The notes under the pieces are model-generated. The model did not search any database and was not told the DNA's origin. It saw only the letters and a program-made list of their open reading frames with translations. A DNA stretch of 64,000 nt. Source: an uncultured Chloroflexia bacterium. Its GTDB lineage: Bacteria > Chloroflexota > Limnocylindria > Limnocylindrales > CSP1-4. This document shows, one piece after another, positions 1-64,000 of this stretch. Numbering within the stretch: the stretch's first letter is position 1; each line of letters opens with the position of its first letter. The stretch spans positions 1,024,001 through 1,088,000 of the forward strand of contig CAVXPZ010000001.1 of NCBI GenBank assembly GCA_963763775.1, written 5' to 3'. The position numbers were made by a program, and so were the translations under genes.

Positions 1-62
1 ACATCCCGGCCTACCTGTCGCCGTTCATCCTCCGCCCGGACCGGGTCATGACCCTGGCCTGA
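1..62 (+). CDS. 3' end of a gene running in from the left edge (partial)
   Basis: Frame from nt 3 reads IPAYLSPFILRPDRVMTLA* with host-like codons; TGA at 60-62. Confidence 0.5.
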   Translation, partial: IPAYLSPFILRPDRVMTLA

Positions 63-99
63 GCGGGCCGCACCACCGACCCGGACCGAGGTTCCACCG

Positions 100-1251
100 A
101 TGGCGTCCGCCGTGACGGTCGATCGCGTCGCCAGCCTGGTCGTCGTCTTCGCCTTCTCGATCGGCCTGGGCGTCGCGACGATCGCGATCCCGCTCCTGGC
201 GCTCGATGCCGGGTACGACCCGGCGACCATCGGCTTCCTCGCCGCGACGTCCGCCGCGAGCCAGCTCGGATTCCGGCTGTGCCTGCCGTGGCTGTTCGGG
301 CGGTTCGCGGATCGCACGCTCATCGCCGGCGCGGCGATGCTGATGGTGGCGGCGTTCGCGAGCCTGCTGGTCTCGACGGCGATCGCCGTCTTCGTCACCT
401 CGCAGCTCCTCCAGGGTGCCGCGCGGGCCATCTTCTGGACCAGCAGCCAGACGCACGCGGTCCGCGGCGTGGGTCGGCCGGTCGACCGGCTGGTCGACGT
501 GAACGTGGCGGGCAACGCGGGCACGCTGATCGGGCCGGTGATCGCGGGCACGCTCGCCGTGTTCGGCCTGCCGGTCGCGATCGGGGCGGCCGCCGTCGGC
601 GCGCTGGTGGCGGTCGCGGGCACCGGCCTGCTGCGCCGCCTGCCGCCGTACGACCGGCGCCGGTCCGCGGGCACGATGCGGCTCCTGCGCCGCGACGGCG
701 TCGACATCGCCTGCTGGGCGAGCGTCGTCGGCGGCGGCTGGTGGGCGATGCTCGGCTCCTACATCCCGGTCATCCTCGTGGGCGCCGGGCTCGGCGCGGC
801 GGGGATCGGCTGGCTCGTGACGCTCTCGGAGGCGGCGTCCATCGGCGGGATCCTCGTCCTGCGGCGGCTCCCGGCGGGCCGGATCCGCGCGGCCGTCGCG
901 ATCGGGTCGTACGGTGCCGCCGCGGTCCTGGCCGGGCTGGCCGTCATCCCGGAAGGGCTCGCCGGCTACGCGATCCTGCTCGTGGTCGGCGGGGTCGCCA
1001 GCGGCACGATCACGACCCTCGCGCCCGCGATGGCGAGTCTCGCGGCCACGGCCGACGAGCAGGGCGACGTGCTCGCCCTGTCGGGGACGTTCCGCGCGGC
1101 GGCGCTGCTGGCGGCGCCCGCCGCGGTCGGCGCGCTGCTCTCCGTCGTCGCCCTTCCGGCCGCGGTCGTCCTGCTGGGGGCGGGCCTCGGCCTTCCAGGT
1201 CTCGCCCTGGGGCGACGCCAGACCGACCCGGAGGCCGCGTCGGTGGCCTGA
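100..1251 (+). CDS. MFS transporter
   Basis: 383 aa, about 12 hydrophobic segments, MFS-like loop GRFADR; GAGG RBS upstream. Confidence 0.85.
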   Translation: MASAVTVDRVASLVVVFAFSIGLGVATIAIPLLALDAGYDPATIGFLAATSAASQLGFRLCLPWLFGRFADRTLIAGAAMLMVAAFASLLVSTAIAVFVTSQLLQGAARAIFWTSSQTHAVRGVGRPVDRLVDVNVAGNAGTLIGPVIAGTLAVFGLPVAIGAAAVGALVAVAGTGLLRRLPPYDRRRSAGTMRLLRRDGVDIACWASVVGGGWWAMLGSYIPVILVGAGLGAAGIGWLVTLSEAASIGGILVLRRLPAGRIRAAVAIGSYGAAAVLAGLAVIPEGLAGYAILLVVGGVASGTITTLAPAMASLAATADEQGDVLALSGTFRAAALLAAPAAVGALLSVVALPAAVVLLGAGLGLPGLALGRRQTDPEAASVA

Positions 1252-1261
1252 GCCAGGACCG

Positions 1262-2032
1262 TCAGTCGGCCGTCGGCCGGGCGAACAGGTAGAGGGACCA
1301 CCCGAGCGTCTCGCGCCCCCACGTGAGGTACTCGTGTCGCGAGTGCGCGACTCGTTCCAGCACTTCGGGAACGTCAGGGTCCTCGGGGTTCGCGGCGGCG
1401 TATCGGGCGGCGGCTCGCCATTGGAGCGTCTCGTAGCGGTCCCAATCGTCGCCGTTGCTCACGAGCGCGAGGAGCGGGATCAGGCCGACGGACGCACCGG
1501 TCTCGACGTTCGACGCGTGCGTCCCGAACGCATCGCGGCGCAGGCCGGACCACTCGAGGTAGGCCGGGTCCGGCTCGGAGCGCCAGAACGGCTCGCCGAC
1601 GAGGACCTGGCCACCGGGCCTGGCGGCGTCACGCAAGGTGCTGAGCGTCTGCCGGTGCCCGCCGAACGTCCAACTCGCCCCGATGCAACTCGCGAGATCG
1701 AACGTGCCGGGCTCGGGGCGGTAGTCGGCGCCGTCCATCTCGTGGAGCTCGAACCTGGAGGCGGGGACGCGACGCCGGGCCGCGTCCTCGAGCTCCGCGA
1801 TGGCGAACGGCGACAGGTCGACGCCCACGCCGTGGAACCCGCCGCCCGACCGCGCCGCCGGCGCTTCGGCGAGCCGCAGCAGGAACTCGCCCTTGCCACA
1901 CGCGATGTCGAGCACGGTGGGTCGCGGCGACAGGTCGATGAGCGCGATGACCTCGTCGAGCTTGCGCAGGCTCGTCGGATTGCAGATCCGATGGTCGCGA
2001 TGCGTGATGTCGTAGAACTTCCAGGTGTCCAA
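1262..2032 (-). CDS. Class I SAM-dependent methyltransferase
   Basis: Motif I VLDIACGKG, GVDLS, FDLASCIGASW; TTG start with GGAGG upstream. Confidence 0.9.
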   Translation of the reverse strand: MDTWKFYDITHRDHRICNPTSLRKLDEVIALIDLSPRPTVLDIACGKGEFLLRLAEAPAARSGGGFHGVGVDLSPFAIAELEDAARRRVPASRFELHEMDGADYRPEPGTFDLASCIGASWTFGGHRQTLSTLRDAARPGGQVLVGEPFWRSEPDPAYLEWSGLRRDAFGTHASNVETGASVGLIPLLALVSNGDDWDRYETLQWRAAARYAAANPEDPDVPEVLERVAHSRHEYLTWGRETLGWSLYLFARPTAD

Positions 2033-2096
2033 ATCGGCCCTCCGTGTGCGCCGACCGGGTCCGGCTGTGGGGACGCCCGGTGTCTCGTCGTCGGGA

Positions 2097-2570
2097 TCAG
2101 CCTGTCGCGTCGAGGGCGGCCTCCAGTCGCTCGAGGAGCGGGATCTGCCGGTCCTTGATCTTCAGGCGCGCGGCCGCCGGGTCGAACCAGGCGACGCGGT
2201 CGATCTCCGGGAACCGGGTGCTGATCCCCGAGTGCGGTGGCCACTCCATCTCGAACTCGTTCGAGATCGACCGGGCCGGGTCCAGGTCGCCCTCGACGGC
2301 CCAGGCGTGGACGACCTTGCCACCCTTCTGCGTGACGGACCCGAGATCGATGACGGGACCATCCGGGACGGGGTGGCCGGTCTCCTCGGCGAACTCGCGG
2401 CGGGCTACCTCGAGGAACGGCTCGGCGCTGTGGTCGGGCTCCCCTTTCGGGATGGACCAGGAGCCGTCGTCGCGCTTCGCGAACATCGGGCCACCCGGGT
2501 GCGCGAGGAGGACCTCGAGGCCGTCGCGCTGCCGATAGAGGAGGATCCCTGCACTCGTCCGCGTCGCCAT
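2097..2570 (-). CDS. NUDIX hydrolase
   Basis: SAGILLYR, HPGGP, WSIPKGE...ARREFAEETG Nudix box, FPEIDR. Confidence 0.92.
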   Translation of the reverse strand: MATRTSAGILLYRQRDGLEVLLAHPGGPMFAKRDDGSWSIPKGEPDHSAEPFLEVARREFAEETGHPVPDGPVIDLGSVTQKGGKVVHAWAVEGDLDPARSISNEFEMEWPPHSGISTRFPEIDRVAWFDPAAARLKIKDRQIPLLERLEAALDATG

Positions 2571-2628
2571 CGCCTCCCATGGTACGGGCGGCGACGGCCG
2601 GCCACGACCCGGCCCGTGGCGGCGGGCG

Positions 2629-3078
2629 TCAGCCCTCGGCGAGGATCGGCAGGAGCATGCGGTCCTCGCACTCCATGTGGGCGCGGAGGAGTCCCTCGAG
2701 CCCGAAGATCCGGTAGCGCAGCTCGGTGGCCTGCGGATGCGTCAGCTCGTGACCCAGCGCGGCCTGTTCGGTCGCCAGTCCCCGGACAGCGGCCCGGATC
2801 TGCTGGTGCTCGAAGCGCATCGTCCTGGTGGCCCACGGGGTGTCGGTGCGCTGGTCGATCTCCGGGTAGAGCCACGTCTCCTCCCAGGCCACGTGGTCTT
2901 CGAGATCGTGCTCGAGCCAGAGGATCACCCGGTGAAGGGCGACCGACACCTCGCCGACCGAGTGATGGCCGACGGAGGCACCGACGTCGTGGAGCCGATC
3001 GAACCCCCGGAGCAGCTCCCGGTGCTCGTGCACCACGAATTCCCGTTCCGCCACCGCGTCGTGCATCGGCCTGGCCAT
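2629..3078 (-). CDS. Hemerythrin (HHE cation-binding) domain protein
   Basis: EHRELL...HVAWEETWLYP...EHQQI...HMECEDRMLLP pattern; ATG at 3078 with AGGAGG RBS. Confidence 0.85.
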   Translation of the reverse strand: MARPMHDAVAEREFVVHEHRELLRGFDRLHDVGASVGHHSVGEVSVALHRVILWLEHDLEDHVAWEETWLYPEIDQRTDTPWATRTMRFEHQQIRAAVRGLATEQAALGHELTHPQATELRYRIFGLEGLLRAHMECEDRMLLPILAEG

Positions 3079-3229
3079 CGCCCACCTCCTTCGCGGCCCT
3101 CGGCCGCACCCTGAGTCTCGGACACCAGGGGTCGCTAGCCCTAGGGCCGCGGGGCATCTCGTCACGGGCCGCTCGGACCGAACACCGTGCCCGCGTCCGC
3201 GGCCGTCGCGGCGGCTCGAGCGAGAGGTC

Positions 3230-3243
3230 GGGCCGTTCGTCAC
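3230..3243. promoter_or_regulatory. DosR/OsdR-like box
   Basis: GGGCCGTTCGTCAC in the divergent hemerythrin / eRF1-like intergenic region; weaker site GGGCCGCTCGGACC at 3166. Confidence 0.55.
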
Positions 3244-3330
3244 GCGGCAACGCACCCGATGGCCGATGCGGCTGCCCGCCCCCGGCCGGAGACTCGGGAG
3301 GCGAATGACGCCGCTAGGAGGCACGATCCG

Positions 3331-3861
3331 ATGGATGATCGCCGCGCTCCGCGTGGGCACGAACGGCCCCGCGCCCTCATCTGGGTGGACACGCGAGAGG
3401 CCATCGTCGTCCGCTGGGAGGACGAGCAGGCCCGGATCGTCCGCGTGACCTCCGAGGTGCCGGACCAGCACAAGTCGATGGGTCACGTCCGCCACGATCC
3501 GGCGGTCCGCCATGGCGGCGGTCGCTCCCAGGCGGCGGAGACGACGCGGCGAGACGCGTACCTGCACCGGTTCCTGAAGGACGTCCTCCGCCACGTGCCC
3601 GTGGCCACGGACCTCACGATCCTCGGCCCGGGCTCGATCCACGACCACCTCGCCAAGCTCATCCGGGCGGCGGACCACGAGCACCGGGATCCGCGCGAGG
3701 TGGTCGGGCGCCGGTCGTCTCGTCTGACCGACCGGCAGCTCATCGCGTTCCTTCGCGAACTGGACGACGACGCGGCGCCGCGTCGCATCGATGACGGTCC
3801 GCCGCCGATCGAGACGCCAGCGCGTCGGCGGGACGGCGTCCCCGTCAGGGGATCGGCCTAG
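3331..3861 (+). CDS. eRF1 domain-2-like / host-attachment (baeRF) family protein
   Basis: ALIWVDTREAIV...FLKDVLRHV...LTILGPG...LTDRQLIA resembles stand-alone eRF1_2-like proteins; AGGAGG before ATG 3331. Confidence 0.6.
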   Translation: MDDRRAPRGHERPRALIWVDTREAIVVRWEDEQARIVRVTSEVPDQHKSMGHVRHDPAVRHGGGRSQAAETTRRDAYLHRFLKDVLRHVPVATDLTILGPGSIHDHLAKLIRAADHEHRDPREVVGRRSSRLTDRQLIAFLRELDDDAAPRRIDDGPPPIETPARRRDGVPVRGSA

Positions 3862-3910
3862 GAGCCTGTCCGAGGGTCCGCCCAGGCGGGGATGGACCCC
3901 GTGGGGAACG

Positions 3911-3954
3911 GACTGGCCGTCCGGTCCGACGCGAGCCGGGGCGGACGGCCAGTC
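3911..3954. terminator. 13-bp inverted repeat between convergent genes (possible terminator)
   Basis: GACTGGCCGTCCG (3911-3923) and CGGACGGCCAGTC (3942-3954). Confidence 0.55.
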
Positions 3955-3968
3955 GCTCCTCCGAAGCG

Positions 3969-4370
3969 TCAGCGCGCGATGACGACCGTCGCGTCGGCGT
4001 GCGTGGCGACGTGCTCGGACACGCTGCCCTGCAGCACGCGCCCGACGGCGCTCATCCCGCGGGTGCCCATCACGATGACGTCGTACTTGCCCTCGCTGGC
4101 GACCTTCTCGATCACCGGGCCAGGGGCCCCGGAGGGCTCGAGCAGCTCCGCTTCGATGCCGAGCGCATGGAGGGCGGCGCTCGCCTCCTTGAGCTGGGCG
4201 CTATGGACCTCGGTATCGTCCCAGGGGTCGATGGGGGCGCGTCCCGGGTGGATCGGGACCACACTGACGACCGTCACGGTCGCCTCGAACTTCTTGGCCA
4301 GGTCGGCCGCCAGGGCGAGCGCCTTCTGCGCGGGCTCGGCGCCGTCATAGGCCAGCAGGATCCGCTGCAT
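3969..4370 (-). CDS. Universal stress protein (UspA family)
   Basis: RILLAYDG start; DVIVMGTRG...LQGSVSEHVATHA motif; AAAGGAG RBS. Confidence 0.95.
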   Translation of the reverse strand: MQRILLAYDGAEPAQKALALAADLAKKFEATVTVVSVVPIHPGRAPIDPWDDTEVHSAQLKEASAALHALGIEAELLEPSGAPGPVIEKVASEGKYDVIVMGTRGMSAVGRVLQGSVSEHVATHADATVVIAR

Positions 4371-4474
4371 CGCGACTCCGCTCCTTTCCGGCGGGACCGA
4401 CCAGGGTGTCGGTGTCCGCGTCGAGCGTGGTCCGACCGGCGTCCGAGCACACCGGCCCCAGGTCACGACCCGAC

Positions 4475-4488
4475 GGGCCATCCGGCCC
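4475..4488. promoter_or_regulatory. DosR/OsdR-like box
   Basis: GGGCCATCCGGCCC upstream of the USP gene. Confidence 0.5.
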
Positions 4489-4507
4489 ACCGGATGGGGG
4501 CCGGTCC

Positions 4508-5035
4508 TCAGGCGGCGGTCGAGAGCACCGGCGGCAGATCCAGCGTCGCGGTCACGACACCGGCTCGTGGCGTCGACAGGCGCGTCGGGACGCGGACGGA
4601 TCGCAGCAGTCCGAGGATGGCGCTGTTCGTCGTCAGCATCGACGCCTGGAGGCGCCGGACGTGATGACGGCCCGCCCAGTCGACCGCGGCGTTCAGGAGG
4701 GCGGTCCCGATATGCCGGCCCTGCCAGCGATCGGCCACGGCGACCGCCATCTCGACGGTCTCGTCGCCGGCGGGCTCGAGGCAGAGATGGCCCACGATCA
4801 CGGCGCCGGTCGCCGGGCCGACCGTCGCGGTCGCGACGAACCCCTCGCGGTGCTCGTGGTCCGGGCCGCAGAAGACCGTCGCGGTCCCGGCAGAGATGCC
4901 ATGGGCGACGCCGTGGAACCGCGACCAGAGGCTCTCGTCGGAGAGGCCGGCATAGAACGCCGCGAGCGCGGTCTGGTCGTCCGGACCGATCGGCCGGATG
5001 GTGATGCCGACAGGCAAGGTCGCGGCGGTTCCCAT
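4508..5035 (-). CDS. GNAT N-acetyltransferase (Pat-like GNAT domain)
   Basis: IRPIGPDD, LSDESLWSRF, EMAVAVADRWQGRHIGTALL, N-x-AI motif. Confidence 0.85.
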   Translation of the reverse strand: MGTAATLPVGITIRPIGPDDQTALAAFYAGLSDESLWSRFHGVAHGISAGTATVFCGPDHEHREGFVATATVGPATGAVIVGHLCLEPAGDETVEMAVAVADRWQGRHIGTALLNAAVDWAGRHHVRRLQASMLTTNSAILGLLRSVRVPTRLSTPRAGVVTATLDLPPVLSTAA

Positions 5036-5071
5036 GCTCGCAGCGTCCCGCGCCCGGCGCGTGAGCGACAA

Positions 5072-5085
5072 GGGCCGAACGTCAC
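5072..5085. promoter_or_regulatory. DosR/OsdR-like box
   Basis: GGGCCGAACGTCAC between the divergent GNAT and CBS genes. Confidence 0.55.
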
Positions 5086-5158
5086 GCCCGGAACGGGCCA
5101 CCGGACCGATGCCACAGCCATCGCGGGTCACGAGCATGTGGTCATGGAGGAGGTCGTG

Positions 5159-5596
5159 ATGACGGTCGAGCGGTCCCACGGCATCGATGCGCCGCTCCCG
5201 GTGGGCGCGGTCATGACCCCGTTCCCTGTCGTCGTGCGGGTGGACACATCCCTCGACGAGATCGCCGAACTCCTGGCGGAGAACGACGTCTCGGGCGTCC
5301 CGGTCGTCGACGCCTCCGGGGTCCTCGTCGGCGTGGTCAGCCAGACGGACCTGATCCGAGCCGCGGCGTCGTCCGGCCACGGGCTGCGTCCGTGGACCGG
5401 GTATACGGCGCGGCACGTCATGAGCCGCCACCCGGTCATCGCCCACGAGGACACGCCCCTGGTCGAGGCGGCGAGGCGCCTGGAGCGCCACGGGATCCAC
5501 CGGCTGGTGGTCGTCGCCGCGGACGGCACGACGCCGATCGGCGTGGTGTCGATCAGCGACCTGCTGCCCCTGCTCGTCGACGCCGCCGACATCTGA
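5159..5596 (+). CDS. CBS domain protein
   Basis: Tandem CBS: VSGVPVVD..GVVSQTDL and IHRLVVV..GVVSISDL; GGAGGAGG RBS. Confidence 0.92.
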   Translation: MTVERSHGIDAPLPVGAVMTPFPVVVRVDTSLDEIAELLAENDVSGVPVVDASGVLVGVVSQTDLIRAAASSGHGLRPWTGYTARHVMSRHPVIAHEDTPLVEAARRLERHGIHRLVVVAADGTTPIGVVSISDLLPLLVDAADI

Positions 5597-5630
5597 CGCC
5601 TCGCCGGCGTCCCTCCCGCCCGGACCCGCC

Positions 5631-5666
5631 GTGACGTCTGGCCACGCCGTTCGGGCCGAACGGCAC
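5631..5666. promoter_or_regulatory. Tandem DosR/OsdR-like boxes upstream of the hydrogenase operon
   Basis: GTGACGTCTGGCCA (5631) and GGGCCGAACGGCAC (5653), 22 bp apart. Confidence 0.55.
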
Positions 5667-5716
5667 GCGGGCGGACCGGGCCCACTCCGTACGGTGGGAC
5701 TCGCAAGGAGGTCGCC

Positions 5717-6196
5717 ATGATCGGCGCGTCGGGACCCGTCACGCTTCGGGACACCTGGTTCGGCTCGCGGCTCCCGGAGGACGCGCTCGCCCGGCTCGAG
5801 GCCCGCGTCCGGTCCGCGTCGTACGCGGCCGGGGCCGAGATCCTCCGCGAGGGCGAGCCGACCGCCTCGTTGGGCGTCGTCGCCCGCGGGCGCGTGGCGC
5901 TTCGCCTGCGGGTCCCCGAACGGGGGCCCACGACCATCCTGACCGTCGAGGCCGGCAACATCATCGGTTGGTCCGCGGTCATCCCGCCCCACCGGGCGAC
6001 CTCGACCGTCGTCGCCCTGATGCCCACGGACCTGCTGCTGCTCGACGGCGCGACGCTCCGCGCCGAGCTCGACGCCGACCCGGTCCTGGGCGCCGCCGTC
6101 TATCGCTCGCTCCTCGAGGCGTTGGCGCATCGGCTCAGCGGGACGCGGATGCAGCTGCTCGACCTGTTCTCGCAGCACGGAGACGAACCGTGGTGA
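5717..6196 (+). CDS. Cyclic nucleotide-binding domain protein (Crp-like, no HTH evident)
   Basis: ILREGE, GRVAL, GNIIGWSA, RATSTVVA; AAGGAGG RBS; family usually found in group 3b hydrogenase operons. Confidence 0.85.
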   Translation: MIGASGPVTLRDTWFGSRLPEDALARLEARVRSASYAAGAEILREGEPTASLGVVARGRVALRLRVPERGPTTILTVEAGNIIGWSAVIPPHRATSTVVALMPTDLLLLDGATLRAELDADPVLGAAVYRSLLEALAHRLSGTRMQLLDLFSQHGDEPW

Positions 6197-8226
6197 TCGC
6201 GACGCCCGCCCCCGCGTTCCTCCCCCGTCCGGATCTCGACCGCCTGCTCGAGCTGCTGCACGCCGACGGCCGACGGGTGATCGGACCGACGATCAGCCAG
6301 GGCGCCGTCGTGTACGGCGAGATCGCGTCGGCGGCCGACCTCCCGGCCGGATGGACCGCCGACCAGGGCCCGGGCTCGTATCGACTGCGGCGGACCGGCT
6401 CGGAGCGTGCCTTCGACTACGCGGTCGGGCCGGCGGCCTGGAAGCACGAGACCTTCCCGCCGCGCGTGCCGATGACGGTCGGCCACCGCGTCGACGGGCA
6501 GTCCTCCTTCGAGGATGTCGTCCCCGACCCGCCGTCCGTCGCCTTCCTGGGCGTGCGCGGTTGCGAGATCGCCGCCCTGCTGACGCAGGACCGGGTCCTG
6601 GCCGCCGGTCCCGCGGTGGACCGGGACTACGTGGCCCGCCGAGCCGCCGCGCTGGTCATCGCCGTCGAATGCTCCGTCCCGGCGGACACCTGCTTCTGCA
6701 CCTCGATGGGCACCGGTCCCGAAGTGACCAGCGGCTTCGACCTCGCCCTGACCGAACTCGACGACGGATTCGTCGTGCGGTCCGGGTCGGAGGCCGGGGA
6801 AGGGCTGCTGGCCCGGCTCGACCTGGGGCCCGCTGGTGAGGCTCGCGAGGCCGCCGCCCGATCGTCCGTGGCGGCCGCCCGCGAGCGGATCGGCGACCCG
6901 GTCCCGACGGCCGGTCTCCCGGCCCGACTGATCGCCGCGGCCGACAGCCCGCGCTGGGCGGAGATCGCCGAGCGGTGCCTCGCGTGCGCCAACTGCACGC
7001 TCGTGTGCCCGACCTGCTTCTGCACCAGCGTCACCCAGGTGTCCGACCTCGACGGCGCGGAGTCGATCGCCGAACGGTCGTGGGACAGCTGCTTCACGGT
7101 CGGGTTCGCCCGGGTCGCGGGCGGCAACTTCCGGCCGCGCACCCAGGACCGGTACCGCCAATGGCTGACGCACAAGTTCGGGACCTGGTGGGACCAGTTC
7201 GGGACGTCGGGCTGCGTCGGCTGTGGCCGGTGCATCACGTGGTGCCCGGTCGGCATCGACATCCGCGAGGAACTGATGGCCGTCGCGCCGCCCGCGGCTC
7301 TGGGCGGGATCGAGGCCTCCCCGATCGCCCGGTCCCCCGCGGCCGAGCGGTCGCCGGTCGCTCCTTCGGCGGCTCTCCGCGCCGTCGGCCGCCCGCTGCC
7401 AGTCATCGACGCGTTGTCGCCGACGTACGCCCGGGCCTTCGTCGTCGAGCGCCGACGCGAGACCCACGATGTCGTGACGCTGCGGCTCGAGGTCGACGAC
7501 CCCGGGATCCTCGCGGGACGACCCGGGCAGTTCGTCATGGCGGCGCTTCCCGCGTTCTCGGCCGCCCCCATCTCCGTGTCGCGCTTCCGCCCCGACGGCA
7601 TCGAGCTCTCCGTCCGTGCCGCGGGCGCGGCGACGCGCGCGATCTGCGGCCTGCGTCGCGGCGACTCGCTCGGCGTCCGTGGGCCTCTCGGTCGCGGCTG
7701 GCCGGTCGAGGTCGCGCACGACCGCGACGTGATCGTCGTGACGGGTGGGATCGGGCTCGCCCCGCTCCGACCCCTCGTCGACGCCGTGCTCGCCGACCGC
7801 GACCACTTCGGGATGGTCCGATTGATGTACGGCGCGCGGACGCCCGGCGATCGTCTCTTCGTGGACGAGCTTTCCGCCTTGACCGCTCGCCAGGACCTCG
7901 ACGTCGGCCAGACCGTCGACCGCGCCGGGCCGGATTGGCTCGGACGCGTCGGCGTCGTGACCGAGCTGTTCGACCAGGCGCGATGGAACGGCGCGCGCGC
8001 CACGGCGTTCATCTGCGGCCCCGAGCGGATGATCGAGGCCACCGTCGAGGTCCTGCGGGACCGCGGCATGACCGACGACCGGATCTGGGTGACGCTCGAG
8101 CGCCACATGGAGTGCGGCGTGGGCCTGTGCGGCCACTGCCAGCTCGGGAAGGTGTTCGTGTGCCGCGACGGGCCGGTGTTCTCGCTCGCCGAGCTCGGTC
8201 CGGACTTCGGACGGGAGGGGCTGTGA
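6193..8226 (+). CDS. Group 3b hydrogenase (sulfhydrogenase) beta+gamma fusion: 4Fe-4S dicluster plus FAD/NAD(P)-binding 2Fe-2S
   Basis: N-half TCFCTSMGTGP, CLACANCTLVCPTCFC, CVGCGRCITWCP; C-half PGQF, GGIGLAP, CGPE, ERHMECGVGLCGHC, CRDGPVF; GTGA overlap with upstream stop. Confidence 0.9.
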   Translation: MIATPAPAFLPRPDLDRLLELLHADGRRVIGPTISQGAVVYGEIASAADLPAGWTADQGPGSYRLRRTGSERAFDYAVGPAAWKHETFPPRVPMTVGHRVDGQSSFEDVVPDPPSVAFLGVRGCEIAALLTQDRVLAAGPAVDRDYVARRAAALVIAVECSVPADTCFCTSMGTGPEVTSGFDLALTELDDGFVVRSGSEAGEGLLARLDLGPAGEAREAAARSSVAAARERIGDPVPTAGLPARLIAAADSPRWAEIAERCLACANCTLVCPTCFCTSVTQVSDLDGAESIAERSWDSCFTVGFARVAGGNFRPRTQDRYRQWLTHKFGTWWDQFGTSGCVGCGRCITWCPVGIDIREELMAVAPPAALGGIEASPIARSPAAERSPVAPSAALRAVGRPLPVIDALSPTYARAFVVERRRETHDVVTLRLEVDDPGILAGRPGQFVMAALPAFSAAPISVSRFRPDGIELSVRAAGAATRAICGLRRGDSLGVRGPLGRGWPVEVAHDRDVIVVTGGIGLAPLRPLVDAVLADRDHFGMVRLMYGARTPGDRLFVDELSALTARQDLDVGQTVDRAGPDWLGRVGVVTELFDQARWNGARATAFICGPERMIEATVEVLRDRGMTDDRIWVTLERHMECGVGLCGHCQLGKVFVCRDGPVFSLAELGPDFGREGL

Positions 8227-9056
8227 TGACCGGGGTCGCTCGAGCCACCGTCGCGCCACGACCGCGTCTCGGGATCATGAAGATGGCGTCCTGCGACGGG
8301 TGCCAGCTGACCTTGCTGGACCTCGAGGACCACCTGCTCGACCTGCTGGGTCGCTTCGACCTGGTCGAGTTCGCGGAAGCCTCCGACTACCGCTCGTCGG
8401 GGCCGTACGACATCGTGCTCGTCGAAGGCTCGGTCAGTACCCCGGAACAGGCCGAGGAGATCGTCCGGATCCGCCGGGAGACGCCGCTCCTGGTCACCAT
8501 CGGGGCGTGTGCCACGGCCGGCGGCATCCAGGCCCTCCGCAACTGGGCCGATCACGACGCGTATCGGGCCGCGGTCTACGCGCATCCCGAATACGTCGAG
8601 TCGCTCGCGACGGCGACACCGATCGCCGACCACGTCGCCGTCGATGCCGAGCTGCGCGGGTGTCCGATCGACCCGGGTCAGTTGCTCGAACTCCTGACAT
8701 CGTTGACCGTGGGTCGCCGGCCGCAGCTGCCCGACGAGGCCGTCTGCCTCGAGTGCAAGCGACGCGGCACGGTGTGCGTGCTGGTCACGGGCGTCGGCAC
8801 GTGTCTCGGGCCGGTCACCCACACCGGCTGCGGGGCCCTGTGCCCGGCATTCGCGCGCGGCTGCTACGGCTGTTTCGGGCCGCGCGAGCGGGCGAACGCG
8901 CCGAGCCTCGCCCGATGGTTCGGGCGCGACGGGCAGCCCGACGAGGACACCGCCCGCCTCTTCTCCGGGTTCACCGCCTACGCGAAGCCGTTCCGCGACG
9001 TGATCGACAGCCTGGGTGGACCCCCGGTCGCGGCGAAGCAGCCGGAGGACGCCTGA
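8226..9056 (+). CDS. hydD: Group 3b [NiFe]-hydrogenase small (delta) subunit
   Basis: SCDGCQL, EGS, GACA, GCP, CLECK..C, CLGP, GCGALCP, GCYGCFG; TGATG coupling. Confidence 0.92.
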   Translation: MTGVARATVAPRPRLGIMKMASCDGCQLTLLDLEDHLLDLLGRFDLVEFAEASDYRSSGPYDIVLVEGSVSTPEQAEEIVRIRRETPLLVTIGACATAGGIQALRNWADHDAYRAAVYAHPEYVESLATATPIADHVAVDAELRGCPIDPGQLLELLTSLTVGRRPQLPDEAVCLECKRRGTVCVLVTGVGTCLGPVTHTGCGALCPAFARGCYGCFGPRERANAPSLARWFGRDGQPDEDTARLFSGFTAYAKPFRDVIDSLGGPPVAAKQPEDA

Positions 9057-10372
9057 TGCACGGCACCAACCTCGTCTCCACGGAACGCCGTTTCGAGGTC
9101 GCCGGGATCACCCGCGTCGAAGGCGAGGGGTCGCTCCGCCTCGTCGTCCGTGACGGGCGGGTCGAGGAGGCGCAGCTGGCGATCTTCGAGGCGCCGCGCT
9201 ACTTCGAGCAGCTGGTCGTCGGGCGTACGCCGGACGAAGTCCTCGACATCGTCGCCCGCATCTGCGGCATCTGTCCGATCGCCTACCAGATGTCGGCCGT
9301 CCATGCCTTCGAGGACCTCGCGGGGATCGCCATCGATCCAGCGGTGCGGGCCCTGCGACGCCTGCTGTACTGCGGGGAGTGGATCGAGAGCCACGCCCTC
9401 CACGTCTACCTGCTGCACGCCCCGGACTTCCTCGGCTGCGCGAACGCGGTCGAGCTCGCCGCGCTCGACCGGGCGGCCGTCGAGCGCGGCCTCCAGCTCA
9501 AGCAGGCCGGCAACCGGATCGTCTCCGTGCTGGGCGGGCGACCGATCCACCCGGTCAGCGTGCGGGTCGGCGGGTTCTCCCGTGTCCCGACCAGGGCCGA
9601 GCTGGCCGTCCTGCGCCCGGACCTCGAGCGGGCACTCGACCAGGCCCTCGCCACCGTCGACTGGGTGACGGGCTTCTCGCCGCCCGACTTCGAACGCGAG
9701 GAGCGGTTCGTCTGCCTGCGCCATCCGGACGAGTACCCGATGAGTGACGGCCGGATCGTGTCGTCCGACGGCCTCGACCTGGCGCCGACGGCCTGGGAGG
9801 AGGCGTTCGCCGAGGAGCACGTCCCCTGGACGCACGCCCTCCAGTCGCGCATGGCCGATCGCGTGCCGTACCTGCTGGGACCGGCGGCCCGGATCACGCT
9901 GACGCCCGAGCGACTCCATCCGGAGGCGCGGACGGCCCTCGAGCGGACCGGGCTCGCCGGCGAGATCGCCCGCAACCCGAACTGGAGCATCGCGGCCCGG
10001 GCCGTCGAGCTCGTGCACGCGGTGGCCGAGGCCCTCGATGTGATCGACGGCTACGCGCCGCCTGACCGGGCCGCCGAGCCGTACGTCCCCGGCCCCGGGA
10101 CCGCCGCGTGGGCGACCGAGGCGCCGCGCGGTCTCCTCTTCCACCACTACGAGCTCGATGCGCGCGGCCGGATCGCCAGCGCGAAGATCGTCCCCCCGAC
10201 GAGTCAGAACCAGGCGGCCATCGAAGCCGACCTGGCCGCCTTCGCCCCCTCGATCCTCGGCGAGCCGCACGACATCGCCGTCAAGCGACTCGAGATGCTG
10301 ATCCGGAGCTACGACCCGTGCATCTCGTGCGCCACGCACTTCCTCGACCTGCGCGTGGAGGCGGCACCATGA
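9056..10372 (+). CDS. hydA: Group 3b [NiFe]-hydrogenase large (alpha) subunit
   Basis: TRVEGEG, L1 RICGICP, EAPRG, PPTSQN, L2 DPCISCATH plus C-terminal extension. Confidence 0.95.
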   Translation: MHGTNLVSTERRFEVAGITRVEGEGSLRLVVRDGRVEEAQLAIFEAPRYFEQLVVGRTPDEVLDIVARICGICPIAYQMSAVHAFEDLAGIAIDPAVRALRRLLYCGEWIESHALHVYLLHAPDFLGCANAVELAALDRAAVERGLQLKQAGNRIVSVLGGRPIHPVSVRVGGFSRVPTRAELAVLRPDLERALDQALATVDWVTGFSPPDFEREERFVCLRHPDEYPMSDGRIVSSDGLDLAPTAWEEAFAEEHVPWTHALQSRMADRVPYLLGPAARITLTPERLHPEARTALERTGLAGEIARNPNWSIAARAVELVHAVAEALDVIDGYAPPDRAAEPYVPGPGTAAWATEAPRGLLFHHYELDARGRIASAKIVPPTSQNQAAIEADLAAFAPSILGEPHDIAVKRLEMLIRSYDPCISCATHFLDLRVEAAP

Positions 10373-10911
10373 ACGGCGTCCTCCCGAGCCCGACGATCCG
10401 CATCGTCGTCTGCGGGAACGCCGACCGGGGCGACGACGGCGCCGCGCTCGTGACGGTGGCGACGCTCCTGCCCGCCCTCCCCCGTCCCCTCCTCAAGAAG
10501 CTCGAGGTGCGCCGCTGCATGGAGTTGCGGGTCGAGGACCTCGTCGACCTGCCGGCCGATGTGTGGTGCCTGATCCTCGATGCCGTGATCGGCGTCGAGC
10601 CCGGAGAGATCGTCAAGATCACGCTCGAGGAGCTCGCGGAACGGCCGGCCTTCACGCCCCGTTCGTCGCACCAGCTCCCGATCGACATGGTCCTGGGCCT
10701 GGCCGGCATCCTGCGCAACGGCCCGGTCATGGGCACGTTCATCGGTCTCGCTGGGCACGGGTTCGGCTACGGGACGCCACTGTCGCGCGTCGTCCGAGCG
10801 GCCATCCCGGCGTATCGGACCGCGATCGAGACCGAGTTGCTGCATCTGGCGGCCCACACCGAGACGACCGCTGACCGCCATCCCGCCAACCACGTCGGCG
10901 GGGAGGCGTGA
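10369..10911 (+). CDS. Hydrogenase maturation protease
   Basis: CGNADRGDDG, ILDA, SSHQ motifs; ATGA overlap with large subunit. Confidence 0.88.
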   Translation: MNGVLPSPTIRIVVCGNADRGDDGAALVTVATLLPALPRPLLKKLEVRRCMELRVEDLVDLPADVWCLILDAVIGVEPGEIVKITLEELAERPAFTPRSSHQLPIDMVLGLAGILRNGPVMGTFIGLAGHGFGYGTPLSRVVRAAIPAYRTAIETELLHLAAHTETTADRHPANHVGGEA

Positions 10912-10912
10912 C

Positions 10913-11152
10913 ATGTGCCGCACCACCGTCGGCGCCGTCATCGCCGTGGAGGACGGGGTCGCGCTCGTCGACCTCGACGGGGTCACCCGTCGCGCCATCG
11001 CGCTGATGGTCCCCGACCTGGAGCCGGGCGAGCTCGTGCTCGTCGGACTCGGGACGGTCCTGGGCCGCGTCGCACCGGCCGATCGAGCCGTCCTGGACGC
11101 CCTCGACCGCATCCCGCCGCCAAACCAGCCGGGCGCCCCCGGCCCCGTCTGA
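10913..11152 (+). CDS. hypC: HypC/HupF-family chaperone (atypical)
   Basis: 79 aa, N-terminal MC, ALVDLDGVTR, PGELVLVGLG (conserved His absent). Confidence 0.75.
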   Translation: MCRTTVGAVIAVEDGVALVDLDGVTRRAIALMVPDLEPGELVLVGLGTVLGRVAPADRAVLDALDRIPPPNQPGAPGPV

Positions 11153-11174
11153 TCAGTCCCCCAAGGAGGACACC

Positions 11175-12092
11175 GTGTCGATCCCGCGAACCACCGGATG
11201 GGGGGTGGGGCTCGCTGCCACCACCGCCGTGATCTCCGGCGTCTCCATCTTCGTCAACGGGCTCGTCGTGAAATCGTTCCCGGACCCGGTCGCCCTCACG
11301 GGAGCCCGCAACGCCATGGTCGGGTTCGTGCTCGTGGCGATCCTGCTGGCGACCGGGGGTCTGGCCGAAGTCCGCGCGCTCGACCGGCGGCGGGCGGGCG
11401 GACTGGTCGTCCTCGCGGTCATCGGCGGCAGCGTGCCGTTCATCCTGTTCTTCAGCGGCCTCGCGGCCGCTACCGGCCCGGGCGCGGCGTTCATCCAGAA
11501 GACCCTGTTCATCTGGGTGGCCGTCCTCGCGATGGTCTTCCTCGGCGAGTCACTCGGGATCGCCCAGGTCCTCGCGCTCGGCGCCCTCCTGGCGGGCGTC
11601 ATCCTCGTCGGGCCGAGTGCGGCCCCCGGCGCCGGGCCGGCGGAGTTCATGATCCTGGTCGCCACCCTGTTCTGGGCCGTCGAGGTGATCGTGGCTCGGC
11701 GCCTGCTCGGGTCCGAGGGCGTCAGCGTCCGCCTGGCGGCCGCATCGCGGATGGCCCTCGGCGCGCTCGTCATCGCGGGGTTCCTGCTGGTCACCGGCCG
11801 GATCGGCGCGGTGGCCGCCTTCACGCTCGACCAATGGGCCATCGTCGCGACGACCGGCGCGCTCCTGCTCGGGTACGTGACCACCTGGTACGCCGCCCTG
11901 CAGCGAGCCCCCGCGAGCATCGTCACGGCGGTGCTGGTCGGGGGCGCCCTCATCACCGCCGCGCTGTCCTCGATCCGCACCGGCGAGCTCCCCGCCCCGA
12001 CCGCCGAGGGCGGGCTCGTCCTCCTGGCCGTCGCGATCGCGATGGTGGCGTGGACAGGCACCCGATCGCGGCAGACGCGTGTCGTGGCATGA
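11175..12092 (+). CDS. EamA/DMT family transporter
   Basis: About 10 TM segments in two repeats, LAMVFLGE motif; AAGGAGG RBS. Confidence 0.88.
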   Translation: MSIPRTTGWGVGLAATTAVISGVSIFVNGLVVKSFPDPVALTGARNAMVGFVLVAILLATGGLAEVRALDRRRAGGLVVLAVIGGSVPFILFFSGLAAATGPGAAFIQKTLFIWVAVLAMVFLGESLGIAQVLALGALLAGVILVGPSAAPGAGPAEFMILVATLFWAVEVIVARRLLGSEGVSVRLAAASRMALGALVIAGFLLVTGRIGAVAAFTLDQWAIVATTGALLLGYVTTWYAALQRAPASIVTAVLVGGALITAALSSIRTGELPAPTAEGGLVLLAVAIAMVAWTGTRSRQTRVVA

Positions 12093-12895
12093 CCGACCTG
12101 GCATCGTCGGCAGCCGTCCCGGCCGGGTCCGAGCCGGCGCCGCGCGGCGCCCTCGGCCAGTGGCTGCCAGGCCCCCTGTTGTTCGCCCGGTTCGCGTTCC
12201 CGCCGAACCGGCTCGGCCTCTGCGGGCCGGAGAGCGGCGGGGCCCTTCCCGAGCTCGTGCGCACGGGCCGCATCGATCCAGAGCTGCGCCGCATCGCGCA
12301 AGGGTTCGAGGGCGCGTACCCATACCTCGAGATGATCGCGGCCGAGAACGACCTCGCGGATCCGCTCGACCCGCGCGTCGTCGAGGCGTATTGGCTCGGG
12401 AACGACCTGCTCGGCGGCGTGGGCCCTCGGGCGCGCCACGACGACCTCACGGGACGTTTTCGGGCACGAACGGCCCTTCGCGAATGGCCGTGGCTGGAAG
12501 CGAAGGCGGGATCCCCGTCGGTCGTCCACCACAGCTTCCACGTGCTCGAGATCCTGCCGCGGATCGGCCTGATCCGGGGCGGCCTGCCGCCCGCCATGAC
12601 CCGCGTCCTCGAGCGCTGCCTCGTCCGGCCGGCGAGGCTCGTCGCCGTGGGGCCCGAGTCGCTGGATGTCGAGCTCCGGCCGCTCGAGATGCTGGATGGC
12701 GCCCTGGCGTGGGGGGCGCCGCGGATCGAACGGCTGGAGCCACCGAACGGCGAGGGCTACGGGGACGTGCTCCTCCCCGGCGATGACGTGGCCGTCCATT
12801 GGGACCGGGTGTGCGGCCGGCTTGCGCCGCGACAGGTCGCGCGACTGACCGCGGTCACGGACCGGAACCTCGCGGTCGCGAACCAGACGATCTAG
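12089..12895 (+). CDS. DUF6390-like hydrogenase-associated protein
   Basis: LFARFAFPPNRLGLCGP, FEGAYPYL, VVEAYWLGN, HHSFHVL, VAVHWDRVC; ATGA coupling. Confidence 0.75.
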   Translation: MTDLASSAAVPAGSEPAPRGALGQWLPGPLLFARFAFPPNRLGLCGPESGGALPELVRTGRIDPELRRIAQGFEGAYPYLEMIAAENDLADPLDPRVVEAYWLGNDLLGGVGPRARHDDLTGRFRARTALREWPWLEAKAGSPSVVHHSFHVLEILPRIGLIRGGLPPAMTRVLERCLVRPARLVAVGPESLDVELRPLEMLDGALAWGAPRIERLEPPNGEGYGDVLLPGDDVAVHWDRVCGRLAPRQVARLTAVTDRNLAVANQTI

Positions 12896-13554
12896 ATCCC
12901 CGCCGCCGCGCGCAGGGCCTGACCGGCCGCCCACAGGTCGGGAACGTCGCGCCGCAGCCGGACCTCCTCGACCTGGAGGAGCCGCCACAGGTCGCCGCGG
13001 GCGAGCCGGAGCTGGTCGCTGTGCCGGTATCGGTCTGCGACGTCGGCGACGAACGCCGCATACCGAACCACCGGAGCCGCGTCGGCGACCTTCGTCTCGA
13101 AACCGGGCGCGTAGTCCACCGCGACCATGAGTCGGCCGAAGAACGCGCCGAGGTCCTGGGCCCCGATGTCCCAGGCCTGCGAATGGCCGCCGCGCCGCAG
13201 CAGCGGGGCCGGCGAGGTGAAGACCGCGACGGTCACGCCGTCCACCGAGCCGGCCGACAGGTGGCCGCCGAACGTCAGGTACTCGTTCGACACGGACAGC
13301 CGGTCGACGATCCGGATGAGGCCCCAGGAGAAGTCGGCCGCGACCGGCATCCGGTCGGCGTGGGTCAGCGTGGCACGGGTCCCGCGGCCGCCCGAGGTGA
13401 CCCAGTACTCCACGACCTCGGGGTCGTAGTGACGGAGCGTGGGCTGGTCGCGGAGCGCGACCAGCAGGTAGGCGGGCCCCGGCCGGTCGGGCAGGTCCGG
13501 CTCGGCCAGGAACCCCCACTCGGCGAGTCGCGTCGCGGCCTCGGTCAGCTCCAT
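12892..13554 (-). CDS. Hypothetical protein
   Basis: 220 aa, host-like codon use, globular composition; stop overlaps the convergent gene. Confidence 0.75.
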   Translation of the reverse strand: MELTEAATRLAEWGFLAEPDLPDRPGPAYLLVALRDQPTLRHYDPEVVEYWVTSGGRGTRATLTHADRMPVAADFSWGLIRIVDRLSVSNEYLTFGGHLSAGSVDGVTVAVFTSPAPLLRRGGHSQAWDIGAQDLGAFFGRLMVAVDYAPGFETKVADAAPVVRYAAFVADVADRYRHSDQLRLARGDLWRLLQVEEVRLRRDVPDLWAAGQALRAAAGI

Positions 13555-13588
13555 GACCCCATCCTCGCACGGCCACCGGGCACGGCGA

Positions 13589-13667
13589 GGGCCGAAGGGA
13601 CCGTCCGGCCCGTGCCGAACGGGCGTCGGCCCGTCCGCATCGCCCGTCCCAACGTGACCTTCGACCC
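13589..13667. promoter_or_regulatory. Cluster of DosR/OsdR-like boxes upstream of the CBS-BON/PFOR operon
   Basis: GGGCCGAAGGGACC (13589), GGACCGTCCGGCCC (13598), GTGACCTTCGACCC (13654). Confidence 0.5.
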
Positions 13668-13758
13668 TATCGACCGCCGCATGTGGGCCCGAAGCTCAGG
13701 GCACGAACCACGACGCGTCCCCTCGGACGCCCGCCAGCACGTGCCACAGGAAGGCTCG

Positions 13759-14472
13759 GTGACCACGATGATGACCATCCAGAACGTCATGACCTCCGAG
13801 GTGACGGCGGTCCACCCGGAGACGACGCTCAAGGACGTCGCACGGATCCTCGTCCAGCGCGGCATCAGTGGCCTTCCCGTGGTCGACGACGACGGCGTCG
13901 TCCTCGGCGTCATCTCGGAGGCGGACCTGCTCATCAAGGAGCAGGGGGCGACGGCGATCCCGCATCGGCGCGGCGCCCGGATCCGCGGCGAGTCCAGGAC
14001 CCACCACACGGCGCTCGCCAAGGTCAAGGCGACGACCGCCGGTGAGGCCATGACGTCCCCGGCGATCACGATCGAGCCCGAGGCGTCGCTCCCAGCGGCC
14101 GCGGCGATCATGGTGGACCGAGCCGTCAACCGGCTGCCGGTCACCAAGTTCGGCGTCCTCGTCGGGATCGTGTCGCGGGCCGACCTCGTCCGCGCCTACG
14201 TCCGCAGCGACGACCAGATCGCGGAGTACATCCGCTACGACCTCCTGCTCCGTCACCTGCTCGTGAACCCGGTCCTCTTCGAGCTGACGGTCAAGGACGG
14301 GGTGGTCCACATCGCCGGCCAGGCCGAGACCCGCTCGATCGCCGAGATGATCGACCGCCTGGTCGCCACCGTGCCGGGCGTGATCGCGGTCGATGCCAAG
14401 ATCACCTGGGCCTTCGACGACGGGCACGTCGCGGCGCCCGAGCGCGACCTCGTCTATCCGTCGTCCCGGTGA
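13759..14472 (+). CDS. CBS-pair plus BON domain protein
   Basis: ISGLPVVD..GVISEADLL, VNRLPV..GIVSRADLV, C-terminal VKDGVVHIAG..VPGVIAVD (BON). Confidence 0.92.
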   Translation: MTTMMTIQNVMTSEVTAVHPETTLKDVARILVQRGISGLPVVDDDGVVLGVISEADLLIKEQGATAIPHRRGARIRGESRTHHTALAKVKATTAGEAMTSPAITIEPEASLPAAAAIMVDRAVNRLPVTKFGVLVGIVSRADLVRAYVRSDDQIAEYIRYDLLLRHLLVNPVLFELTVKDGVVHIAGQAETRSIAEMIDRLVATVPGVIAVDAKITWAFDDGHVAAPERDLVYPSSR

Positions 14473-16465
14473 CGACGATGATCGACCAGGCGCCGGTCAC
14501 GCCCCGCTACCCGGGGACGCGCGCGATCGTCGACGGTTCGGAAGCGATCGCGTCGGTCGAGACGCGCATCAGCGAGGCGGCGTGCGCCTACCCGATCACG
14601 CCGTCGACGACGATGGCCGCGATCTACCAGGCGGCCGTCGCCGACGGCCGCACGAACCTGTGGGGCACGCCGCTCCGGTTCATCGAGCCGGAGTCCGAGC
14701 ACTCCTCGGCGTCGGCCGCCGAAGGGTTCGCCCTCGCCGGCGGTCGCGTGACCAACTTCACGGCTGGCCAGGGCCTGATCCTCATGAAGGAAGTCCTGTA
14801 CGTGATCGCCGGAAAGCGACTTCCCGCGGTCTTCCACGTCGGGGCCCGCGCCCTGACCAGCCAGGCGCTGAACATCCACGCCGGCCACGACGACATCATG
14901 GGTGTCGCGGACACCGGCTGGGCCATGCTCATCGCCCGCAACGCCCAGGAGGCCGCGGACCTGACGGCGATCGCCCGGCGCGTCGCCGAGGAGACCGAGA
15001 CGCCGGTCTTCGTGGTCCAGGACGGGTTCCTGACCACGCATACGCTCGAGGACCTCCGGCTGCCCGAGGACGAACTGCTGCGGGCGTTCGTCGGCGACCC
15101 GCGCGAGCGGATCCGGAGCTACTTCGACCCCGACGAAGCCCTGATGACCGGCGTCGTCCAGAACCAGGACAGCTACATGAAGGGCCGCATCGGCCAACGG
15201 GCGTTCTACGACCGGCTCCCTGGAGCCCTGGCCGCTTCGATGGCGGAGTGGACACGCCTGACCGGCCGACCGTACGGCCCGATCGATGCCTACCGCTGCG
15301 AGGACGCGACCGAGATCGTCGTGGCGATGGGCACCATCGCCGACACCGCGGCCGCGGTCGTCGATCACCTGCGAGCCCGGGGCCGCGCCGTCGGGTGCGT
15401 GGCGGTCACCGCGTTCCGCCCCTTCCCCGCGACGGCGCTCGCCGAAGCGCTGCACCGCGCCCGGACGATCGGCGTCATCGAGCGCACCGACGATCCGGCG
15501 GCGGGCGAGCAACCCGCTCACCCGCGAGGTCAAGGCGGCGCTGTTCGACCTCGCGTCCGACAGCTGGCCCGCGCCGCGCGTCATGTCCGCGTCGGCGGGT
15601 CTCGGCTCACGCGACGTGACGCCGGGCGACCTCGTCGCGTGCTTCGACTGGCTCGCCGACCCCAAGGCCCACGACCGCCGGTTCGTCGTGCTCGGCGTCC
15701 GTCATCCGCTCGCGCTCGAGCGCGTGGACGGTCGACCTGACGCCCGCCGGGCGCCTACCGCGTGCGCGGCCACTCGATCGGCGGCTTCGGGTCGGTCACG
15801 ACCAACAAGCTCGTCGCGGCCGCTCGTCGGCGACCTGTTCGGCCGGCACGTCCAGGCCTACCCGCGGTACGGCTCGGAGAAGAAGGGCCTGCCGACCAGC
15901 TACTTCCTGATGATCGCGGACGCGCCGATCCACTCGCACGCCGAGCTCGACCACGTCGACTTCGTGCCGCTCCACGACGTGGCCGCGTTCCGGCAGGGCG
16001 ACCCGCTGAGCGGGCTGGTCGATGGCGGGGCGGTCTTCGTCCAGACCCCGCTCGAGCGACCCGGAGGCGATCTGGTCAGCCATCCCGGCCGAGGCGCGCG
16101 CCGAGATCCTCGCGCGCGGCATCCACGTCTGGCGCCCTCGACACGACCGCGCTCGCCCGCGCCCACGCGCCCCGACCCGAGCTGCTCGTCCGGATGCAGG
16201 GGGTTGCGCTCGTCGGGCGTCTTCCTGCGGGTCGCGCCGTTCGCCTCGCAGGCCGGCTTCGACCGCGAGGCGCTCCTCGGCGCCGTCCGGGTCCAGCTCG
16301 GCCGGTTCTTCGGCAAGCGCGGCGGGGCCGTCGTCGACGCCAACCTCGCGGTCGTCGACCGCCGCCTACGACCACGTCATCGATGTCACCGGGGCCGTCA
16401 CCGGTCTCGTGCCCCGCCCCGCCGCCGAGCTGGTCGCCGTCGGGACCGGGAAGGAGGCCGACTGA
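14469..16465 (+). CDS. NifJ-type pyruvate/2-oxoacid:ferredoxin oxidoreductase, N-terminal (alpha+gamma) part; several frameshifts
   Basis: YPITPST, EPESEHS, FTAGQGL, LNIHAGHDD, GLGSRD, GHSIGGFGSVTTNK, YGSEKKG across frames; indels between about 15500 and 16370. Confidence 0.85.
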
Positions 16466-16881
16466 TGGATCCCACCGTCACCCGAGAACTGGTCCGCGAT
16501 CTCATGACCGCCGACCCGATCATGGTCACGGCCGACACCCCGCTGCCGGAGGTGGCCGAGCTGCTCGAGCGGTCCGACATCAGCGGCGTGCCGGTCGTCG
16601 ACGACGCGGGCTCCCTGGTCGGGGTCATCAGCGGCACCGACCTGATGAAGGTCCGCGCGACGGACGACCTCTGGTCGAGGTGGCCCGGTCTCGCGGCCCG
16701 CCACCTCATGACCCACCCGGCGCTCACGGTCTCCGCGGAGACGCCGATCACGGACGCCATCCATCGGATGGAGGCCGAGCACGTCCATCGGCTCGTCGTG
16801 GTCGCCGATGACGGGCGGACGCCGATCGGCGTCATCTCGACGACGGACGTCGTGCGGGCCATGACCGGACGACGGGCATGA
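16465..16881 (+). CDS. CBS domain protein
   Basis: ISGVPVVD..GVISGTDL, VHRLVVV..GVISTTDV; TGATG and ATGA coupling on both sides. Confidence 0.9.
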   Translation: MDPTVTRELVRDLMTADPIMVTADTPLPEVAELLERSDISGVPVVDDAGSLVGVISGTDLMKVRATDDLWSRWPGLAARHLMTHPALTVSAETPITDAIHRMEAEHVHRLVVVADDGRTPIGVISTTDVVRAMTGRRA

Positions 16882-18584
16882 CCGACCTGCTGAGCCCGCT
16901 GACGCCCGAGGACACGACCCTGCGCAAGCCGGTCGGCGAGCCCATGGAGGCCCACCAGGCGACGCTCGCCGGCACCGCCACGACGTTCGACGTCCACGGC
17001 TACGTCGACGACTTCAACAGCACCGTCATCGATGCCTACCGGCGCAATGTCGCCGATGGCGACCTGCCGGCGGACCGGGCCGTCGCGCGCAGCATCATCC
17101 CGCCCGCGACGGCGGCGGTCCGCGACTTCAGCGGGCTGGCGCCGCTCATCCCCGACGTCATCCGGGAGGCCTGCGTCGGCTGCATGACCTGCGTCAGCGC
17201 CTGCCCGGACACCGCCATCCTGGGGATCGCCCTGCCGGGCGGCACGCTCGAGGAGCGCACCGCCGCGTTCGTCGCCGCCACCCCGGCGCCAGACGCGGCC
17301 CGCGCGTCGATCGAGGCGCACTTCTCACGGACGCAGAAGTACGCCGAGGTGCCGTCGCGCAAGGGCCTCGAGCCGGCGTCGTTCGGGATCTTCGTCGACC
17401 CGATCCACTGCAAGGGCTGCGTCGGAGTGCGTCGACCGTCTGCCACGCGCTCGGGTACGACGCGCTCCGGATGGTCGACAAGACCGCGGTCGAGCCGAGT
17501 GGCGAGCGGGTCCTGGACCGCGTCGAGCGCGACATCCGCTTCTTCCGCACCCTGCCCACGACCCCGATCGAGTATCGCAACGAGAAGGCTCTCGCCGACA
17601 TCATGCTCGGCGAGCACGCGCTCGGGCTACGTCGGCGGTGCCGGATCGTGCTCCGGCTGCGGCGAGGCCACGGCGCTCCGGATGCTCGTCGCGGCCACCC
17701 GCCAGGTCCACGGCCCCGAGATCGATGGGCATCGTCGCCGCGACCGGCTGCAACACGGTCTACGGCAGCACGTATCCGTTCAACCCGTACCTCGATCCCG
17801 TGGACGAACTCGCTCTTCGAGAACGCCCCGGCGGTCGCGCTCGGGATCCGGGCCCGATGGGACGCCGGAGGCCATCGCGACCGACGGCTGTGGGTCGTCG
17901 GCGGCGACGGCGCGATGTACGACATCGGCTTCCAGGCGCTGTCGCGGATGGTCGCATCCGGCGCCGACATCAAGGTCCTCGTGCTCGACACGCAGGTCTA
18001 CTCGAACACCGGCGGGCAGGCGTCGACGGCCACGTTCGGCGGCCAGGTGACGAAGCTGTCGGCGTTCGGGAAGGCGCAGCACGGCCGGCCCGAGCGGCGC
18101 AAGGAGCTCGGCCGCATCCTGATGGCCCACGGCGATGTCTACGTCGCCGAGTCCACACCGGCCCACATCAACCACTTCTACCGGGCGATCATGGACGCCA
18201 ACGCGTACCCCGGGCCGGCCGTGATCATCGCGTACACGCCCTGCCAGCCGGAGCACGGGATCGCCGACGACGCGTCGAACCGCCAGGCGAAGCTCGCCGT
18301 GGACTCGCGCGCGTTCCCGCTCTTCACGTACGACCCGCGCCGCGGTCCATCGATGCACGAGCGGCTGTCCCTCCAGGGCAACCCGTCGCTGCGCGAGGAC
18401 TGGACGGCGCTCCCCGACGGGACGTCCGTGGACTTCCTCGCCTTCGCGAGGACCGAGGGCCGGTTCGCGCCGCACTTCGGGCCCGACGGGACGCCGACGC
18501 GCCGAGATCCTCGCGACGCAGGAGGACCGGCTCCTGAACTGGCGCGGCCTCCAGGAGCTGGCCGGCACGACGCCGAAGGCCTGA
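16878..18584 (+). CDS. NifJ-type 2-oxoacid:ferredoxin oxidoreductase, C-terminal (ferredoxin plus TPP-binding beta) part; frameshifts
   Basis: CVGCMTCVSACP, CKGC, AGSCSGCGE, GGDGAMYDIG, LDTQVYSNTGGQAS; corrected frame ends NWRGLQELAG..TGA 18584. Confidence 0.85.
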
Positions 18585-18645
18585 CGCCCGCGCTGGACCG
18601 CGTTTCGCCCGGCGCGACTTCCGTTTCGGTGATCATCCTGTTACC

Positions 18646-18661
18646 GTAGCCATCCGGTTAC
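18646..18661. promoter_or_regulatory. Imperfect palindrome, possible ArsR operator
   Basis: GTAGCC-ATCC-GGTTAC upstream of the operon containing the ArsR gene. Confidence 0.35.
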
Positions 18662-18692
18662 CGACCGCGGCGACGACACAGGAGGCTCCACC

Positions 18693-19100
18693 ATGGCCAG
18701 CGGCAGTGGCACACGCGAGGATCCCTGGGACCTGACGACCGCGCCCGGGACGTCGGGCTACCAGATGTGGCGCGACGAGGCCGCCGACCCGCCGGCGCTC
18801 GTCTGTCAGGTCGGCGGCACGCAGCTCCGCTACCAGCTCCGCTGCATCGACGACCTCCACGCGATGCTCAAGGCGCACGGCGACTGGATGCCGCTGGGCG
18901 GCGCCGACGAGCAGAAGCCGGCGCCCGACGGCAGCGTCGAGGCGTGGGGGCGCGCCGAGGGGAACCCGGTCGGCGGGTGGTACGGGCTGAAGAAGGGGCT
19001 CCGCGGCCGGTTCGGCGTCTACCTGCCGCCGCTGCTCGAGGCGCTCGGTCTCGCCGAACTCACGCACGACGCCAAGAACAACCGGATGCGCGCCATCTGA
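18693..19100 (+). CDS. Conserved hypothetical protein (DUF6855-like)
   Basis: GTREDPWDLTTAPG...NPVGGWYGLKKGLRGRFG...NNRMRAI; AGGAGG RBS. Confidence 0.75.
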   Translation: MASGSGTREDPWDLTTAPGTSGYQMWRDEAADPPALVCQVGGTQLRYQLRCIDDLHAMLKAHGDWMPLGGADEQKPAPDGSVEAWGRAEGNPVGGWYGLKKGLRGRFGVYLPPLLEALGLAELTHDAKNNRMRAI

Positions 19101-19483
19101 TGTCCCGGCCGAACGCCGCCCGATCCCGAGGCCGGGCTCCCGCGCCGGCCCGATCGCCTGGTGGATCGCCGACCCGGGCTGGCGGCGACCCGTTCGATGC
19201 GCTCGGCGATCCGAACCGTCGAGCGATCGTGGAGCTGCTCCGCCCCGGCGGGCGGTCCGTCCAGGACCTCGCCGACGCGCTGCCGATCAGTCGGCCCGCC
19301 GTCTCGCGCCATCTGCGGCTCCTGAAGGACGCGGGGCTCGTCGTCGAGGAGCCCCGCGGGACCCGCCGCATCTACCGACTGCACGACGCCGGCGTGGAGG
19401 CGGTCCGCGAGTACCTCGAGCGGGTCTGGGGCGACGCCGCCGGACGGTTCCGGCTGGTCGCCGAGAACCGGCGCCGACCGTGA
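19100..19483 (+). CDS. ArsR/SmtB family transcriptional regulator
   Basis: FDALGDPNRRAI, ISRPAVSRHLRLLKDAGLV, GTRRIYRL. Confidence 0.92.
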   Translation: MSRPNAARSRGRAPAPARSPGGSPTRAGGDPFDALGDPNRRAIVELLRPGGRSVQDLADALPISRPAVSRHLRLLKDAGLVVEEPRGTRRIYRLHDAGVEAVREYLERVWGDAAGRFRLVAENRRRP

Positions 19484-19971
19484 TCGACCCGATCCGCCTC
19501 TCCTTCGAGGTCCGCTGCCCGCCGGAGCAGGCCTTCGAGACGTGGACGGCGCTGATCGACACGTGGTGGCCGCACGACCACACGGTCACGGCTGCGGACG
19601 AGCTCGCCGTCGTCCTCGAGCCGCGGCCCGGCGGTCGCATCTACGAGCGGACCGGCGCGGGCGACGAGTATGAGTGGGGCGAGGTGACCGTCTGGGAGCC
19701 GCCGACGCGGTTCGGCTACCTCTGGCACCTGCGACGGGACCGCGCGGATGCGACCGATGTCGAGGTGCGGTTCGTCGACGCGGGCGACGGGTCGACGACG
19801 GTCGAGATCGTCCACAGCGGCTGGGAGCGCCTGGGCGCCGAGGGCGAGCCGTGGCGCGACCGCAACCACGGCGGATGGGCCACCCTCCTCCCGCACTTCG
19901 TCGAGGCCGCGGAGCGCGCCAGCCAGGGCGACGCGGACTCAGCCCAGGGCGTCGAGCACCGCGTCGGATAA
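19480..19971 (+). CDS. SRPBCC/AHSA1 domain protein
   Basis: AFETWT..WWP, GEVTVWEPP, TTVEIVHSGWE, GGW. Confidence 0.88.
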   Translation: MIDPIRLSFEVRCPPEQAFETWTALIDTWWPHDHTVTAADELAVVLEPRPGGRIYERTGAGDEYEWGEVTVWEPPTRFGYLWHLRRDRADATDVEVRFVDAGDGSTTVEIVHSGWERLGAEGEPWRDRNHGGWATLLPHFVEAAERASQGDADSAQGVEHRVG

Positions 19972-20772
19972 CGCCGGCCAGGCGTCCAGCGCCCATGGCC
20001 CGAACTCGCGGTCCGTCAGGACGACGAGCGCGATATCCGCCTCCGGGTCGGCCCACACGAACGTACCGGCCCCGCCGAAGTGGCCGTACGTGGCCGGGCT
20101 TGCCCGCTCGCCCATCCAGTGCGGCGACTTGCCGCCATGGAGCTCGGGTCCCAGCGCCCAGTCGCACGGGGCGAAGTTGCCGACACCCGGCACGACCCCC
20201 GCGAGTCCCGGGAAGGCGACCGTCGTGGCCGCCACGACGGTCGACGGCGCCAGCAAGGTGGGACGCAGGAGCTCGCCCGCAAAGGCGGCCATGTCGTCCA
20301 CGGACCCATCGAGGCCCTGCGACGGCCGGTCGACCAGGCGGGTCCGGCCCATCCCGAGCGGCTCGAGGACGTCGGACCGGACGATCGCCTCGAACGATCC
20401 GGGCGCCTCGCCACGCGACTCCGCCACGAGCCGACCGAGGGCGTCGTACCCCGGGTTCGAGTAGATCCGGCGACGGCCCGGTGCGGAGATCGGCGTCTCG
20501 CCCTCGAACGGCAGACCCGAGGCGTGGGCCAGCAGGTGGCGCACGGTCGCCCCGGGCGGCCCGGCCGGCGCGTCGAGATCGAGCTCGCCCCGGTCGGCGG
20601 CCATCAGGACGCTCCACGCGGTCACGAGCTTGGTCAATGAAGCGAGCCGGAAGACCTGCCCAGGATCGCCGTGACGCGCCACGACACCATCCGGGCCGAC
20701 CACGGCGGCGGCCGCGTGGGTCGCACCCCAGTCGTCGACGCGGGCCAGGACGCTTGCGAGCCGGTCGGTCAT
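19939..20772 (-). CDS. Serine hydrolase (beta-lactamase family)
   Basis: ASLTK (SxxK), LLAHASG, YSN, GHFG. Confidence 0.92.
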   Translation of the reverse strand: MTDRLASVLARVDDWGATHAAAAVVGPDGVVARHGDPGQVFRLASLTKLVTAWSVLMAADRGELDLDAPAGPPGATVRHLLAHASGLPFEGETPISAPGRRRIYSNPGYDALGRLVAESRGEAPGSFEAIVRSDVLEPLGMGRTRLVDRPSQGLDGSVDDMAAFAGELLRPTLLAPSTVVAATTVAFPGLAGVVPGVGNFAPCDWALGPELHGGKSPHWMGERASPATYGHFGGAGTFVWADPEADIALVVLTDREFGPWALDAWPALSDAVLDALG

Positions 20773-20912
20773 GACCGGGATGCTACCGGCAGGACGGCGT
20801 CGACGGCCTCGGCGGCCCGGGCCGGCCCGCGGCGCGACGAACGCGAGCGGGACCTCCGGCGAGGGCCACCCGCCCGACCGTCGGGTGGCCGGACTTGCCC
20901 AGGGGCGTCACC

Positions 20913-22528
20913 ATGTCGACGTGTCGTCCGGCTGCCTCCCGAAGATCGCGCCGCCCTCCCTCATCCTCGGGCTGCTCGCCGCCGCGCTGATCTGGCCGGC
21001 GAGCGTGTCGGCGAACGAGTTCCCGTCGGGCCATACCGCGTACCACACGTACACCGAGGTGGGCACCGAGGTCGCGGCCGTCGCGGCCGCCCACCCAGAT
21101 ATCGTCAAGCGGTTCTCGATCGGCCAGAGCTACAAGGGCCGAGAGCTCTGGGCCGCGAAGATCTCCGACAACGTGGCGACGGACGAGAACGAGCCCGAGG
21201 TGCTGTTCGACGGCGGCACCCATTCCGATGAGCACATGGGCGTCGAGATGTCGCTGCGGATCCTGCACTGGCTCGCCGACGGCTACGGCACCGACGCGCG
21301 CATCACGAACATCGTGAACAGCCGCGAGATCTGGATCGTGTTCATGGTGAACCCCGACGGCGCCGAGTACGACATCTCGGGCGGCAAGTTCCACTACTGG
21401 CGCAAGAACCGCCAGCCGACCCCCGGCACGACCTCCATCGGGACCGACCTCAACCGGAACTTCGGCTATCGATGGGGCGGCGGCGGCCGGACCAGCTCGA
21501 ACCCGCAGGCGATCACGTACCGCGGCCCGAAGGCGTTCTCGTCGCCCGAGACCCGCGCCATGCGCGACTTCCTCGCCAGCCGGGTCGTCGGCGGTCGCCA
21601 GCAGATCCGTGCCGCCCTCTCGTTCCACGAGTCCGGCCGACTGATCCTGTGGCCGTACGGCTACACGCTGACGAACATCCCCTCCGACATGACCGTCGAC
21701 GATCACGCGGCGCTGGCCAAGATCGCGAAGCACATGGCCGCGTCCAACGGCTACCGGCCCGAACAGGCGAGCGACCTGTATGTCAGCTCCGGGACCACGC
21801 GCGACTTCGAGTACGGCACCTACCGGATCTTCTCGTACACCGTCGAGCTGTCCGTCACGGATTACCCGGGCGACGCGAAGATCGCCACCGAGACCGGCCG
21901 GAACAAGGAGGCGGTGCTCTGGTTCATGGAGCAGGCGTGGTGCCCGCTCGGCATCCTCGGGGCGACGGTGCGCACAGCCCGGTGCGGCGCGTTCGACGAC
22001 GACCTCGAAGTCGGGCGCGGGTGGGCCGTGAACCCGGACGGCACCGACACGGCGCCCGCATCCGGACGGTTCGTCCGTGCGAACCCCGCGACGACGACCT
22101 CGTCCGGGACGAAGCAGCGCGGCACGACGACGTCCGGCTCGAAGGCGTTCGTCACCGGCGCCCCGGCCGGGTCCACGCCGAAGTCGCACGACCTCGACGG
22201 GCGGACGACGGTGCGCTCGCCGGTCATCGCCCTCCCGGCGACGACGGGCCAGCGGCTGACCTTCCGGTACGTGTTCGCGCACGACGCGGCATCGACCTCG
22301 GCCGACGGGCTCAAGGCGATCGTCGAGCGTGGTGACGGGTCGACCACCACGGTGTGGAGCGTCGCCGGGAGCGCCCACGACCTCGATGGCGCCTGGCGGA
22401 CCGCGTCCGTCCCGATGGACGCCTTCGCCGGCGAGTCGGTGCGCATCCGGTTCGTGGCGACCGACGGCGGACCCTCGAACCTCGTCGAGGTCGAGATCGA
22501 CGATGTGCGAGTGACGCGCGGCTCGTAG
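20913..22528 (+). CDS. Secreted M14 zinc carboxypeptidase with C-terminal beta domain (start uncertain; probable 5' frameshift)
   Basis: Signal-like segment, HSDE (HxxE), NPDG, WRKNR, DLNRNF, SFHE, YTVEL. Confidence 0.88.
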
Positions 22529-22584
22529 CGGCGGGTCCTGCCGGTCGTCACCGACCCGTCACGAACCACGGCTAGACTCCGGGC

Positions 22585-23262
22585 ATGAGGTTCTTCCAGT
22601 CCACCCCCAAGTCCATCCCCTCCCCCGCCGAGACGCTGCCCGGCCGAACCGAGCCGATCATGACGCCAGGCATCCACACGATCCTCGGCACGCCCCTCGC
22701 CGGTCCGTGGCCCGAGGGCACCAAGACCGCGATCTTCGGCCTCGGCTGCTTCTGGGGTGACGAGAAGGACTTCTGGCAGCTGCCCGGTGTCGTGACGACG
22801 GCCGTCGGCTATGCGGGCGGGACGACGCCCAATCCGACCTACAACGAGACCTGCACCGGCCGGACCGGCCATGCGGAGGTCGTCCTCGTCGCGTACGACC
22901 CCTCGCGGATCACGTATGAGCAGCTCCTGAAGACCTTCTGGGAGCACCACGATCCGACGCAGGGAATGCGCCAGGGCAACGACGTCGGGACGCAGTACAG
23001 GTCGATCATCCTCACCGCCGACGACGAGCAGCGGGCCGCCGCCGAGGCGTCCAAGGCGATGTTCCAGGACCAGCTCACGAAGGCGGGCTACGGCCAGATC
23101 AAGACTGAGATCGTCGACGCCGCCTCGAACCCGTTCTACTACGCCGAGGACTACCACCAGCAGTATCTCGACAAGAATCCCCGGGGTTACTGCCCCAACC
23201 ACGCAACCGGCGTAAAGCTACCCGACGACTTCGCGGTCACACCGCTCCAGTACGTGGACTAG
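22585..23262 (+). CDS. msrA: Peptide-methionine (S)-S-oxide reductase
   Basis: [39 protein letters not shown]. Confidence 0.97.
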
Positions 23263-23304
23263 CAACCTCCTTCCGCCTGTGACAATGGATGAGGGGGGCT
23301 GCGA

Positions 23305-23670
23305 GTGGAGGCGAAGCGGTCGATACGGTTTCCCCGCAAGCTCTGGCTCGCGGTCGGCCTGGTTGTCGTCGGTGTCCTCCTTCTGGCGCAGAACTCGACG
23401 GTTCTTGTTCCGAACGTGGACTCCTACGTCGTGGTCAACGCGCGCACCATCGCACTGAAGGTCGCCGTCGCCCCGTGTAGCTGGACGCGGGTCACCAACG
23501 TCGCGGAATCCCCCACCGTCGTCCAGGTCAAAGTCGAGACGTGGCCCTGCCCGATCCCGCTCCCCGGCACGGGCGAGCTGGCCGCTCAAGACCTGACGGT
23601 CCTGCTCGCCGCCGACCTCGCCGGGCGGGACGTCCAAGACGCAAACGGGCAAGCGGTTCCTTCGCGGTAG
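23305..23670 (+). CDS. Hypothetical exported/membrane-anchored protein (cassette 1 cargo)
   Basis: N-terminal TM segment, two Cys; codon usage less GC-biased than the host. Confidence 0.65.
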   Translation: MEAKRSIRFPRKLWLAVGLVVVGVLLLAQNSTVLVPNVDSYVVVNARTIALKVAVAPCSWTRVTNVAESPTVVQVKVETWPCPIPLPGTGELAAQDLTVLLAADLAGRDVQDANGQAVPSR

Positions 23671-23682
23671 GCGGAAATGGCA

Positions 23683-23789
23683 CCGGCAGCAGTCTCGCTG
23701 AGGATCCCCGTGGTTACTGCCCCAACCACGCGACCGGCGTAAAGCTCCCCGATGACTTCGTGGTGACGCCGCTCCAGTACGTGGACTAG
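23683..23789 (+). repeat. Copy 2 of msrA 3' end
   Basis: 23703-23789 matches msrA 23176-23262 at 79/87 nt by manual alignment; reads [28 protein letters not shown]. Confidence 0.95.
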
Positions 23790-23816
23790 TCGACCCCCAT
23801 CACTACACTCGGGGAC

Positions 23817-24182
23817 ATGAAAGCGACACCGTTCGTCCGCCTCGCCGAGATCGACATCGACCCGGCACAGCGCGAGGCGTTCAACTCGGCGGTCAAGGAA
23901 GAGATGGACGAGTCGGTTCGAGTCGAGCCGGGCGTGTTGGCCCTCTATGCCGTAGCCGAGAAGGACGACCCGTCCCGCCTGCGATTCTTCGAGATCTACG
24001 CCGACGAAGCGGCGTACGACAGGCACCTGGAGTCGCCCCACTTTCGGAAGTACCGAGCAACCACCGAGCCGATGATCCGGTCGCGTACGTTGACCGAGAC
24101 CATCCCGATCCAACTCAGCTCGAAGCCGAATTGGCAGCAGGATCAGGGAGATGACAAAGCCCGCCGGCAGCAGTCTCGCTGA
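23817..24182 (+). CDS. Putative quinol monooxygenase (ABM family; cassette 2 cargo)
   Basis: EPGVLALY, FFEIYADEAAYDRHLESPHF; TACACT 7 nt before ATG; stop lies inside the repeat junction. Confidence 0.9.
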   Translation: MKATPFVRLAEIDIDPAQREAFNSAVKEEMDESVRVEPGVLALYAVAEKDDPSRLRFFEIYADEAAYDRHLESPHFRKYRATTEPMIRSRTLTETIPIQLSSKPNWQQDQGDDKARRQQSR

Positions 24183-24269
24183 GAATCCGAACGGCTACGG
24201 CCCCAACCACGCGACGGGCGTTCGGCTGCCGGACGGCTTCGGGTCACGCCGCTGCAGTACGTCGACCAA
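24164..24269 (+). repeat. Copy 3 of msrA 3' end (decayed)
   Basis: About 77% identical to the msrA tail by manual alignment; NPNGYGPNHATGVRLPDGF-(1-nt deletion)-VTPLQYVD; stop changed to CAA. Confidence 0.9.
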
Positions 24270-24444
24270 CGCCCGATCCTGTCGAGCCCGATCGTCAGCG
24301 GTCAACGCCAGGCCGTGAACTTCGCGGCTTGATCCGCCAGGTTCACTCCGTCCGCCGGACGCGCCTCTGCGAAGATGCAGGGAGCGTGCCCGGGTGCGTC
24401 GACGAACGTCGGCGTCCTTCGCCCGTCGACGCCCTGGAGGGCCG

Positions 24445-25299
24445 ATGACTGGATCACTGCTGGTTCATCCCGCGGCGGACGAGACCGCGTTCGCGAACAG
24501 CGGTGGCATCCGCATCGCATGGCGCCGATATGGAGATGGTCCCGAGACGATCCTCCTCCTGCCGACGTGGAACTTCGTCGACTCCCGCGTCCAGCGCCAC
24601 CAGGTGGACGCGCTCCGTGATCAATTCCGAGTGCTGACGTACGACGCACGCGGGTCCGGCCAAAGCGACCATCCCTCGGCCGGATACCGCTTCGCAGACC
24701 ACCTCGAGGACGCGCTCGCGGTGCTCGACGCGACCCAGACGGCGGCCGCATCCGTCGTGGCGGCGTCAAGAGGCACACACGTCGCGGTCCTGCTCGCGAC
24801 CGGACATCTCGATCGCGTGCATCGCATGGTCCTGGTCGCACCCGCGATCGACGTTCCGGCCGACGACCAGCTTGTGGCGCCGACGGAGACGGAGGACGAA
24901 CCCGACTGGCGGACCGACTACGCAGCGTTCGTTCACTGGTTCATCTCCACGGCGTTCCCGGAACCTGGCCAGGAGACGACGATCGCGGAGATCGTGAAGA
25001 TCGCCCTGGGCGCCGACCATGCGATGCTGCTCCAGCAAGGCACGGAACTCGACTGGGACGAGGCCCCGCGTCGTCTCAAGGACGTACGCTGCCCGACGCT
25101 CGTGATCCATGGGACCGCAGATCGGACGCTAGACGTGGACTCGGTGAAGGCCGTCGCGTCGTCGATCCCCGGCGCGGACCTCGTGCTACTCGACGGCCTG
25201 GGCCATCGTCCCGATATCAGTCGGCCGGCCATCGTCAACCCGATCCTCGCCGACTTCCTGGGTACCGCGCCATCGGCCGTGTCTGCTCCGGGTAGCTGA
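24445..25299 (+). CDS. Alpha/beta hydrolase
   Basis: YDARGSG, AASRG nucleophile elbow, TLVIHGTAD, GH; GGAGG RBS. Confidence 0.9.
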   Translation: MTGSLLVHPAADETAFANSGGIRIAWRRYGDGPETILLLPTWNFVDSRVQRHQVDALRDQFRVLTYDARGSGQSDHPSAGYRFADHLEDALAVLDATQTAAASVVAASRGTHVAVLLATGHLDRVHRMVLVAPAIDVPADDQLVAPTETEDEPDWRTDYAAFVHWFISTAFPEPGQETTIAEIVKIALGADHAMLLQQGTELDWDEAPRRLKDVRCPTLVIHGTADRTLDVDSVKAVASSIPGADLVLLDGLGHRPDISRPAIVNPILADFLGTAPSAVSAPGS

Positions 25300-25358
25300 G
25301 GACCGGATCCGTGCGTGAGCGATCTGCTGGCGGACGCCGCGGCGTACGTCGGGTAGGC

Positions 25359-25760
25359 CTATGCGGGTGGTCGCCCGACCTGGCGCGCGTAGTCAGCTGC
25401 GTCGAACCAGCCTCGGGACGACCTGACCAGGTACTCCGCGTCGACGTCCCACTCTTCCCAGCCGGGGATCCGTAGCGCGTTGCCGGTCGTCACGGCGGTC
25501 CCGGTGAAGGTCCACAGGTAGGCGACGTGGTCGCCGGCGATGCGCAGGCCGTCGCAGACGAGGGCGAGATCGGGCACGTCGGCGAAGAAGCCCGCAGCCA
25601 TCTCTGCGACCCCGGTCCGACCCTCCCAGAGGCGACCGCGGTTGATGACGATCCCGCCGTCCGGGGCATAGAACTGCGCGACAGCCTCGGCGGATCCTGA
25701 GTTCCACGCCGCGGTGTACGCGTCCGCGACCTGGCGCATCCGGTCGTGATCGATGGTCAT
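25359..25760 (-). CDS. SnoaL/NTF2-like protein
   Basis: YTAAWNSG...YAPDG...WTFTGT...GWEEW. Confidence 0.85.
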   Translation of the reverse strand: MTIDHDRMRQVADAYTAAWNSGSAEAVAQFYAPDGGIVINRGRLWEGRTGVAEMAAGFFADVPDLALVCDGLRIAGDHVAYLWTFTGTAVTTGNALRIPGWEEWDVDAEYLVRSSRGWFDAADYARQVGRPPA

Positions 25761-25780
25761 CGTCGTGTCCCCTCTGGTTC

Positions 25781-26341
25781 TTACTCGGTGGCGTAGCCCA
25801 GGTACGTCACGCCCGATGAGAACGTGCGGGTGTCGGTGAGGCGTAGGCGGATCGGCGCGTCGAGGGGCGGGAGGTACGGCGTCCCGGACCCGAGGATGAC
25901 CGGGTGCACGACCAGCTCGTACCGGTCGACCAGGCCCCGCCTGATGAACGCGGACGCCAGGGTCGGACCGCCGACCTCGAAATCACCGTCGAGCTCGGTG
26001 CGCAGCCGTGCGAGCTCCTCACCGACGTCGCCACGGACCAGCCGGCTGTTCCAGTCGACCGACGTCAGCGTGGATGAGAAGACGAACTTGGGGATGCCCA
26101 GCCAGAGGCGCCCGAACTCGCGCATGGGCTCGGTCGCGGCGGGGTCGTCCTGGGCCGTCGGCCAGTACGCCGACATCAGCTCGTACAACCTGCGGCCATA
26201 GAGCGAAGCGGCGAGGCCGCGCGCCCGATCGGTGAACCAGGTGAGGAGCTCGTCGTCGTTGACCCCCCAGTCGACCGAGTGGTCCGTGGTCTCGATGAAC
26301 CCGTCAAGCGAAACGTTGAGGGTGTAGATCAGCCTGCCCAT
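25781..26341 (-). CDS. Dihydrofolate reductase-like (RibD C-terminal) protein
   Basis: VSLDGF, GRRLYE, KFVFSSTL, GGPTLA, LVDRY..HPVILGSG. Confidence 0.92.
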   Translation of the reverse strand: MGRLIYTLNVSLDGFIETTDHSVDWGVNDDELLTWFTDRARGLAASLYGRRLYELMSAYWPTAQDDPAATEPMREFGRLWLGIPKFVFSSTLTSVDWNSRLVRGDVGEELARLRTELDGDFEVGGPTLASAFIRRGLVDRYELVVHPVILGSGTPYLPPLDAPIRLRLTDTRTFSSGVTYLGYATE

Positions 26342-26421
26342 CCGCGCCTCCGTGTGGTCACGTCGTCTGCCGCGATGGACGACAGGAGGTCGAGCTTAGA
26401 GGCTGCCGTCCGGGGACCGGA

Positions 26422-27340
26422 TCAGTCGCCAAGCGTGAGAGCGAACTTGCCGGCGACCTCGCGGTCCTGCAGCCGCTGCATGGCCCCCTCGATCTCCTCC
26501 CACGGCGATGCCCCGGCCAGTTGCGGATCCAGCTTGCCCTCGCCCACGAGGGTCGCGAGGTATCCGAGGTCGCGACCGAACGGCTCGTCCCCGAAGAACA
26601 GTTCGAATCCCTGGAGGCGAACGAGACCGTCGTTGAAGACGTCCCTGACGTCGAAGGTGGTCGGCTCGCTGGAGCTGTTGCCGAACATGACGAGCGTCCC
26701 ATCAGGGTCGACGATCGTGACGAGCCGGCCGAGCGTCGCGCCTCCCACCGACTCAAGGATCAGGTCGAACCGGCCGCGGAGCTGCCCGATGTCTGCCACG
26801 ACCTCGTCGGCCCCGAGGTCCCGAAGGCCCGCCGACCGCGCCGAACCCTCGCTGACCAGTGCCGTGACCTCCGCGCCACCCAGGTGGGCCAGCTGGATCG
26901 CGAACCGGCCCACCCCGCCGGAGGCGCCCGTGATGAGGACGCGTCGCCCGAGGATGGCGGGTCCCGAGCCTGAGCATCCGTAACGCGGCCAGACCGGCGG
27001 TCGGGATCGCGGCCCCCTGGGCGAAGGACACGGCGTCGGGCAGCTCGGCGATCGAGCCCGGCGCCACCGCGACGCGCTCCGCCCACGTGCCACCTTGCCG
27101 GATCCCGACGACTCTCGTACCGGCTCGCAGACCCCCGTCGATGTCGACCTGGAGCGTGCCCGCAAAGTCCCATCCCGGACGCCATCCATCCGGCTTTCGC
27201 CGGAGCAACCCCAGCTCGCCGCGATTGATCGAGAACGCACGAACGGCGACGGGCACCTCGCCGGGCGCCACGACCGGCTCCGCAACGTCGCGCAAGGCGA
27301 TCCTGCCGGGAGCCGAGCTGTCAGCCACGAATGCGCGCAT
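26422..27340 (-). CDS. Zinc-binding dehydrogenase / quinone oxidoreductase (MDR); frameshift near 26965
   Basis: SINRGE, GWDFAG, AAIPTAG, then VLITGASGGVG, DLILESVGG, GK in a second frame. Confidence 0.85.
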
Positions 27341-27460
27341 CGTGTCAGGCCCCCTTAGACGAAGCACGCACGTTCAGACGATCGTACGCCCCAGCAGTGT
27401 GAGCCAGATCCGCCCCGTCGGGGGGGCCGATCGGCGGAGGGGAGGAGCGACAGGAAAGCG

Positions 27461-27489
27461 TTGACGGGCCGAGCCCCGGCGCATAGGCT
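27461..27489 (+). promoter_or_regulatory. Sigma70-type promoter
   Basis: TTGACG (27461-27466), 17 nt, TAGGCT (27484-27489) upstream of the 27548 gene. Confidence 0.6.
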
Positions 27490-27547
27490 CAGGTCGAGGG
27501 CGCTCCGCCGCATGAGCGAGTGCTGCCCACGGGACGGAGGGCTCGCA

Positions 27548-27805
27548 GTGATTCGGCGGATCACCGGCATCATCCTTGGCGTGGTGGCCTTCTTGATCGT
27601 GTACTGGCTCTCTGGCGGATTGGCGACACCGTCCACGCCCAACTGGGCACTGGCGATCCTCGTCGGCCTGGTGGTCGCGCTCATCTGGCCATGGATCATG
27701 GGTCTGATCCTGGTCAGGCGCACCCGGCAGCGCCGGCAGAACGAGATCGACGAGGAAGTCCAGAAGCAGCTCGCGCAGCAGCAGAACAACCCACCAAAGT
27801 CCTGA
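27548..27805 (+). CDS. Small two-TM membrane protein
   Basis: GGAGG then GTG; two hydrophobic helices and a charged tail. Confidence 0.7.
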   Translation: MIRRITGIILGVVAFLIVYWLSGGLATPSTPNWALAILVGLVVALIWPWIMGLILVRRTRQRRQNEIDEEVQKQLAQQQNNPPKS

Positions 27806-27932
27806 TCCCGGCCACGGACGGACACGGGCGGTCGCTGCATCGCGATGACTCGCCCACGAACCCGGAGTCCGGGATTCGGCAGACGGTGACGTCGATCCCG
27901 GCGCCCGCTACGCTACCGGCGGAGGTGTCCCT

Positions 27933-28166
27933 ATGACGGTCCAGGCGGCCTTGGAAGAGGCCATGCACCACGAGACCTCGGCCGGCGTGATGAACGCCCT
28001 CGTCAAGCAGGGCGTATGGATGGCCGACGAAGACACGATGACGGCCGCGATCCACAACGTGTACTGCGGCATCATGGCCGACCACGACCACCCGAACGAG
28101 AAGGACCGCGATCAGGCGCGACAGCTGATCGCCGCGATCGGCCAGTCGAACGAGACCGGGGCCTGA
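27933..28166 (+). CDS. Hypothetical protein
   Basis: 77 aa, GGAGG RBS, host-like codons, H/C-rich segment IHNVYCG..DHDH. Confidence 0.75.
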   Translation: MTVQAALEEAMHHETSAGVMNALVKQGVWMADEDTMTAAIHNVYCGIMADHDHPNEKDRDQARQLIAAIGQSNETGA

Positions 28167-28223
28167 GCCACCGGGACGGATGACGCGGGCGGACCGTCGA
28201 TCCTGACGATCCCACCGAGTACG

Positions 28224-28255
28224 AAGAGACCCTCCCGGGAACGGGAGGGTCTCTT
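28224..28255. terminator. Rho-independent (probably bidirectional) terminator
   Basis: 14-bp stem AAGAGACCCTCCCG / CGGGAGGGTCTCTT with GGAA loop between convergent genes. Confidence 0.85.
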
Positions 28256-28302
28256 GTGTATCTGGCGGTGGGCCGGCTCCGACCGGCGCACCCGACGGAA
28301 CG

Positions 28303-29473
28303 CTACTTGCGGCTGTTGTACGTCGCGAGACCCGACCAGTCGCCACGGACCGCGTACGACGCCTGGGTCGGCCACGTGTCGAGGCTCGACGGTGGCAGCG
28401 CCCCGCCTTGCGCGATGATCTTGCGCAGCGCCGATGGATCGGTGTGCTCGAGCTCCTCGTAGGTGGTCACGCCGCCGGCGGCCAGGATCGAGGAGATCCG
28501 GGGTCCGATGCCGTTGAGCTGGGTCAGGTCGTCGGGCGCGGCGGCCGGCGCGGCCTTCGGCTTGGACGCAGCGTGGTGGGCCGGCTCGGACGCACGCTTG
28601 TTGTACTTGTTCAGGCCCTGCCAGTCGCCCTTCACGGCATACGTGGCCTGCATCGGCCACGACGCCACGTTAGCGGGCGGCACCATGTCGGCCTCGTGGA
28701 GGGCGTGTCGGAGCTGTGGCTCGTTCGCCTCGGCGAGCGCGGCGTACGTCGTGATCCCCGCGGCGGCCAGCGCCTCGCTGGCCTTGGGGCCGATGCCCGT
28801 CAGCTGCGTCAGGTCGTCCGGCGTCGCCGCGGCCGGAGCCGCCTCGACGGCCGCCGCGGCGACCACGGCCGGTGCCGCCTCCTCGGCGGGAGTCGCCTCG
28901 GCGACCTCGACCTCGTAGTCGGACACGACTTCGTCGCCGCCCAGGGCCTCGACGGCCGGGTCCACGAGCGCCTTCAGGGCCGCCTCGGTCTTGGGCGGCA
29001 ACGTGCTCGAGATGAGGAGGGCCTTCTCGCGTGGTGATGGCCTGCTCGATCATCCCGATCGAGGCCGCCCAGTTCCCTTCGTACAGGATGAACAGCGCGC
29101 TCTTCCCGCGGTCGAGCTCCTTCGTCACCTGGCGCATGAACTTGTCGTCGATCCCGATATCGTGCAGCCGGTTGCGCAGCCCGTTCAGGACGCCGACCGC
29201 CGCGCCGCCGACGACCGCGCCGGCCGGCCCGAGGACGATCGCGCCGACGATGACACCGAGCCCGGCGCCGCGGGCGGCCCCCTTGGCGCCACCACGGTCC
29301 GTGGTCTGATGGACCTTGACCCGGAACCGGGTCCGGTCGGCGATCGCGGCATCGACGATCTTCACGTTGGCGTCGACGTCGTCGATCTCCTCGATCCGCT
29401 TCAGCAGGCGCTTCGCCGCCTTGCCCGAGTCCAGCACGAACGCGGCGAGGGTCTGGCCATATTCATCGGTCAT
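28303..29473 (-). CDS. DUF1269-like membrane domain fused to two helix-hairpin-helix (DUF4332-like) repeats; frameshift near 29030
   Basis: N: Gly-zipper and GIDDKFMRQV..GKSALF; C: DDLTQLxGIGP...WPxQAxYAVxGDW twice. Confidence 0.75.
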
Positions 29474-29873
29474 CGATCCGGTCTCCTCTCATCTGGGGAC
29501 GGGGTGCGCCAGCCTACTGGCCGGTCGTCTAGGCGGCGTCAGGTCATCGAACACGAACCGGTCCGGACCTGATCGTCGGGGTGGATCGCGGGGAGGCGGG
29601 AGGTCGGTCGCGTCGGTGTTCCGGGTGTCCGCTGCGCGGAGGCATCCGACGACGCTCGTTGACCGAACCTTCGGACACCTCCCTCCTGGATGCCTGCCGC
29701 ATCGGTCCCCGCGAAGCGATGCGGGGGACTCGACGAGGACGCCGACGGGCGCTCGATGATGCTAGGCCCCGCCGGGCCGTCGTGCAACGACCAACGCCGA
29801 ATGCCGACCCGCTTCGCGGTACCATCGGGCCGGCCGCTCGACCGCAGGTCGGGACGATGATCGGCGGGAGTGC

Positions 29874-30554
29874 ATGGACGACGCGACACGGATCGAGCCA
29901 CCGACGGCGATCGACCCGCCGGCCGGCGAGCGCTTCCTCCTCCTGGCCGACATCTCCGGCTACACCGGTTTCATGGCCGGCGTCGAGCAGGAGCACGGCG
30001 TCGACTTCAGCGCCGGCATCCCGGCGGCCTACTCCGTGCTCGGCGCCCTGCTGGACGCTGTGATCGTCGGCCTCGAGCCGGACTTCGCCCTCGTCAAGCT
30101 CGAAGGCGACGCGGTGTTCGCCGCCGCGCCGGCGGCGGCGCTTGACGACCACGGGCAGCGCGTCCTCGCCACGATCCACTCGACCTATGAGGCGTTCATC
30201 GCCGCGCGAACGGCCGCGATCCCGGCCAACGACCACATCTGCACGGCGTGCCCGGCCGTCGCGCACCTCGATCTCAAGGTGATCCTGCACCGAGGTCACA
30301 CGGTGCGCCAGTCGGTCGGCACGAGCAGCGACTTGCTCGGCCCGGCGGTCACGGTCGCCCACCGCCTGCTGAAGAACACCATCCGTGACCGGATCGGCTA
30401 CCGCCCGTACCTGTTCGTCACGGATGCCGCGGCCGCCGCGCTCGGGCTGCCGGGCCTCGGCACCGCCCACGAAGAGACCTACGGCGACGCCGGGACGATC
30501 GAGGGCCGAGTCCTCGAGCTCGGCGAACCGACGCCCGGAGGGATCCCCGCCTAG
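29874..30554 (+). CDS. DUF2652 (class III cyclase-like) protein
   Basis: LLADISGYT, KLEGDA, CTACP, LKVILHRG, VAHRLLKN. Confidence 0.85.
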   Translation: MDDATRIEPPTAIDPPAGERFLLLADISGYTGFMAGVEQEHGVDFSAGIPAAYSVLGALLDAVIVGLEPDFALVKLEGDAVFAAAPAAALDDHGQRVLATIHSTYEAFIAARTAAIPANDHICTACPAVAHLDLKVILHRGHTVRQSVGTSSDLLGPAVTVAHRLLKNTIRDRIGYRPYLFVTDAAAAALGLPGLGTAHEETYGDAGTIEGRVLELGEPTPGGIPA

Positions 30555-30594
30555 CCGGAAGGCCCGACCAGGCGGGTCAGGGCGACGGGCCCGG

Positions 30595-31123
30595 TCAGTC
30601 GGACGGCGTCGCCGCCGCCGGCGACTCGACCGTCGAGACGCGACCGTCGAGCGCGCCGAAGTCCCAGACGTCGATCGACGGTGGCTCGATGCCGAGGTTC
30701 GTGAGCGCGGTGCAGACCTGGCTGCGGTGGTCGGTGCCGTGGTGGAGCGCCTGGGCGAGCCGGACCCCGAGGGGTGCGTGGGTCTCGTAGCCGCTGATCT
30801 CGACCTCGACCACGTCGACGCGTCGGGTCGAGGTCGCCGGCGAGCAGCCGCTGCCACATCGCCTCGTGACCGGCCATGGCGGTCCGCATCATCGGGATAT
30901 CGCTCGCCGGCTCGTCGAATGGCTCGGGCTCTCCGCCGCGGAGGATGTCGAGGTAGAACACGTCGGCACCGACGAGGTGGCGGAGCGTCTCGATGATCGA
31001 GCCGTACGTCCCGGGCACCACCGAGCCGAGCTGGTCGTCGTCGAGCACCGCGCAGGCATCGAGCACGCGGATCGTCGCCCAGACATGGTGGCCGAAGGCG
31101 TCGGCGAGGACGGATGTGGGCAT
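30595..31123 (-). CDS. DinB family protein; frameshift near 30820
   Basis: HHVWAT, GSIIETLRHL, then QALHHGTDHRSQ in a second frame. Confidence 0.85.
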
Positions 31124-31188
31124 CCGCGTCAATGTAGCAGCAGCGACGGTGGCGTCGGAGCCCGCTGTCGAGTGAAGGAGCTTGGCCG

Positions 31189-31572
31189 ATGCTCAGCGAC
31201 CACCTGGTGTTCCCCATCCTGCTGTCGACGGACCTCGACGCGAGCCGGCGGTTCTACCGCGACACGCTGGGGCTCGAGATCCTGCGCGAGGACCCGGGCG
31301 ACCGGATCGTGTTCCGATGCGGGGCCGGGACGCAGATCGCGGTCACGCTGAGCACGGTCGGCACATCCGACACCCAGACCCAGCTCGCCTGGCGGGTCCC
31401 GGACATCCACGCGGCCGTCGCCGACCTGCGGGCCCGGGGCGTCACGGTCGAGGAGTACACGGCGCCCGACCCGGTCACCACCGACGGCGTCGCCGATATG
31501 GGCCACTCGTGGGCCGCCTGGTTCGTGGACCCGAGCCGGAACGTCCTCGCGGTCGTCCAGCCGAAGGGTTGA
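31189..31572 (+). CDS. VOC/glyoxalase family protein
   Basis: DLDASRRFYRDTLGL, AWFVDPSRN. Confidence 0.9.
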   Translation: MLSDHLVFPILLSTDLDASRRFYRDTLGLEILREDPGDRIVFRCGAGTQIAVTLSTVGTSDTQTQLAWRVPDIHAAVADLRARGVTVEEYTAPDPVTTDGVADMGHSWAAWFVDPSRNVLAVVQPKG

Positions 31573-31590
31573 GCGGGGCGTCGGTCGGCG

Positions 31591-32064
31591 CTAGAGGTAG
31601 CCCTCGGGGACCGGCCCGACGACGTCCATCCCGTGGCGCCGGGCGATGCCCTCCAGCCGCTCAGGGTCCGCGTCGCCGGTGGCGATCGCGGCGCTGAGCT
31701 CGTCGAAGTAGCCGACCATCGCCGCCGGCGTGTACAGGTTGAGCTTGCGGCTCGCCTCATCGCCCACCCGGAAGCCGTGCGGGATGCCGGGCGGGATGAA
31801 GACGAAGGACCCGGCGGGACAGGTGAACGTCCGCTCCTCGATGAAGATCCGGTACTCGCCTTCAAGGACGTAGAACGCCTCGGCCGCGTCGTGATGGATA
31901 TGCATCGGCGGCCCGAAGCCGGCTGGCTCGGCCGCCTCGAGCAGCGCGAAGGCCCCGCCGGTCTCGGCGCTCTCGGCCTTGAGGGACATCGCGAAGTTCC
32001 CGAGGTCGATCGAACGGCCGGCGCCCGGCGCCAGGACGTACGCGGCGCTCGTTCGGTCCGGCAT
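31591..32064 (-). CDS. Cupin domain protein
   Basis: PPMHIH..EAFYVLEG, FIPPGIPH. Confidence 0.9.
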   Translation of the reverse strand: MPDRTSAAYVLAPGAGRSIDLGNFAMSLKAESAETGGAFALLEAAEPAGFGPPMHIHHDAAEAFYVLEGEYRIFIEERTFTCPAGSFVFIPPGIPHGFRVGDEASRKLNLYTPAAMVGYFDELSAAIATGDADPERLEGIARRHGMDVVGPVPEGYL

Positions 32065-32371
32065 CTCGTGCCCTCCATCGAGGCTCGTCTGCCCGCGGTC
32101 CGTGGGTCGCGGCCTCGCCGAGCAGTCTCGCAGGACGGGCGAGCGTCAGCGGCGGGGTGGACGACGACCGGGCCACCCGCCCGCTCGGTGACATCAGCCT
32201 GACGGATACCGAGTCAAATGGCGTAGGTGCCCATGGTCGTTCGTCTTGAAGTGCCCGATTGCCTCATGGAACGTGGCTCACGGCGAAACCGGGCACCGGT
32301 CGCGGGCGTAGCCGAACACGTGGCGCGACCGTGCGCCACGTGCCATCCAGGCAACGAGCAAGGAGCCTCAC

Positions 32372-32620
32372 GTGCCCACATACATCGATATCCACGACCT
32401 GCCCGGCGTCAAGGCCAGCGACGTCGTCGGCGCCCACGAGGCGGACGTCCGCGTCCAGGGTGCCTACGGGGTCGAGTACAAGCACTACTGGGTCGACGAG
32501 GAGGCCGGAAAGGTCTTCTGCCTCGTCGACGCTCCCGATCGCGAGACAGCGGCGCGCGTCCACCGAGAGGCCCACGGCCTCGAGGCGCAGACCCTGCACC
32601 TCGTCACGCAGGGCGCGTGA
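32372..32620 (+). CDS. DUF4242 (SCO4226-like nickel-binding) protein
   Basis: YIDIH, AHEAD, YWVDE..GKVFCL, HREAHGL; AAGGAG RBS. Confidence 0.9.
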   Translation: MPTYIDIHDLPGVKASDVVGAHEADVRVQGAYGVEYKHYWVDEEAGKVFCLVDAPDRETAARVHREAHGLEAQTLHLVTQGA

Positions 32621-32694
32621 CGTCGTCGGTCGGGTGGCGCGGTCCCGGTCGTCGTGGCCGGCACCCGCCGCCCGGCCGGCATCGAGCCCGCCGA

Positions 32695-33147
32695 TCAGCC
32701 CTCGGTCGGGATCCGGTCGACGTACGGGGCGCGCCAGTCGGGTGCCTCGAACGGGGCGGCGTAGTACGAGACGATCCGGTAGATCCTCCCGTCCTTGAGG
32801 CGCATCAGCTGGACGACGTGCCACTCGCTGCCGTCCGGGTAGATGACGTGCGCGACGGCGGTGTACTGGTCCCCCGAGCCCTCGACGCGCATCGGGATGA
32901 ACGATGGCGACATGACCCACTGGTCCTCGGTGCCGATGAGGCGCTCGACCGCCGCCATCCGAGGCTCGCCGCCCGGGTAGTGCTCCAGGATGCCGCGCAG
33001 TCCCTCCGGACCGCGGATGCGCTCGCCCGATTGCGGGTACTCCTCGGTGAAGTCCTGGTGGAGCGTCGCCAGGACCCCGTCGATGTCGTGCGCCTCCATC
33101 GAGCGTGCGTATCGCTCGACGACATCGCGGGTGTTCAGGTCGGACAT
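32695..33147 (-). CDS. NTF2/SnoaL-like protein
   Basis: EYPQSGERIRG, DGRI..YYAAPFEAPDWRAP. Confidence 0.88.
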   Translation of the reverse strand: MSDLNTRDVVERYARSMEAHDIDGVLATLHQDFTEEYPQSGERIRGPEGLRGILEHYPGGEPRMAAVERLIGTEDQWVMSPSFIPMRVEGSGDQYTAVAHVIYPDGSEWHVVQLMRLKDGRIYRIVSYYAAPFEAPDWRAPYVDRIPTEG

Positions 33148-33202
33148 GACAGCCTCCGATCGGGCGCTCGCGGCCCGGCGACGGCAGGGTACGCCTCCAG
33201 GG

Positions 33203-33865
33203 TCACGCCGAGTGCAGGGAGCTGTCGAGGGCGTGACGGATCCCGAGACGCTGACTGACGATCGCTTGCGCCGGGACCATCAGGATCCAGAAGAGTTCGG
33301 CGACGTAGGGCGCGATGAACGCGACCGGGATCGAGGCGGCGAAGACCACCGGCACCACCAGGGCTCGGTACGTGACCCGCCTCGCGACATCCGGGGTCAC
33401 CACCGGCGACACCAACCCGGCGCGGACCGGGTAGATCCAGAGCACGGTGGACGCGAGTCCGGTGACGACACCGAACGCGGCGTAGAACACGACGGCCACC
33501 ACCAGGTCGCCCTGACCGGCGAGGACCGATGTCGGGAACGGCAGCGCGGCGATGCAGAACAGGAACGCGAGGTTGATCGCGATCAGCCGTCCGTCCGTCT
33601 GGACGATGACCCGGAACGTGCGGTAGTGCCCGACCCAGAACGCGGCGATCACGACGAAGCTGATCACGAACGCGAAGATCTCCGGCCGGAGGTCGCCGAG
33701 CGCCCGCAACAGCGCGTCGTTCGTGAGGTGAGGCGGGAGTCCAGGCAGCCGCACGTCGATGGCCAGCAACGTGATCGCGATCGCGAAGACCGCGTCGGAG
33801 AAGAAGATGATCCGCTCGAGGCCGGGGACCGGCCGGCCTTCGGACGTCTCGTACGAGGGCGCCAC
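33203..33865 (-). CDS. TMEM175 family potassium channel
   Basis: ERIIFFSDAVFAIAITLL signature, SF..I..FW..H, LPFPT. Confidence 0.92.
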   Translation of the reverse strand: MAPSYETSEGRPVPGLERIIFFSDAVFAIAITLLAIDVRLPGLPPHLTNDALLRALGDLRPEIFAFVISFVVIAAFWVGHYRTFRVIVQTDGRLIAINLAFLFCIAALPFPTSVLAGQGDLVVAVVFYAAFGVVTGLASTVLWIYPVRAGLVSPVVTPDVARRVTYRALVVPVVFAASIPVAFIAPYVAELFWILMVPAQAIVSQRLGIRHALDSSLHSA

Positions 33866-33960
33866 GACGACAGGCTAGCGGATGGCGAGGGTCTCGGCGA
33901 GGTCTGCATGGCCCCTCCGACGGACCACCGACGACCCATCCGCGGCGCTACGCTGTCGGG

Positions 33961-34638
33961 GTGACGACGAGCGTCGACCGACCCGCCATCCCGACCGGCC
34001 TGACCGAGGGCGGCGTGGTGGCCATCGCCCGCCGCCTGGCGGTCGAGTCGGCCCCGGCCGTTGCCCGGGCGCTCGCGGCCGGCGGGGTCCGCGCCTTCGA
34101 GATCACGCTGAACGAGCCCCGGGCCGTGGCGCTTCGGGCCATCGAGGCGGTCGCCGCGGACGTCGCGACGTCGGGCGGTCCGGACGCGGGCCTGGCCATC
34201 GGCGCCGGGACCGTGCTGTCCATCGCCGCGGCGCAGGAGGCGATCGATGCCGGCGCGACGTTCCTCGTGATGCCCCACACGGATCCCGAGCTCGTGGCGT
34301 GGGCGGCCGAACGGGCCATCCCGGCGTTCCCGGGCGCCGCCACGCCGACGGAAGTGCTTGCGGGCTGGCGGGCCGGCGCGGCCGCGGTGAAGGTCTTCCC
34401 CGCCTCGGCGGTCGGGCCGGCGTTCGTCCGCGAGGTCCACGGACCGTTCCCGGAGATCCCACTCGTCCCGACGGGCGGCGTGTCGGCGGAGAACGCGGGA
34501 GCGTTCATCGCGGCGGGCGCGATCGCCGTGGGCCTCGGCAGCTGGCTCGTCGGCGACGGCGGGCCGGCCGGCGTGACGGAACGGGCGAGACAGGTGGTCG
34601 GCGTCGTCCAGGTGGCCCGGTCGGGGGCCGGCCGGTGA
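33961..34638 (+). CDS. eda: KDPG/KHG aldolase
   Basis: FEIT, IGAGTVL, PGAATPTE, VKVFPA, VPTGGV. Confidence 0.9.
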   Translation: MTTSVDRPAIPTGLTEGGVVAIARRLAVESAPAVARALAAGGVRAFEITLNEPRAVALRAIEAVAADVATSGGPDAGLAIGAGTVLSIAAAQEAIDAGATFLVMPHTDPELVAWAAERAIPAFPGAATPTEVLAGWRAGAAAVKVFPASAVGPAFVREVHGPFPEIPLVPTGGVSAENAGAFIAAGAIAVGLGSWLVGDGGPAGVTERARQVVGVVQVARSGAGR

Positions 34639-35612
34639 CCGCCACGGTCGTGACGCTCGGCGAGTGCCTCATCTCGCTCGTCGCGACAGAGCCCGGTCCC
34701 CTCGCGGAGGCGGCGACCTTCGAGCGGCACATCGCCGGGGCGGAGGCGAACGTCGCCGTCGGGCTGGCGCGGCTCGGCCAGGCCGTGGCGTATATCGGTC
34801 GCGTCGGGAGCGACGGGTTCGGGGTCGCGATCGTGCGCCGCCTTCGCGCCGAGGGCGTCGACGTGCGGCACCTGACGGTCGACACCGGCGCGGCCACCGG
34901 GCTGATGCTCCGCGAGCGCCGCGTCCTCGGCCCGGCCCAGGTCGTCTACGCGCGGACCGGCTCGGCGGGGTCGCGGCTCGCCGCGGAGGACGTGGACCGG
35001 GCCGCGGCCGACGGCCTGTTCCGGGAGGCCCGCTGGTTGCATCTGACCGGGATCTCGCCGGCGCTGTCGGGTTCGGCCCGTGACGCGGTCATGCGGGCGG
35101 TCGAGCTCGCGCGCGAGGCGGACCTGACGATCAGCCTCGACGTCAACCTCCGGCGGCGTCTGTGGTCCGACGAGGCGGCGGCCCCGATCGTCCGGTCCCT
35201 CGCGCAGCAGGCGGACGTCGTGCTCGGCAGCCCGGACGAGCTCGCCGTCGTGACCGGCGCGGACGCCGACGACCCCCCGGCCCTCGCCCGCGCCGTCCTG
35301 GCCCTCGGACCGACCTACGCGGTCGTCAAGCTCGGCGCCGACGGCGCGCTCGGCATCCGGAAGGGCCGTTCTCCGATCAGCGTCCCGGCGCTCCCGGTGC
35401 CGTCGGTCGTGGACCCGGTCGGGGCCGGCGACGCGTTCTCGGCCGGGTTCATCGCCGCTCGCCTCGCGGGCGCGGACCTTCTCCCGGCGCTCCGGACCGC
35501 GAACGCGTGCGGTGCGGCGGCCGTCGCCTCGATGGGCGACCTCACCGGGCTGCCCGACGCGGTCGAACTCGAGCGTCTGCTCGCCACGGGTGGCCCGGAC
35601 ACCCTGCGATGA
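34635..35612 (+). CDS. PfkB-family sugar kinase (KdgK-like)
   Basis: GAEANVA, LHLTGIS, DVNLR, VKLGADG, DPVGAGDAF. Confidence 0.9.
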   Translation: MTATVVTLGECLISLVATEPGPLAEAATFERHIAGAEANVAVGLARLGQAVAYIGRVGSDGFGVAIVRRLRAEGVDVRHLTVDTGAATGLMLRERRVLGPAQVVYARTGSAGSRLAAEDVDRAAADGLFREARWLHLTGISPALSGSARDAVMRAVELAREADLTISLDVNLRRRLWSDEAAAPIVRSLAQQADVVLGSPDELAVVTGADADDPPALARAVLALGPTYAVVKLGADGALGIRKGRSPISVPALPVPSVVDPVGAGDAFSAGFIAARLAGADLLPALRTANACGAAAVASMGDLTGLPDAVELERLLATGGPDTLR

Positions 35613-36918
35613 CGACCACGGCGGAGGCCGAGGCCGAGGCGCTCGCGCTCGACGCCGCGGACCCGCTCAGCGCCTATCGCGAACGGTTCCTGCTTCCCGG
35701 ATGGCCCGGGTGGCCCGGCCGGCGCACCCGCGATCTATCTCGCCGGCCAGTCGCTGGGCCTCCAGCCAACGACCGTGCGTGCCGCGGTGGAGGCCCAGCT
35801 CGACCGCTGGGCCCATCTCGGCGTCGAGGGGCACTTCGCACCGGACGGTCCGTGGTTCACCTACGACGAGGGATTCCGCGCGCCGATGGCGCGGATCGTC
35901 GGCGCCGCGCCGTCCGAGGTCGCGATCCTGAACACCCTGACGGTCAACCTCCATCTGATGCTGGCCTCGTTCTTCCAGCCGTCCGGCGCCCGACGGCGCA
36001 TCCTGACCGACGCCCCGCTCTTCCCGTCGGACCGGCACGCCCTCGGCAGCCACCTGGCCTTCCGCGGCCTCGACCCGGAGGCGGACCTCATCGTGGTCGG
36101 CCCGCGGACCGGCGAGGACCTCGTCCGCCTGGAGGACCTCGAGGCGGCCATCGCCGAGCACGGGCCGACCATCGCGTTGGCGCTCTTCGACGGCGTCAAC
36201 TTCGCGACGGGCCAGGCCCTGCCGATCCGCCGCCTCACGGCCGCGGCCCACGAGGTCGGGGCCATGGTCGGTTGGGAGCTCGCGCACGCCGCGGGGAACC
36301 TGCCGCTCGCCCTCCACGACGACGACGTCGACTTCGCGGTTTGGTGCACCTACAAGTACCTCAACGGCGGCCCGGGCTCGGTGGGGTCGATCTTCGTCCA
36401 CGACCGGCACACTCGAGCGGACAGCACGCTGCCGCGGCTGACGGGCTGGTGGGGCGCGACGCCCGAACACCGCTTCGACCCGAGCGGACCGTTCGTCGCG
36501 GACACGGGTGCGGCCGCGTGGAAGATGTCGACGGCGCCGCTCTTCAACATGGTGCCGCTCGCGGCGTCGCTCGCGATCTTCGACGAGGTCGGGATGGCGG
36601 CGCTGCGCGACCGCTCGATCCGGCTGACCGGCTATCTCGCCGGGATCCTCGCGGGCCTCGGCGTCGAGATCCTGACCCCGGCCGGACCCGGGGTCACGCG
36701 GCGCGCAGCTGTCGCTGCGCTTCCCGGACGCCACCTCGGTGCTCGCGGCGCTCGAGGGCCGCGGCGTGATCGCCGACTTCCGCGCCCCGGACATCATCCG
36801 GCTGGCCCCGATCCCGCTCTACAACTCGTTCCACGAGCTGTGGCGACTCGGCGGGATCCTGCGGGACGTCGTCGGACCGGCGTCCGGCGCGGCCGGCTCG
36901 GCGGACGGTGCCGCCTAG
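35609..36918 (+). CDS. kynU: Kynureninase; frameshifts near 35700-35730 and 36690
   Basis: YLAGQSLGLQP, LTVNLHL, FPSD, AHAAGN, WCTYKYLNGGPG, GWWG, RGAQLS, PLYNSF. Confidence 0.9.
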
Positions 36919-37145
36919 GCCGTCGGTGCCTGGATGACCTCGACCGCCGGCGTCGCCGGGATCCGCCAGCCCCGCTCGGGGACGATGACGCGGTCGGCGG
37001 TCTGGCCGGCGAGCCGGGCCCGGGCGGCGAAGTAGGCGGCCTTCCGGCGCGACACGATCCGCGCGTCCTTGCATGGGCATCCATCGACCAGGCACGGGCC
37101 TCGCGAGGTGGTTGCCTGGGTGCTGCTCTCGTCCTGGGCGTTCAT
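36915..37145 (-). CDS. Small hypothetical protein with C-x4-CPC motif
   Basis: 76 aa, AGGAG RBS; PCLVDGCPCKDARIVS. Confidence 0.6.
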   Translation of the reverse strand: MNAQDESSTQATTSRGPCLVDGCPCKDARIVSRRKAAYFAARARLAGQTADRVIVPERGWRIPATPAVEVIQAPTA

Positions 37146-37242
37146 CGGTCTGCTCCTGCTCCTTCGTCGACCGGCGCTCCTCGCGTTCGGTTCGATGAGA
37201 GCAGACTCGTCCTCACGGCCGCCGTCGCCATCGGGTGGTGAC

Positions 37243-37262
37243 CGTGTCAGCGGCGTGTCAGC
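37243..37262. promoter_or_regulatory. Direct repeat with 11-bp period (OmpR/PhoB-type site?)
   Basis: CGTGTCAGC at 37243 and 37254, upstream of the 37145 minus-strand gene. Confidence 0.45.
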
Positions 37263-37335
37263 CGCCTCAATCATGACGACGGCCGGGGGCCGGCTACCTT
37301 ACGGCGACGGGACGCCGCATCCGGCACCGGCCGCC

Positions 37336-38221
37336 TTATCCGGCGAACGTGTCCGGCGGCAGGCCGCGGACGCCCGGCCGGGCCACGAACAGGCTGCCGG
37401 CGTGCGGCTGGGCCGCCCGGTCGGCGTCGGGCACCTCGGACCAGGCGGACGTGATGTAGAGGTCCTCCAGGTCGGCGCCACCGAACGTGCAGCTCGTCAC
37501 ATGGGCGGCCGGCACCTCGATGATCGCGTCGATGCGCCCGTCGAGCCCGAACCGCACGACCTTCCAGCCGCCCCACATCGCGACCCACAGGCCGCCTTCC
37601 CGGTCGATGGTCATCCCGTCGAGTGCACCCAGGCTCGCCGTCGGGCAGGGTGATGTGCGTCCGCCGATGGCTCAGACCCCCGGTCGCGAGGTCGTACGAG
37701 AACGCCTCGATCCGTCCCGTCGGCGTGTCGATGTAATAGAACGTGGTCCCGTCGGACGACCAGGTCAGCCCGTTCGAGATCGTGATGTCGTCCAGGAGCG
37801 CCTCCACCGTCCCGTCCGGGTCCAGCCGGTAGAAGCCGCCCGCGCCGCGGCGCTTGTCATAGGCCATCGACCCGGCGAGGAAGCGGCCCGCGGGATCGCA
37901 CTTGCCGTCGTTGAACCGCCGGTCCGGCAGGTCCGCCTCGACGGGCGCGACCCTCGTCCACCGCGAGCCGCCCGGCTCGGTCGTCCAGAAGCCGTCCGCG
38001 AGGGCGGCCACGAGACCCCCACCACGTCGAACGGCCACGGCCCCGACGTCGCTCGGCGTCGCGAGGGAGGACGCGCGGTCCTCGCCCGGCCGATGTCGCA
38101 GCACCTGCCGGCCCAGGATGTCGACGAACACCAACTCGCCGGCCACATCGTCCCAGATCGGACCTTCCCCGATCTCCCATCGCCCATCGACGACGAGGTC
38201 CGCAGTCATTCGAGTCGTCAT
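37336..38221 (-). CDS. SMP-30/gluconolactonase family protein; frameshift near 37625-37655
   Basis: GEGPIW, RFNDGKCDPAGR, SNGLTWS, (P)DGMTID, TSCTFGG. Confidence 0.9.
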
Positions 38222-38254
38222 GTCGTGATGGTGCCACGGCGGTACGCTCCCCTC

Positions 38255-39440
38255 ATGCCGCCGGCGACGCAATTCGAACCCGATGCGCTCATTGCCGCGC
38301 TCATCGCGGCCGAGCCCGCGGCCGAGTCGCGCCGGGCGGAGATCCGGGTCATCCGGGCGCCCGGCCGCGTCAACCTCATCGGAGAGCACACCGACTACAA
38401 CCTTGGGTACGTCCTGCCCGCCGCCATCGACCTCGAGATCCGGATCGCCTACGTGCCGACCGACGATGGGCGCGTCGAGCTCACCCGGCTCGACGATGGG
38501 TCGCGCGACGGGTTCGGTCTCGGGGATGGCCGGACGCGGGACGGGTCGTGGCTGGACTACGTGGCCGCCACGGCCTGGGCCCTGGCCGAGACCGGTGCCC
38601 CGCTCCGGGGCCTTCGTGGCGTCATCGGCGCCACGCTGCCTCCGAACGCCGGCCTCTCATCCTCGGCGGCGATGGAACTCGCCTCGGCCTGGGTGATGCT
38701 CGGCGACCTGGCCGCCGACGTGGACCCGATGACCCTTGCCCGCATCTGCCAGCGGGCGGAGAACACCTATGTCGGCGTCCGCAGTGGCCTGATGGACCAG
38801 TTCGCGGCGGCCTGCGGCGAGGCGGGTTCCGCCGTACTCCTCGATTGCCGCTCGCTCGACTGGCGGCCGGTGCCGATCCCGGACGACGTCCGGCTGGTCG
38901 TGCTCCACACCGGCTCGCCTCGCCACCTCGACGGGTCCGCGTACAACGAGCGGCGGGAGCAGTGCGAGGCGGCCGTCGCGGCGATCGCCCGAGACGACCC
39001 GAGCGTCGACGTCCCTTCGCGACGTGACGCCGTTCCATCTCGCCGCCGCCCGGTCGCGCATGGACCCGGTGGCGTACCGCCGGGCCGAGCACGTCGTCAC
39101 CGAGAACCAGCGCGTCGCCGAGGTCGTCACCGCGCTCGAGGACGGCGACCTCGCGACGGTCGGGGCCGCGTTCGCCGCCAGCCACGCCTCGCTGCGCGAC
39201 CGGTTCGAGGTGGTCTCGCCGGAGCTCGACGCGATGGTCGAGATCGCCACGTCCGTGCCCGGGGTGGTCGCCGCGCGGATGACCGGGGCCGGCTTCGGCG
39301 GCTGCACGGTCAACCTCGTCCGGCCGGAGGCGGTCGAGGTCCTGCGCCTCGCCGTCGAGCGGGACTACCCGGCCCGGACCGGTCTCACGCCGCGCGTCCT
39401 GCCGGTCCACGCCGTCGCCGGCGCCGGCCGGCTGCGCTGA
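38255..39440 (+). CDS. galK: Galactokinase; frameshift near 39010
   Basis: APGRVNLIGEHTDYN, GLSSSA, GLMDQF, YNERR, RMTGAGFGG. Confidence 0.95.
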
Positions 39441-39541
39441 CCCGGGCGAGGCGGCGGCGGCCCGAGGGCCCGCCACATCCACGGTCGGTCACCCGTCCCT
39501 GAGACGGTGTCGGCCGCGAGAAGTGGCGACATGCGGCATCC

Positions 39542-42410
39542 TTGTCGCCGCCCCCACTCGATCGGAACGATCCCATCCGGAGTCCGTCCGCCTTGTCACA
39601 AGCCTCTCCCCCCGCCGCTCGCCGTGCGCGCCGGACCAGCCCCACCACCGCGGGCTGGCTCGGGCTGATCGTCCTGTTCTTCCTCGCGGGGATCGGGGCC
39701 ATCGGAGCGATCGCGGTCGTGGGCGCGTACGCGGCGATCGCCTCGAGCCGACCTCCCGGAACCCGCGACGCTGAACGATGTCGTCCTGCCCCAGGAATCG
39801 ATCATCTACGACCGGACCGGCAAGATCGAGCTGGCCCGGTTCGGCGACGCGAAGCGCGACGTCGTCACGTTCGACGAGATCCCGCCGATCGTCATCGACG
39901 CGACGACCGCGGTCGAGGACAAGACGTTCTGGGAGAACGCGGGCTTCGACCCCGTCGCGATCATCTCCGCCACGCTCGACTCGCTCCGCGGCAACAGCCG
40001 CGGCGCGTCCACGATCACCCAGCAGCTCGTCCGCGCACGCCTGCTGCCGTCCGACCTGGTGCAGGACCCGAATCGGACCGCCGAGCGGAAGATCAAGGAG
40101 ATCATCCAGTCGATCCGGGTCACGCAGTGGTTCAAGGGCGAGGACGGCAAGAAGGCGATCATCACCGCCTACCTCAACCAGAACTACTACGGCAACCAGA
40201 GCTACGGCGTGAAGGCGGCGTACGAGCAGTACTTCGGCAAGCCGTTCACGAAGGAGAACGTGACACCGGGCGAGGCCGCGCTCATCGCCGCGCTCCCGAA
40301 GTCGCCCTCGAACTACGACCTCGTCCGGAACTCCATCGAGCAGTGCACGGTCGTCGTCGCCGAAGGCGACGACTGCCCGGCCGGCAAGTCGCAGCTGATC
40401 GTCGACCCGAACTCGACGATCATCGCGCGACGGAACGACATCCTCGACCTGCTCGCCCAGGGCGACCGGACCCCGATCTCCGGCAGCGAATGGACCGCGC
40501 AGGACTTCCTCGCCGCGAAGGACGAGCCCGCCGTCCTCACGAGCCAGGCGAGCGCGCGCTGGATCGCGCCGCACTTCGTGTGGGCGGTCCGCGACCAGCT
40601 GACCCACGATCTGTGCGGCCCCGACGCCGATACGTGCACGCCACTCGAGCGCGGCGGCCTGCGCGTGACGACCACCCTCGACGTCCGGCTCCAGGCCATC
40701 GCCGAGAAGTGGGTCGCCGCCGCGGCGATCGTCCCGCACAAGAAGGACCCGGCGGCGGCCGCCAAGGCGCTCGGGTTCAAGAGCTACCAGGACTGGATGC
40801 GCAACCTCGAGAACAAGAACGTGCGCAACGGCGCGCTCGTGGCCGAGGACTACCAGACCGGCGAGATCGTGGCGTACGTCGGGTCCGGCAACTACTACGC
40901 GACCAACGGCAACAAGAAGTTCCAGCCGCAGTACGACGTCGTCGGTCACGGCTTCCGTCAGCCGGGCTCGGCGTTCAAGCCGTTCAACTACGCGGTCGCC
41001 ATCGACGACCAGAAGCTCACGGCCGGGTCGATGCTGATGGACAGCGCGACGGACTTCGGCGGCAAGTACAGCCCCAGCGACGCGGACAACCTCGAGCGCG
41101 GCCCGGTCCGCGTCCGCAACGCCCTCCAGTTCTCGCTGAACATCCCCTCGGTCAAGACCACGGCCCTCAACGGCGTCGACCACGTCTTCCAGAAGGCCAA
41201 GGACTTCGGGATGCAGTTCCAGTCCGACACGTCGAAGGCGGGCTTCGCGCTCGGCCTCGGCGTCCAGGAAGTGCGCCCGGTGGACCTGATCGCCGCGTAC
41301 AGCACGCTCGCCAACAGTGGCAAGAACATCGGCCAGACCACGATCCTCACGGTCCAGGACGATCAGGGCAAGGATGTCCTCCCGCCGTACACCCCCGCGA
41401 AGGGCACCGCCGCGGTCAGCCCCCAGGCGGCCTGGATCGTCACGGACATCCTCGCCGGCAACACCAACCCGAACGTGAACCCGTTCTGGGGCAAGTTCGC
41501 CATCGAGGGTCCGAACGCGCGTCGTCCCGCCACGCTCAAGACCGGGACGAACAACGACGCCAAGGACCTCAACGCGTACGGGTACATCGCCCCGCCGACG
41601 GATGCCGGACGCGCGGACGGCGCGTATGCGCTCGCCGTCGGCGTCTGGAACGGCAACAGCGATAACACCCCGGTCTCGACGCCGGCCAGGCCCGTGTTCT
41701 CGATCGACGTGGCCACGTTCGTCTGGCAGGGCTTCCTCCAGGAGGCGAGCCGGAAGTGGCCCGTGACGACCTTCAAGCGGCCCGGCGGCCTCGAGCGCGC
41801 GGCGATCGATCCCTTCACCGGGCTGCGCGCGACGAGCGGCGGCAAGGCCATCAACGAGTGGTACATCGCGGGGACCGCGCCGCGCGACAGCGTCCCGGCG
41901 GACACCTGTGGCATCGATGTGGTCCGGATCGTGAACGTCGAGACCGGCCATGACACGTGGATGAAGGCCAACGAGAACTGGATCGGCCGAGCCGAGAAGG
42001 GCCCAGGCACGCGCGGCGGAACCAACGGGACACGCACGTCGTACTTCTACAACGGGGTCTTCAAGCCGTACGGCTCATCGTGGGGTGCCCTGGTCGTCGG
42101 CCACGGCTGCGGCCAACCGACGCCGTCGCCATCGTGCATCCCGCTGCCGACCCCGGACGCGAGCGGCGTGATCCCCTCGATCGAGCCGACGCCGACGCCG
42201 TCGGGCTCGTTCGCCGCGGCCGTCCCCTGCCCCACCCCATCGCCGTCCGAGGTCCCGTCCGACACGCCGCCGCCGTCGGAGACACCTCCGCCGGAACCGA
42301 CGCCGACGCCGACGCCCACGCCCGAGCCCACGCCGACACCCACGCCGACCCCGACGCCCACGCCCACGCCGACCCCCACGCCGACCCCGACGCCCACGCC
42401 CACGCCGTAA
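39542..42410 (+). CDS. Class A penicillin-binding protein (transglycosylase/transpeptidase); frameshift near 39750-39770; start approximate
   Basis: TM anchor, [30 protein letters not shown] (SxxK), SLN, KTGT. Confidence 0.92.
42297..42407 (+). repeat. Coding (Pro-Thr)n repeat at the PBP C-terminus
   Basis: Degenerate CCSACS hexamers encoding PTPTPT... Confidence 0.9.
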
Positions 42411-42431
42411 CGCTGGTCTAGCATCCGCGCC

Positions 42432-43230
42432 GTGATCATCGATGTGCGGGGCCTGGTCGTCCGTCGTGGCGGCCGCACGATCCTCGGCCCGATCGACTGG
42501 CAGGTCGCCGAGGGCGAACGGTGGGTCGTGCTCGGGGCGAACGGCTCCGGCAAGACGACCCTGCTGTCCGCGGTGGGACTCACGCTGTGGCCGACGTCAG
42601 GCACCGTCGACGTGCTCGGCCATCGATACGGCAAGGTCGACAGTCGCGAGCTTCGGCGACGCATCGGGGCGGCCTCGAGCGCCGTGGAGCAGGAGTTGCT
42701 CGACCGGCTCACGCCGGCCGACCTCGTCATGAGCGCGATCAACGCTGCGACCGAACCCTGGTGGCACGAGTACGGAGCGGACGACCGGCAGCGCGCCCGT
42801 GCCGCCCTCGCTCGTCTCGGGCTGGCGGCGGCGGCCGACCAGCCGTTCGGGACGCTCTCGGCCGGCGAGCGTCGACGCGTCTCGATCGCGCGGGCGCTCG
42901 TGCCCGGATCCTGACCTCCTCCTGCTCGACGAGCCCGCGGCGAGCCTCGACCTGGCCGCGCGCGAGACGCTCCTCGCGGACCTGTCACGCCTCGCCGGAG
43001 GGACGCGACCCGCCGCCATGGTCCTCGTGTCGCACCACGTCGAGGAGATCCCGCCCGGCTTCGATCGCGCGCTGGTGCTCGCCGGGGGCCGGGCGGTCGC
43101 CCAAGGCCCGATCGAGGAGGTCGTCCGCGCCGACGTGCTGTCCGCCGCGCTCGGGATCCCGCTGATCGTGGAGCACCATGACGGCCGCATCTGGGCGCGG
43201 CTCGACCCGGCCGCCGACACGCGCCCGTCA
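42432..43230 (+). CDS. ABC ATP-binding protein (ModF-like); frameshift near 42905; stop not resolved
   Basis: GANGSGKTT, LSAGE, LLLDEP, VSHHVEEIP. Confidence 0.8.
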
Positions 43231-43254
43231 CACACCGCGCTCCACCATCGAGTC

Positions 43255-44820
43255 GTGAGCACCACCACCACCACCGCGTCCGCGTCCGCCTCGGACCTGG
43301 CCACGCCGTCCCGCGCGGCCGCGGCCGGCATCGCCGCGACCGCGGTCGCCCTCGGCATCTCGGAACTCCTGGCCGGCCTCCTCGCCGGCGCGACGTCGCT
43401 GGTCGCCGCCGTCGGCCAGGTCCTGATCGACGCGCAGCCGCCCGGGGCGAAGGACGTCGCCGTCTCGCTCTTCGGCAAGAACGACAAGCTCGCCTTCGAG
43501 CTTCTGATCGTGGCCATCGCGCTCGCGATCGGTGCCGCGCTCGGGCTCCTCGCTCGTCGCTGGTTCGCGGCCGCGGCCGCCGCGTTCATCGCGTTCGGGG
43601 TCGTCGGCGTCCTCGCCGCCCTGGCGGACCCGCTCGCCACGGTGACGATGGTCATCACGGCCGCGGCGGTCTCCATCGGCGCCGCGCTCTGGGTCCTCGG
43701 CTGGCTGATCCAGGGCGGCGCCGTCCGCGACCGCTATGGGATGCCGGACTGGTCGCGCCGCTCGTTCATGATCCGCGCCGGGTCGGTCACGGCTGCGGCG
43801 GTCGTCGCGGGCTACGCGGGCCGGACGCTCCTCGAGCGCCAACAGGTGGCCCCGAGCTCGGGAGCCGTCGCGATCCCGCCGGCATCGGAGACCGTGCCGG
43901 CGCTCGGGCCGGACGCGGACCTGTCCACCTCCGTGACGGACCTGACCCCGATCGTGATGCCCAACGACCGGTTCTACCGGATCGACACCGCGCTCCTCGT
44001 GCCATCCGTGGACGCGACCACCTGGTCGCTCCGCGTGCATGGCATGGTGGACCGCGAGACCACGCTCACCTTCGAGGAGCTCGTCGGACTGCCGATGTTC
44101 GAGCAGTACGTGACGATCTCCTGCGTGAGCAACGAGGTCGGCGGCGACCTCGTCGGCAACGCGAAGTGGACCGGCGTCCGCCTCCGGGACGTCCTCGACC
44201 TCGCCGGCGTGCAGGCCGGCGCCACCCAACTGGTCGGCCGATCCGTGGACGGTTTCACCGCCGGCATGCCGACGGCCTGGGTGATGGACCCGGACCGCGA
44301 GCCGATGATCGCGGTGAAGATGAACGACGTGCCCCTGCCGCCGAAGCACGGCTACCCGGCGCGGCTCATCGTGCCGGGCCTCTACGGCTACGTCTCCGCC
44401 ACCAAGTGGCTCTCGGAGCTCGAGCTGACCACGCTCGAGGCGTTCGACGGCTACTGGGTGCCGCTGGGCTGGTCCAAGGAGGCGCCGATCCTGACGCAGT
44501 CACGGATCGACACCCCGGCCTACGGGATCACGCTGCCCGCCGGCCGTGTCCCGATCGCCGGCATCGCCTGGGCCCCGGACCGTGGCGTCACCAAGGTCGA
44601 GGTCGGCATCGACGACACCTGGCACGAGGCCCAGCTCTCCCACCCGATCTCCGACGCGACGTGGGTCCAGTGGGTCGCCTATTGGGACGCGACGCCCGGC
44701 GACCACGTCATCGCGGTCCGCGCCACCGATGGCACGGGCGCCGTCCAGACCGACCAGCGGACGCCGCCGGCCCCGGACGGCGCGCGGGGCTGGCACACGA
44801 TCCAGGTCCACATCGGCTAG
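43255..44820 (+). CDS. Membrane-anchored molybdopterin-dependent oxidoreductase (sulfite oxidase family)
   Basis: TM domain, SRRSF twin-Arg-like motif, FYRIDT, CVSN..GG..GNA.W.G, HGYPAR..PGLYG..TKW, VRATD. Confidence 0.9.
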   Translation: MSTTTTTASASASDLATPSRAAAAGIAATAVALGISELLAGLLAGATSLVAAVGQVLIDAQPPGAKDVAVSLFGKNDKLAFELLIVAIALAIGAALGLLARRWFAAAAAAFIAFGVVGVLAALADPLATVTMVITAAAVSIGAALWVLGWLIQGGAVRDRYGMPDWSRRSFMIRAGSVTAAAVVAGYAGRTLLERQQVAPSSGAVAIPPASETVPALGPDADLSTSVTDLTPIVMPNDRFYRIDTALLVPSVDATTWSLRVHGMVDRETTLTFEELVGLPMFEQYVTISCVSNEVGGDLVGNAKWTGVRLRDVLDLAGVQAGATQLVGRSVDGFTAGMPTAWVMDPDREPMIAVKMNDVPLPPKHGYPARLIVPGLYGYVSATKWLSELELTTLEAFDGYWVPLGWSKEAPILTQSRIDTPAYGITLPAGRVPIAGIAWAPDRGVTKVEVGIDDTWHEAQLSHPISDATWVQWVAYWDATPGDHVIAVRATDGTGAVQTDQRTPPAPDGARGWHTIQVHIG

Positions 44821-44856
44821 TCCCGGCCCAAGGCGAATTCGGTATAGAGTCGGGGC

Positions 44857-45447
44857 ATGGCACGACGTCGCTTCATCTTCGACCCCCCGGAGCGGTTCGT
44901 CGCCGGCACCATCGGTGAGCCCGGCGACCGGACGTTCTTCATCCAGGCGCGCGACGGCGCGCGCATCGTGAGCATCGTCCTCGAGAAGGTCCAGGTCGCG
45001 GTCCTCGCCGAGCGGCTCGGCGACCTGTTGGACGAGCTCGACCGGCGCGGGGTCCCCGAGGCCGCGAGTGGCGGCACAGCCTCCGCGGCGAGCACCGCGG
45101 CCGTCGGCGCCGCCGAGGACGTCGCCCCCCTCGACGAGCCGCTCAACGAGGCGTTCCGGGCCGGGTCCCTGACCCTCGGCTGGGATGTCGACGCCGAGCG
45201 GGTCCTGCTCGAGGCGCGGGCGCAGGACGAGGACGGCGAGCCGGTCGACCCGGACGATGACGACGAGGAGGACGAGGACGGGCCGGACCTCCTGCGCGTG
45301 CGGCTGACCGCCGACGCCGCCCGAGCCTTCGTCGCGCGCGCGAACCGCGTCGTGGCCGCCGGCCGGCTGCCGTGTCCCCTGTGCGGGGCGCCGCTCGACC
45401 CGAGCGGCCACATCTGCCCCCGTCGCAACGGCCACTACCTCAACTAG
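44857..45447 (+). CDS. DUF3090 family protein
   Basis: FVAGTIGEPGDRTFFIQA, LEKVQV, AGR..CPLCG..C PRRNGH. Confidence 0.9.
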   Translation: MARRRFIFDPPERFVAGTIGEPGDRTFFIQARDGARIVSIVLEKVQVAVLAERLGDLLDELDRRGVPEAASGGTASAASTAAVGAAEDVAPLDEPLNEAFRAGSLTLGWDVDAERVLLEARAQDEDGEPVDPDDDDEEDEDGPDLLRVRLTADAARAFVARANRVVAAGRLPCPLCGAPLDPSGHICPRRNGHYLN

Positions 45448-45462
45448 CCGCCGGACCCGACC

Positions 45463-46197
45463 GTGCTCGACCCAGCGGCGACGCTCGCCGTCCTCGGCGA
45501 TGGCGACATCGAGGTCGTCGGGCGGATCATCGGCTCGTCCAACAACGCCCTGCTCGTCACGATCACGCGGGTCTGCCCGGACCCGGAGCCGGCCATCGTG
45601 GTCGACGCCATCTACAAGCCGACGATCGGGGAGCGCCCGCTCGACGACTTCCCGGACGGGACGCTGTGCCGTCGCGAAGTCGCCGCGTGGCATGTCTCGG
45701 AGGCGACGGGTTGGGGCATCGTGCCGCCGACGATCCTGCGCGACGGGCCGTTCGGCGAGGGGATGGTCCAGGCGTTCGTCGAGGCCGACCCGGACGTGGA
45801 CGTGGTCGAGATGGTGCTCGGCGACGACCCGCGGCTGCGCCGGATGGCCGCGCTCGATGCCGCGATGAACAACACCGATCGCAAGGGCGGACACATCCTG
45901 CCGGTCGATGGCGGGTCACGGATCCACGGCGTGGACCACGGCGTGTGCTTCTCGACGGTGCCGAAACTCCGGACCGTGCTGTGGGGCTGGCGCGGGGAAC
46001 CCCTGGCGCCGGACGAGATCGCGGGCCTCGAGCGGGTGCGGGACGGGCTTGACGGCGACCTCGGGGTCAGGCTGCGCGAGCTGCTGTCGGCGGCCGAGGT
46101 GCGCGCGACCCGCCGCCGCGTGGAGGCGCTCCTCGCGGACCCGGTGTTCCCCCAGCCGTCGCCGAACTGGCCGGCCATCCCCTGGCCGCCGTTCTAG
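45463..46197 (+). CDS. SCO1664 family (PI3/4-kinase-like) protein
   Basis: YKP..GERPL.DFPDGTL..REVAA, NNTDRKGGH, DHG, LRTVLWGW, PWPPF. Confidence 0.9.
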   Translation: MLDPAATLAVLGDGDIEVVGRIIGSSNNALLVTITRVCPDPEPAIVVDAIYKPTIGERPLDDFPDGTLCRREVAAWHVSEATGWGIVPPTILRDGPFGEGMVQAFVEADPDVDVVEMVLGDDPRLRRMAALDAAMNNTDRKGGHILPVDGGSRIHGVDHGVCFSTVPKLRTVLWGWRGEPLAPDEIAGLERVRDGLDGDLGVRLRELLSAAEVRATRRRVEALLADPVFPQPSPNWPAIPWPPF

Positions 46198-46276
46198 GCG
46201 TGACGCGGCCGGTCCAGGCCGCTCCAGACCCGACGCAGCCGGCCTCGGTGGCGCACGATACGTCCCGGAGGTGGCG

Positions 46277-47878
46277 ATGCGGCGATGGAACGGCTGGGGC
46301 GACGACGCGATCGACGCGCCCCTGCCGACGGCCGCCGCGGAGCTCCTGACCCAGCTGGTCGGCCCGGGCACACGGCCGCACGACGCGACCCTTCGCGAGG
46401 TCGTGGCCGCGGCGCCGCCGACTCGCCTGACCGATGACGCGACGATAGACGTCGATCCCGAGGCACGCGTCCGCCACGCGCGGGGGCAGAGCCTGCCGGA
46501 CTGGATCGCCCTGCGCTCCGGCCGCGTCGGCAGGCTCCCCGACGCCGTCGCGCATCCGGTCGACGCCGCAGCCGTTCGAGGCGTCCTGGACCTCGCCCGC
46601 GCGGCGGGCGCCACGCTGGTCCCGTACGGCGGCGGGACGAGCGTCGTGGGCGGCGTGGACATCGGTCCGGGCGACCCTCCCGTCATCACGGTCGCGCTGG
46701 ACCGACTCGTGGGCATCACGGCCATCGACGAGCGCAGCGGCCTCGCGACGTTCGGGGCCGGCACGACCGGCCCGGCCGTCGAGGCCGCCCTCGCGGACCA
46801 CGGGCTGACGCTCGGGCATTACCCGCAGTCCTGGGAGCACTCGACGGTCGGTGGCTGGGTCGTCACGCGATCGTCCGGACAGCAGTCGGTCGGGTACGGC
46901 CGCATCGAGGCCCTCTTCGCGGGCGGCCACCTCGAGACCCCCGCCGGGCCGCTGGACCTCCCGACGTTCCCGGCGTCGGCCGCCGGGCCGGACGTCCGGC
47001 AACTCGTCCTCGGCTCGGAGGGACGCGCCGGGATCCTGACCGACGTGGTCGTCCGTGCCACGCCGATCCCGGCGACCGAGCGCTTCGACGCGTTCGTCGT
47101 CGCCGACTGGGGCCGCGCGATGGAGCTCGCCCGGTCGCTCGCTCGGTCGCGACTGCCGATCTCGATGGTCCGCGCCTCGACGCCGCTCGAGACCGCGACG
47201 GCGTTCGCCATGAGCTCGAACCCCGGCGGTGTGCGCTGGCTCAAACGCTATCTCGCCCTTCGAGGCCAGGACGTGGGCCGGTGCCTCGTGATCGTGGCGT
47301 TGACGGGCACCCGGTCCGCGGTGGCGAGCGCCGCCGGCGAGGTCGCGCGGATCGTCCGCGGCCAGGGCGGCGTCGGCGCCCCGATGGTCGGCCACACCTG
47401 GCACAAGGAGCGGTTCGCGGCGCCGTACCTTCGCAACACCCTGTGGGAGGCCGGGTACGCCGTGGACACCCTCGAGACAGCGGCCGACTGGACGCGGATC
47501 GGGCCGCTGGCCGCCGCGCTCGGCCCGGCGCTCCGCCACGGGCTCGACGACCTCGACGAGCGGGTCCATGCCTTCACGCACCTGTCGCACGTGTACCCGA
47601 GCGGGTCGAGCCTGTACACCACGTACGTCTTCCGGCTGGCCGACGACCCGGACGACACGCTCGAGCGATGGCGCCGGCTCAAGACGGCCGCGTCCGGGGT
47701 GATCGTGGCGCACGGCGGGACCATCACCCACCAGCACGGGATCGGCCGCGACCACGCGCCGTACCTCGCCGCCGAGAAGGGCCCGCTCGGGATGGCGGCC
47801 ACGAGCGCCGCCCTGCACGCCCTCGATCCGGATGGGGTGATGTCGCCGGGCGTCCTCCTCCAGGAGGCTCCCGCGTGA
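46277..47878 (+). CDS. FAD-binding oxidoreductase (alkyl-DHAP synthase-like)
   Basis: MRRWNGWG, PYGGGTSV, GHYPQSWEHSTVGGW, GSEG, HLSHVY, HQHGIG. Confidence 0.9.
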   Translation: MRRWNGWGDDAIDAPLPTAAAELLTQLVGPGTRPHDATLREVVAAAPPTRLTDDATIDVDPEARVRHARGQSLPDWIALRSGRVGRLPDAVAHPVDAAAVRGVLDLARAAGATLVPYGGGTSVVGGVDIGPGDPPVITVALDRLVGITAIDERSGLATFGAGTTGPAVEAALADHGLTLGHYPQSWEHSTVGGWVVTRSSGQQSVGYGRIEALFAGGHLETPAGPLDLPTFPASAAGPDVRQLVLGSEGRAGILTDVVVRATPIPATERFDAFVVADWGRAMELARSLARSRLPISMVRASTPLETATAFAMSSNPGGVRWLKRYLALRGQDVGRCLVIVALTGTRSAVASAAGEVARIVRGQGGVGAPMVGHTWHKERFAAPYLRNTLWEAGYAVDTLETAADWTRIGPLAAALGPALRHGLDDLDERVHAFTHLSHVYPSGSSLYTTYVFRLADDPDDTLERWRRLKTAASGVIVAHGGTITHQHGIGRDHAPYLAAEKGPLGMAATSAALHALDPDGVMSPGVLLQEAPA

Positions 47879-49450
47879 GCGAGGCGCCGGACACGATCGT
47901 CGCCATCGATGTCGGCACGCAGAGCGTCCGCGCGATCGCCTTCGACCCGACCGGGTCGTTGCTGGCCAGCGCCAGGATCCCGATCCAGCCATACGTCTCG
48001 CCGCGACCCGGCTGCGCCGAGCAGGACCCCGAGCTGTACTGGCGCTCGGTCGGCGAGGCCACGCGTCGCCTCCTCGCGGAGCCGGCCGTCGAGGCGGACG
48101 CCATCGCCGGCGTCACCCTCACGACCCAGCGCGGCACGGTCATCGTCACCGACGAGGCCGGGGACCCGATCCGGCCGGCCATCGTGTGGCTCGACGGATG
48201 CCGTGCGGCCCACCCGCCGAGGGTCGGCGGCGCCATGGGCCTCGTCTTCCGGGCGACCGGCCTGACCGACACCGTCGAAGGGTTCGCCGCCGACTGCGAG
48301 GCGAACTGGCTCCGCGAGGCGGAACCGGACGCGTGGCGGTCGGTGCGCCACTACGTGGGGCTCTCCGGGTTCATCGCGCATCGGCTGACCGGCCGCTGGG
48401 TCGATTTCGACCGCGGCCCAGGTCGGCTACCTCCCGTTCGACTACAAGGCCCTCCGGTGGGCGAAGCCCGGCGATTGGAAATGGACCGTCGCGCCGCTCG
48501 ACCCGGCGTGGCTGCCCGAGCTGGTCGCGCCGACGGAGCCGCTGGGGGCGTTGTCGGCCGCGGCGGCCGTGCACACGGGCCTGCCCGTCGGCCTGCCGGT
48601 GATCGCGTCGGCGGCGGACAAGGCCTGCGAGGTCCTCGGCTCCGGGGCGGTCACCTCGGACGTGCTGGGGTTGTCGTACGGCACGGCCGCGACGGCGAAC
48701 GTCACGAGTGCCCGCTACGTGGAACCCATCCCGCTCATCCCGCCGTTCCCGGCGGCCATCCCGGGGAGCTGGAACCTCGAGACCCAGGTCTACCGCGGCT
48801 ACTGGATGGTGGAGTGGTTCAAGCGCGAGTTCGGGGATCGCGAGATCGCCGAGGCGGACATCCGCGGCATCGCGGCGGAGGTGCTGTTCGACGACCTCAT
48901 CCGCTCGGTGCCGCCGGGGTCGGACGGGCTGATGCTCCAGCCGTACTGGTCGCCGGGTGTCCGGATCCCGGGGCCGGAGGCGCGCGGCGCCATCATCGGC
49001 TTCAACGCGGTCCACACCCGGGCGCACCTCTACCGCGCCATCATCGAGGGCCTCGCGTACGCGCTCCGCGAAGGGGCCGAGCGGACGGCCAAGCGGACCG
49101 GCGTGCCACTGACCGCGATCCGCATCGCCGGCGGCGGCTCGCAGAGCCCGGCCGCGGTCCAGCTCACCGCGGATGTGTTCGGGATGCCCGTGAGCCGCGC
49201 CCACACGCACGAGACATCGGCCCTGGGCGCGGCGATCGACGCCTCGGTCGGCCTCGGCTTCCACCCGGACGTCCCCACCGCGGCGGCCCGGATGGTCAGG
49301 ACCGCCGAGACCCGTGACCCGGATCCGGCGGTCCATGCGCGCTATGACGAGTGGTTCCGGGCGGTCTACCGCCCGATGTACGGCCGGCTGCGGCCGCTGT
49401 ACCGCGAACTCCGACGCATCGCCGGAGCCGGGCTGACGGTGCAAGCCTAG
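47875..49450 (+). CDS. FGGY-family carbohydrate kinase; frameshift near 48408
   Basis: AIDVGTQSVR, EQDP, IVWLD, ADKACE, YGT, IEGLAY, GGGSQS. Confidence 0.9.
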
Positions 49451-50034
49451 CCCGCGGTTCGGGCGGCCTTGACGACCATCGAGTTCGCGAAGACGTCCTG
49501 GTAGCCCTGCTTGGTCGGGCTGTCCGCGGTCGTCTTGAGCAGGAAGATGTACCAGGCGATGACCGCCAGTCCGATCACCAGTCCGATGGTCACCCCGAGC
49601 GACACCTGCGCGGCCTGGGAGATGACCTGGGGTCCGAAGATGATCAGCCAACGACGGATCGCCTGCTCCTGCTTGAGCGTGGCCCCATCGCCGGCGTTGC
49701 CGATCTGCATGCCCAGCGCCTTCATGCCGATGGTGCCGCGCTGCGCGGTCCACATGTACGTGAAGTACCCGGCGCTGATGGCCAGGCCGACGACGACCGT
49801 GGCCAGGAAACCGATGATGTTCAGCCCGAGGATCCCGTTGATCACCCCGAAGATGATCAGGTTGACGACCCCCAGGATGATCGAGTCGATGATCAGCGCG
49901 ATGATGCGGTTCGGGACATCGGCATAGACGAACCCGGCCGGGCCAGCGGCCGCAGGTGCCACGGGCGGCGGCGGTGGCGCGGACCAGCCGCTGGATGGCG
50001 TGCCTTGGTCGCCGGGGGATCCGCTCTCAGTCAT
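49447..50034 (-). CDS. RDD family membrane protein
   Basis: Pro-rich N-terminus, RIIALIID, TIGMKALG, QGYQD. Confidence 0.88.
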   Translation of the reverse strand: MTESGSPGDQGTPSSGWSAPPPPPVAPAAAGPAGFVYADVPNRIIALIIDSIILGVVNLIIFGVINGILGLNIIGFLATVVVGLAISAGYFTYMWTAQRGTIGMKALGMQIGNAGDGATLKQEQAIRRWLIIFGPQVISQAAQVSLGVTIGLVIGLAVIAWYIFLLKTTADSPTKQGYQDVFANSMVVKAARTAG

Positions 50035-50161
50035 CGACCCACCTCAATGCCCTTCCTCGACGGGGCCCTTGCCCGTCCATGCTGCGTGAGCATAGGGGTC
50101 AACGGACCGCACGGATAGACCCGAACCGCGCGTCCAGGGGGCGACGGCGCACCGGATCCCC

Positions 50162-51196
50162 CTAGGCACGCACCTCCTGGCGCATGAAGAGCGCATACGC
50201 CGCCGCGAAGCACACGACGGTCAGCGCGACGAGGGCCACGGCCTGCGGCCAGACCAGCAGCATGCTCTGGTCGAGCGTCAGGAGCCCCGGGATCTGCTGT
50301 TGTGCCTGCTCCAGCTGGCCGATCGTCGCCGGCGTGGAGACCTGGGTCAGGTTCGGCTGCAGGATGACCGCGGACATCTCCTGGTACAGCGTGCTCGGCA
50401 GGAGCCGCGTGATGAACTCCTGCGTCTGGTAGCTCCCCAGGATCTGGTCGTTCGTGGCCCCGGCTGCGGGTGCGAAGATGCCCGACACCAGCGTCGTGAT
50501 CAGCTGGCCGAAGATCGTCACGAGCAGCCAGACCCCGAACCCGATGAGGGCCGACGTCGCCGCACGGCGGATGACCACCGACAGCAGCAGGCCGAATGAC
50601 AGCCACAGGGCCACGTACAGGAACGTGGCGAAGACCCAGGCGGCGAGCCGCAGGATCTCCTGGCCATGCGGGACGATCCCGAGGCGCAGCATCCCGAAGC
50701 CGGCGATGAACGTCACGACGGCGACGAGGACCAGGCCGATGACGCCGAGGCCGGCCGCGAACTTGCCGTTGATCACGTCGTCGCGGTAGATCGGCTGGGC
50801 CAGGAGCCGCGGCAGCGTCCCCTCCGACCGCTCGCCGTTGACCGCGTCGAACGCGAAGGCCAGCCCGAGCAGCGGCGCCACGATCGCCACGAATTGGTCG
50901 ACCCGCAGGATCGCGATGTCCTGTGGGCCGAGGGTGAAGAGGGCCAGGAAGACGGCCGGGACGCCGGACGCCGCGCCGGCCACGGCCCGGATCCGGTCCG
51001 CGGCGAAGTAGAGCGGGATCGCCGCCGCCAGCCCCAGGACCACGAGCAGCACGACGAACCGGACACTCGTCACGTGATCGCCGAATTCCTTGGCCGCCAC
51101 GACGCGCCAGCCGGCGCTCGGGACGCGGCGGGCGTGGGCCGCCTCCACGGGCGACGGGACGGGCGTCGTCTCGACCGGGGTCGCCGCGGCGCTCAT
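50162..51196 (-). CDS. ABC transporter permease
   Basis: [37 protein letters not shown]. Confidence 0.9.
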
Positions 51197-52228
51197 GCGG
51201 CCGTCCCGGTCGTCGGGCCGGCGGCGATCGCCCGGTCCGCGACCCCGCGGCGATGGAGCGCCGTGCGGTAGATGTCGTCGAGCGACGGCACGATCGGCCG
51301 GATCGCCGTGAGTCGCAGGCCGTGCTCGACGGCGGCCGCGAGGACGGCCTGCCGGACGCTCCCCTCCTCGGCCGCCGGCCGCACGGTCAACCGCCACGCA
51401 TCGGACCGCGGCTCGGGCGGCTGGACCGCCACGACGCCATGCAGCCCGCCGAGGACGCCTTTGGCGCGGGCGATGTCCGCGGGTGTCGCGAGCTCCAGGC
51501 CCACCTCGAGGGTGGCCGCGCCGTCGCCGAACAGGCTGGCGAGCCGGGCCACGGTCCCCTCGCCCACGAGCTTGCCCGCGGCGAAGATCCCGATCCGGTC
51601 GCAGACCGACTGGACCTGCGTCAGCAGGTGGCTGGAGAGCAGGATCGCCAGGCCGCGCTCCTCCACGAGCCCGCGGAGCAGGTCGAGGATCTCGACGACG
51701 CCGAGCGGGTCGATGGCGGTCGTCGGCTCGTCGAGGATGAGGATGTCGGGCGACTTCACGAGCGCGTCGGCGATCCCGAGCCGCTGGCGCATGCCCCGCG
51801 AGTACGTGTCGACGCGGTCGATCCGCCCGGTCGGTCAGGCCCACCTGGTCGAGGACCTCCACCATCGCGTCCTCCGCCTCGCGGCCGCGCAGGCCGTTCA
51901 GACGGGCCGTGTAGCGCAGGTTCTGGCGTCCGGTCATGCCCCCGTAGAAGCCCACGGCGTCGGGGAGGTACCCCACCCGGCGCTTGACCTCGCGCGGGTG
52001 GCGCGCCGGGTCCATCCCGGCCACGATCGCCTCGCCGCTCGTGGGCTCGGTGAGCCCGAGGAGCATGAGGATCGTCGTCGTCTTGCCCGCCCCGTTCTGG
52101 CCGAGCAGCCCGAAGATCTCGCCCGGCCGGACCTCGAGGTCGAGGTGGTCGACCGCGGTCAGCGAGCCGTAGCGCTTCGTCAGGCGGCGGGTCCGGATCA
52201 GCGGCTCGTCGCGTCCGTCGCGGCCCAT
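51193..52228 (-). CDS. ABC transporter ATP-binding protein; frameshift near 51815
   Basis: [28 protein letters not shown]. Confidence 0.9.
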
Positions 52229-52259
52229 GTCGTCTCCTCCCGTCCCGATGCCGCCGCGC

Positions 52260-53414
52260 CTATCGGCGGCCGTACCGGCGGAAGATCCAGCCGAGTCCGA
52301 TGAGGACCAGCACGATCAACCCGACCCCGACCGCGCCCCAGAGCAGGGAGGTCTCGACGGTCACGCGGATGTCGGCACTGGAGCTCGCGGCGTCGGCCGT
52401 CGCCTTGAACGTCGTGACGTAGTCGCCCGCGATCGCCTGGCTCGACGGCGTCAGCGTCGCGGTCACCTGCACGGACTGGCCGGGCGCGACATTGACGGTC
52501 GGCTGGTCGAAGGTGACGTCCCACCCGGTCGGCGTCGACGCGGTCATCTTCACGCCCTCGACGACGGCCGTGCCGTCGTTCTGGACGACGAGCGAGACCG
52601 CGGTCGCGGACCCCGCCGATGCCTGGGCATTGAGCCGCCCGTCGGGCGTCGTCAGCGTGAGCTTGTAGGAGCCCGTGATCTCGACCGCGAGGTCCTGGTG
52701 CGCGGTCCGCTGGCCGCTGGTCACGTCGACGGCGATCGGGTAGACCCCGGCGGTGACGCCGTCCGGCGCCGTGGCCGTCACCGAGACCGGCGTCGTGCTC
52801 CCGGCCTTGACGATCGCGCTGGCGGCCTGGCTCTCGGAGCTCACTTGCGTCGTGATCGTCCACCCGGCCGGGCCGGTCGAGACACCGGTGAACGTGAGGT
52901 CCTCGGCCGTGTCGTTGTGGAGCGTCAGGTTGAAGGTGAACGTGCTGGTCGAGGGGCCCTTCAGCTGCGGGAAGTCCGTGGTCAGGCTCACTTCGCCGGC
53001 CGCCTGCGGGTTGATCCGGATGTCGAGCGGCAGCACGGTGGAACCGCCGGAGGTGGTCGCGACGACCTCGATCCGGTAGGTCTTGGCGGTGGCGGTGGCG
53101 GGCGGGGTGACATCCAGGCGGACGGCCGTCGGGGCCTTCGAGGTCGTCTGGACCCCGTCGACGACGAACCCGCCGCCGAAGAGCGAGGCCGTCCAGTCCG
53201 TCGGCGTGCCGCGCACGGAAAGGTCGACGCGGGCGGGCGACGGCGTGTCGACGGCCAGGTCGAAGCTGACCTTGGTCCCGGGCGCCACGGCGACCGCTGG
53301 ATAGGGCGTCGTCAGGGTCACGGCATCGGCCGCCGACACGAGGGGCGCGCCGATGATCGACGACAAGAGCGTGACGAGGCCGAATGCGGCCAGGGTGCGT
53401 CCGAACCGAGCCAT
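52260..53414 (-). CDS. NEW3-domain (Ig-like repeat) membrane-anchored protein
   Basis: Signal peptide, three beta-sandwich repeats with P.GW, AIAGDY, C-terminal TM then FRRYGRR. Confidence 0.85.
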
Positions 53415-53756
53415 CCCGAGCGGTACCTCCTCCATCAAGCGTGCGCCGTCAGCGACACAGACGGCGGGAGTCTGCGGTGCGGAACGGGGTGGATTCAACC
53501 AACGGAAGGTGAAGACTCCTGAACCTTCCGGCCGGGTCGGTTGACGGGATGACCGTCGTCGCGCATCATGACGGGGTCACCGGTCCGCAGCGACGGCCCC
53601 GGTCGAGCGCCTCACAGAGGGACGCTCCCGGTTCGCCGCCCGGGCCACCAAGAACCACTCCGGCGATGAAACACGCCGTGGAGTGCAGCACCGGACGCGT
53701 CGTCGTCGGCCCATCACGCCGAGCGAGACGCCCCAGAAAGAACGATCAGTCACACC

Positions 53757-53954
53757 ATGTTGTCAAGAACCGCTACCTCGTCCGTCGCCGGACGTGCCAC
53801 GGCCATGCGCCGGCTTCGCCGCCGCGCTTCCGGGGCTGTCGCCAACCAGCGTTCCTATTGCGGGACGAACGGCTGCGCCAGCTTCCTCGAACTCGATCCC
53901 GGGACCGGGGTCGAGCGCTGCCCCATCTGCGGGTTCGTGCGCCGCACGCACTGA
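53757..53954 (+). CDS. Small zinc-ribbon protein
   Basis: 65 aa, C-x4-C (CGTNGC) and CPIC; basic N-terminus. Confidence 0.6.
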   Translation: MLSRTATSSVAGRATAMRRLRRRASGAVANQRSYCGTNGCASFLELDPGTGVERCPICGFVRRTH

Positions 53955-54032
53955 CGCGCGCGGCCCGATCGGGCCCGTATCGCCCGCCGGGATGACCGGC
54001 CCGGACCGTCGCCGGGCTGCCATCCTAGGCCG

Positions 54033-55402
54033 ATGACCCCCGAACGCCGCCTCGACCGAGCGCGCCTGGCCGAGCTCCACGCCGCCGAGCGGGCGACGTT
54101 CGCCCGCGAGCACCCGCGGTCCGCCGCGCTCCACGACCGAGCCAAGGGCTCGCTCCTCGAGGGCATCCCGATGCCGTGGATGACCAAATGGGCCTCCCCG
54201 TTCCCGCTGTTCGTCGAGTCCGCGTCCGGCGCGTCCTTCACTTGTGTCGACGGTCACGACTACGTCGACTTCTGCCTGGGCGACACCGGGGCGATGGCCG
54301 GCCACGGCCCGGCGCCGACCATCGCGGCCGTGGAGCGCCAGATGCGGCGCGGGATCACCCACATGCTGCCGACCGAGGACGCCGCCTGGGTCGGCGAGGA
54401 GTTGACGCGCCGGTTCGGGCTCCCGTCCTGGCAATTCGCCCTGTCCGCGACCGACGCGAACCGCTTCTCCCTGCGACTGGCGCGGCACATCACCGGCCGC
54501 TCGAAGGTCGTCGTGCACGACCACTGCTACCACGGGTCGGTCGACGAGGCGATCGGCGAGCTCGATGCCGACGGGCCACGTCGTCCCGGTCTGGGGATCC
54601 GTCGGGCCGGCCGTCCCGGTCGCGGAGACCACGCGGATCGTCGAGTTCAACGACATCGCCGGCCTCGAGGCGGCCCTCGCCGATGGCGACGTGGCGGCCG
54701 TGCTCGTGGAACCGGCCCTGACGAACGTCGGGATCGTGCTCCCCGAGCCGGGCTACCTCGAGGCGATGCGCGAGATCACGCGTCGCACCGGGACGCTGCT
54801 CATCAACGACGAGACGCACACGATCTGCGCCGGCCCGGGCGGCGCGACCCGCGCCTGGGGCCTCGAGCCGGACATGCTCGTCATCGGCAAGACGATCGGC
54901 GGGGGCATCCCGTCCGCGGCGTACGGCTTCAGCGCCGAGGTCGCGGCACGGGTCCACCGCTCCATCGAGGTCGCCGATTCGGACGTCGGCGGCATCGGCG
55001 GGACGCTGGCCGGGTACGCCCTCTCGCTCGCGGCCACCCGGGCGACGCTCGGCGAGGTCCTGACCGAGGACGCCTTCGAGCGCATGATCCCGCTCGCCGT
55101 CCGCTGGGAGGCGGGCGTCAACGCCGCGCTCGCGCGCGCATGACGTGCCGTGGCACGTGACGCGGCTCGGCGCACGGGCCGAGTACCACTTCATGCCGTC
55201 GCCGCCGCGGACCGGCGCCGAGCAGGCCGCCCATGCCGACCCGGACCTCGAGCAGTTCCTCCACCTCTGGGCGATGAACCGCCGCGTGCTCATGACGCCG
55301 TTCCACAACATGGCGCTGATGTCGCCGGCGACCACGGCCGCCGACGTGGACCGCCATACCGAGGTGTTCGACGCCGCGGTCGCGGCCTTGTTCGCGGACT
55401 GA
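54033..55402 (+). CDS. Class III aminotransferase (GSA-like); frameshifts near 54575 and 55140
   Basis: YVDFCLGDTG, SATDANR, YHG, EPALTN, DETH, GKTIGGG. Confidence 0.9.
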
Positions 55403-55407
55403 GCCCT

Positions 55408-55869
55408 CTAGCGAGCGCCCTCGAAGGCGCGCTCGAGGCGCCGAGACTCGGCAGCGGGATCGAGCAGCATGCGGTGCTGCCGGTCGGTGGGCGCCTCGGT
55501 GTTGAGGTGCTCGATCGCGCGGTTGGTCTCGCGGACGATCCGGTCGAACTCCGAACGGAGGCGTGCCCGGCTCTCGACGGCCGCACGAGGCGCGCGTTCC
55601 AGGACCGCATCGCGCTGGGCGAGGAGCGTGCGGACCGACTTGTCCGCCTCGATCCACGGCGGGGCGTACCCCGCGCTCCGGAGCATGCGGTTGGCCATCG
55701 CCATGTTCCCGGCCAGCGCGTCGCCGTCGTCCGGCAGGGGCTCGCCCTGATGGGGCAACGCGTCGAACGCGCCGGACTCCATCGCCTCGCGGATCTGCCG
55801 CTCGATGAGGCTCTCCCACGAGGGGCCGACCTCGCGATTCCCCTCGCCGTCACGTCGGTACACGGGCAT
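55408..55869 (-). CDS. DUF1992 domain protein
   Basis: ESLIERQIREAMESGAFDALPHQGEPL, PPWIE. Confidence 0.9.
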   Translation of the reverse strand: MPVYRRDGEGNREVGPSWESLIERQIREAMESGAFDALPHQGEPLPDDGDALAGNMAMANRMLRSAGYAPPWIEADKSVRTLLAQRDAVLERAPRAAVESRARLRSEFDRIVRETNRAIEHLNTEAPTDRQHRMLLDPAAESRRLERAFEGAR

Positions 55870-55930
55870 GCCGATAGCGTATCGCGGACGTGACAGACGA
55901 GCTGGCACGCCCGGTCGGTATCGTGGTCGT

Positions 55931-58900
55931 GTGCAGACGATCGATGGCCGCCCGGTCTATGCGGCCACGGATCTGGTCGCCTACCTGGCGTGCGACCACC
56001 TGACCCAGCTCGAACGTGCGGCCATGGCAGGCCTCATCCGGCGGCCACATGCGCGACGACCCCGACCTCGACGTCATCCGCAGGCGCGGCGTCGACCACG
56101 AGGCGCGGATCTGGGCGACCTGGAGTCCAGGACGCCACATCGTCGAGATCGAAAGGAGGCTCGATCGAGGACCAGGGCGATCGACTCCGGGCGGCCGCGG
56201 CGGAGACGGTCGACGCGATGGCGGGCGGCGCTGCAGTGGTCTACCAGGCCACGTTCTTCGACGGGACGCTGGCGCGGTCATGCGGACTTCCTGCTTCGCG
56301 TCGACGATGCGACCAGGCCGTCGATCTGGGGCCCGTATCAGCTACGACGTCGCGGACACGAAGCTCGCCCGCCATGTGAAAGCGAGCGCGGTCCTCCAGA
56401 TCTGCGCTACAGGACCAGTTCGACCGTGATCCAGGGCGTTCGTCCCGAGATGGATGCACGTCGCCCTCGGCGGAAGCGCTCGATCGTCGAGCGACTGCGC
56501 GTCGCCGACTTCATGGCCTACTACCGGCAGCGCCAAGGCGCGGTTCCTCGCCACGATGACGGACAGCGCGCCTCCCACCGATCCGCCGACCGGCACGTAC
56601 CCCGAGCCGGTGGACCACTGCGACGTCTGCCGCTGGGCAGCGGAGTGCTCCACCGCCGGCGCGCGGACGACCATCTCGCCTCGTCGCCGGGGATCTCGGC
56701 CCGGCAGCGGCGCGCCCTGACCGAGCACGGCGTCCCGACGCTGAGGCGCTCGGGGACCTGACCCTGCCGATGGAGCCCAGCCTCGAGGGGACGAGTACCG
56801 GCGCGCTCGAACGCGTCCACGAGCAGGCGCGATCCAGCTCGAAGGCCGTCGTGACGGGCGGATCCACTACGAGCTCCTGCTCCCGGAGGGGGATGCCGCG
56901 ATCGACCCGGAACGGGGCCTCGCGTCGCTCCCGACACCGTCGCCGGACGACCTGTTCTTCGACATCGAGGCCGACCCGTACGCGTTCGACGACGGCGCTC
57001 GACTACCTGTTCGGCGTCGTCGAGGTCGACGGGACGTTCCATGCCTTCTGGTCGCGCGATGCAGGCGGCGAGTCAGTCTCGCCGGCGAGCGGCTGCCTTC
57101 GAGGCGCTCATCGACTTCGTCGTCGAGCGACTCCAGGCCGCACCCGGACCTGCACCTCTACCACTACGGCGGATACGAGCCGACCGCCCTCAAGCGGCTC
57201 ATGAGCCGCACGGGACGCGCGAGACGAGGTCGACGCCTGCTCCGGGCGGCACCCTCGTCGACCTGCTTCGAGCGGTGCGCCAGTCGCGTCCGAGCCTCGG
57301 TCGAGAGCTACTCGCTCAAGCAGATCGAGACGTTCTACGGGTTCGGGCGCGAGATCGACCTCCGCCACGCGGGCCGGCATCGTCGGTCTTCGAGGAGTGG
57401 TCGAGCTCGGCGACGGCGAGCGCCGGCGGAGTCCACCTCGCCGGATCGGCGCGTACAACCACGACGACTGTCGTGAGCCACGTGCGAGCTGCGCGACTGG
57501 CTCGAGGCGCTCCGCGTCGAGCTCGCGGCCGCGACCGGACAGGAGGTCACGTCCGGGGCCGCGGCAGACCGACCTGCCGGACGAACCTCACAGACCCAGG
57601 CACGGGTGGAGATCCAGCGTGGTTCGACGGGCCGACCCGCGGTCGTGCCGATCGACCCGGCCGAACGCACCGAGGGGCAGCACGCACGCTGGCTGCTGGC
57701 GCAGCTGCTCGGTTGGCATCGGCGCGACGAGAAGGCGATGTGGTGGGTGTGGCACGGCTTCGGCAGACGCCCGAGGAGGACTCGTCGAGGAAACGCGCGA
57801 TCGGCGGCTTCGAACCGACGTCCGGCTCGACGAGTGGCGCAGGGAAGAGCGGGTGCGGCGATATCGGTTCACCGACAGGACCACAAGTTCCGCGTCGCGC
57901 AGCACGCCATCGATCGGCCGGAACAGGCCGCCCACGGCGATCCCTTCGGCGAGGATGCCGGCGAGATCGTCGCCATCGACGACCGTCCACGGGACGATCG
58001 ACCTCCGCGCGGTCCGAGCGACAGGCGTACCACCACCACGCGCGGTCGTCGCGTCGAAGCCGATCGGCAGTCGGCCGAGCCAGGCATCGCTGCTCGACCG
58101 GTGCGGAGTCGGTCGCTCGACGCAGGGCATCGAGGCGGACGGGCCGTATCGGCTGCCCGCGACCTTCTGCTGCGACCGGCCGCCGCGCGCCGGGGCAGGC
58201 CGCCGGGCGACCCTCGCCGGACCCGACGAGACGGACGCTCGACGCGGCTCGCCGACTGTGCCTTGGCCCTGGATGCGAGCGATCCTCGCCGATCCAGGGA
58301 CCGCCCGGCACCGGCAAGACGTACACCGGCGCGCGGATGATCGTCGCGCTCGTCCGAGGCAGGACGGCGGGTCGGCGTCACCGCGACCAGCCACAAGGTG
58401 ATCGCGAATCTGCTCCAGCAGATCTGGCGAGGCGGCCGAGCGACGAGCGGACGACGGTCCGGCCGATCCAGAAGTGCGAGCGCCAGGACGACGCGGCTCG
58501 ACGACCCCGACGTCGTGACCGTGACCAAGGACAACGCGGCCGATGTGCGCGGCGCTCGACGACGGCCGGCGTTCGACCTCGCCGCCGGGACGTCATGGCT
58601 CTGGGTCGCCCGGCCGGACATGGCTGGAGCCGTCGACGTCCTCTTCGTCGACGAGGCCGGCCAGATCTCGCTCGCGAACGTGATCGCGATGGCGCGGGCG
58701 GCGCGCAGTCATCGTGCTCCTCGGCGACCCGCAGCAGCTCGACCAGCCGCTCAGGGCGTCGCACCCCGATGGCGCCGGAGCGCTCCGCCCTCGAGCACCT
58801 TCTCGGGGACGCGACGACGATGCCGACGGACTCGCGGCCTGTTCCTCGAGATGACCTGGCGGCTTGCATCCGGCCGTCTGCGCGTTCACGTCCGAGGTCT

Positions 58901-59514
58901 TCTACGACGGCCGGCTCGTGACCCATCCCACCTCGGACGCCAACGCCTGGAGGCCGGTGTCACGACCTCGACGGCGCCGGGACCCGCTCGTCGGGTGGCC
59001 AGTCGTGCTGAAGCGAGACTCGTCGACGTCGGCGCAGGAGGCGCGCCACGTGGCGGACGTCGTGTCCCGCCTCGTCGGCAAGACCTGGACAGGAGCCGTG
59101 GCGCGCCGCGCCGCATCTCGTTGGCCGACATCATCGTCGTGGCGCCCTACAACGCCCAGCGTCGGCGGCGGTCGAGGCACGCCTCGGTGCCGGCGGCGCG
59201 CCCGTGTCGGGACCGTCGACAAGTTCCAGGGCCAGGAAGGCGCCGTCGCGATCTACTCGATGGCCAGCTCGAGCCGAGACGACGCGCCGAGGGACATGGA
59301 CTTCCTGTACAGCCGCAACCGCCTGAACGTTGCGGTCTCGCGCGCTCGTGGCGTCGCGATGGTGGTCGCGAGTCCGGCGCTCCTCGACGCGAGTTGCCGA
59401 ACGCCCGAGCAGATGCGGCTCGTTGACGCCCTGTGCCGCCTCGTCGAGACGGCATCCTCTCAGGAGCGCGACACCCTTGGCGGCATCGAGGTGCTGACGC
59501 TCGGCCTCGACTGA
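55931..59514 (+). CDS. TM0106-family RecB-like nuclease / SF1 helicase fusion; many frameshifts (errors or pseudogene)
   Basis: ATDL..YLACDH, YQATF, DTKLAR, LFFDIE, YSLKQIE, QGPPGTGKT, VDEAGQ, GDPQQL, GTVDKFQGQE, RNRLNVAVSRAR. Confidence 0.85.
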
Positions 59515-59569
59515 GCCGCGCGGGACGAGCGGACGAGCGGCCAGGGGCCGCGCCTATCATCCGGCGACC

Positions 59570-60823
59570 ATGGAAGGGATCCTCACGCTTCCCGAGCCGC
59601 GCCTGCAGGCGTTGCGCCGTCGCACGGTCTGGTCGCTCGTGGCCGGCGTCGCGCTCGGGAGCACCGGGCACATCGCCGCGGTCACCGTGTCGTCGATCGC
59701 GGCCGAGAGCCTCGGCGGCTCGGCGATCTGGGCCGGCGTGCCCGGGGCCGCCGTGGTCCTCGGGGCCGCCGGCGGCGCCTTCGGCCTCGCCAACGTCATG
59801 GTCCGGCGCGGACGCCGGTTCGGGCTCAGCCTCGGCTACTCGATCGGGGTGCTCGGGGCGCTGATCGCGGTCGTGGCGATCGTCGGCGGGTCGCTGCCCG
59901 GCATGCTCGTCGGGACGGTCCTCGTCGGGTTCGGCAACGCCTCGAACCAGCTGTCGCGGTACACGGCCGCGGACCTCTACCCCGACCACCGGCGAGCCTC
60001 GGCGATCGGCCTCGTCGTGTGGGGCGCCACCGTCGGCGCCGTGGTCGGACCGAACCTCGTCGCGCCGTCGAGCGACTTCGCGATGTCGATCGGCCTGCCC
60101 GAGCTCGCCGGGCCGTACCTGGTCCCGATCATCTTCGTGGGCGCGGCCGCGATCCTGAGCTTCGTCCTCCTGCGACCCGACCCGTACCAGCTCGCCGATA
60201 CGTCCTCGCACGAGGATCTCGCCGCGACCCACGGGTCGTACGCGGCGTCCCTGGCCTCGGTCCTGCGGCGTCCGCACGTCTCGGTCGCCGTCGTGGCGCT
60301 GGTCATCGGCCAGGTCGTGATGACCCTGATCATGACGATGACCCCGATCCACATGACGATGCACGGCCACGGCCTCGGCGACGTGGGGATCGTCATCAGC
60401 GGGCACACCTTCGGGATGTTCGGGCTCTCGCCGATCTCCGGGCGGCTCACCGACCGGTTCGGGAGCCCGCCGGTCATGTTCGCGGGTCTCGGGACGATCG
60501 CGGCCGCGTCGCTGATGGCGGCGGTCGCCCCGCCGGACGGCGGCCTGCTCCTCTTCCTGGCGCTCTTCCTGCTCGGATACGGCTGGAACCTCGGCTACGT
60601 GGCGGGGTCCACCCTCCTGACGACCGGCCTCGGCCTGGCGGAGCGCACGAGGGTCCAGGGCTTCACGGACGCGCTGATCTGGAGCTCCGCCGCGGCGGCG
60701 AGCCTGACCTCCGGCATCGTCCTCGCGACCGCGGGCTTCGCGACGCTCGGGCTCATCGGCGCCGCGATGGTCATCGTGCCCGCGTGGCTGATCCTCTCGC
60801 GCCGCGCGGCGCTCTCGACCTGA
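59570..60823 (+). CDS. MFS transporter
   Basis: About 12 TM segments, RRGRR, SRYTAADL, GRLTDRFG. Confidence 0.92.
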   Translation: MEGILTLPEPRLQALRRRTVWSLVAGVALGSTGHIAAVTVSSIAAESLGGSAIWAGVPGAAVVLGAAGGAFGLANVMVRRGRRFGLSLGYSIGVLGALIAVVAIVGGSLPGMLVGTVLVGFGNASNQLSRYTAADLYPDHRRASAIGLVVWGATVGAVVGPNLVAPSSDFAMSIGLPELAGPYLVPIIFVGAAAILSFVLLRPDPYQLADTSSHEDLAATHGSYAASLASVLRRPHVSVAVVALVIGQVVMTLIMTMTPIHMTMHGHGLGDVGIVISGHTFGMFGLSPISGRLTDRFGSPPVMFAGLGTIAAASLMAAVAPPDGGLLLFLALFLLGYGWNLGYVAGSTLLTTGLGLAERTRVQGFTDALIWSSAAAASLTSGIVLATAGFATLGLIGAAMVIVPAWLILSRRAALST

Positions 60824-62104
60824 TCAGCCGCCGCCGATCTCCCGCTGGACCCACGCCGCGAGGACCCGCGCGCAGTCCTCGACCTCGCGGAGCGGGACGT
60901 ACTCGTCGGCGCTGTGGGCCACCTTCACGTCCCCGGGGCCGAAGATCACACACGGTGTCCCGCCCACGTTGACGAACATCTGCATGTCGGCGCCGTACGG
61001 CTCCCCGAGGAGCGCGGGGCGACGGCCCGTGACGGCCTCGGCGATCGCGGCGAGACCCACGGGCAGCGGATGGTCGGACGGCACCCGAGCGGACCCGAAG
61101 CGGCCGCCGGTGATCTCGACGGTGGCGGGATGCTCGCGAAGGAAGTCGTCCTCCGCGCACGCGGCTGCGATGACCGCCCGCAGCTCGGCTTCCGCCTCCG
61201 CGGCGCTCTGCCCGAGCCGCACGCCGTACCGTCCGTCGGCCACGACCCGGTCGAGGACGGTGGACGCCCACTCCCCGCCCGACACGATCCCGACGATCGT
61301 CGGGTACGGGAGCCCCAGGACGGTCATCAGCGGATCGGTCTCGGCCGCGTTGCGTCGCGTCTCGTCCGCCTCGAGCGCGCGAACGAGGGTGAACAGCTTG
61401 TCGAGCGCGGACACACCCTCGCGGCGCTGCGATGCGTGGGCGGCTCGCCCCGGAACGGTCAATCGGAACGTGATCGCGCCGGCATGGGCCACGACGATGT
61501 CGAGGTTCGAGGGCTCCGGGATGATCGCGAGGTCCCCGGTGACGCCCGCACGGATCGCCGCCAGAGTCCCCTGGCCGCCGTCCTCCTCCGAGGGCACCAG
61601 CGCGACCACGAGCTCGCCGGCGAGCCGCGCCAGCTCGCCGGACGCACCGAGGGCGCGAACGGCCGCGAGGATCGCCGCCACGCCGCCCTTCATGTCGTTG
61701 GCGCCCCGTCCGTAGACGCGGCCGTCGCGGAGGTCGCCGTCCCACGGACCCGTGGTCCAGGTAGCAAGGTCCCCTGGCGGCACCACGTCGAGATGGCCCG
61801 ACAGGATCAGGCGGCGGCCACCCACGGCCCCGGCCCGTCCGATGACGACAGGGAGCGCGGTGCGGGCCATCTCCTCGCCCGGCCAGTCCCGGTCCGCGCG
61901 GACCGATGCCGGGTCCGGTGCGACCACGTCGACCGCCAGGCCGAGGTCGCGCAAGGCGTCGGCGGCCCAGGCGGCGACGGCCTCCTCGGAGCCGGTGATG
62001 CTCGGGATCCGGACCAGCGCCTGGAGGTCGGCGAGCAGTCGCCCGCGATCGACCGACCCGGCGACGGACGCCGCACCTTCAGCCAGGCGCTCCACGTCAG
62101 CCAC
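60824..62104 (-). CDS. ArgE/DapE family M20 deacylase
   Basis: SGHLDVVP, GRGANDMKGG, SEEDGG, EP, AHSADE. Confidence 0.92.
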   Translation of the reverse strand: MADVERLAEGAASVAGSVDRGRLLADLQALVRIPSITGSEEAVAAWAADALRDLGLAVDVVAPDPASVRADRDWPGEEMARTALPVVIGRAGAVGGRRLILSGHLDVVPPGDLATWTTGPWDGDLRDGRVYGRGANDMKGGVAAILAAVRALGASGELARLAGELVVALVPSEEDGGQGTLAAIRAGVTGDLAIIPEPSNLDIVVAHAGAITFRLTVPGRAAHASQRREGVSALDKLFTLVRALEADETRRNAAETDPLMTVLGLPYPTIVGIVSGGEWASTVLDRVVADGRYGVRLGQSAAEAEAELRAVIAAACAEDDFLREHPATVEITGGRFGSARVPSDHPLPVGLAAIAEAVTGRRPALLGEPYGADMQMFVNVGGTPCVIFGPGDVKVAHSADEYVPLREVEDCARVLAAWVQREIGGG

Positions 62105-62963
62105 GGAGGATCGGTCGCGTCATGCAGGTCGGCCCGCCCGACCCGTTGATCCCGATCTCGGTGGCCGGATACGTGTGGACCTCGCACCCGGCCGCCGCGA
62201 GCGCCGCCGCGGTGTGCGGATTGCCCTCGGCCAGGATGACCACGCCCGGGCGGACCGCCAGGACGTTGCAGCCGAGCGTCGGGAACTCCTCGTCGGGCAC
62301 GGTCACGAGCCTGATCCCCAGCTCGTCGAGCAACTGCCAGAGGCCCACCGGGAGCAGCGGCAGGAAGACCACGGCGAGGTCGTCGGCGACGGGCGAGATG
62401 ACCGACATCAGGTGGATGAGCTCGGCCGGGCCGCGCCAGTACGGCACGTCGAAGATCCGCACGTCGTCGCCCACGAGCGCCGCGAGCTGGCGCGCTCCCG
62501 CATCGTTGGTGCGCAGCGTCCGGCCGATACAGAAGAGATCCGGACGCAGCCAAAGCGTGTCGCCGCCCTCGACCGTGCCGGGCGCCTCGATCCGGCCGAT
62601 GGTCGGGATGCCCGCGGCTTGCGTCCAGGCCTCCAGCGCCGCCGGCTCCATGGCGCGGTTCGGCTTCCCGGGTCGGAGCGGGATGGCCCCGCGGTCGGTG
62701 ACCAGCAGCGGGTCGAACGTATAGACGAGGTCCGGACTGGCGATCTCGTCCTCGAGCACGTGGACCGTCGGCCCGAGTGAGACCAGCAGGTCGACGAACG
62801 CATCGTGCTCGCGACGAGCCACGTCCAGGTCGACCGGGTGCAGGAACCCGTGGGCCGGATCGTCGAACGCGGCCCCGAAGGCCGGCCCTGGCCGCTTCAC
62901 GAGCACGTCACGCAGCGGCGCGGACATGCTCTGGGCACCGAACGTCCGGGCGGTCGTGGTCAC
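62097..62963 (-). CDS. Amidinotransferase / arginine deiminase (DDAH-like) family protein
   Basis: EHDAF, PDLVYTFDP, VEGGD, RTN, HLMS, GGPTCMTRP; TATCCT 6 nt before GTG. Confidence 0.9.
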   Translation of the reverse strand: MTTTARTFGAQSMSAPLRDVLVKRPGPAFGAAFDDPAHGFLHPVDLDVARREHDAFVDLLVSLGPTVHVLEDEIASPDLVYTFDPLLVTDRGAIPLRPGKPNRAMEPAALEAWTQAAGIPTIGRIEAPGTVEGGDTLWLRPDLFCIGRTLRTNDAGARQLAALVGDDVRIFDVPYWRGPAELIHLMSVISPVADDLAVVFLPLLPVGLWQLLDELGIRLVTVPDEEFPTLGCNVLAVRPGVVILAEGNPHTAAALAAAGCEVHTYPATEIGINGSGGPTCMTRPILRG

Positions 62964-63076
62964 CGACGCAGGATAGCGAGCCGCGGAAGGCATGAAGCGA
63001 CGACCGGCGACGGTCATCCACGGACCCGCTCGAAGTCCCATTGGCGGGCATCACGAGCGGCTTGTACCCTTCGCCC

Positions 63077-63307
63077 ATGCCTGCCTACGCCGTGACGATG
63101 CGCATCCAGCCCGTCCGGCCCCACCGAGCCGAGCCGTCGCGCGCGTACGGCGAGCTCGCGAGCGCGAGCGATCGACACCCGACGGCCGAGGTCGTGGACC
63201 TCGTCGGGACCTCGATCGACGAGCGCGTCGCCGGCTGGTGGTCGGCTGTCGCCGAGACCTGGGCGCAGACGACGTTCTTCCTGTTCGACCCGGAGAGCTG
63301 GCGCTGA
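63077..63307 (+). CDS. Small hypothetical protein
   Basis: TACCCT 6 nt before ATG; C-terminal WAQTTFFLFDPESWR. Confidence 0.6.
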   Translation: MPAYAVTMRIQPVRPHRAEPSRAYGELASASDRHPTAEVVDLVGTSIDERVAGWWSAVAETWAQTTFFLFDPESWR

Positions 63308-64000
63308 AGACCGCTCCACGTCGCGCGGCCGCCCTCTCCGCCGTCGCCGCCGTGTTCGCGCTGCTCGTCTCGGTCGTCCCGGCCGGGGCAGCCAGCGCCC
63401 CCGTCCAGGGTGCCGCTCCCGCGGTCCCGGCCGCCGTCGGCGCGAGCCTCGTCCCGGTCGCCTCCGGCCTCGACCGCCCGGTGTTCGTCACGAACGCTCA
63501 TGACGGCTCTGATCGCCTCTTCGTCGTCGAGCAGCCCGGCCGGGTCCGGGTCATCGACAGCGGCGGCACGCTCCTCCCGACCCCGTTGCTGGACATCAGC
63601 AGCTCGGTGGCGTCGGGCGATGAACAGGGCCTCCTCGGCCTGGCGTTCCACCCGAAGTTCACGACCAACCGCAAGTTCTACGTCTATTTCACGAACGTGC
63701 GCGGCGACATCGCGGTGAACCAGTACCGGGTGTCGGCGTCGGATCCGAACGTCGTGGAGCCCGGCAGCGGGATCCGGATCATCACGATCGACCATCCCCC
63801 GGCGAGGAACCACAACGGCGGGATGCTGGCGTTCGGCAAGGACGGCTACCTGTACATCGGGACCGGGGACGGCGGGAGCGCCGGTGACCCCGGCAACCGC
63901 GCGCAGAACAAGGACGTCCTCCTTGGCAAGATCCTGCGCATCGATGTCGATCACGGCGGGGGCTCGCGGCACTACTCCAGCCCCAAGACCAACCCGTTCG
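63304..64000 (+). CDS. PQQ-dependent sugar dehydrogenase (GSDH family), partial; start uncertain
   Basis: Signal-like N-terminus, RLFVVEQPG, EQGLLGLAFHP, NHNGG, FGKDGYLYIGTGDGG, LLGKILRID. Confidence 0.9.
   Translation, partial: MKTAPRRAAALSAVAAVFALLVSVVPAGAASAPVQGAAPAVPAAVGASLVPVASGLDRPVFVTNAHDGSDRLFVVEQPGRVRVIDSGGTLLPTPLLDISSSVASGDEQGLLGLAFHPKFTTNRKFYVYFTNVRGDIAVNQYRVSASDPNVVEPGSGIRIITIDHPPARNHNGGMLAFGKDGYLYIGTGDGGSAGDPGNRAQNKDVLLGKILRIDVDHGGGSRHYSSPKTNPF

What the first reader, a model, noticed from the sequence alone, without database searches (positions are those of the whole stretch)
23150..24269. Candidate new gene-capture system: polarised array of ~0.5-kb single-gene cassettes built on the msrA 3' end, no integrase
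Seen: the last ~90-105 nt of msrA recur 527 nt and a further 481 nt downstream, with exactly one unrelated small gene between successive copies (an exported hypothetical, then an ABM monooxygenase). Copy 2 differs from msrA at 8/87 nt, 6 of them synonymous, so it evolved as a functional MsrA tail. Copy 3 is about 77% identical with a lost Cys, a 1-nt deletion and a lost stop. Known: integrative elements that target a gene restore it with their own copy of the 3' end and displace the old one. Inference: repeated insertion into msrA of tiny non-autonomous cassettes (new tail plus cargo), newest proximal and oldest distal, like an integron that uses a protein-coding gene as its att site. No recombinase is in the window, so it would act in trans.
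Basis: partly seen in the sequence, partly recalled or inferred. Interest (0 to 1): 0.88.

Follow-up and report, generated by a model that had tools for sequence, protein, structure and literature searches.

The report
Gene-insertion hotspot at msrA's end
The last 29 codons of the msrA gene are repeated downstream with small unrelated genes in between, and the same pattern in dozens of related soil bacteria marks a site where new genes are repeatedly spliced in, by an enzyme not yet found.

Summary
msrA (22585-23262) is followed by two more copies of its last ~87-105 nt, with one small gene between successive copies.

It is not a one-off:
- 41 of 94 same-genus msrA loci carry 1-5 extra tails.
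- Other genera carry up to 6 extra tails.
- 22 JGI metagenome contigs show the same arrays.

Displaced tails begin with a conserved ~30-nt arm that is not msrA sequence. Intact displaced tails differ from the resident tail mostly at synonymous sites (pN/pS 0.24). The resident tail is phylogenetically uncoupled from the msrA body (r 0.27 against 0.83 for a control block). Cargo is far more similar between genera than MsrA is.

No recombinase was found in or near any array. The same genome has similar integrase-less arrays at tRNA genes.

Best reading: an additive genomic island built by repeated insertion into msrA's 3' end, each insertion bringing a replacement tail. That is a protein-gene, mini-unit variant of tRNA-anchored additive islands, tycheposon islands and CIME accretion. 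The integron-like reading and the enzyme are unproven, and homologous exchange between tails remains a serious rival.

The parts
22585..23262 (+). msrA (peptide methionine sulfoxide reductase), intact, 225 aa
   Evidence: ORF; PF01625 E 4.5e-62
23155..23175 (+). msrA-side arm (codons ...HQQYLDK) directly left of the exchange point. It lies in a block that is nearly invariant across the genus.
   Evidence: The alignments show msrA and the displaced copies diverging left of 23176. In one search the close/far mismatch ratio changes between the codon columns for ...[15 protein letters not shown] and NPRGY. Synonymous variability is slightly lower here (0.040 against 0.094, permutation p 0.038; weak).
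23176..23262 (+). Resident tail (copy 1): last 28 codons plus stop, [28 protein letters not shown]
23305..23670 (+). Cargo 1: 121-aa protein with a hydrophobic N-terminal segment and no Pfam family. Homologues lie in the msrA-downstream region of G017 and G115.
   Evidence: cluster 8
23683..23702 (+). Element-side arm 1. It resembles but differs from the msrA arm and is shared with arm 2.
   Evidence: family D1
23703..23789 (+). Displaced tail (copy 2), intact reading frame with stop; 8 of 87 differences from copy 1, 6 of them synonymous
23817..24182 (+). Cargo 2: ABM-family monooxygenase-like protein, 121 aa. Its stop codon lies inside arm 2.
   Evidence: Homologues sit right after a tail in G020, G114, G120, G122b, G130 and G148 (cluster 1).
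24164..24183 (+). Element-side arm 2
24184..24269 (+). Displaced tail (copy 3), decayed: Cys>Gly, 1-nt deletion, stop lost
24394..25299 (+). alpha/beta hydrolase gene, the first gene after the recognisable array. A fragment of the same gene follows the array in G033.

Best explanation
The locus is an additive genomic island anchored on the 3' end of msrA. Incoming DNA recombines with msrA at or just left of the codons ...YLDK|NPRGY.... It supplies its own copy of the last ~28 codons, so MsrA stays whole. It adds one or a few small genes. It pushes the previous tail downstream, now preceded by a ~30-nt element-borne arm.

Repetition gives an array, and displaced tails then decay or are lost.

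I infer that the founding step is conservative site-specific recombination by a tyrosine-type integrase supplied in trans or by a transient helper element (CIME-like accretion). I also infer that the duplicated tails afterwards serve as homology for RecA-dependent exchange and loss of units.

Shown: the architecture, its recurrence, tail replacement, horizontal movement of cargo, and the absence of a linked recombinase.

Inferred: the enzyme class, the circular intermediate, and whether units are born small.
For: 1. Recurrence. Of 94 same-genus loci with at least 1.5 kb downstream of msrA, 41 have two or more tails (26 with 2, 11 with 3, 2 with 4, 1 with 5, 1 with 6). All extra tails lie within 4.9 kb of the msrA stop, although 12-16 kb were scanned. 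Arrays of 6 and 7 tails occur in other genera. They also occur in 22 of 22 JGI contigs hit by the arm pattern. A narrow pattern hits 25 of 401 sampled family genomes, in 10 of 49 genera.

2. Element-side arm. Displaced tails share a conserved arm with a fixed left edge and a fixed junction to the tail. A short core is CTGACCTGTCTGAGAA, where msrA has CTCGACAAGAA. The arm is conserved across genera, while DNA further left is cargo-specific.

3. Exchange point. In G156, a lineage-specific msrA variant (KSDGSGY) sits immediately right of a typical arm in 4 displaced tails. That places the exchange at the arm/tail junction.

4. Tails were once functional. The 23 intact displaced tails differ from their own resident tail with pN/pS 0.24 (147 synonymous, 109 non-synonymous differences). 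40 of the 63 displaced tails are broken or partial.

5. Tail replacement.
- Identity of the resident tail correlates with identity of the msrA body at r 0.27, against 0.83 for a control 32-codon block.
- The 20 pairs with at least 90% body identity have 0.81 tail identity against 0.94 for the control block.
- The switch maps between alignment columns 199 and 216.

6. Horizontal movement.
- Unit DNA is up to 18 points more similar than the msrA 5' part: 94.1 against 75.7, 96.3 against 80.6, and 97.0 against 85.3.
- Cross-genus cargo is 84-96% identical at the protein level, where MsrA is 56-70%.

7. Same process elsewhere in this genome. tRNA-Arg(TCG) is followed by four copies of a conserved arm plus the last ~17 nt of the tRNA. 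Similar repeats lie at tRNA-Arg(CCG) and tRNA-Pro(CGG). None has an integrase. Seventeen nucleotides is too short for homologous recombination. In G108 a PF00589 gene lies ~0.5 kb from that tRNA.
Against: No recombinase was found.
- None appears among 44 in-array ORFs. Pfam showed 25 of 34 families; 9 single-member families were not displayed.
- None appears among 10 ORFs of metagenome arrays, apart from one IS rve_3 fragment.
- None of the 150 listed PF00589 hits (29 were not listed) in 45 genomes lies nearer than 33 kb to msrA. This is my reading.
- Array-bearing G140, G144 and G023 (88-93% complete) show only two PF00589 hits, which I take to be XerC and XerD.

No free attP was found. There are 0 arm-pattern hits in IMG/VR. 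The phage collection gave no match to the tail; its 3 weak matches lie on other parts of the query. All listed hits in 131 genus genomes lie beside msrA.

No reads show circles or empty sites. No run holds more than 0.12 of the sampled words.

Cross-genus profiles show the 93-100% identical segment to be the cargo ORF, with spacer and arm in one pair, while the flanking tails are only 70-90% identical.

The same cargo modules occur with the same tight boundaries but without tails in other genomes.

Polarity is a non-significant trend.
Confidence: 0.55

Rival explanations
1. Homologous recombination only. After one or a few founding duplications of the msrA end, the tail copies and the nearly invariant [14 protein letters not shown] block act as portable homology. 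RecA-dependent double crossovers, loop-outs and Campbell-type re-insertions then shuffle, swap and delete the genes between them, with no dedicated recombinase.
For: No recombinase was found anywhere near the arrays.

Identity rises gradually from the tails into the cargo rather than stepping at the junction. Flanking tails are 70-90% identical where cargo is 93-100%.

The breakpoint of tail-body uncoupling falls in or next to a ~44-nt block that is almost identical across species, which is an obvious crossover hotspot.

Single-tail genomes also show swapped tails.
Against: It does not explain the conserved non-msrA arm, with its fixed left edge, on nearly every displaced tail in at least 10 genera.

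It does not explain how more than 25 different cargo families came to lie between tail copies.

Duplicated cargo, which unequal crossing-over should produce, is rare.

The arrays at tRNA genes in the same genome share only ~17 nt with the target, too little for RecA.

In G156 the junction lies where arm and msrA share about 5 nt.
Confidence: 0.25
2. Each unit is the deletion remnant of a large integrase-bearing element (prophage, ICE or IME) that once sat at msrA. On this reading nothing small ever moved.
For: Decay of integrated elements to integrase-less att-flanked CIMEs, followed by accretion, is documented (PMC5704250, passages read). Tycheposon islands hold scattered partial tRNAs and degenerate elements (bioRxiv 10.1101/2020.12.28.424599, passages read). 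An integrase sits beside tRNA-Arg(TCG) in G108.
Against: No unit period exceeds 2.6 kb in 94 loci. There is no integrase, excisionase, replication or transfer gene, whole or fragmentary, among the ORFs scanned. There is no six-frame PF00589 hit within 33 kb of msrA in 45 genomes. Most units hold one intact small gene: of 66 units, 35 have one ORF, 27 have none of at least 70 aa, and 4 have two or three.
Confidence: 0.13
3. Artefact or plain local duplication. The repeats come from misassembly, or from tandem duplication of msrA followed by decay.
For: Several long-read MAGs show frameshifts in msrA and xerD that look like assembly indels.
Against: The same architecture, with different cargo, appears in more than 60 independent records from several assemblers and studies. 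pN/pS of 0.24 is not what decay after a local duplication would give. No copy of the msrA 5' part lies downstream, except for one longer partial copy in G012.
Confidence: 0.02

Closest known systems
Additive flexible genomic islands anchored on a tRNA gene, marked by recurring copies of the gene's last ~20 bp (as described for Methylophilaceae, PMC10872708, passages read)
   Same: A hypervariable block of small accessory genes lies next to a conserved target gene, with repeated copies of the target's 3' end between gene sets. Content differs between close relatives.
   Different: Here the target is a protein-coding gene, and about 87 nt of coding sequence is replaced each time, so the MsrA C-terminus is itself swapped. 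There is a conserved ~30-nt element arm. No integrase was seen in more than 130 loci.
Tycheposons and the islands they build in Prochlorococcus (bioRxiv 10.1101/2020.12.28.424599, passages read)
   Same: Serial site-specific integration at one gene pushes older insertions further into the island. Partial target copies are scattered through the island, and most island DNA is not inside an intact element.
   Different: Tycheposons carry a tyrosine (rarely serine) recombinase and often replication genes, are several kb or more, and target tRNA genes. None of that was found at msrA.
CIMEs (cis-mobilizable elements) and tandem accretion at the 3' end of a target gene in streptococci (PMC5704250, passages read)
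   Same: These are att-flanked modules without integration or transfer genes, lying in tandem at the 3' end of a gene. They could be moved by a helper that uses the same site.
   Different: CIMEs are defined as decayed ICEs or IMEs, and helpers are known. Here no decay remnants and no helper were found, and units are single-gene sized.
Integrons
   Same: Arrays of mostly single small genes of accessory metabolism, such as glyoxalase, ABM and SnoaL. Most share one orientation (34 of 44). A repeated ~130-nt site lies between genes, and insertion occurs at one fixed platform.
   Different: There is no intI next to the platform. The repeated site is a copy of the platform gene's coding end rather than an attC hairpin. 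Single-strand folding gave no signal (z from +0.3 to -1.7). Cargo appears to carry its own start signals; that last point is by eye only.

Membership tests
Integron | An integron-integrase gene (tyrosine recombinase) lies adjacent to the insertion site | tested here: not met
   G000 has PF00589 hits only at C1:649-695 kb and 1.56 Mb, while msrA is at 1.047 Mb. Upstream neighbours of msrA in relatives are an M14 peptidase, a serine hydrolase-like gene and others. No listed PF00589 hit lies within 33 kb of msrA in 45 genomes.
Integron | attC sites: imperfect palindromes that fold as hairpins in single-stranded DNA | tested here: not met
   DNA folding of the three G000 copies, both strands, gave z-scores from +0.33 to -1.74. 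Between 10 and 120 of 200 shuffles folded at least as well. The R/L box motifs were compared only from recall and were not seen.
Integron | Array of mostly single-ORF cassettes in one orientation | tested here: inconclusive
   Of 66 units, 35 hold one ORF of at least 70 aa, 27 hold none and 4 hold two or three. 34 ORFs are co-oriented with msrA and 10 are opposite.
CIME / tandem accretion | Module flanked by direct repeats made of the target gene's 3' end (attL and attR) | tested here: met
CIME / tandem accretion | Lacks integration and transfer genes | tested here: met
   with the caveat that 9 of 34 Pfam families were not displayed
CIME / tandem accretion | Derived by decay from an ICE or IME, with a cognate helper element that uses the same site | tested here: not met
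   No remnants were found in units. No arm-tail copy lies away from msrA in 131 genomes. None was found in IMG/VR. The phage collection gave no match to the tail.
Tycheposon / additive island | Island next to a conserved target, with scattered partial copies of the target and content that varies among relatives | tested here: met
Tycheposon / additive island | Integrase-bearing elements are found at the same site in some genomes | tested here: not met
   None was found in 101 genus loci, 5 loci of other genera and 22 metagenome contigs.
IMEX (Xer-exploiting elements) | The site resembles the chromosomal dif site (XerC arm, 6-8 bp spacer, XerD arm) | tested here: not met
   The only dif-like motif in G000 lies at C1:~523,901 (the motif was recalled). 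The arm-tail junction lacks the inner ATAA/TTAT half-sites and shares only two 6-mers with it, in the wrong order. This comparison was by eye.

The most novel reading that the evidence does not exclude
A family-wide gene-capture platform in soil and freshwater Chloroflexota works like an integron but uses the coding 3' end of a housekeeping gene as its insertion site. Sub-kilobase single-gene units carry only a ~30-nt arm plus a replacement msrA tail. They are excised and inserted by a recombinase that is not linked to the platform: a host enzyme, or an as yet unrecognised one. The same enzyme logic would serve the integrase-less arrays at tRNA genes in the same genomes.
Probability: 0.2. Interest if true: 0.9.

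Novelty: new variant of a known kind. Interest (0 to 1): 0.66.

Why it matters
Record titles place these genomes in uncultured Chloroflexota ('Candidatus Limnocylindrales'). My searches found no paper holding both 'Limnocylindria' and 'integron'. I did not search for other accounts of gene flow in this group.

The locus gives a concrete, countable marker of gene gain and loss across a whole family. It shows cargo moving between genera.

It also shows that a housekeeping enzyme's C-terminus, which includes a conserved Cys, is swapped again and again as a side effect.

If the recombinase is found, it would define a compact att site (arm plus junction) for small inserts. It would also test whether integron-like capture can work without a linked integrase. 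If homologous exchange alone explains the pattern, the locus becomes an example of duplicated gene ends acting as portable homology.

Tried and rejected
Reads. The look-up of sequencing runs found no run holding more than 0.12 of the sampled words. Laying Logan contigs of four runs gave only short low-depth pieces. It also gave two single-contig joints, 23168>24242 and 23173>24182, with sides of 29 and 22 nt at 88% likeness. Those joints are as likely to be relatives' msrA ends as empty sites, so I count them for nothing.

Hairpin or attC-like structure: no signal.

Known RNA families in 19000-27000: none.

Phage collection: no match to the tail. The 3 weak matches lie on other parts of the query. 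IMG/VR arm patterns: 0 hits, twice.

Xer idea: rejected by eye against the one dif-like site.

Serine recombinase (PF00239, PF07508) and rve (PF00665) families: no hit in G000, which is 87% complete.

Upstream gene as a hidden integrase: the cluster-3 protein next to msrA in 35 loci looks like a serine hydrolase. This is by eye; no Pfam run was made on it.

Synonymous-site constraint on the tail as a sign of a DNA site: none in the tail (0.097 against 0.094). There is a weak signal in the 12 two-fold codons before it (p 0.038, one test, related genomes).

Literature:
- msrA + attB + integrase + 'methionine sulfoxide reductase': no listed title or abstract opening describes msrA as an integration site.
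- msrA + integration site + genomic island + tyrosine recombinase: likewise; only listings were read, except PMC10872708, where msrA is cargo.
- Limnocylindria + integron: 0 papers.
Supplementary tables of the tycheposon and Methylophilaceae papers may list integrase-less units that I could not see.

Full report
**What is in the window.**
msrA runs from 22585 to 23262 on the plus strand (PF01625, E 4.5e-62). Its last ~87-105 nt recur 527 nt and a further 481 nt downstream.

- Copy 2 (23703-23789) keeps the reading frame and the stop. It differs from copy 1 at 8 of 87 positions, 6 of them synonymous.
- Copy 3 (24184-24269) has lost the Cys and the stop and carries a 1-nt deletion.
- Between the copies lie one ORF each: a 121-aa protein with a hydrophobic N-terminus and no Pfam family, and a 121-aa ABM-family protein.
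- Copies 2 and 3 are each preceded by the same 20-nt stretch (23683-23702 and 24164-24183). It resembles the msrA sequence at the equivalent place (23155-23175) but is not the same.
- The 3.3-Mb assembly holds no further copy.

**The organism.**
Record titles of matching contigs call these genomes uncultured Chloroflexia or Candidatus Limnocylindrales MAGs. The assembly has 4 contigs, 71% G+C and 87% completeness.

**The pattern recurs.**
I fetched the msrA region of 100 further loci from the 131 genomes of the genus. I located tails with an nhmmer profile built from the window's copies and iterated twice.

- Of 94 loci with at least 1.5 kb downstream of msrA, 53 have one tail, 26 have two, 11 have three, 2 have four, 1 has five and 1 has six.
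- Seven loci with shorter flanks were left out of that count. Two of them (G092, G153) do carry extra tails.
- Tail-to-tail periods run from 104 to 2623 nt.
- The last tail is never more than 4933 nt beyond the msrA stop, although 12-16 kb were scanned.
- Other genera show the same thing: G155 has 6 tails, G156 has 7, G158 has 3 and G157 has 2.
- A narrow pattern for displaced tails hit 25 of 401 sampled genomes of the family, in 10 of 49 genera. In my own set that pattern catches only about a quarter of displaced tails.
- The same pattern hit 22 JGI metagenome contigs. All of them hold msrA-tail arrays, with up to six tail hits in one contig.

**What lies between the tails.**
Of 66 units, 35 hold one ORF of at least 70 aa that passes my G+C3 filter, 27 hold none and 4 hold two or three. 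34 ORFs point the same way as msrA and 10 point the other way.

Pfam on 44 such ORFs gave:

- ABM
- glyoxalase/VOC
- zinc-dependent dehydrogenases
- adenosine deaminase
- SnoaL
- RibD_C
- YecM
- TMEM175
- nucleoside deoxyribosyltransferase
- DUF2652
- alpha/beta hydrolase
- HIT
- adenylate cyclase
- methyltransferases

No recombinase appeared among the 25 of 34 families that the tool displayed. Ten ORFs of metagenome arrays gave the same kind of list, plus one IS fragment (rve_3) that sits inside a unit.

**Anatomy of a displaced tail.**
Right-aligned, the displaced tails share about 30 conserved nucleotides to the left of the tail. These read differently from msrA: a short core is CTGACCTGTCTGAGAA, where msrA has CTCGACAAGAA. 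Left of this arm the sequence is specific to the cargo, often starting a few bases after the cargo's stop codon.

The arm is conserved in genus g1 and in G155-G159. Its junction with the tail is fixed at the codons K|N of ...YLDK|NPRGY....

In G156 the resident msrA has a lineage-specific variant of the next codons (KSDGSGY). Four displaced tails of that genome carry this same variant directly to the right of a typical arm. The material right of the junction therefore came from that lineage's own msrA, and the material left of it came from the incoming DNA.

**The tails were once working MsrA ends, and the resident end is replaced often.**
For 23 displaced tails that are intact and ungapped, differences from the resident tail of the same genome are 147 synonymous and 109 non-synonymous, giving pN/pS 0.24. 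The other 40 of 63 are broken, partial or gapped. Choosing intact copies biases this ratio downward, but a local duplication left to drift would not give it.

Independently, across 73 intact msrA genes, the identity of the last ~30 codons tracks the identity of the gene body only weakly (r 0.27). A control block of 32 codons inside the gene tracks it well (r 0.83).

Among the 20 pairs with at least 90% body identity, the tail is 81% identical and the control block 94%. G074 and G133 are 98.5% identical in the body and 78.6% in the tail.

Column by column, the ratio of mismatches in close pairs to mismatches in distant pairs is about 0.0-0.5 up to the Pro before [14 protein letters not shown]. 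It is about 1 from NPRGY onward. The nearly invariant block in between cannot be resolved.

Genomes with a single tail show this too. Displaced tails are therefore often lost after an exchange.

**Horizontal movement.**
Homologous unit DNA is up to 18 points more similar between two genomes than the first 540 nt of their msrA genes. In other pairs it is up to 18 points less similar.

Between genera, cargo proteins reach 84-96% identity where MsrA is 56-70%. The best MsrA identity of G155 to any of 73 g1 genomes is 65%. These are best hits, so they are biased upward.

**Results that do not fit the simple unit model.**
If a unit were tail + cargo + arm moved as one piece, the tail in front of a shared cargo should be as similar as the cargo. 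It is not.

- G155 against G102: the 96-100% segment is the ORF alone.
- G155 against G080: the similar segment starts right after the msrA stop and ends at the arm.
- The flanking tails are only 70-90% identical.

The VOC gene occurs in 20 genomes. In 8 it follows a tail directly, and in others it follows unrelated genes or is inverted. In an alignment of 8 of these genomes, homology ends a few bases after its stop, whether or not an arm and tail follow.

Either tails are reshuffled or converted after insertion, or much of the traffic is exchange of the segment between two tails by homologous recombination. I cannot separate these.

Polarity (newest copy next to msrA) is only a trend. The first displaced tail scores higher than the last in 12 arrays and lower in 4 (two-sided p 0.077).

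**The missing enzyme.**
G000 has four places with PF00589 signal.

- Two are XerC next to topA-like sequence and XerD next to recN.
- Two are low-G+C, frameshifted fragments near the end of contig C1.

G000 has no PF00239, PF07508 or PF00665 hit.

In 45 genus genomes of at least 85% completeness, none of the 150 listed PF00589 hits lies within 33 kb of msrA. 29 hits were not listed, and this is my comparison. Three array-bearing genomes (G140, G144, G023) show just two hits.

The arm-junction pattern, with up to 2 mismatches, occurs in the 131 genomes only beside msrA. It does not occur in IMG/VR. So neither a linked integrase, nor a resident helper with the same site, nor a viral carrier was seen. 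Plasmids and phages lost in binning are not excluded.

**The same genome has like arrays at tRNA genes.**
A self-comparison of G000 plus ARAGORN shows three such sites:

- tRNA-Arg(TCG) at C3:759444-759521 is followed by four copies of a ~65-85-nt element. The element is a conserved arm joined to the last ~17 nt of the tRNA. Units are 0.65-3.1 kb.
- Two like copies lie behind tRNA-Arg(CCG).
- One lies behind tRNA-Pro(CGG).

Nineteen ORFs of the first array gave a sigma-70 family protein, a beta-propeller fragment and others, but no recombinase.

Seventeen shared bases are too few for RecA, so these arrays speak for site-specific integration in this lineage. In G108 a PF00589 gene lies about 0.5 kb from that tRNA. 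The msrA array is thus one of several integration hotspots, and integrase-poor islands are the rule in this genome.

**Reading.**
I take the locus to be an additive genomic island anchored on msrA's 3' end. It was founded and extended by site-specific insertions that each bring a replacement tail. It was then remodelled by loss, decay and probably homologous exchange between tails (confidence 0.55).

- Homologous recombination alone, after rare founding events, is the main rival (0.25).
- Plain deletion remnants of large elements come next (0.13).
- Artefact or simple duplication is nearly excluded (0.02).

**Compared with what is known.**
The closest descriptions are these three:

- Additive flexible islands marked by recurring ends of a tRNA gene (PMC10872708, passages).
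- Tycheposon-built islands (bioRxiv 10.1101/2020.12.28.424599, passages).
- CIME accretion at the 3' end of genes (PMC5704250, passages).

The msrA locus differs from all three in four ways:

- It uses a protein-coding end of ~87 nt that is functionally replaced each time.
- Its units are single-gene sized.
- It has a short conserved arm.
- No integrase was found in more than 130 loci.

It fails the tested defining features of an integron: there is no adjacent integrase and no hairpin site.

I rate it a new variant of a known kind. The integron-like reading has about a one-in-five chance of being right.

Noticed in passing
G000:C3:753690-759521 (locus L162:3690-9521): tRNA-Arg(TCG) on the minus strand is followed by four direct copies of a ~65-85-nt element: a conserved arm plus the last ~17 nt of the tRNA. 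Units are 0.65-3.1 kb. They hold a sigma-70 family gene, a beta-propeller fragment and hypotheticals. No recombinase appeared among 19 ORFs scanned.
   Followed up: partly
G000:C3:517863-528193 and C3:38366-42006: Two ~100-nt repeats end in the last 16 nt of tRNA-Arg(CCG), lying 5 and 10 kb behind that gene. One repeat covers the last ~12 nt of tRNA-Pro(CGG) plus ~55 nt of flank, 3.5 kb behind it. No PF00589 hit lies on contig C3.
   Followed up: partly
G000:C1:1522710-1569329: Three partial or whole copies of tRNA-Gly(CCC) lie upstream of the gene at 1534809. Low-G+C, frameshifted tyrosine-recombinase fragments (one with a P4-like N-terminus) lie at 1562270-1562678 and 1568868-1569329, near the contig end. 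This may be a foreign island or a contaminating contig end.
   Followed up: partly
window 20374-20471 (-): ARAGORN calls a 98-nt tRNA-Pro(CGG) here. Rfam finds no tRNA or any other family in 19000-27000 at E <= 0.1, so the call is probably false.
   Followed up: yes
G000:C1:~523,901: This is the only dif-like motif in the assembly (inner ATAA, 6 nt, TTAT; the motif was recalled). It is a candidate chromosome dimer resolution site.
   Followed up: no
locus L169:6612-7031 (+): An IS-type integrase-core fragment (rve_3, E 2.7e-13) sits inside one unit of a metagenome msrA array. The sister contig L170 lacks about 1.2 kb at that place.
   Followed up: partly
locus L049 (G012), about 1.3-1.5 kb downstream of msrA: The displaced copy here reaches about 35 codons further into msrA than the usual arm and carries msrA-like sequence instead of the arm. 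This is a different kind of event: a longer partial duplication.
   Followed up: no
window 23790-23816 and the equivalent spacers in relatives: Cargo start codons are preceded at about 6-9 nt by TAnAnT-like hexamers, for example TACACT before the ABM gene and TATAGT or TAGACT before the VOC genes. This hints at leaderless self-expression of the inserted genes. Seen by eye only.
   Followed up: no
G000:C1:649124-650086 and msrA of G011, G012, G020, G028, G029 and others: xerD in G000 and msrA in several few-contig MAGs are split by single frameshifts. These are most likely indel errors of long-read assemblies rather than pseudogenes.
   Followed up: no
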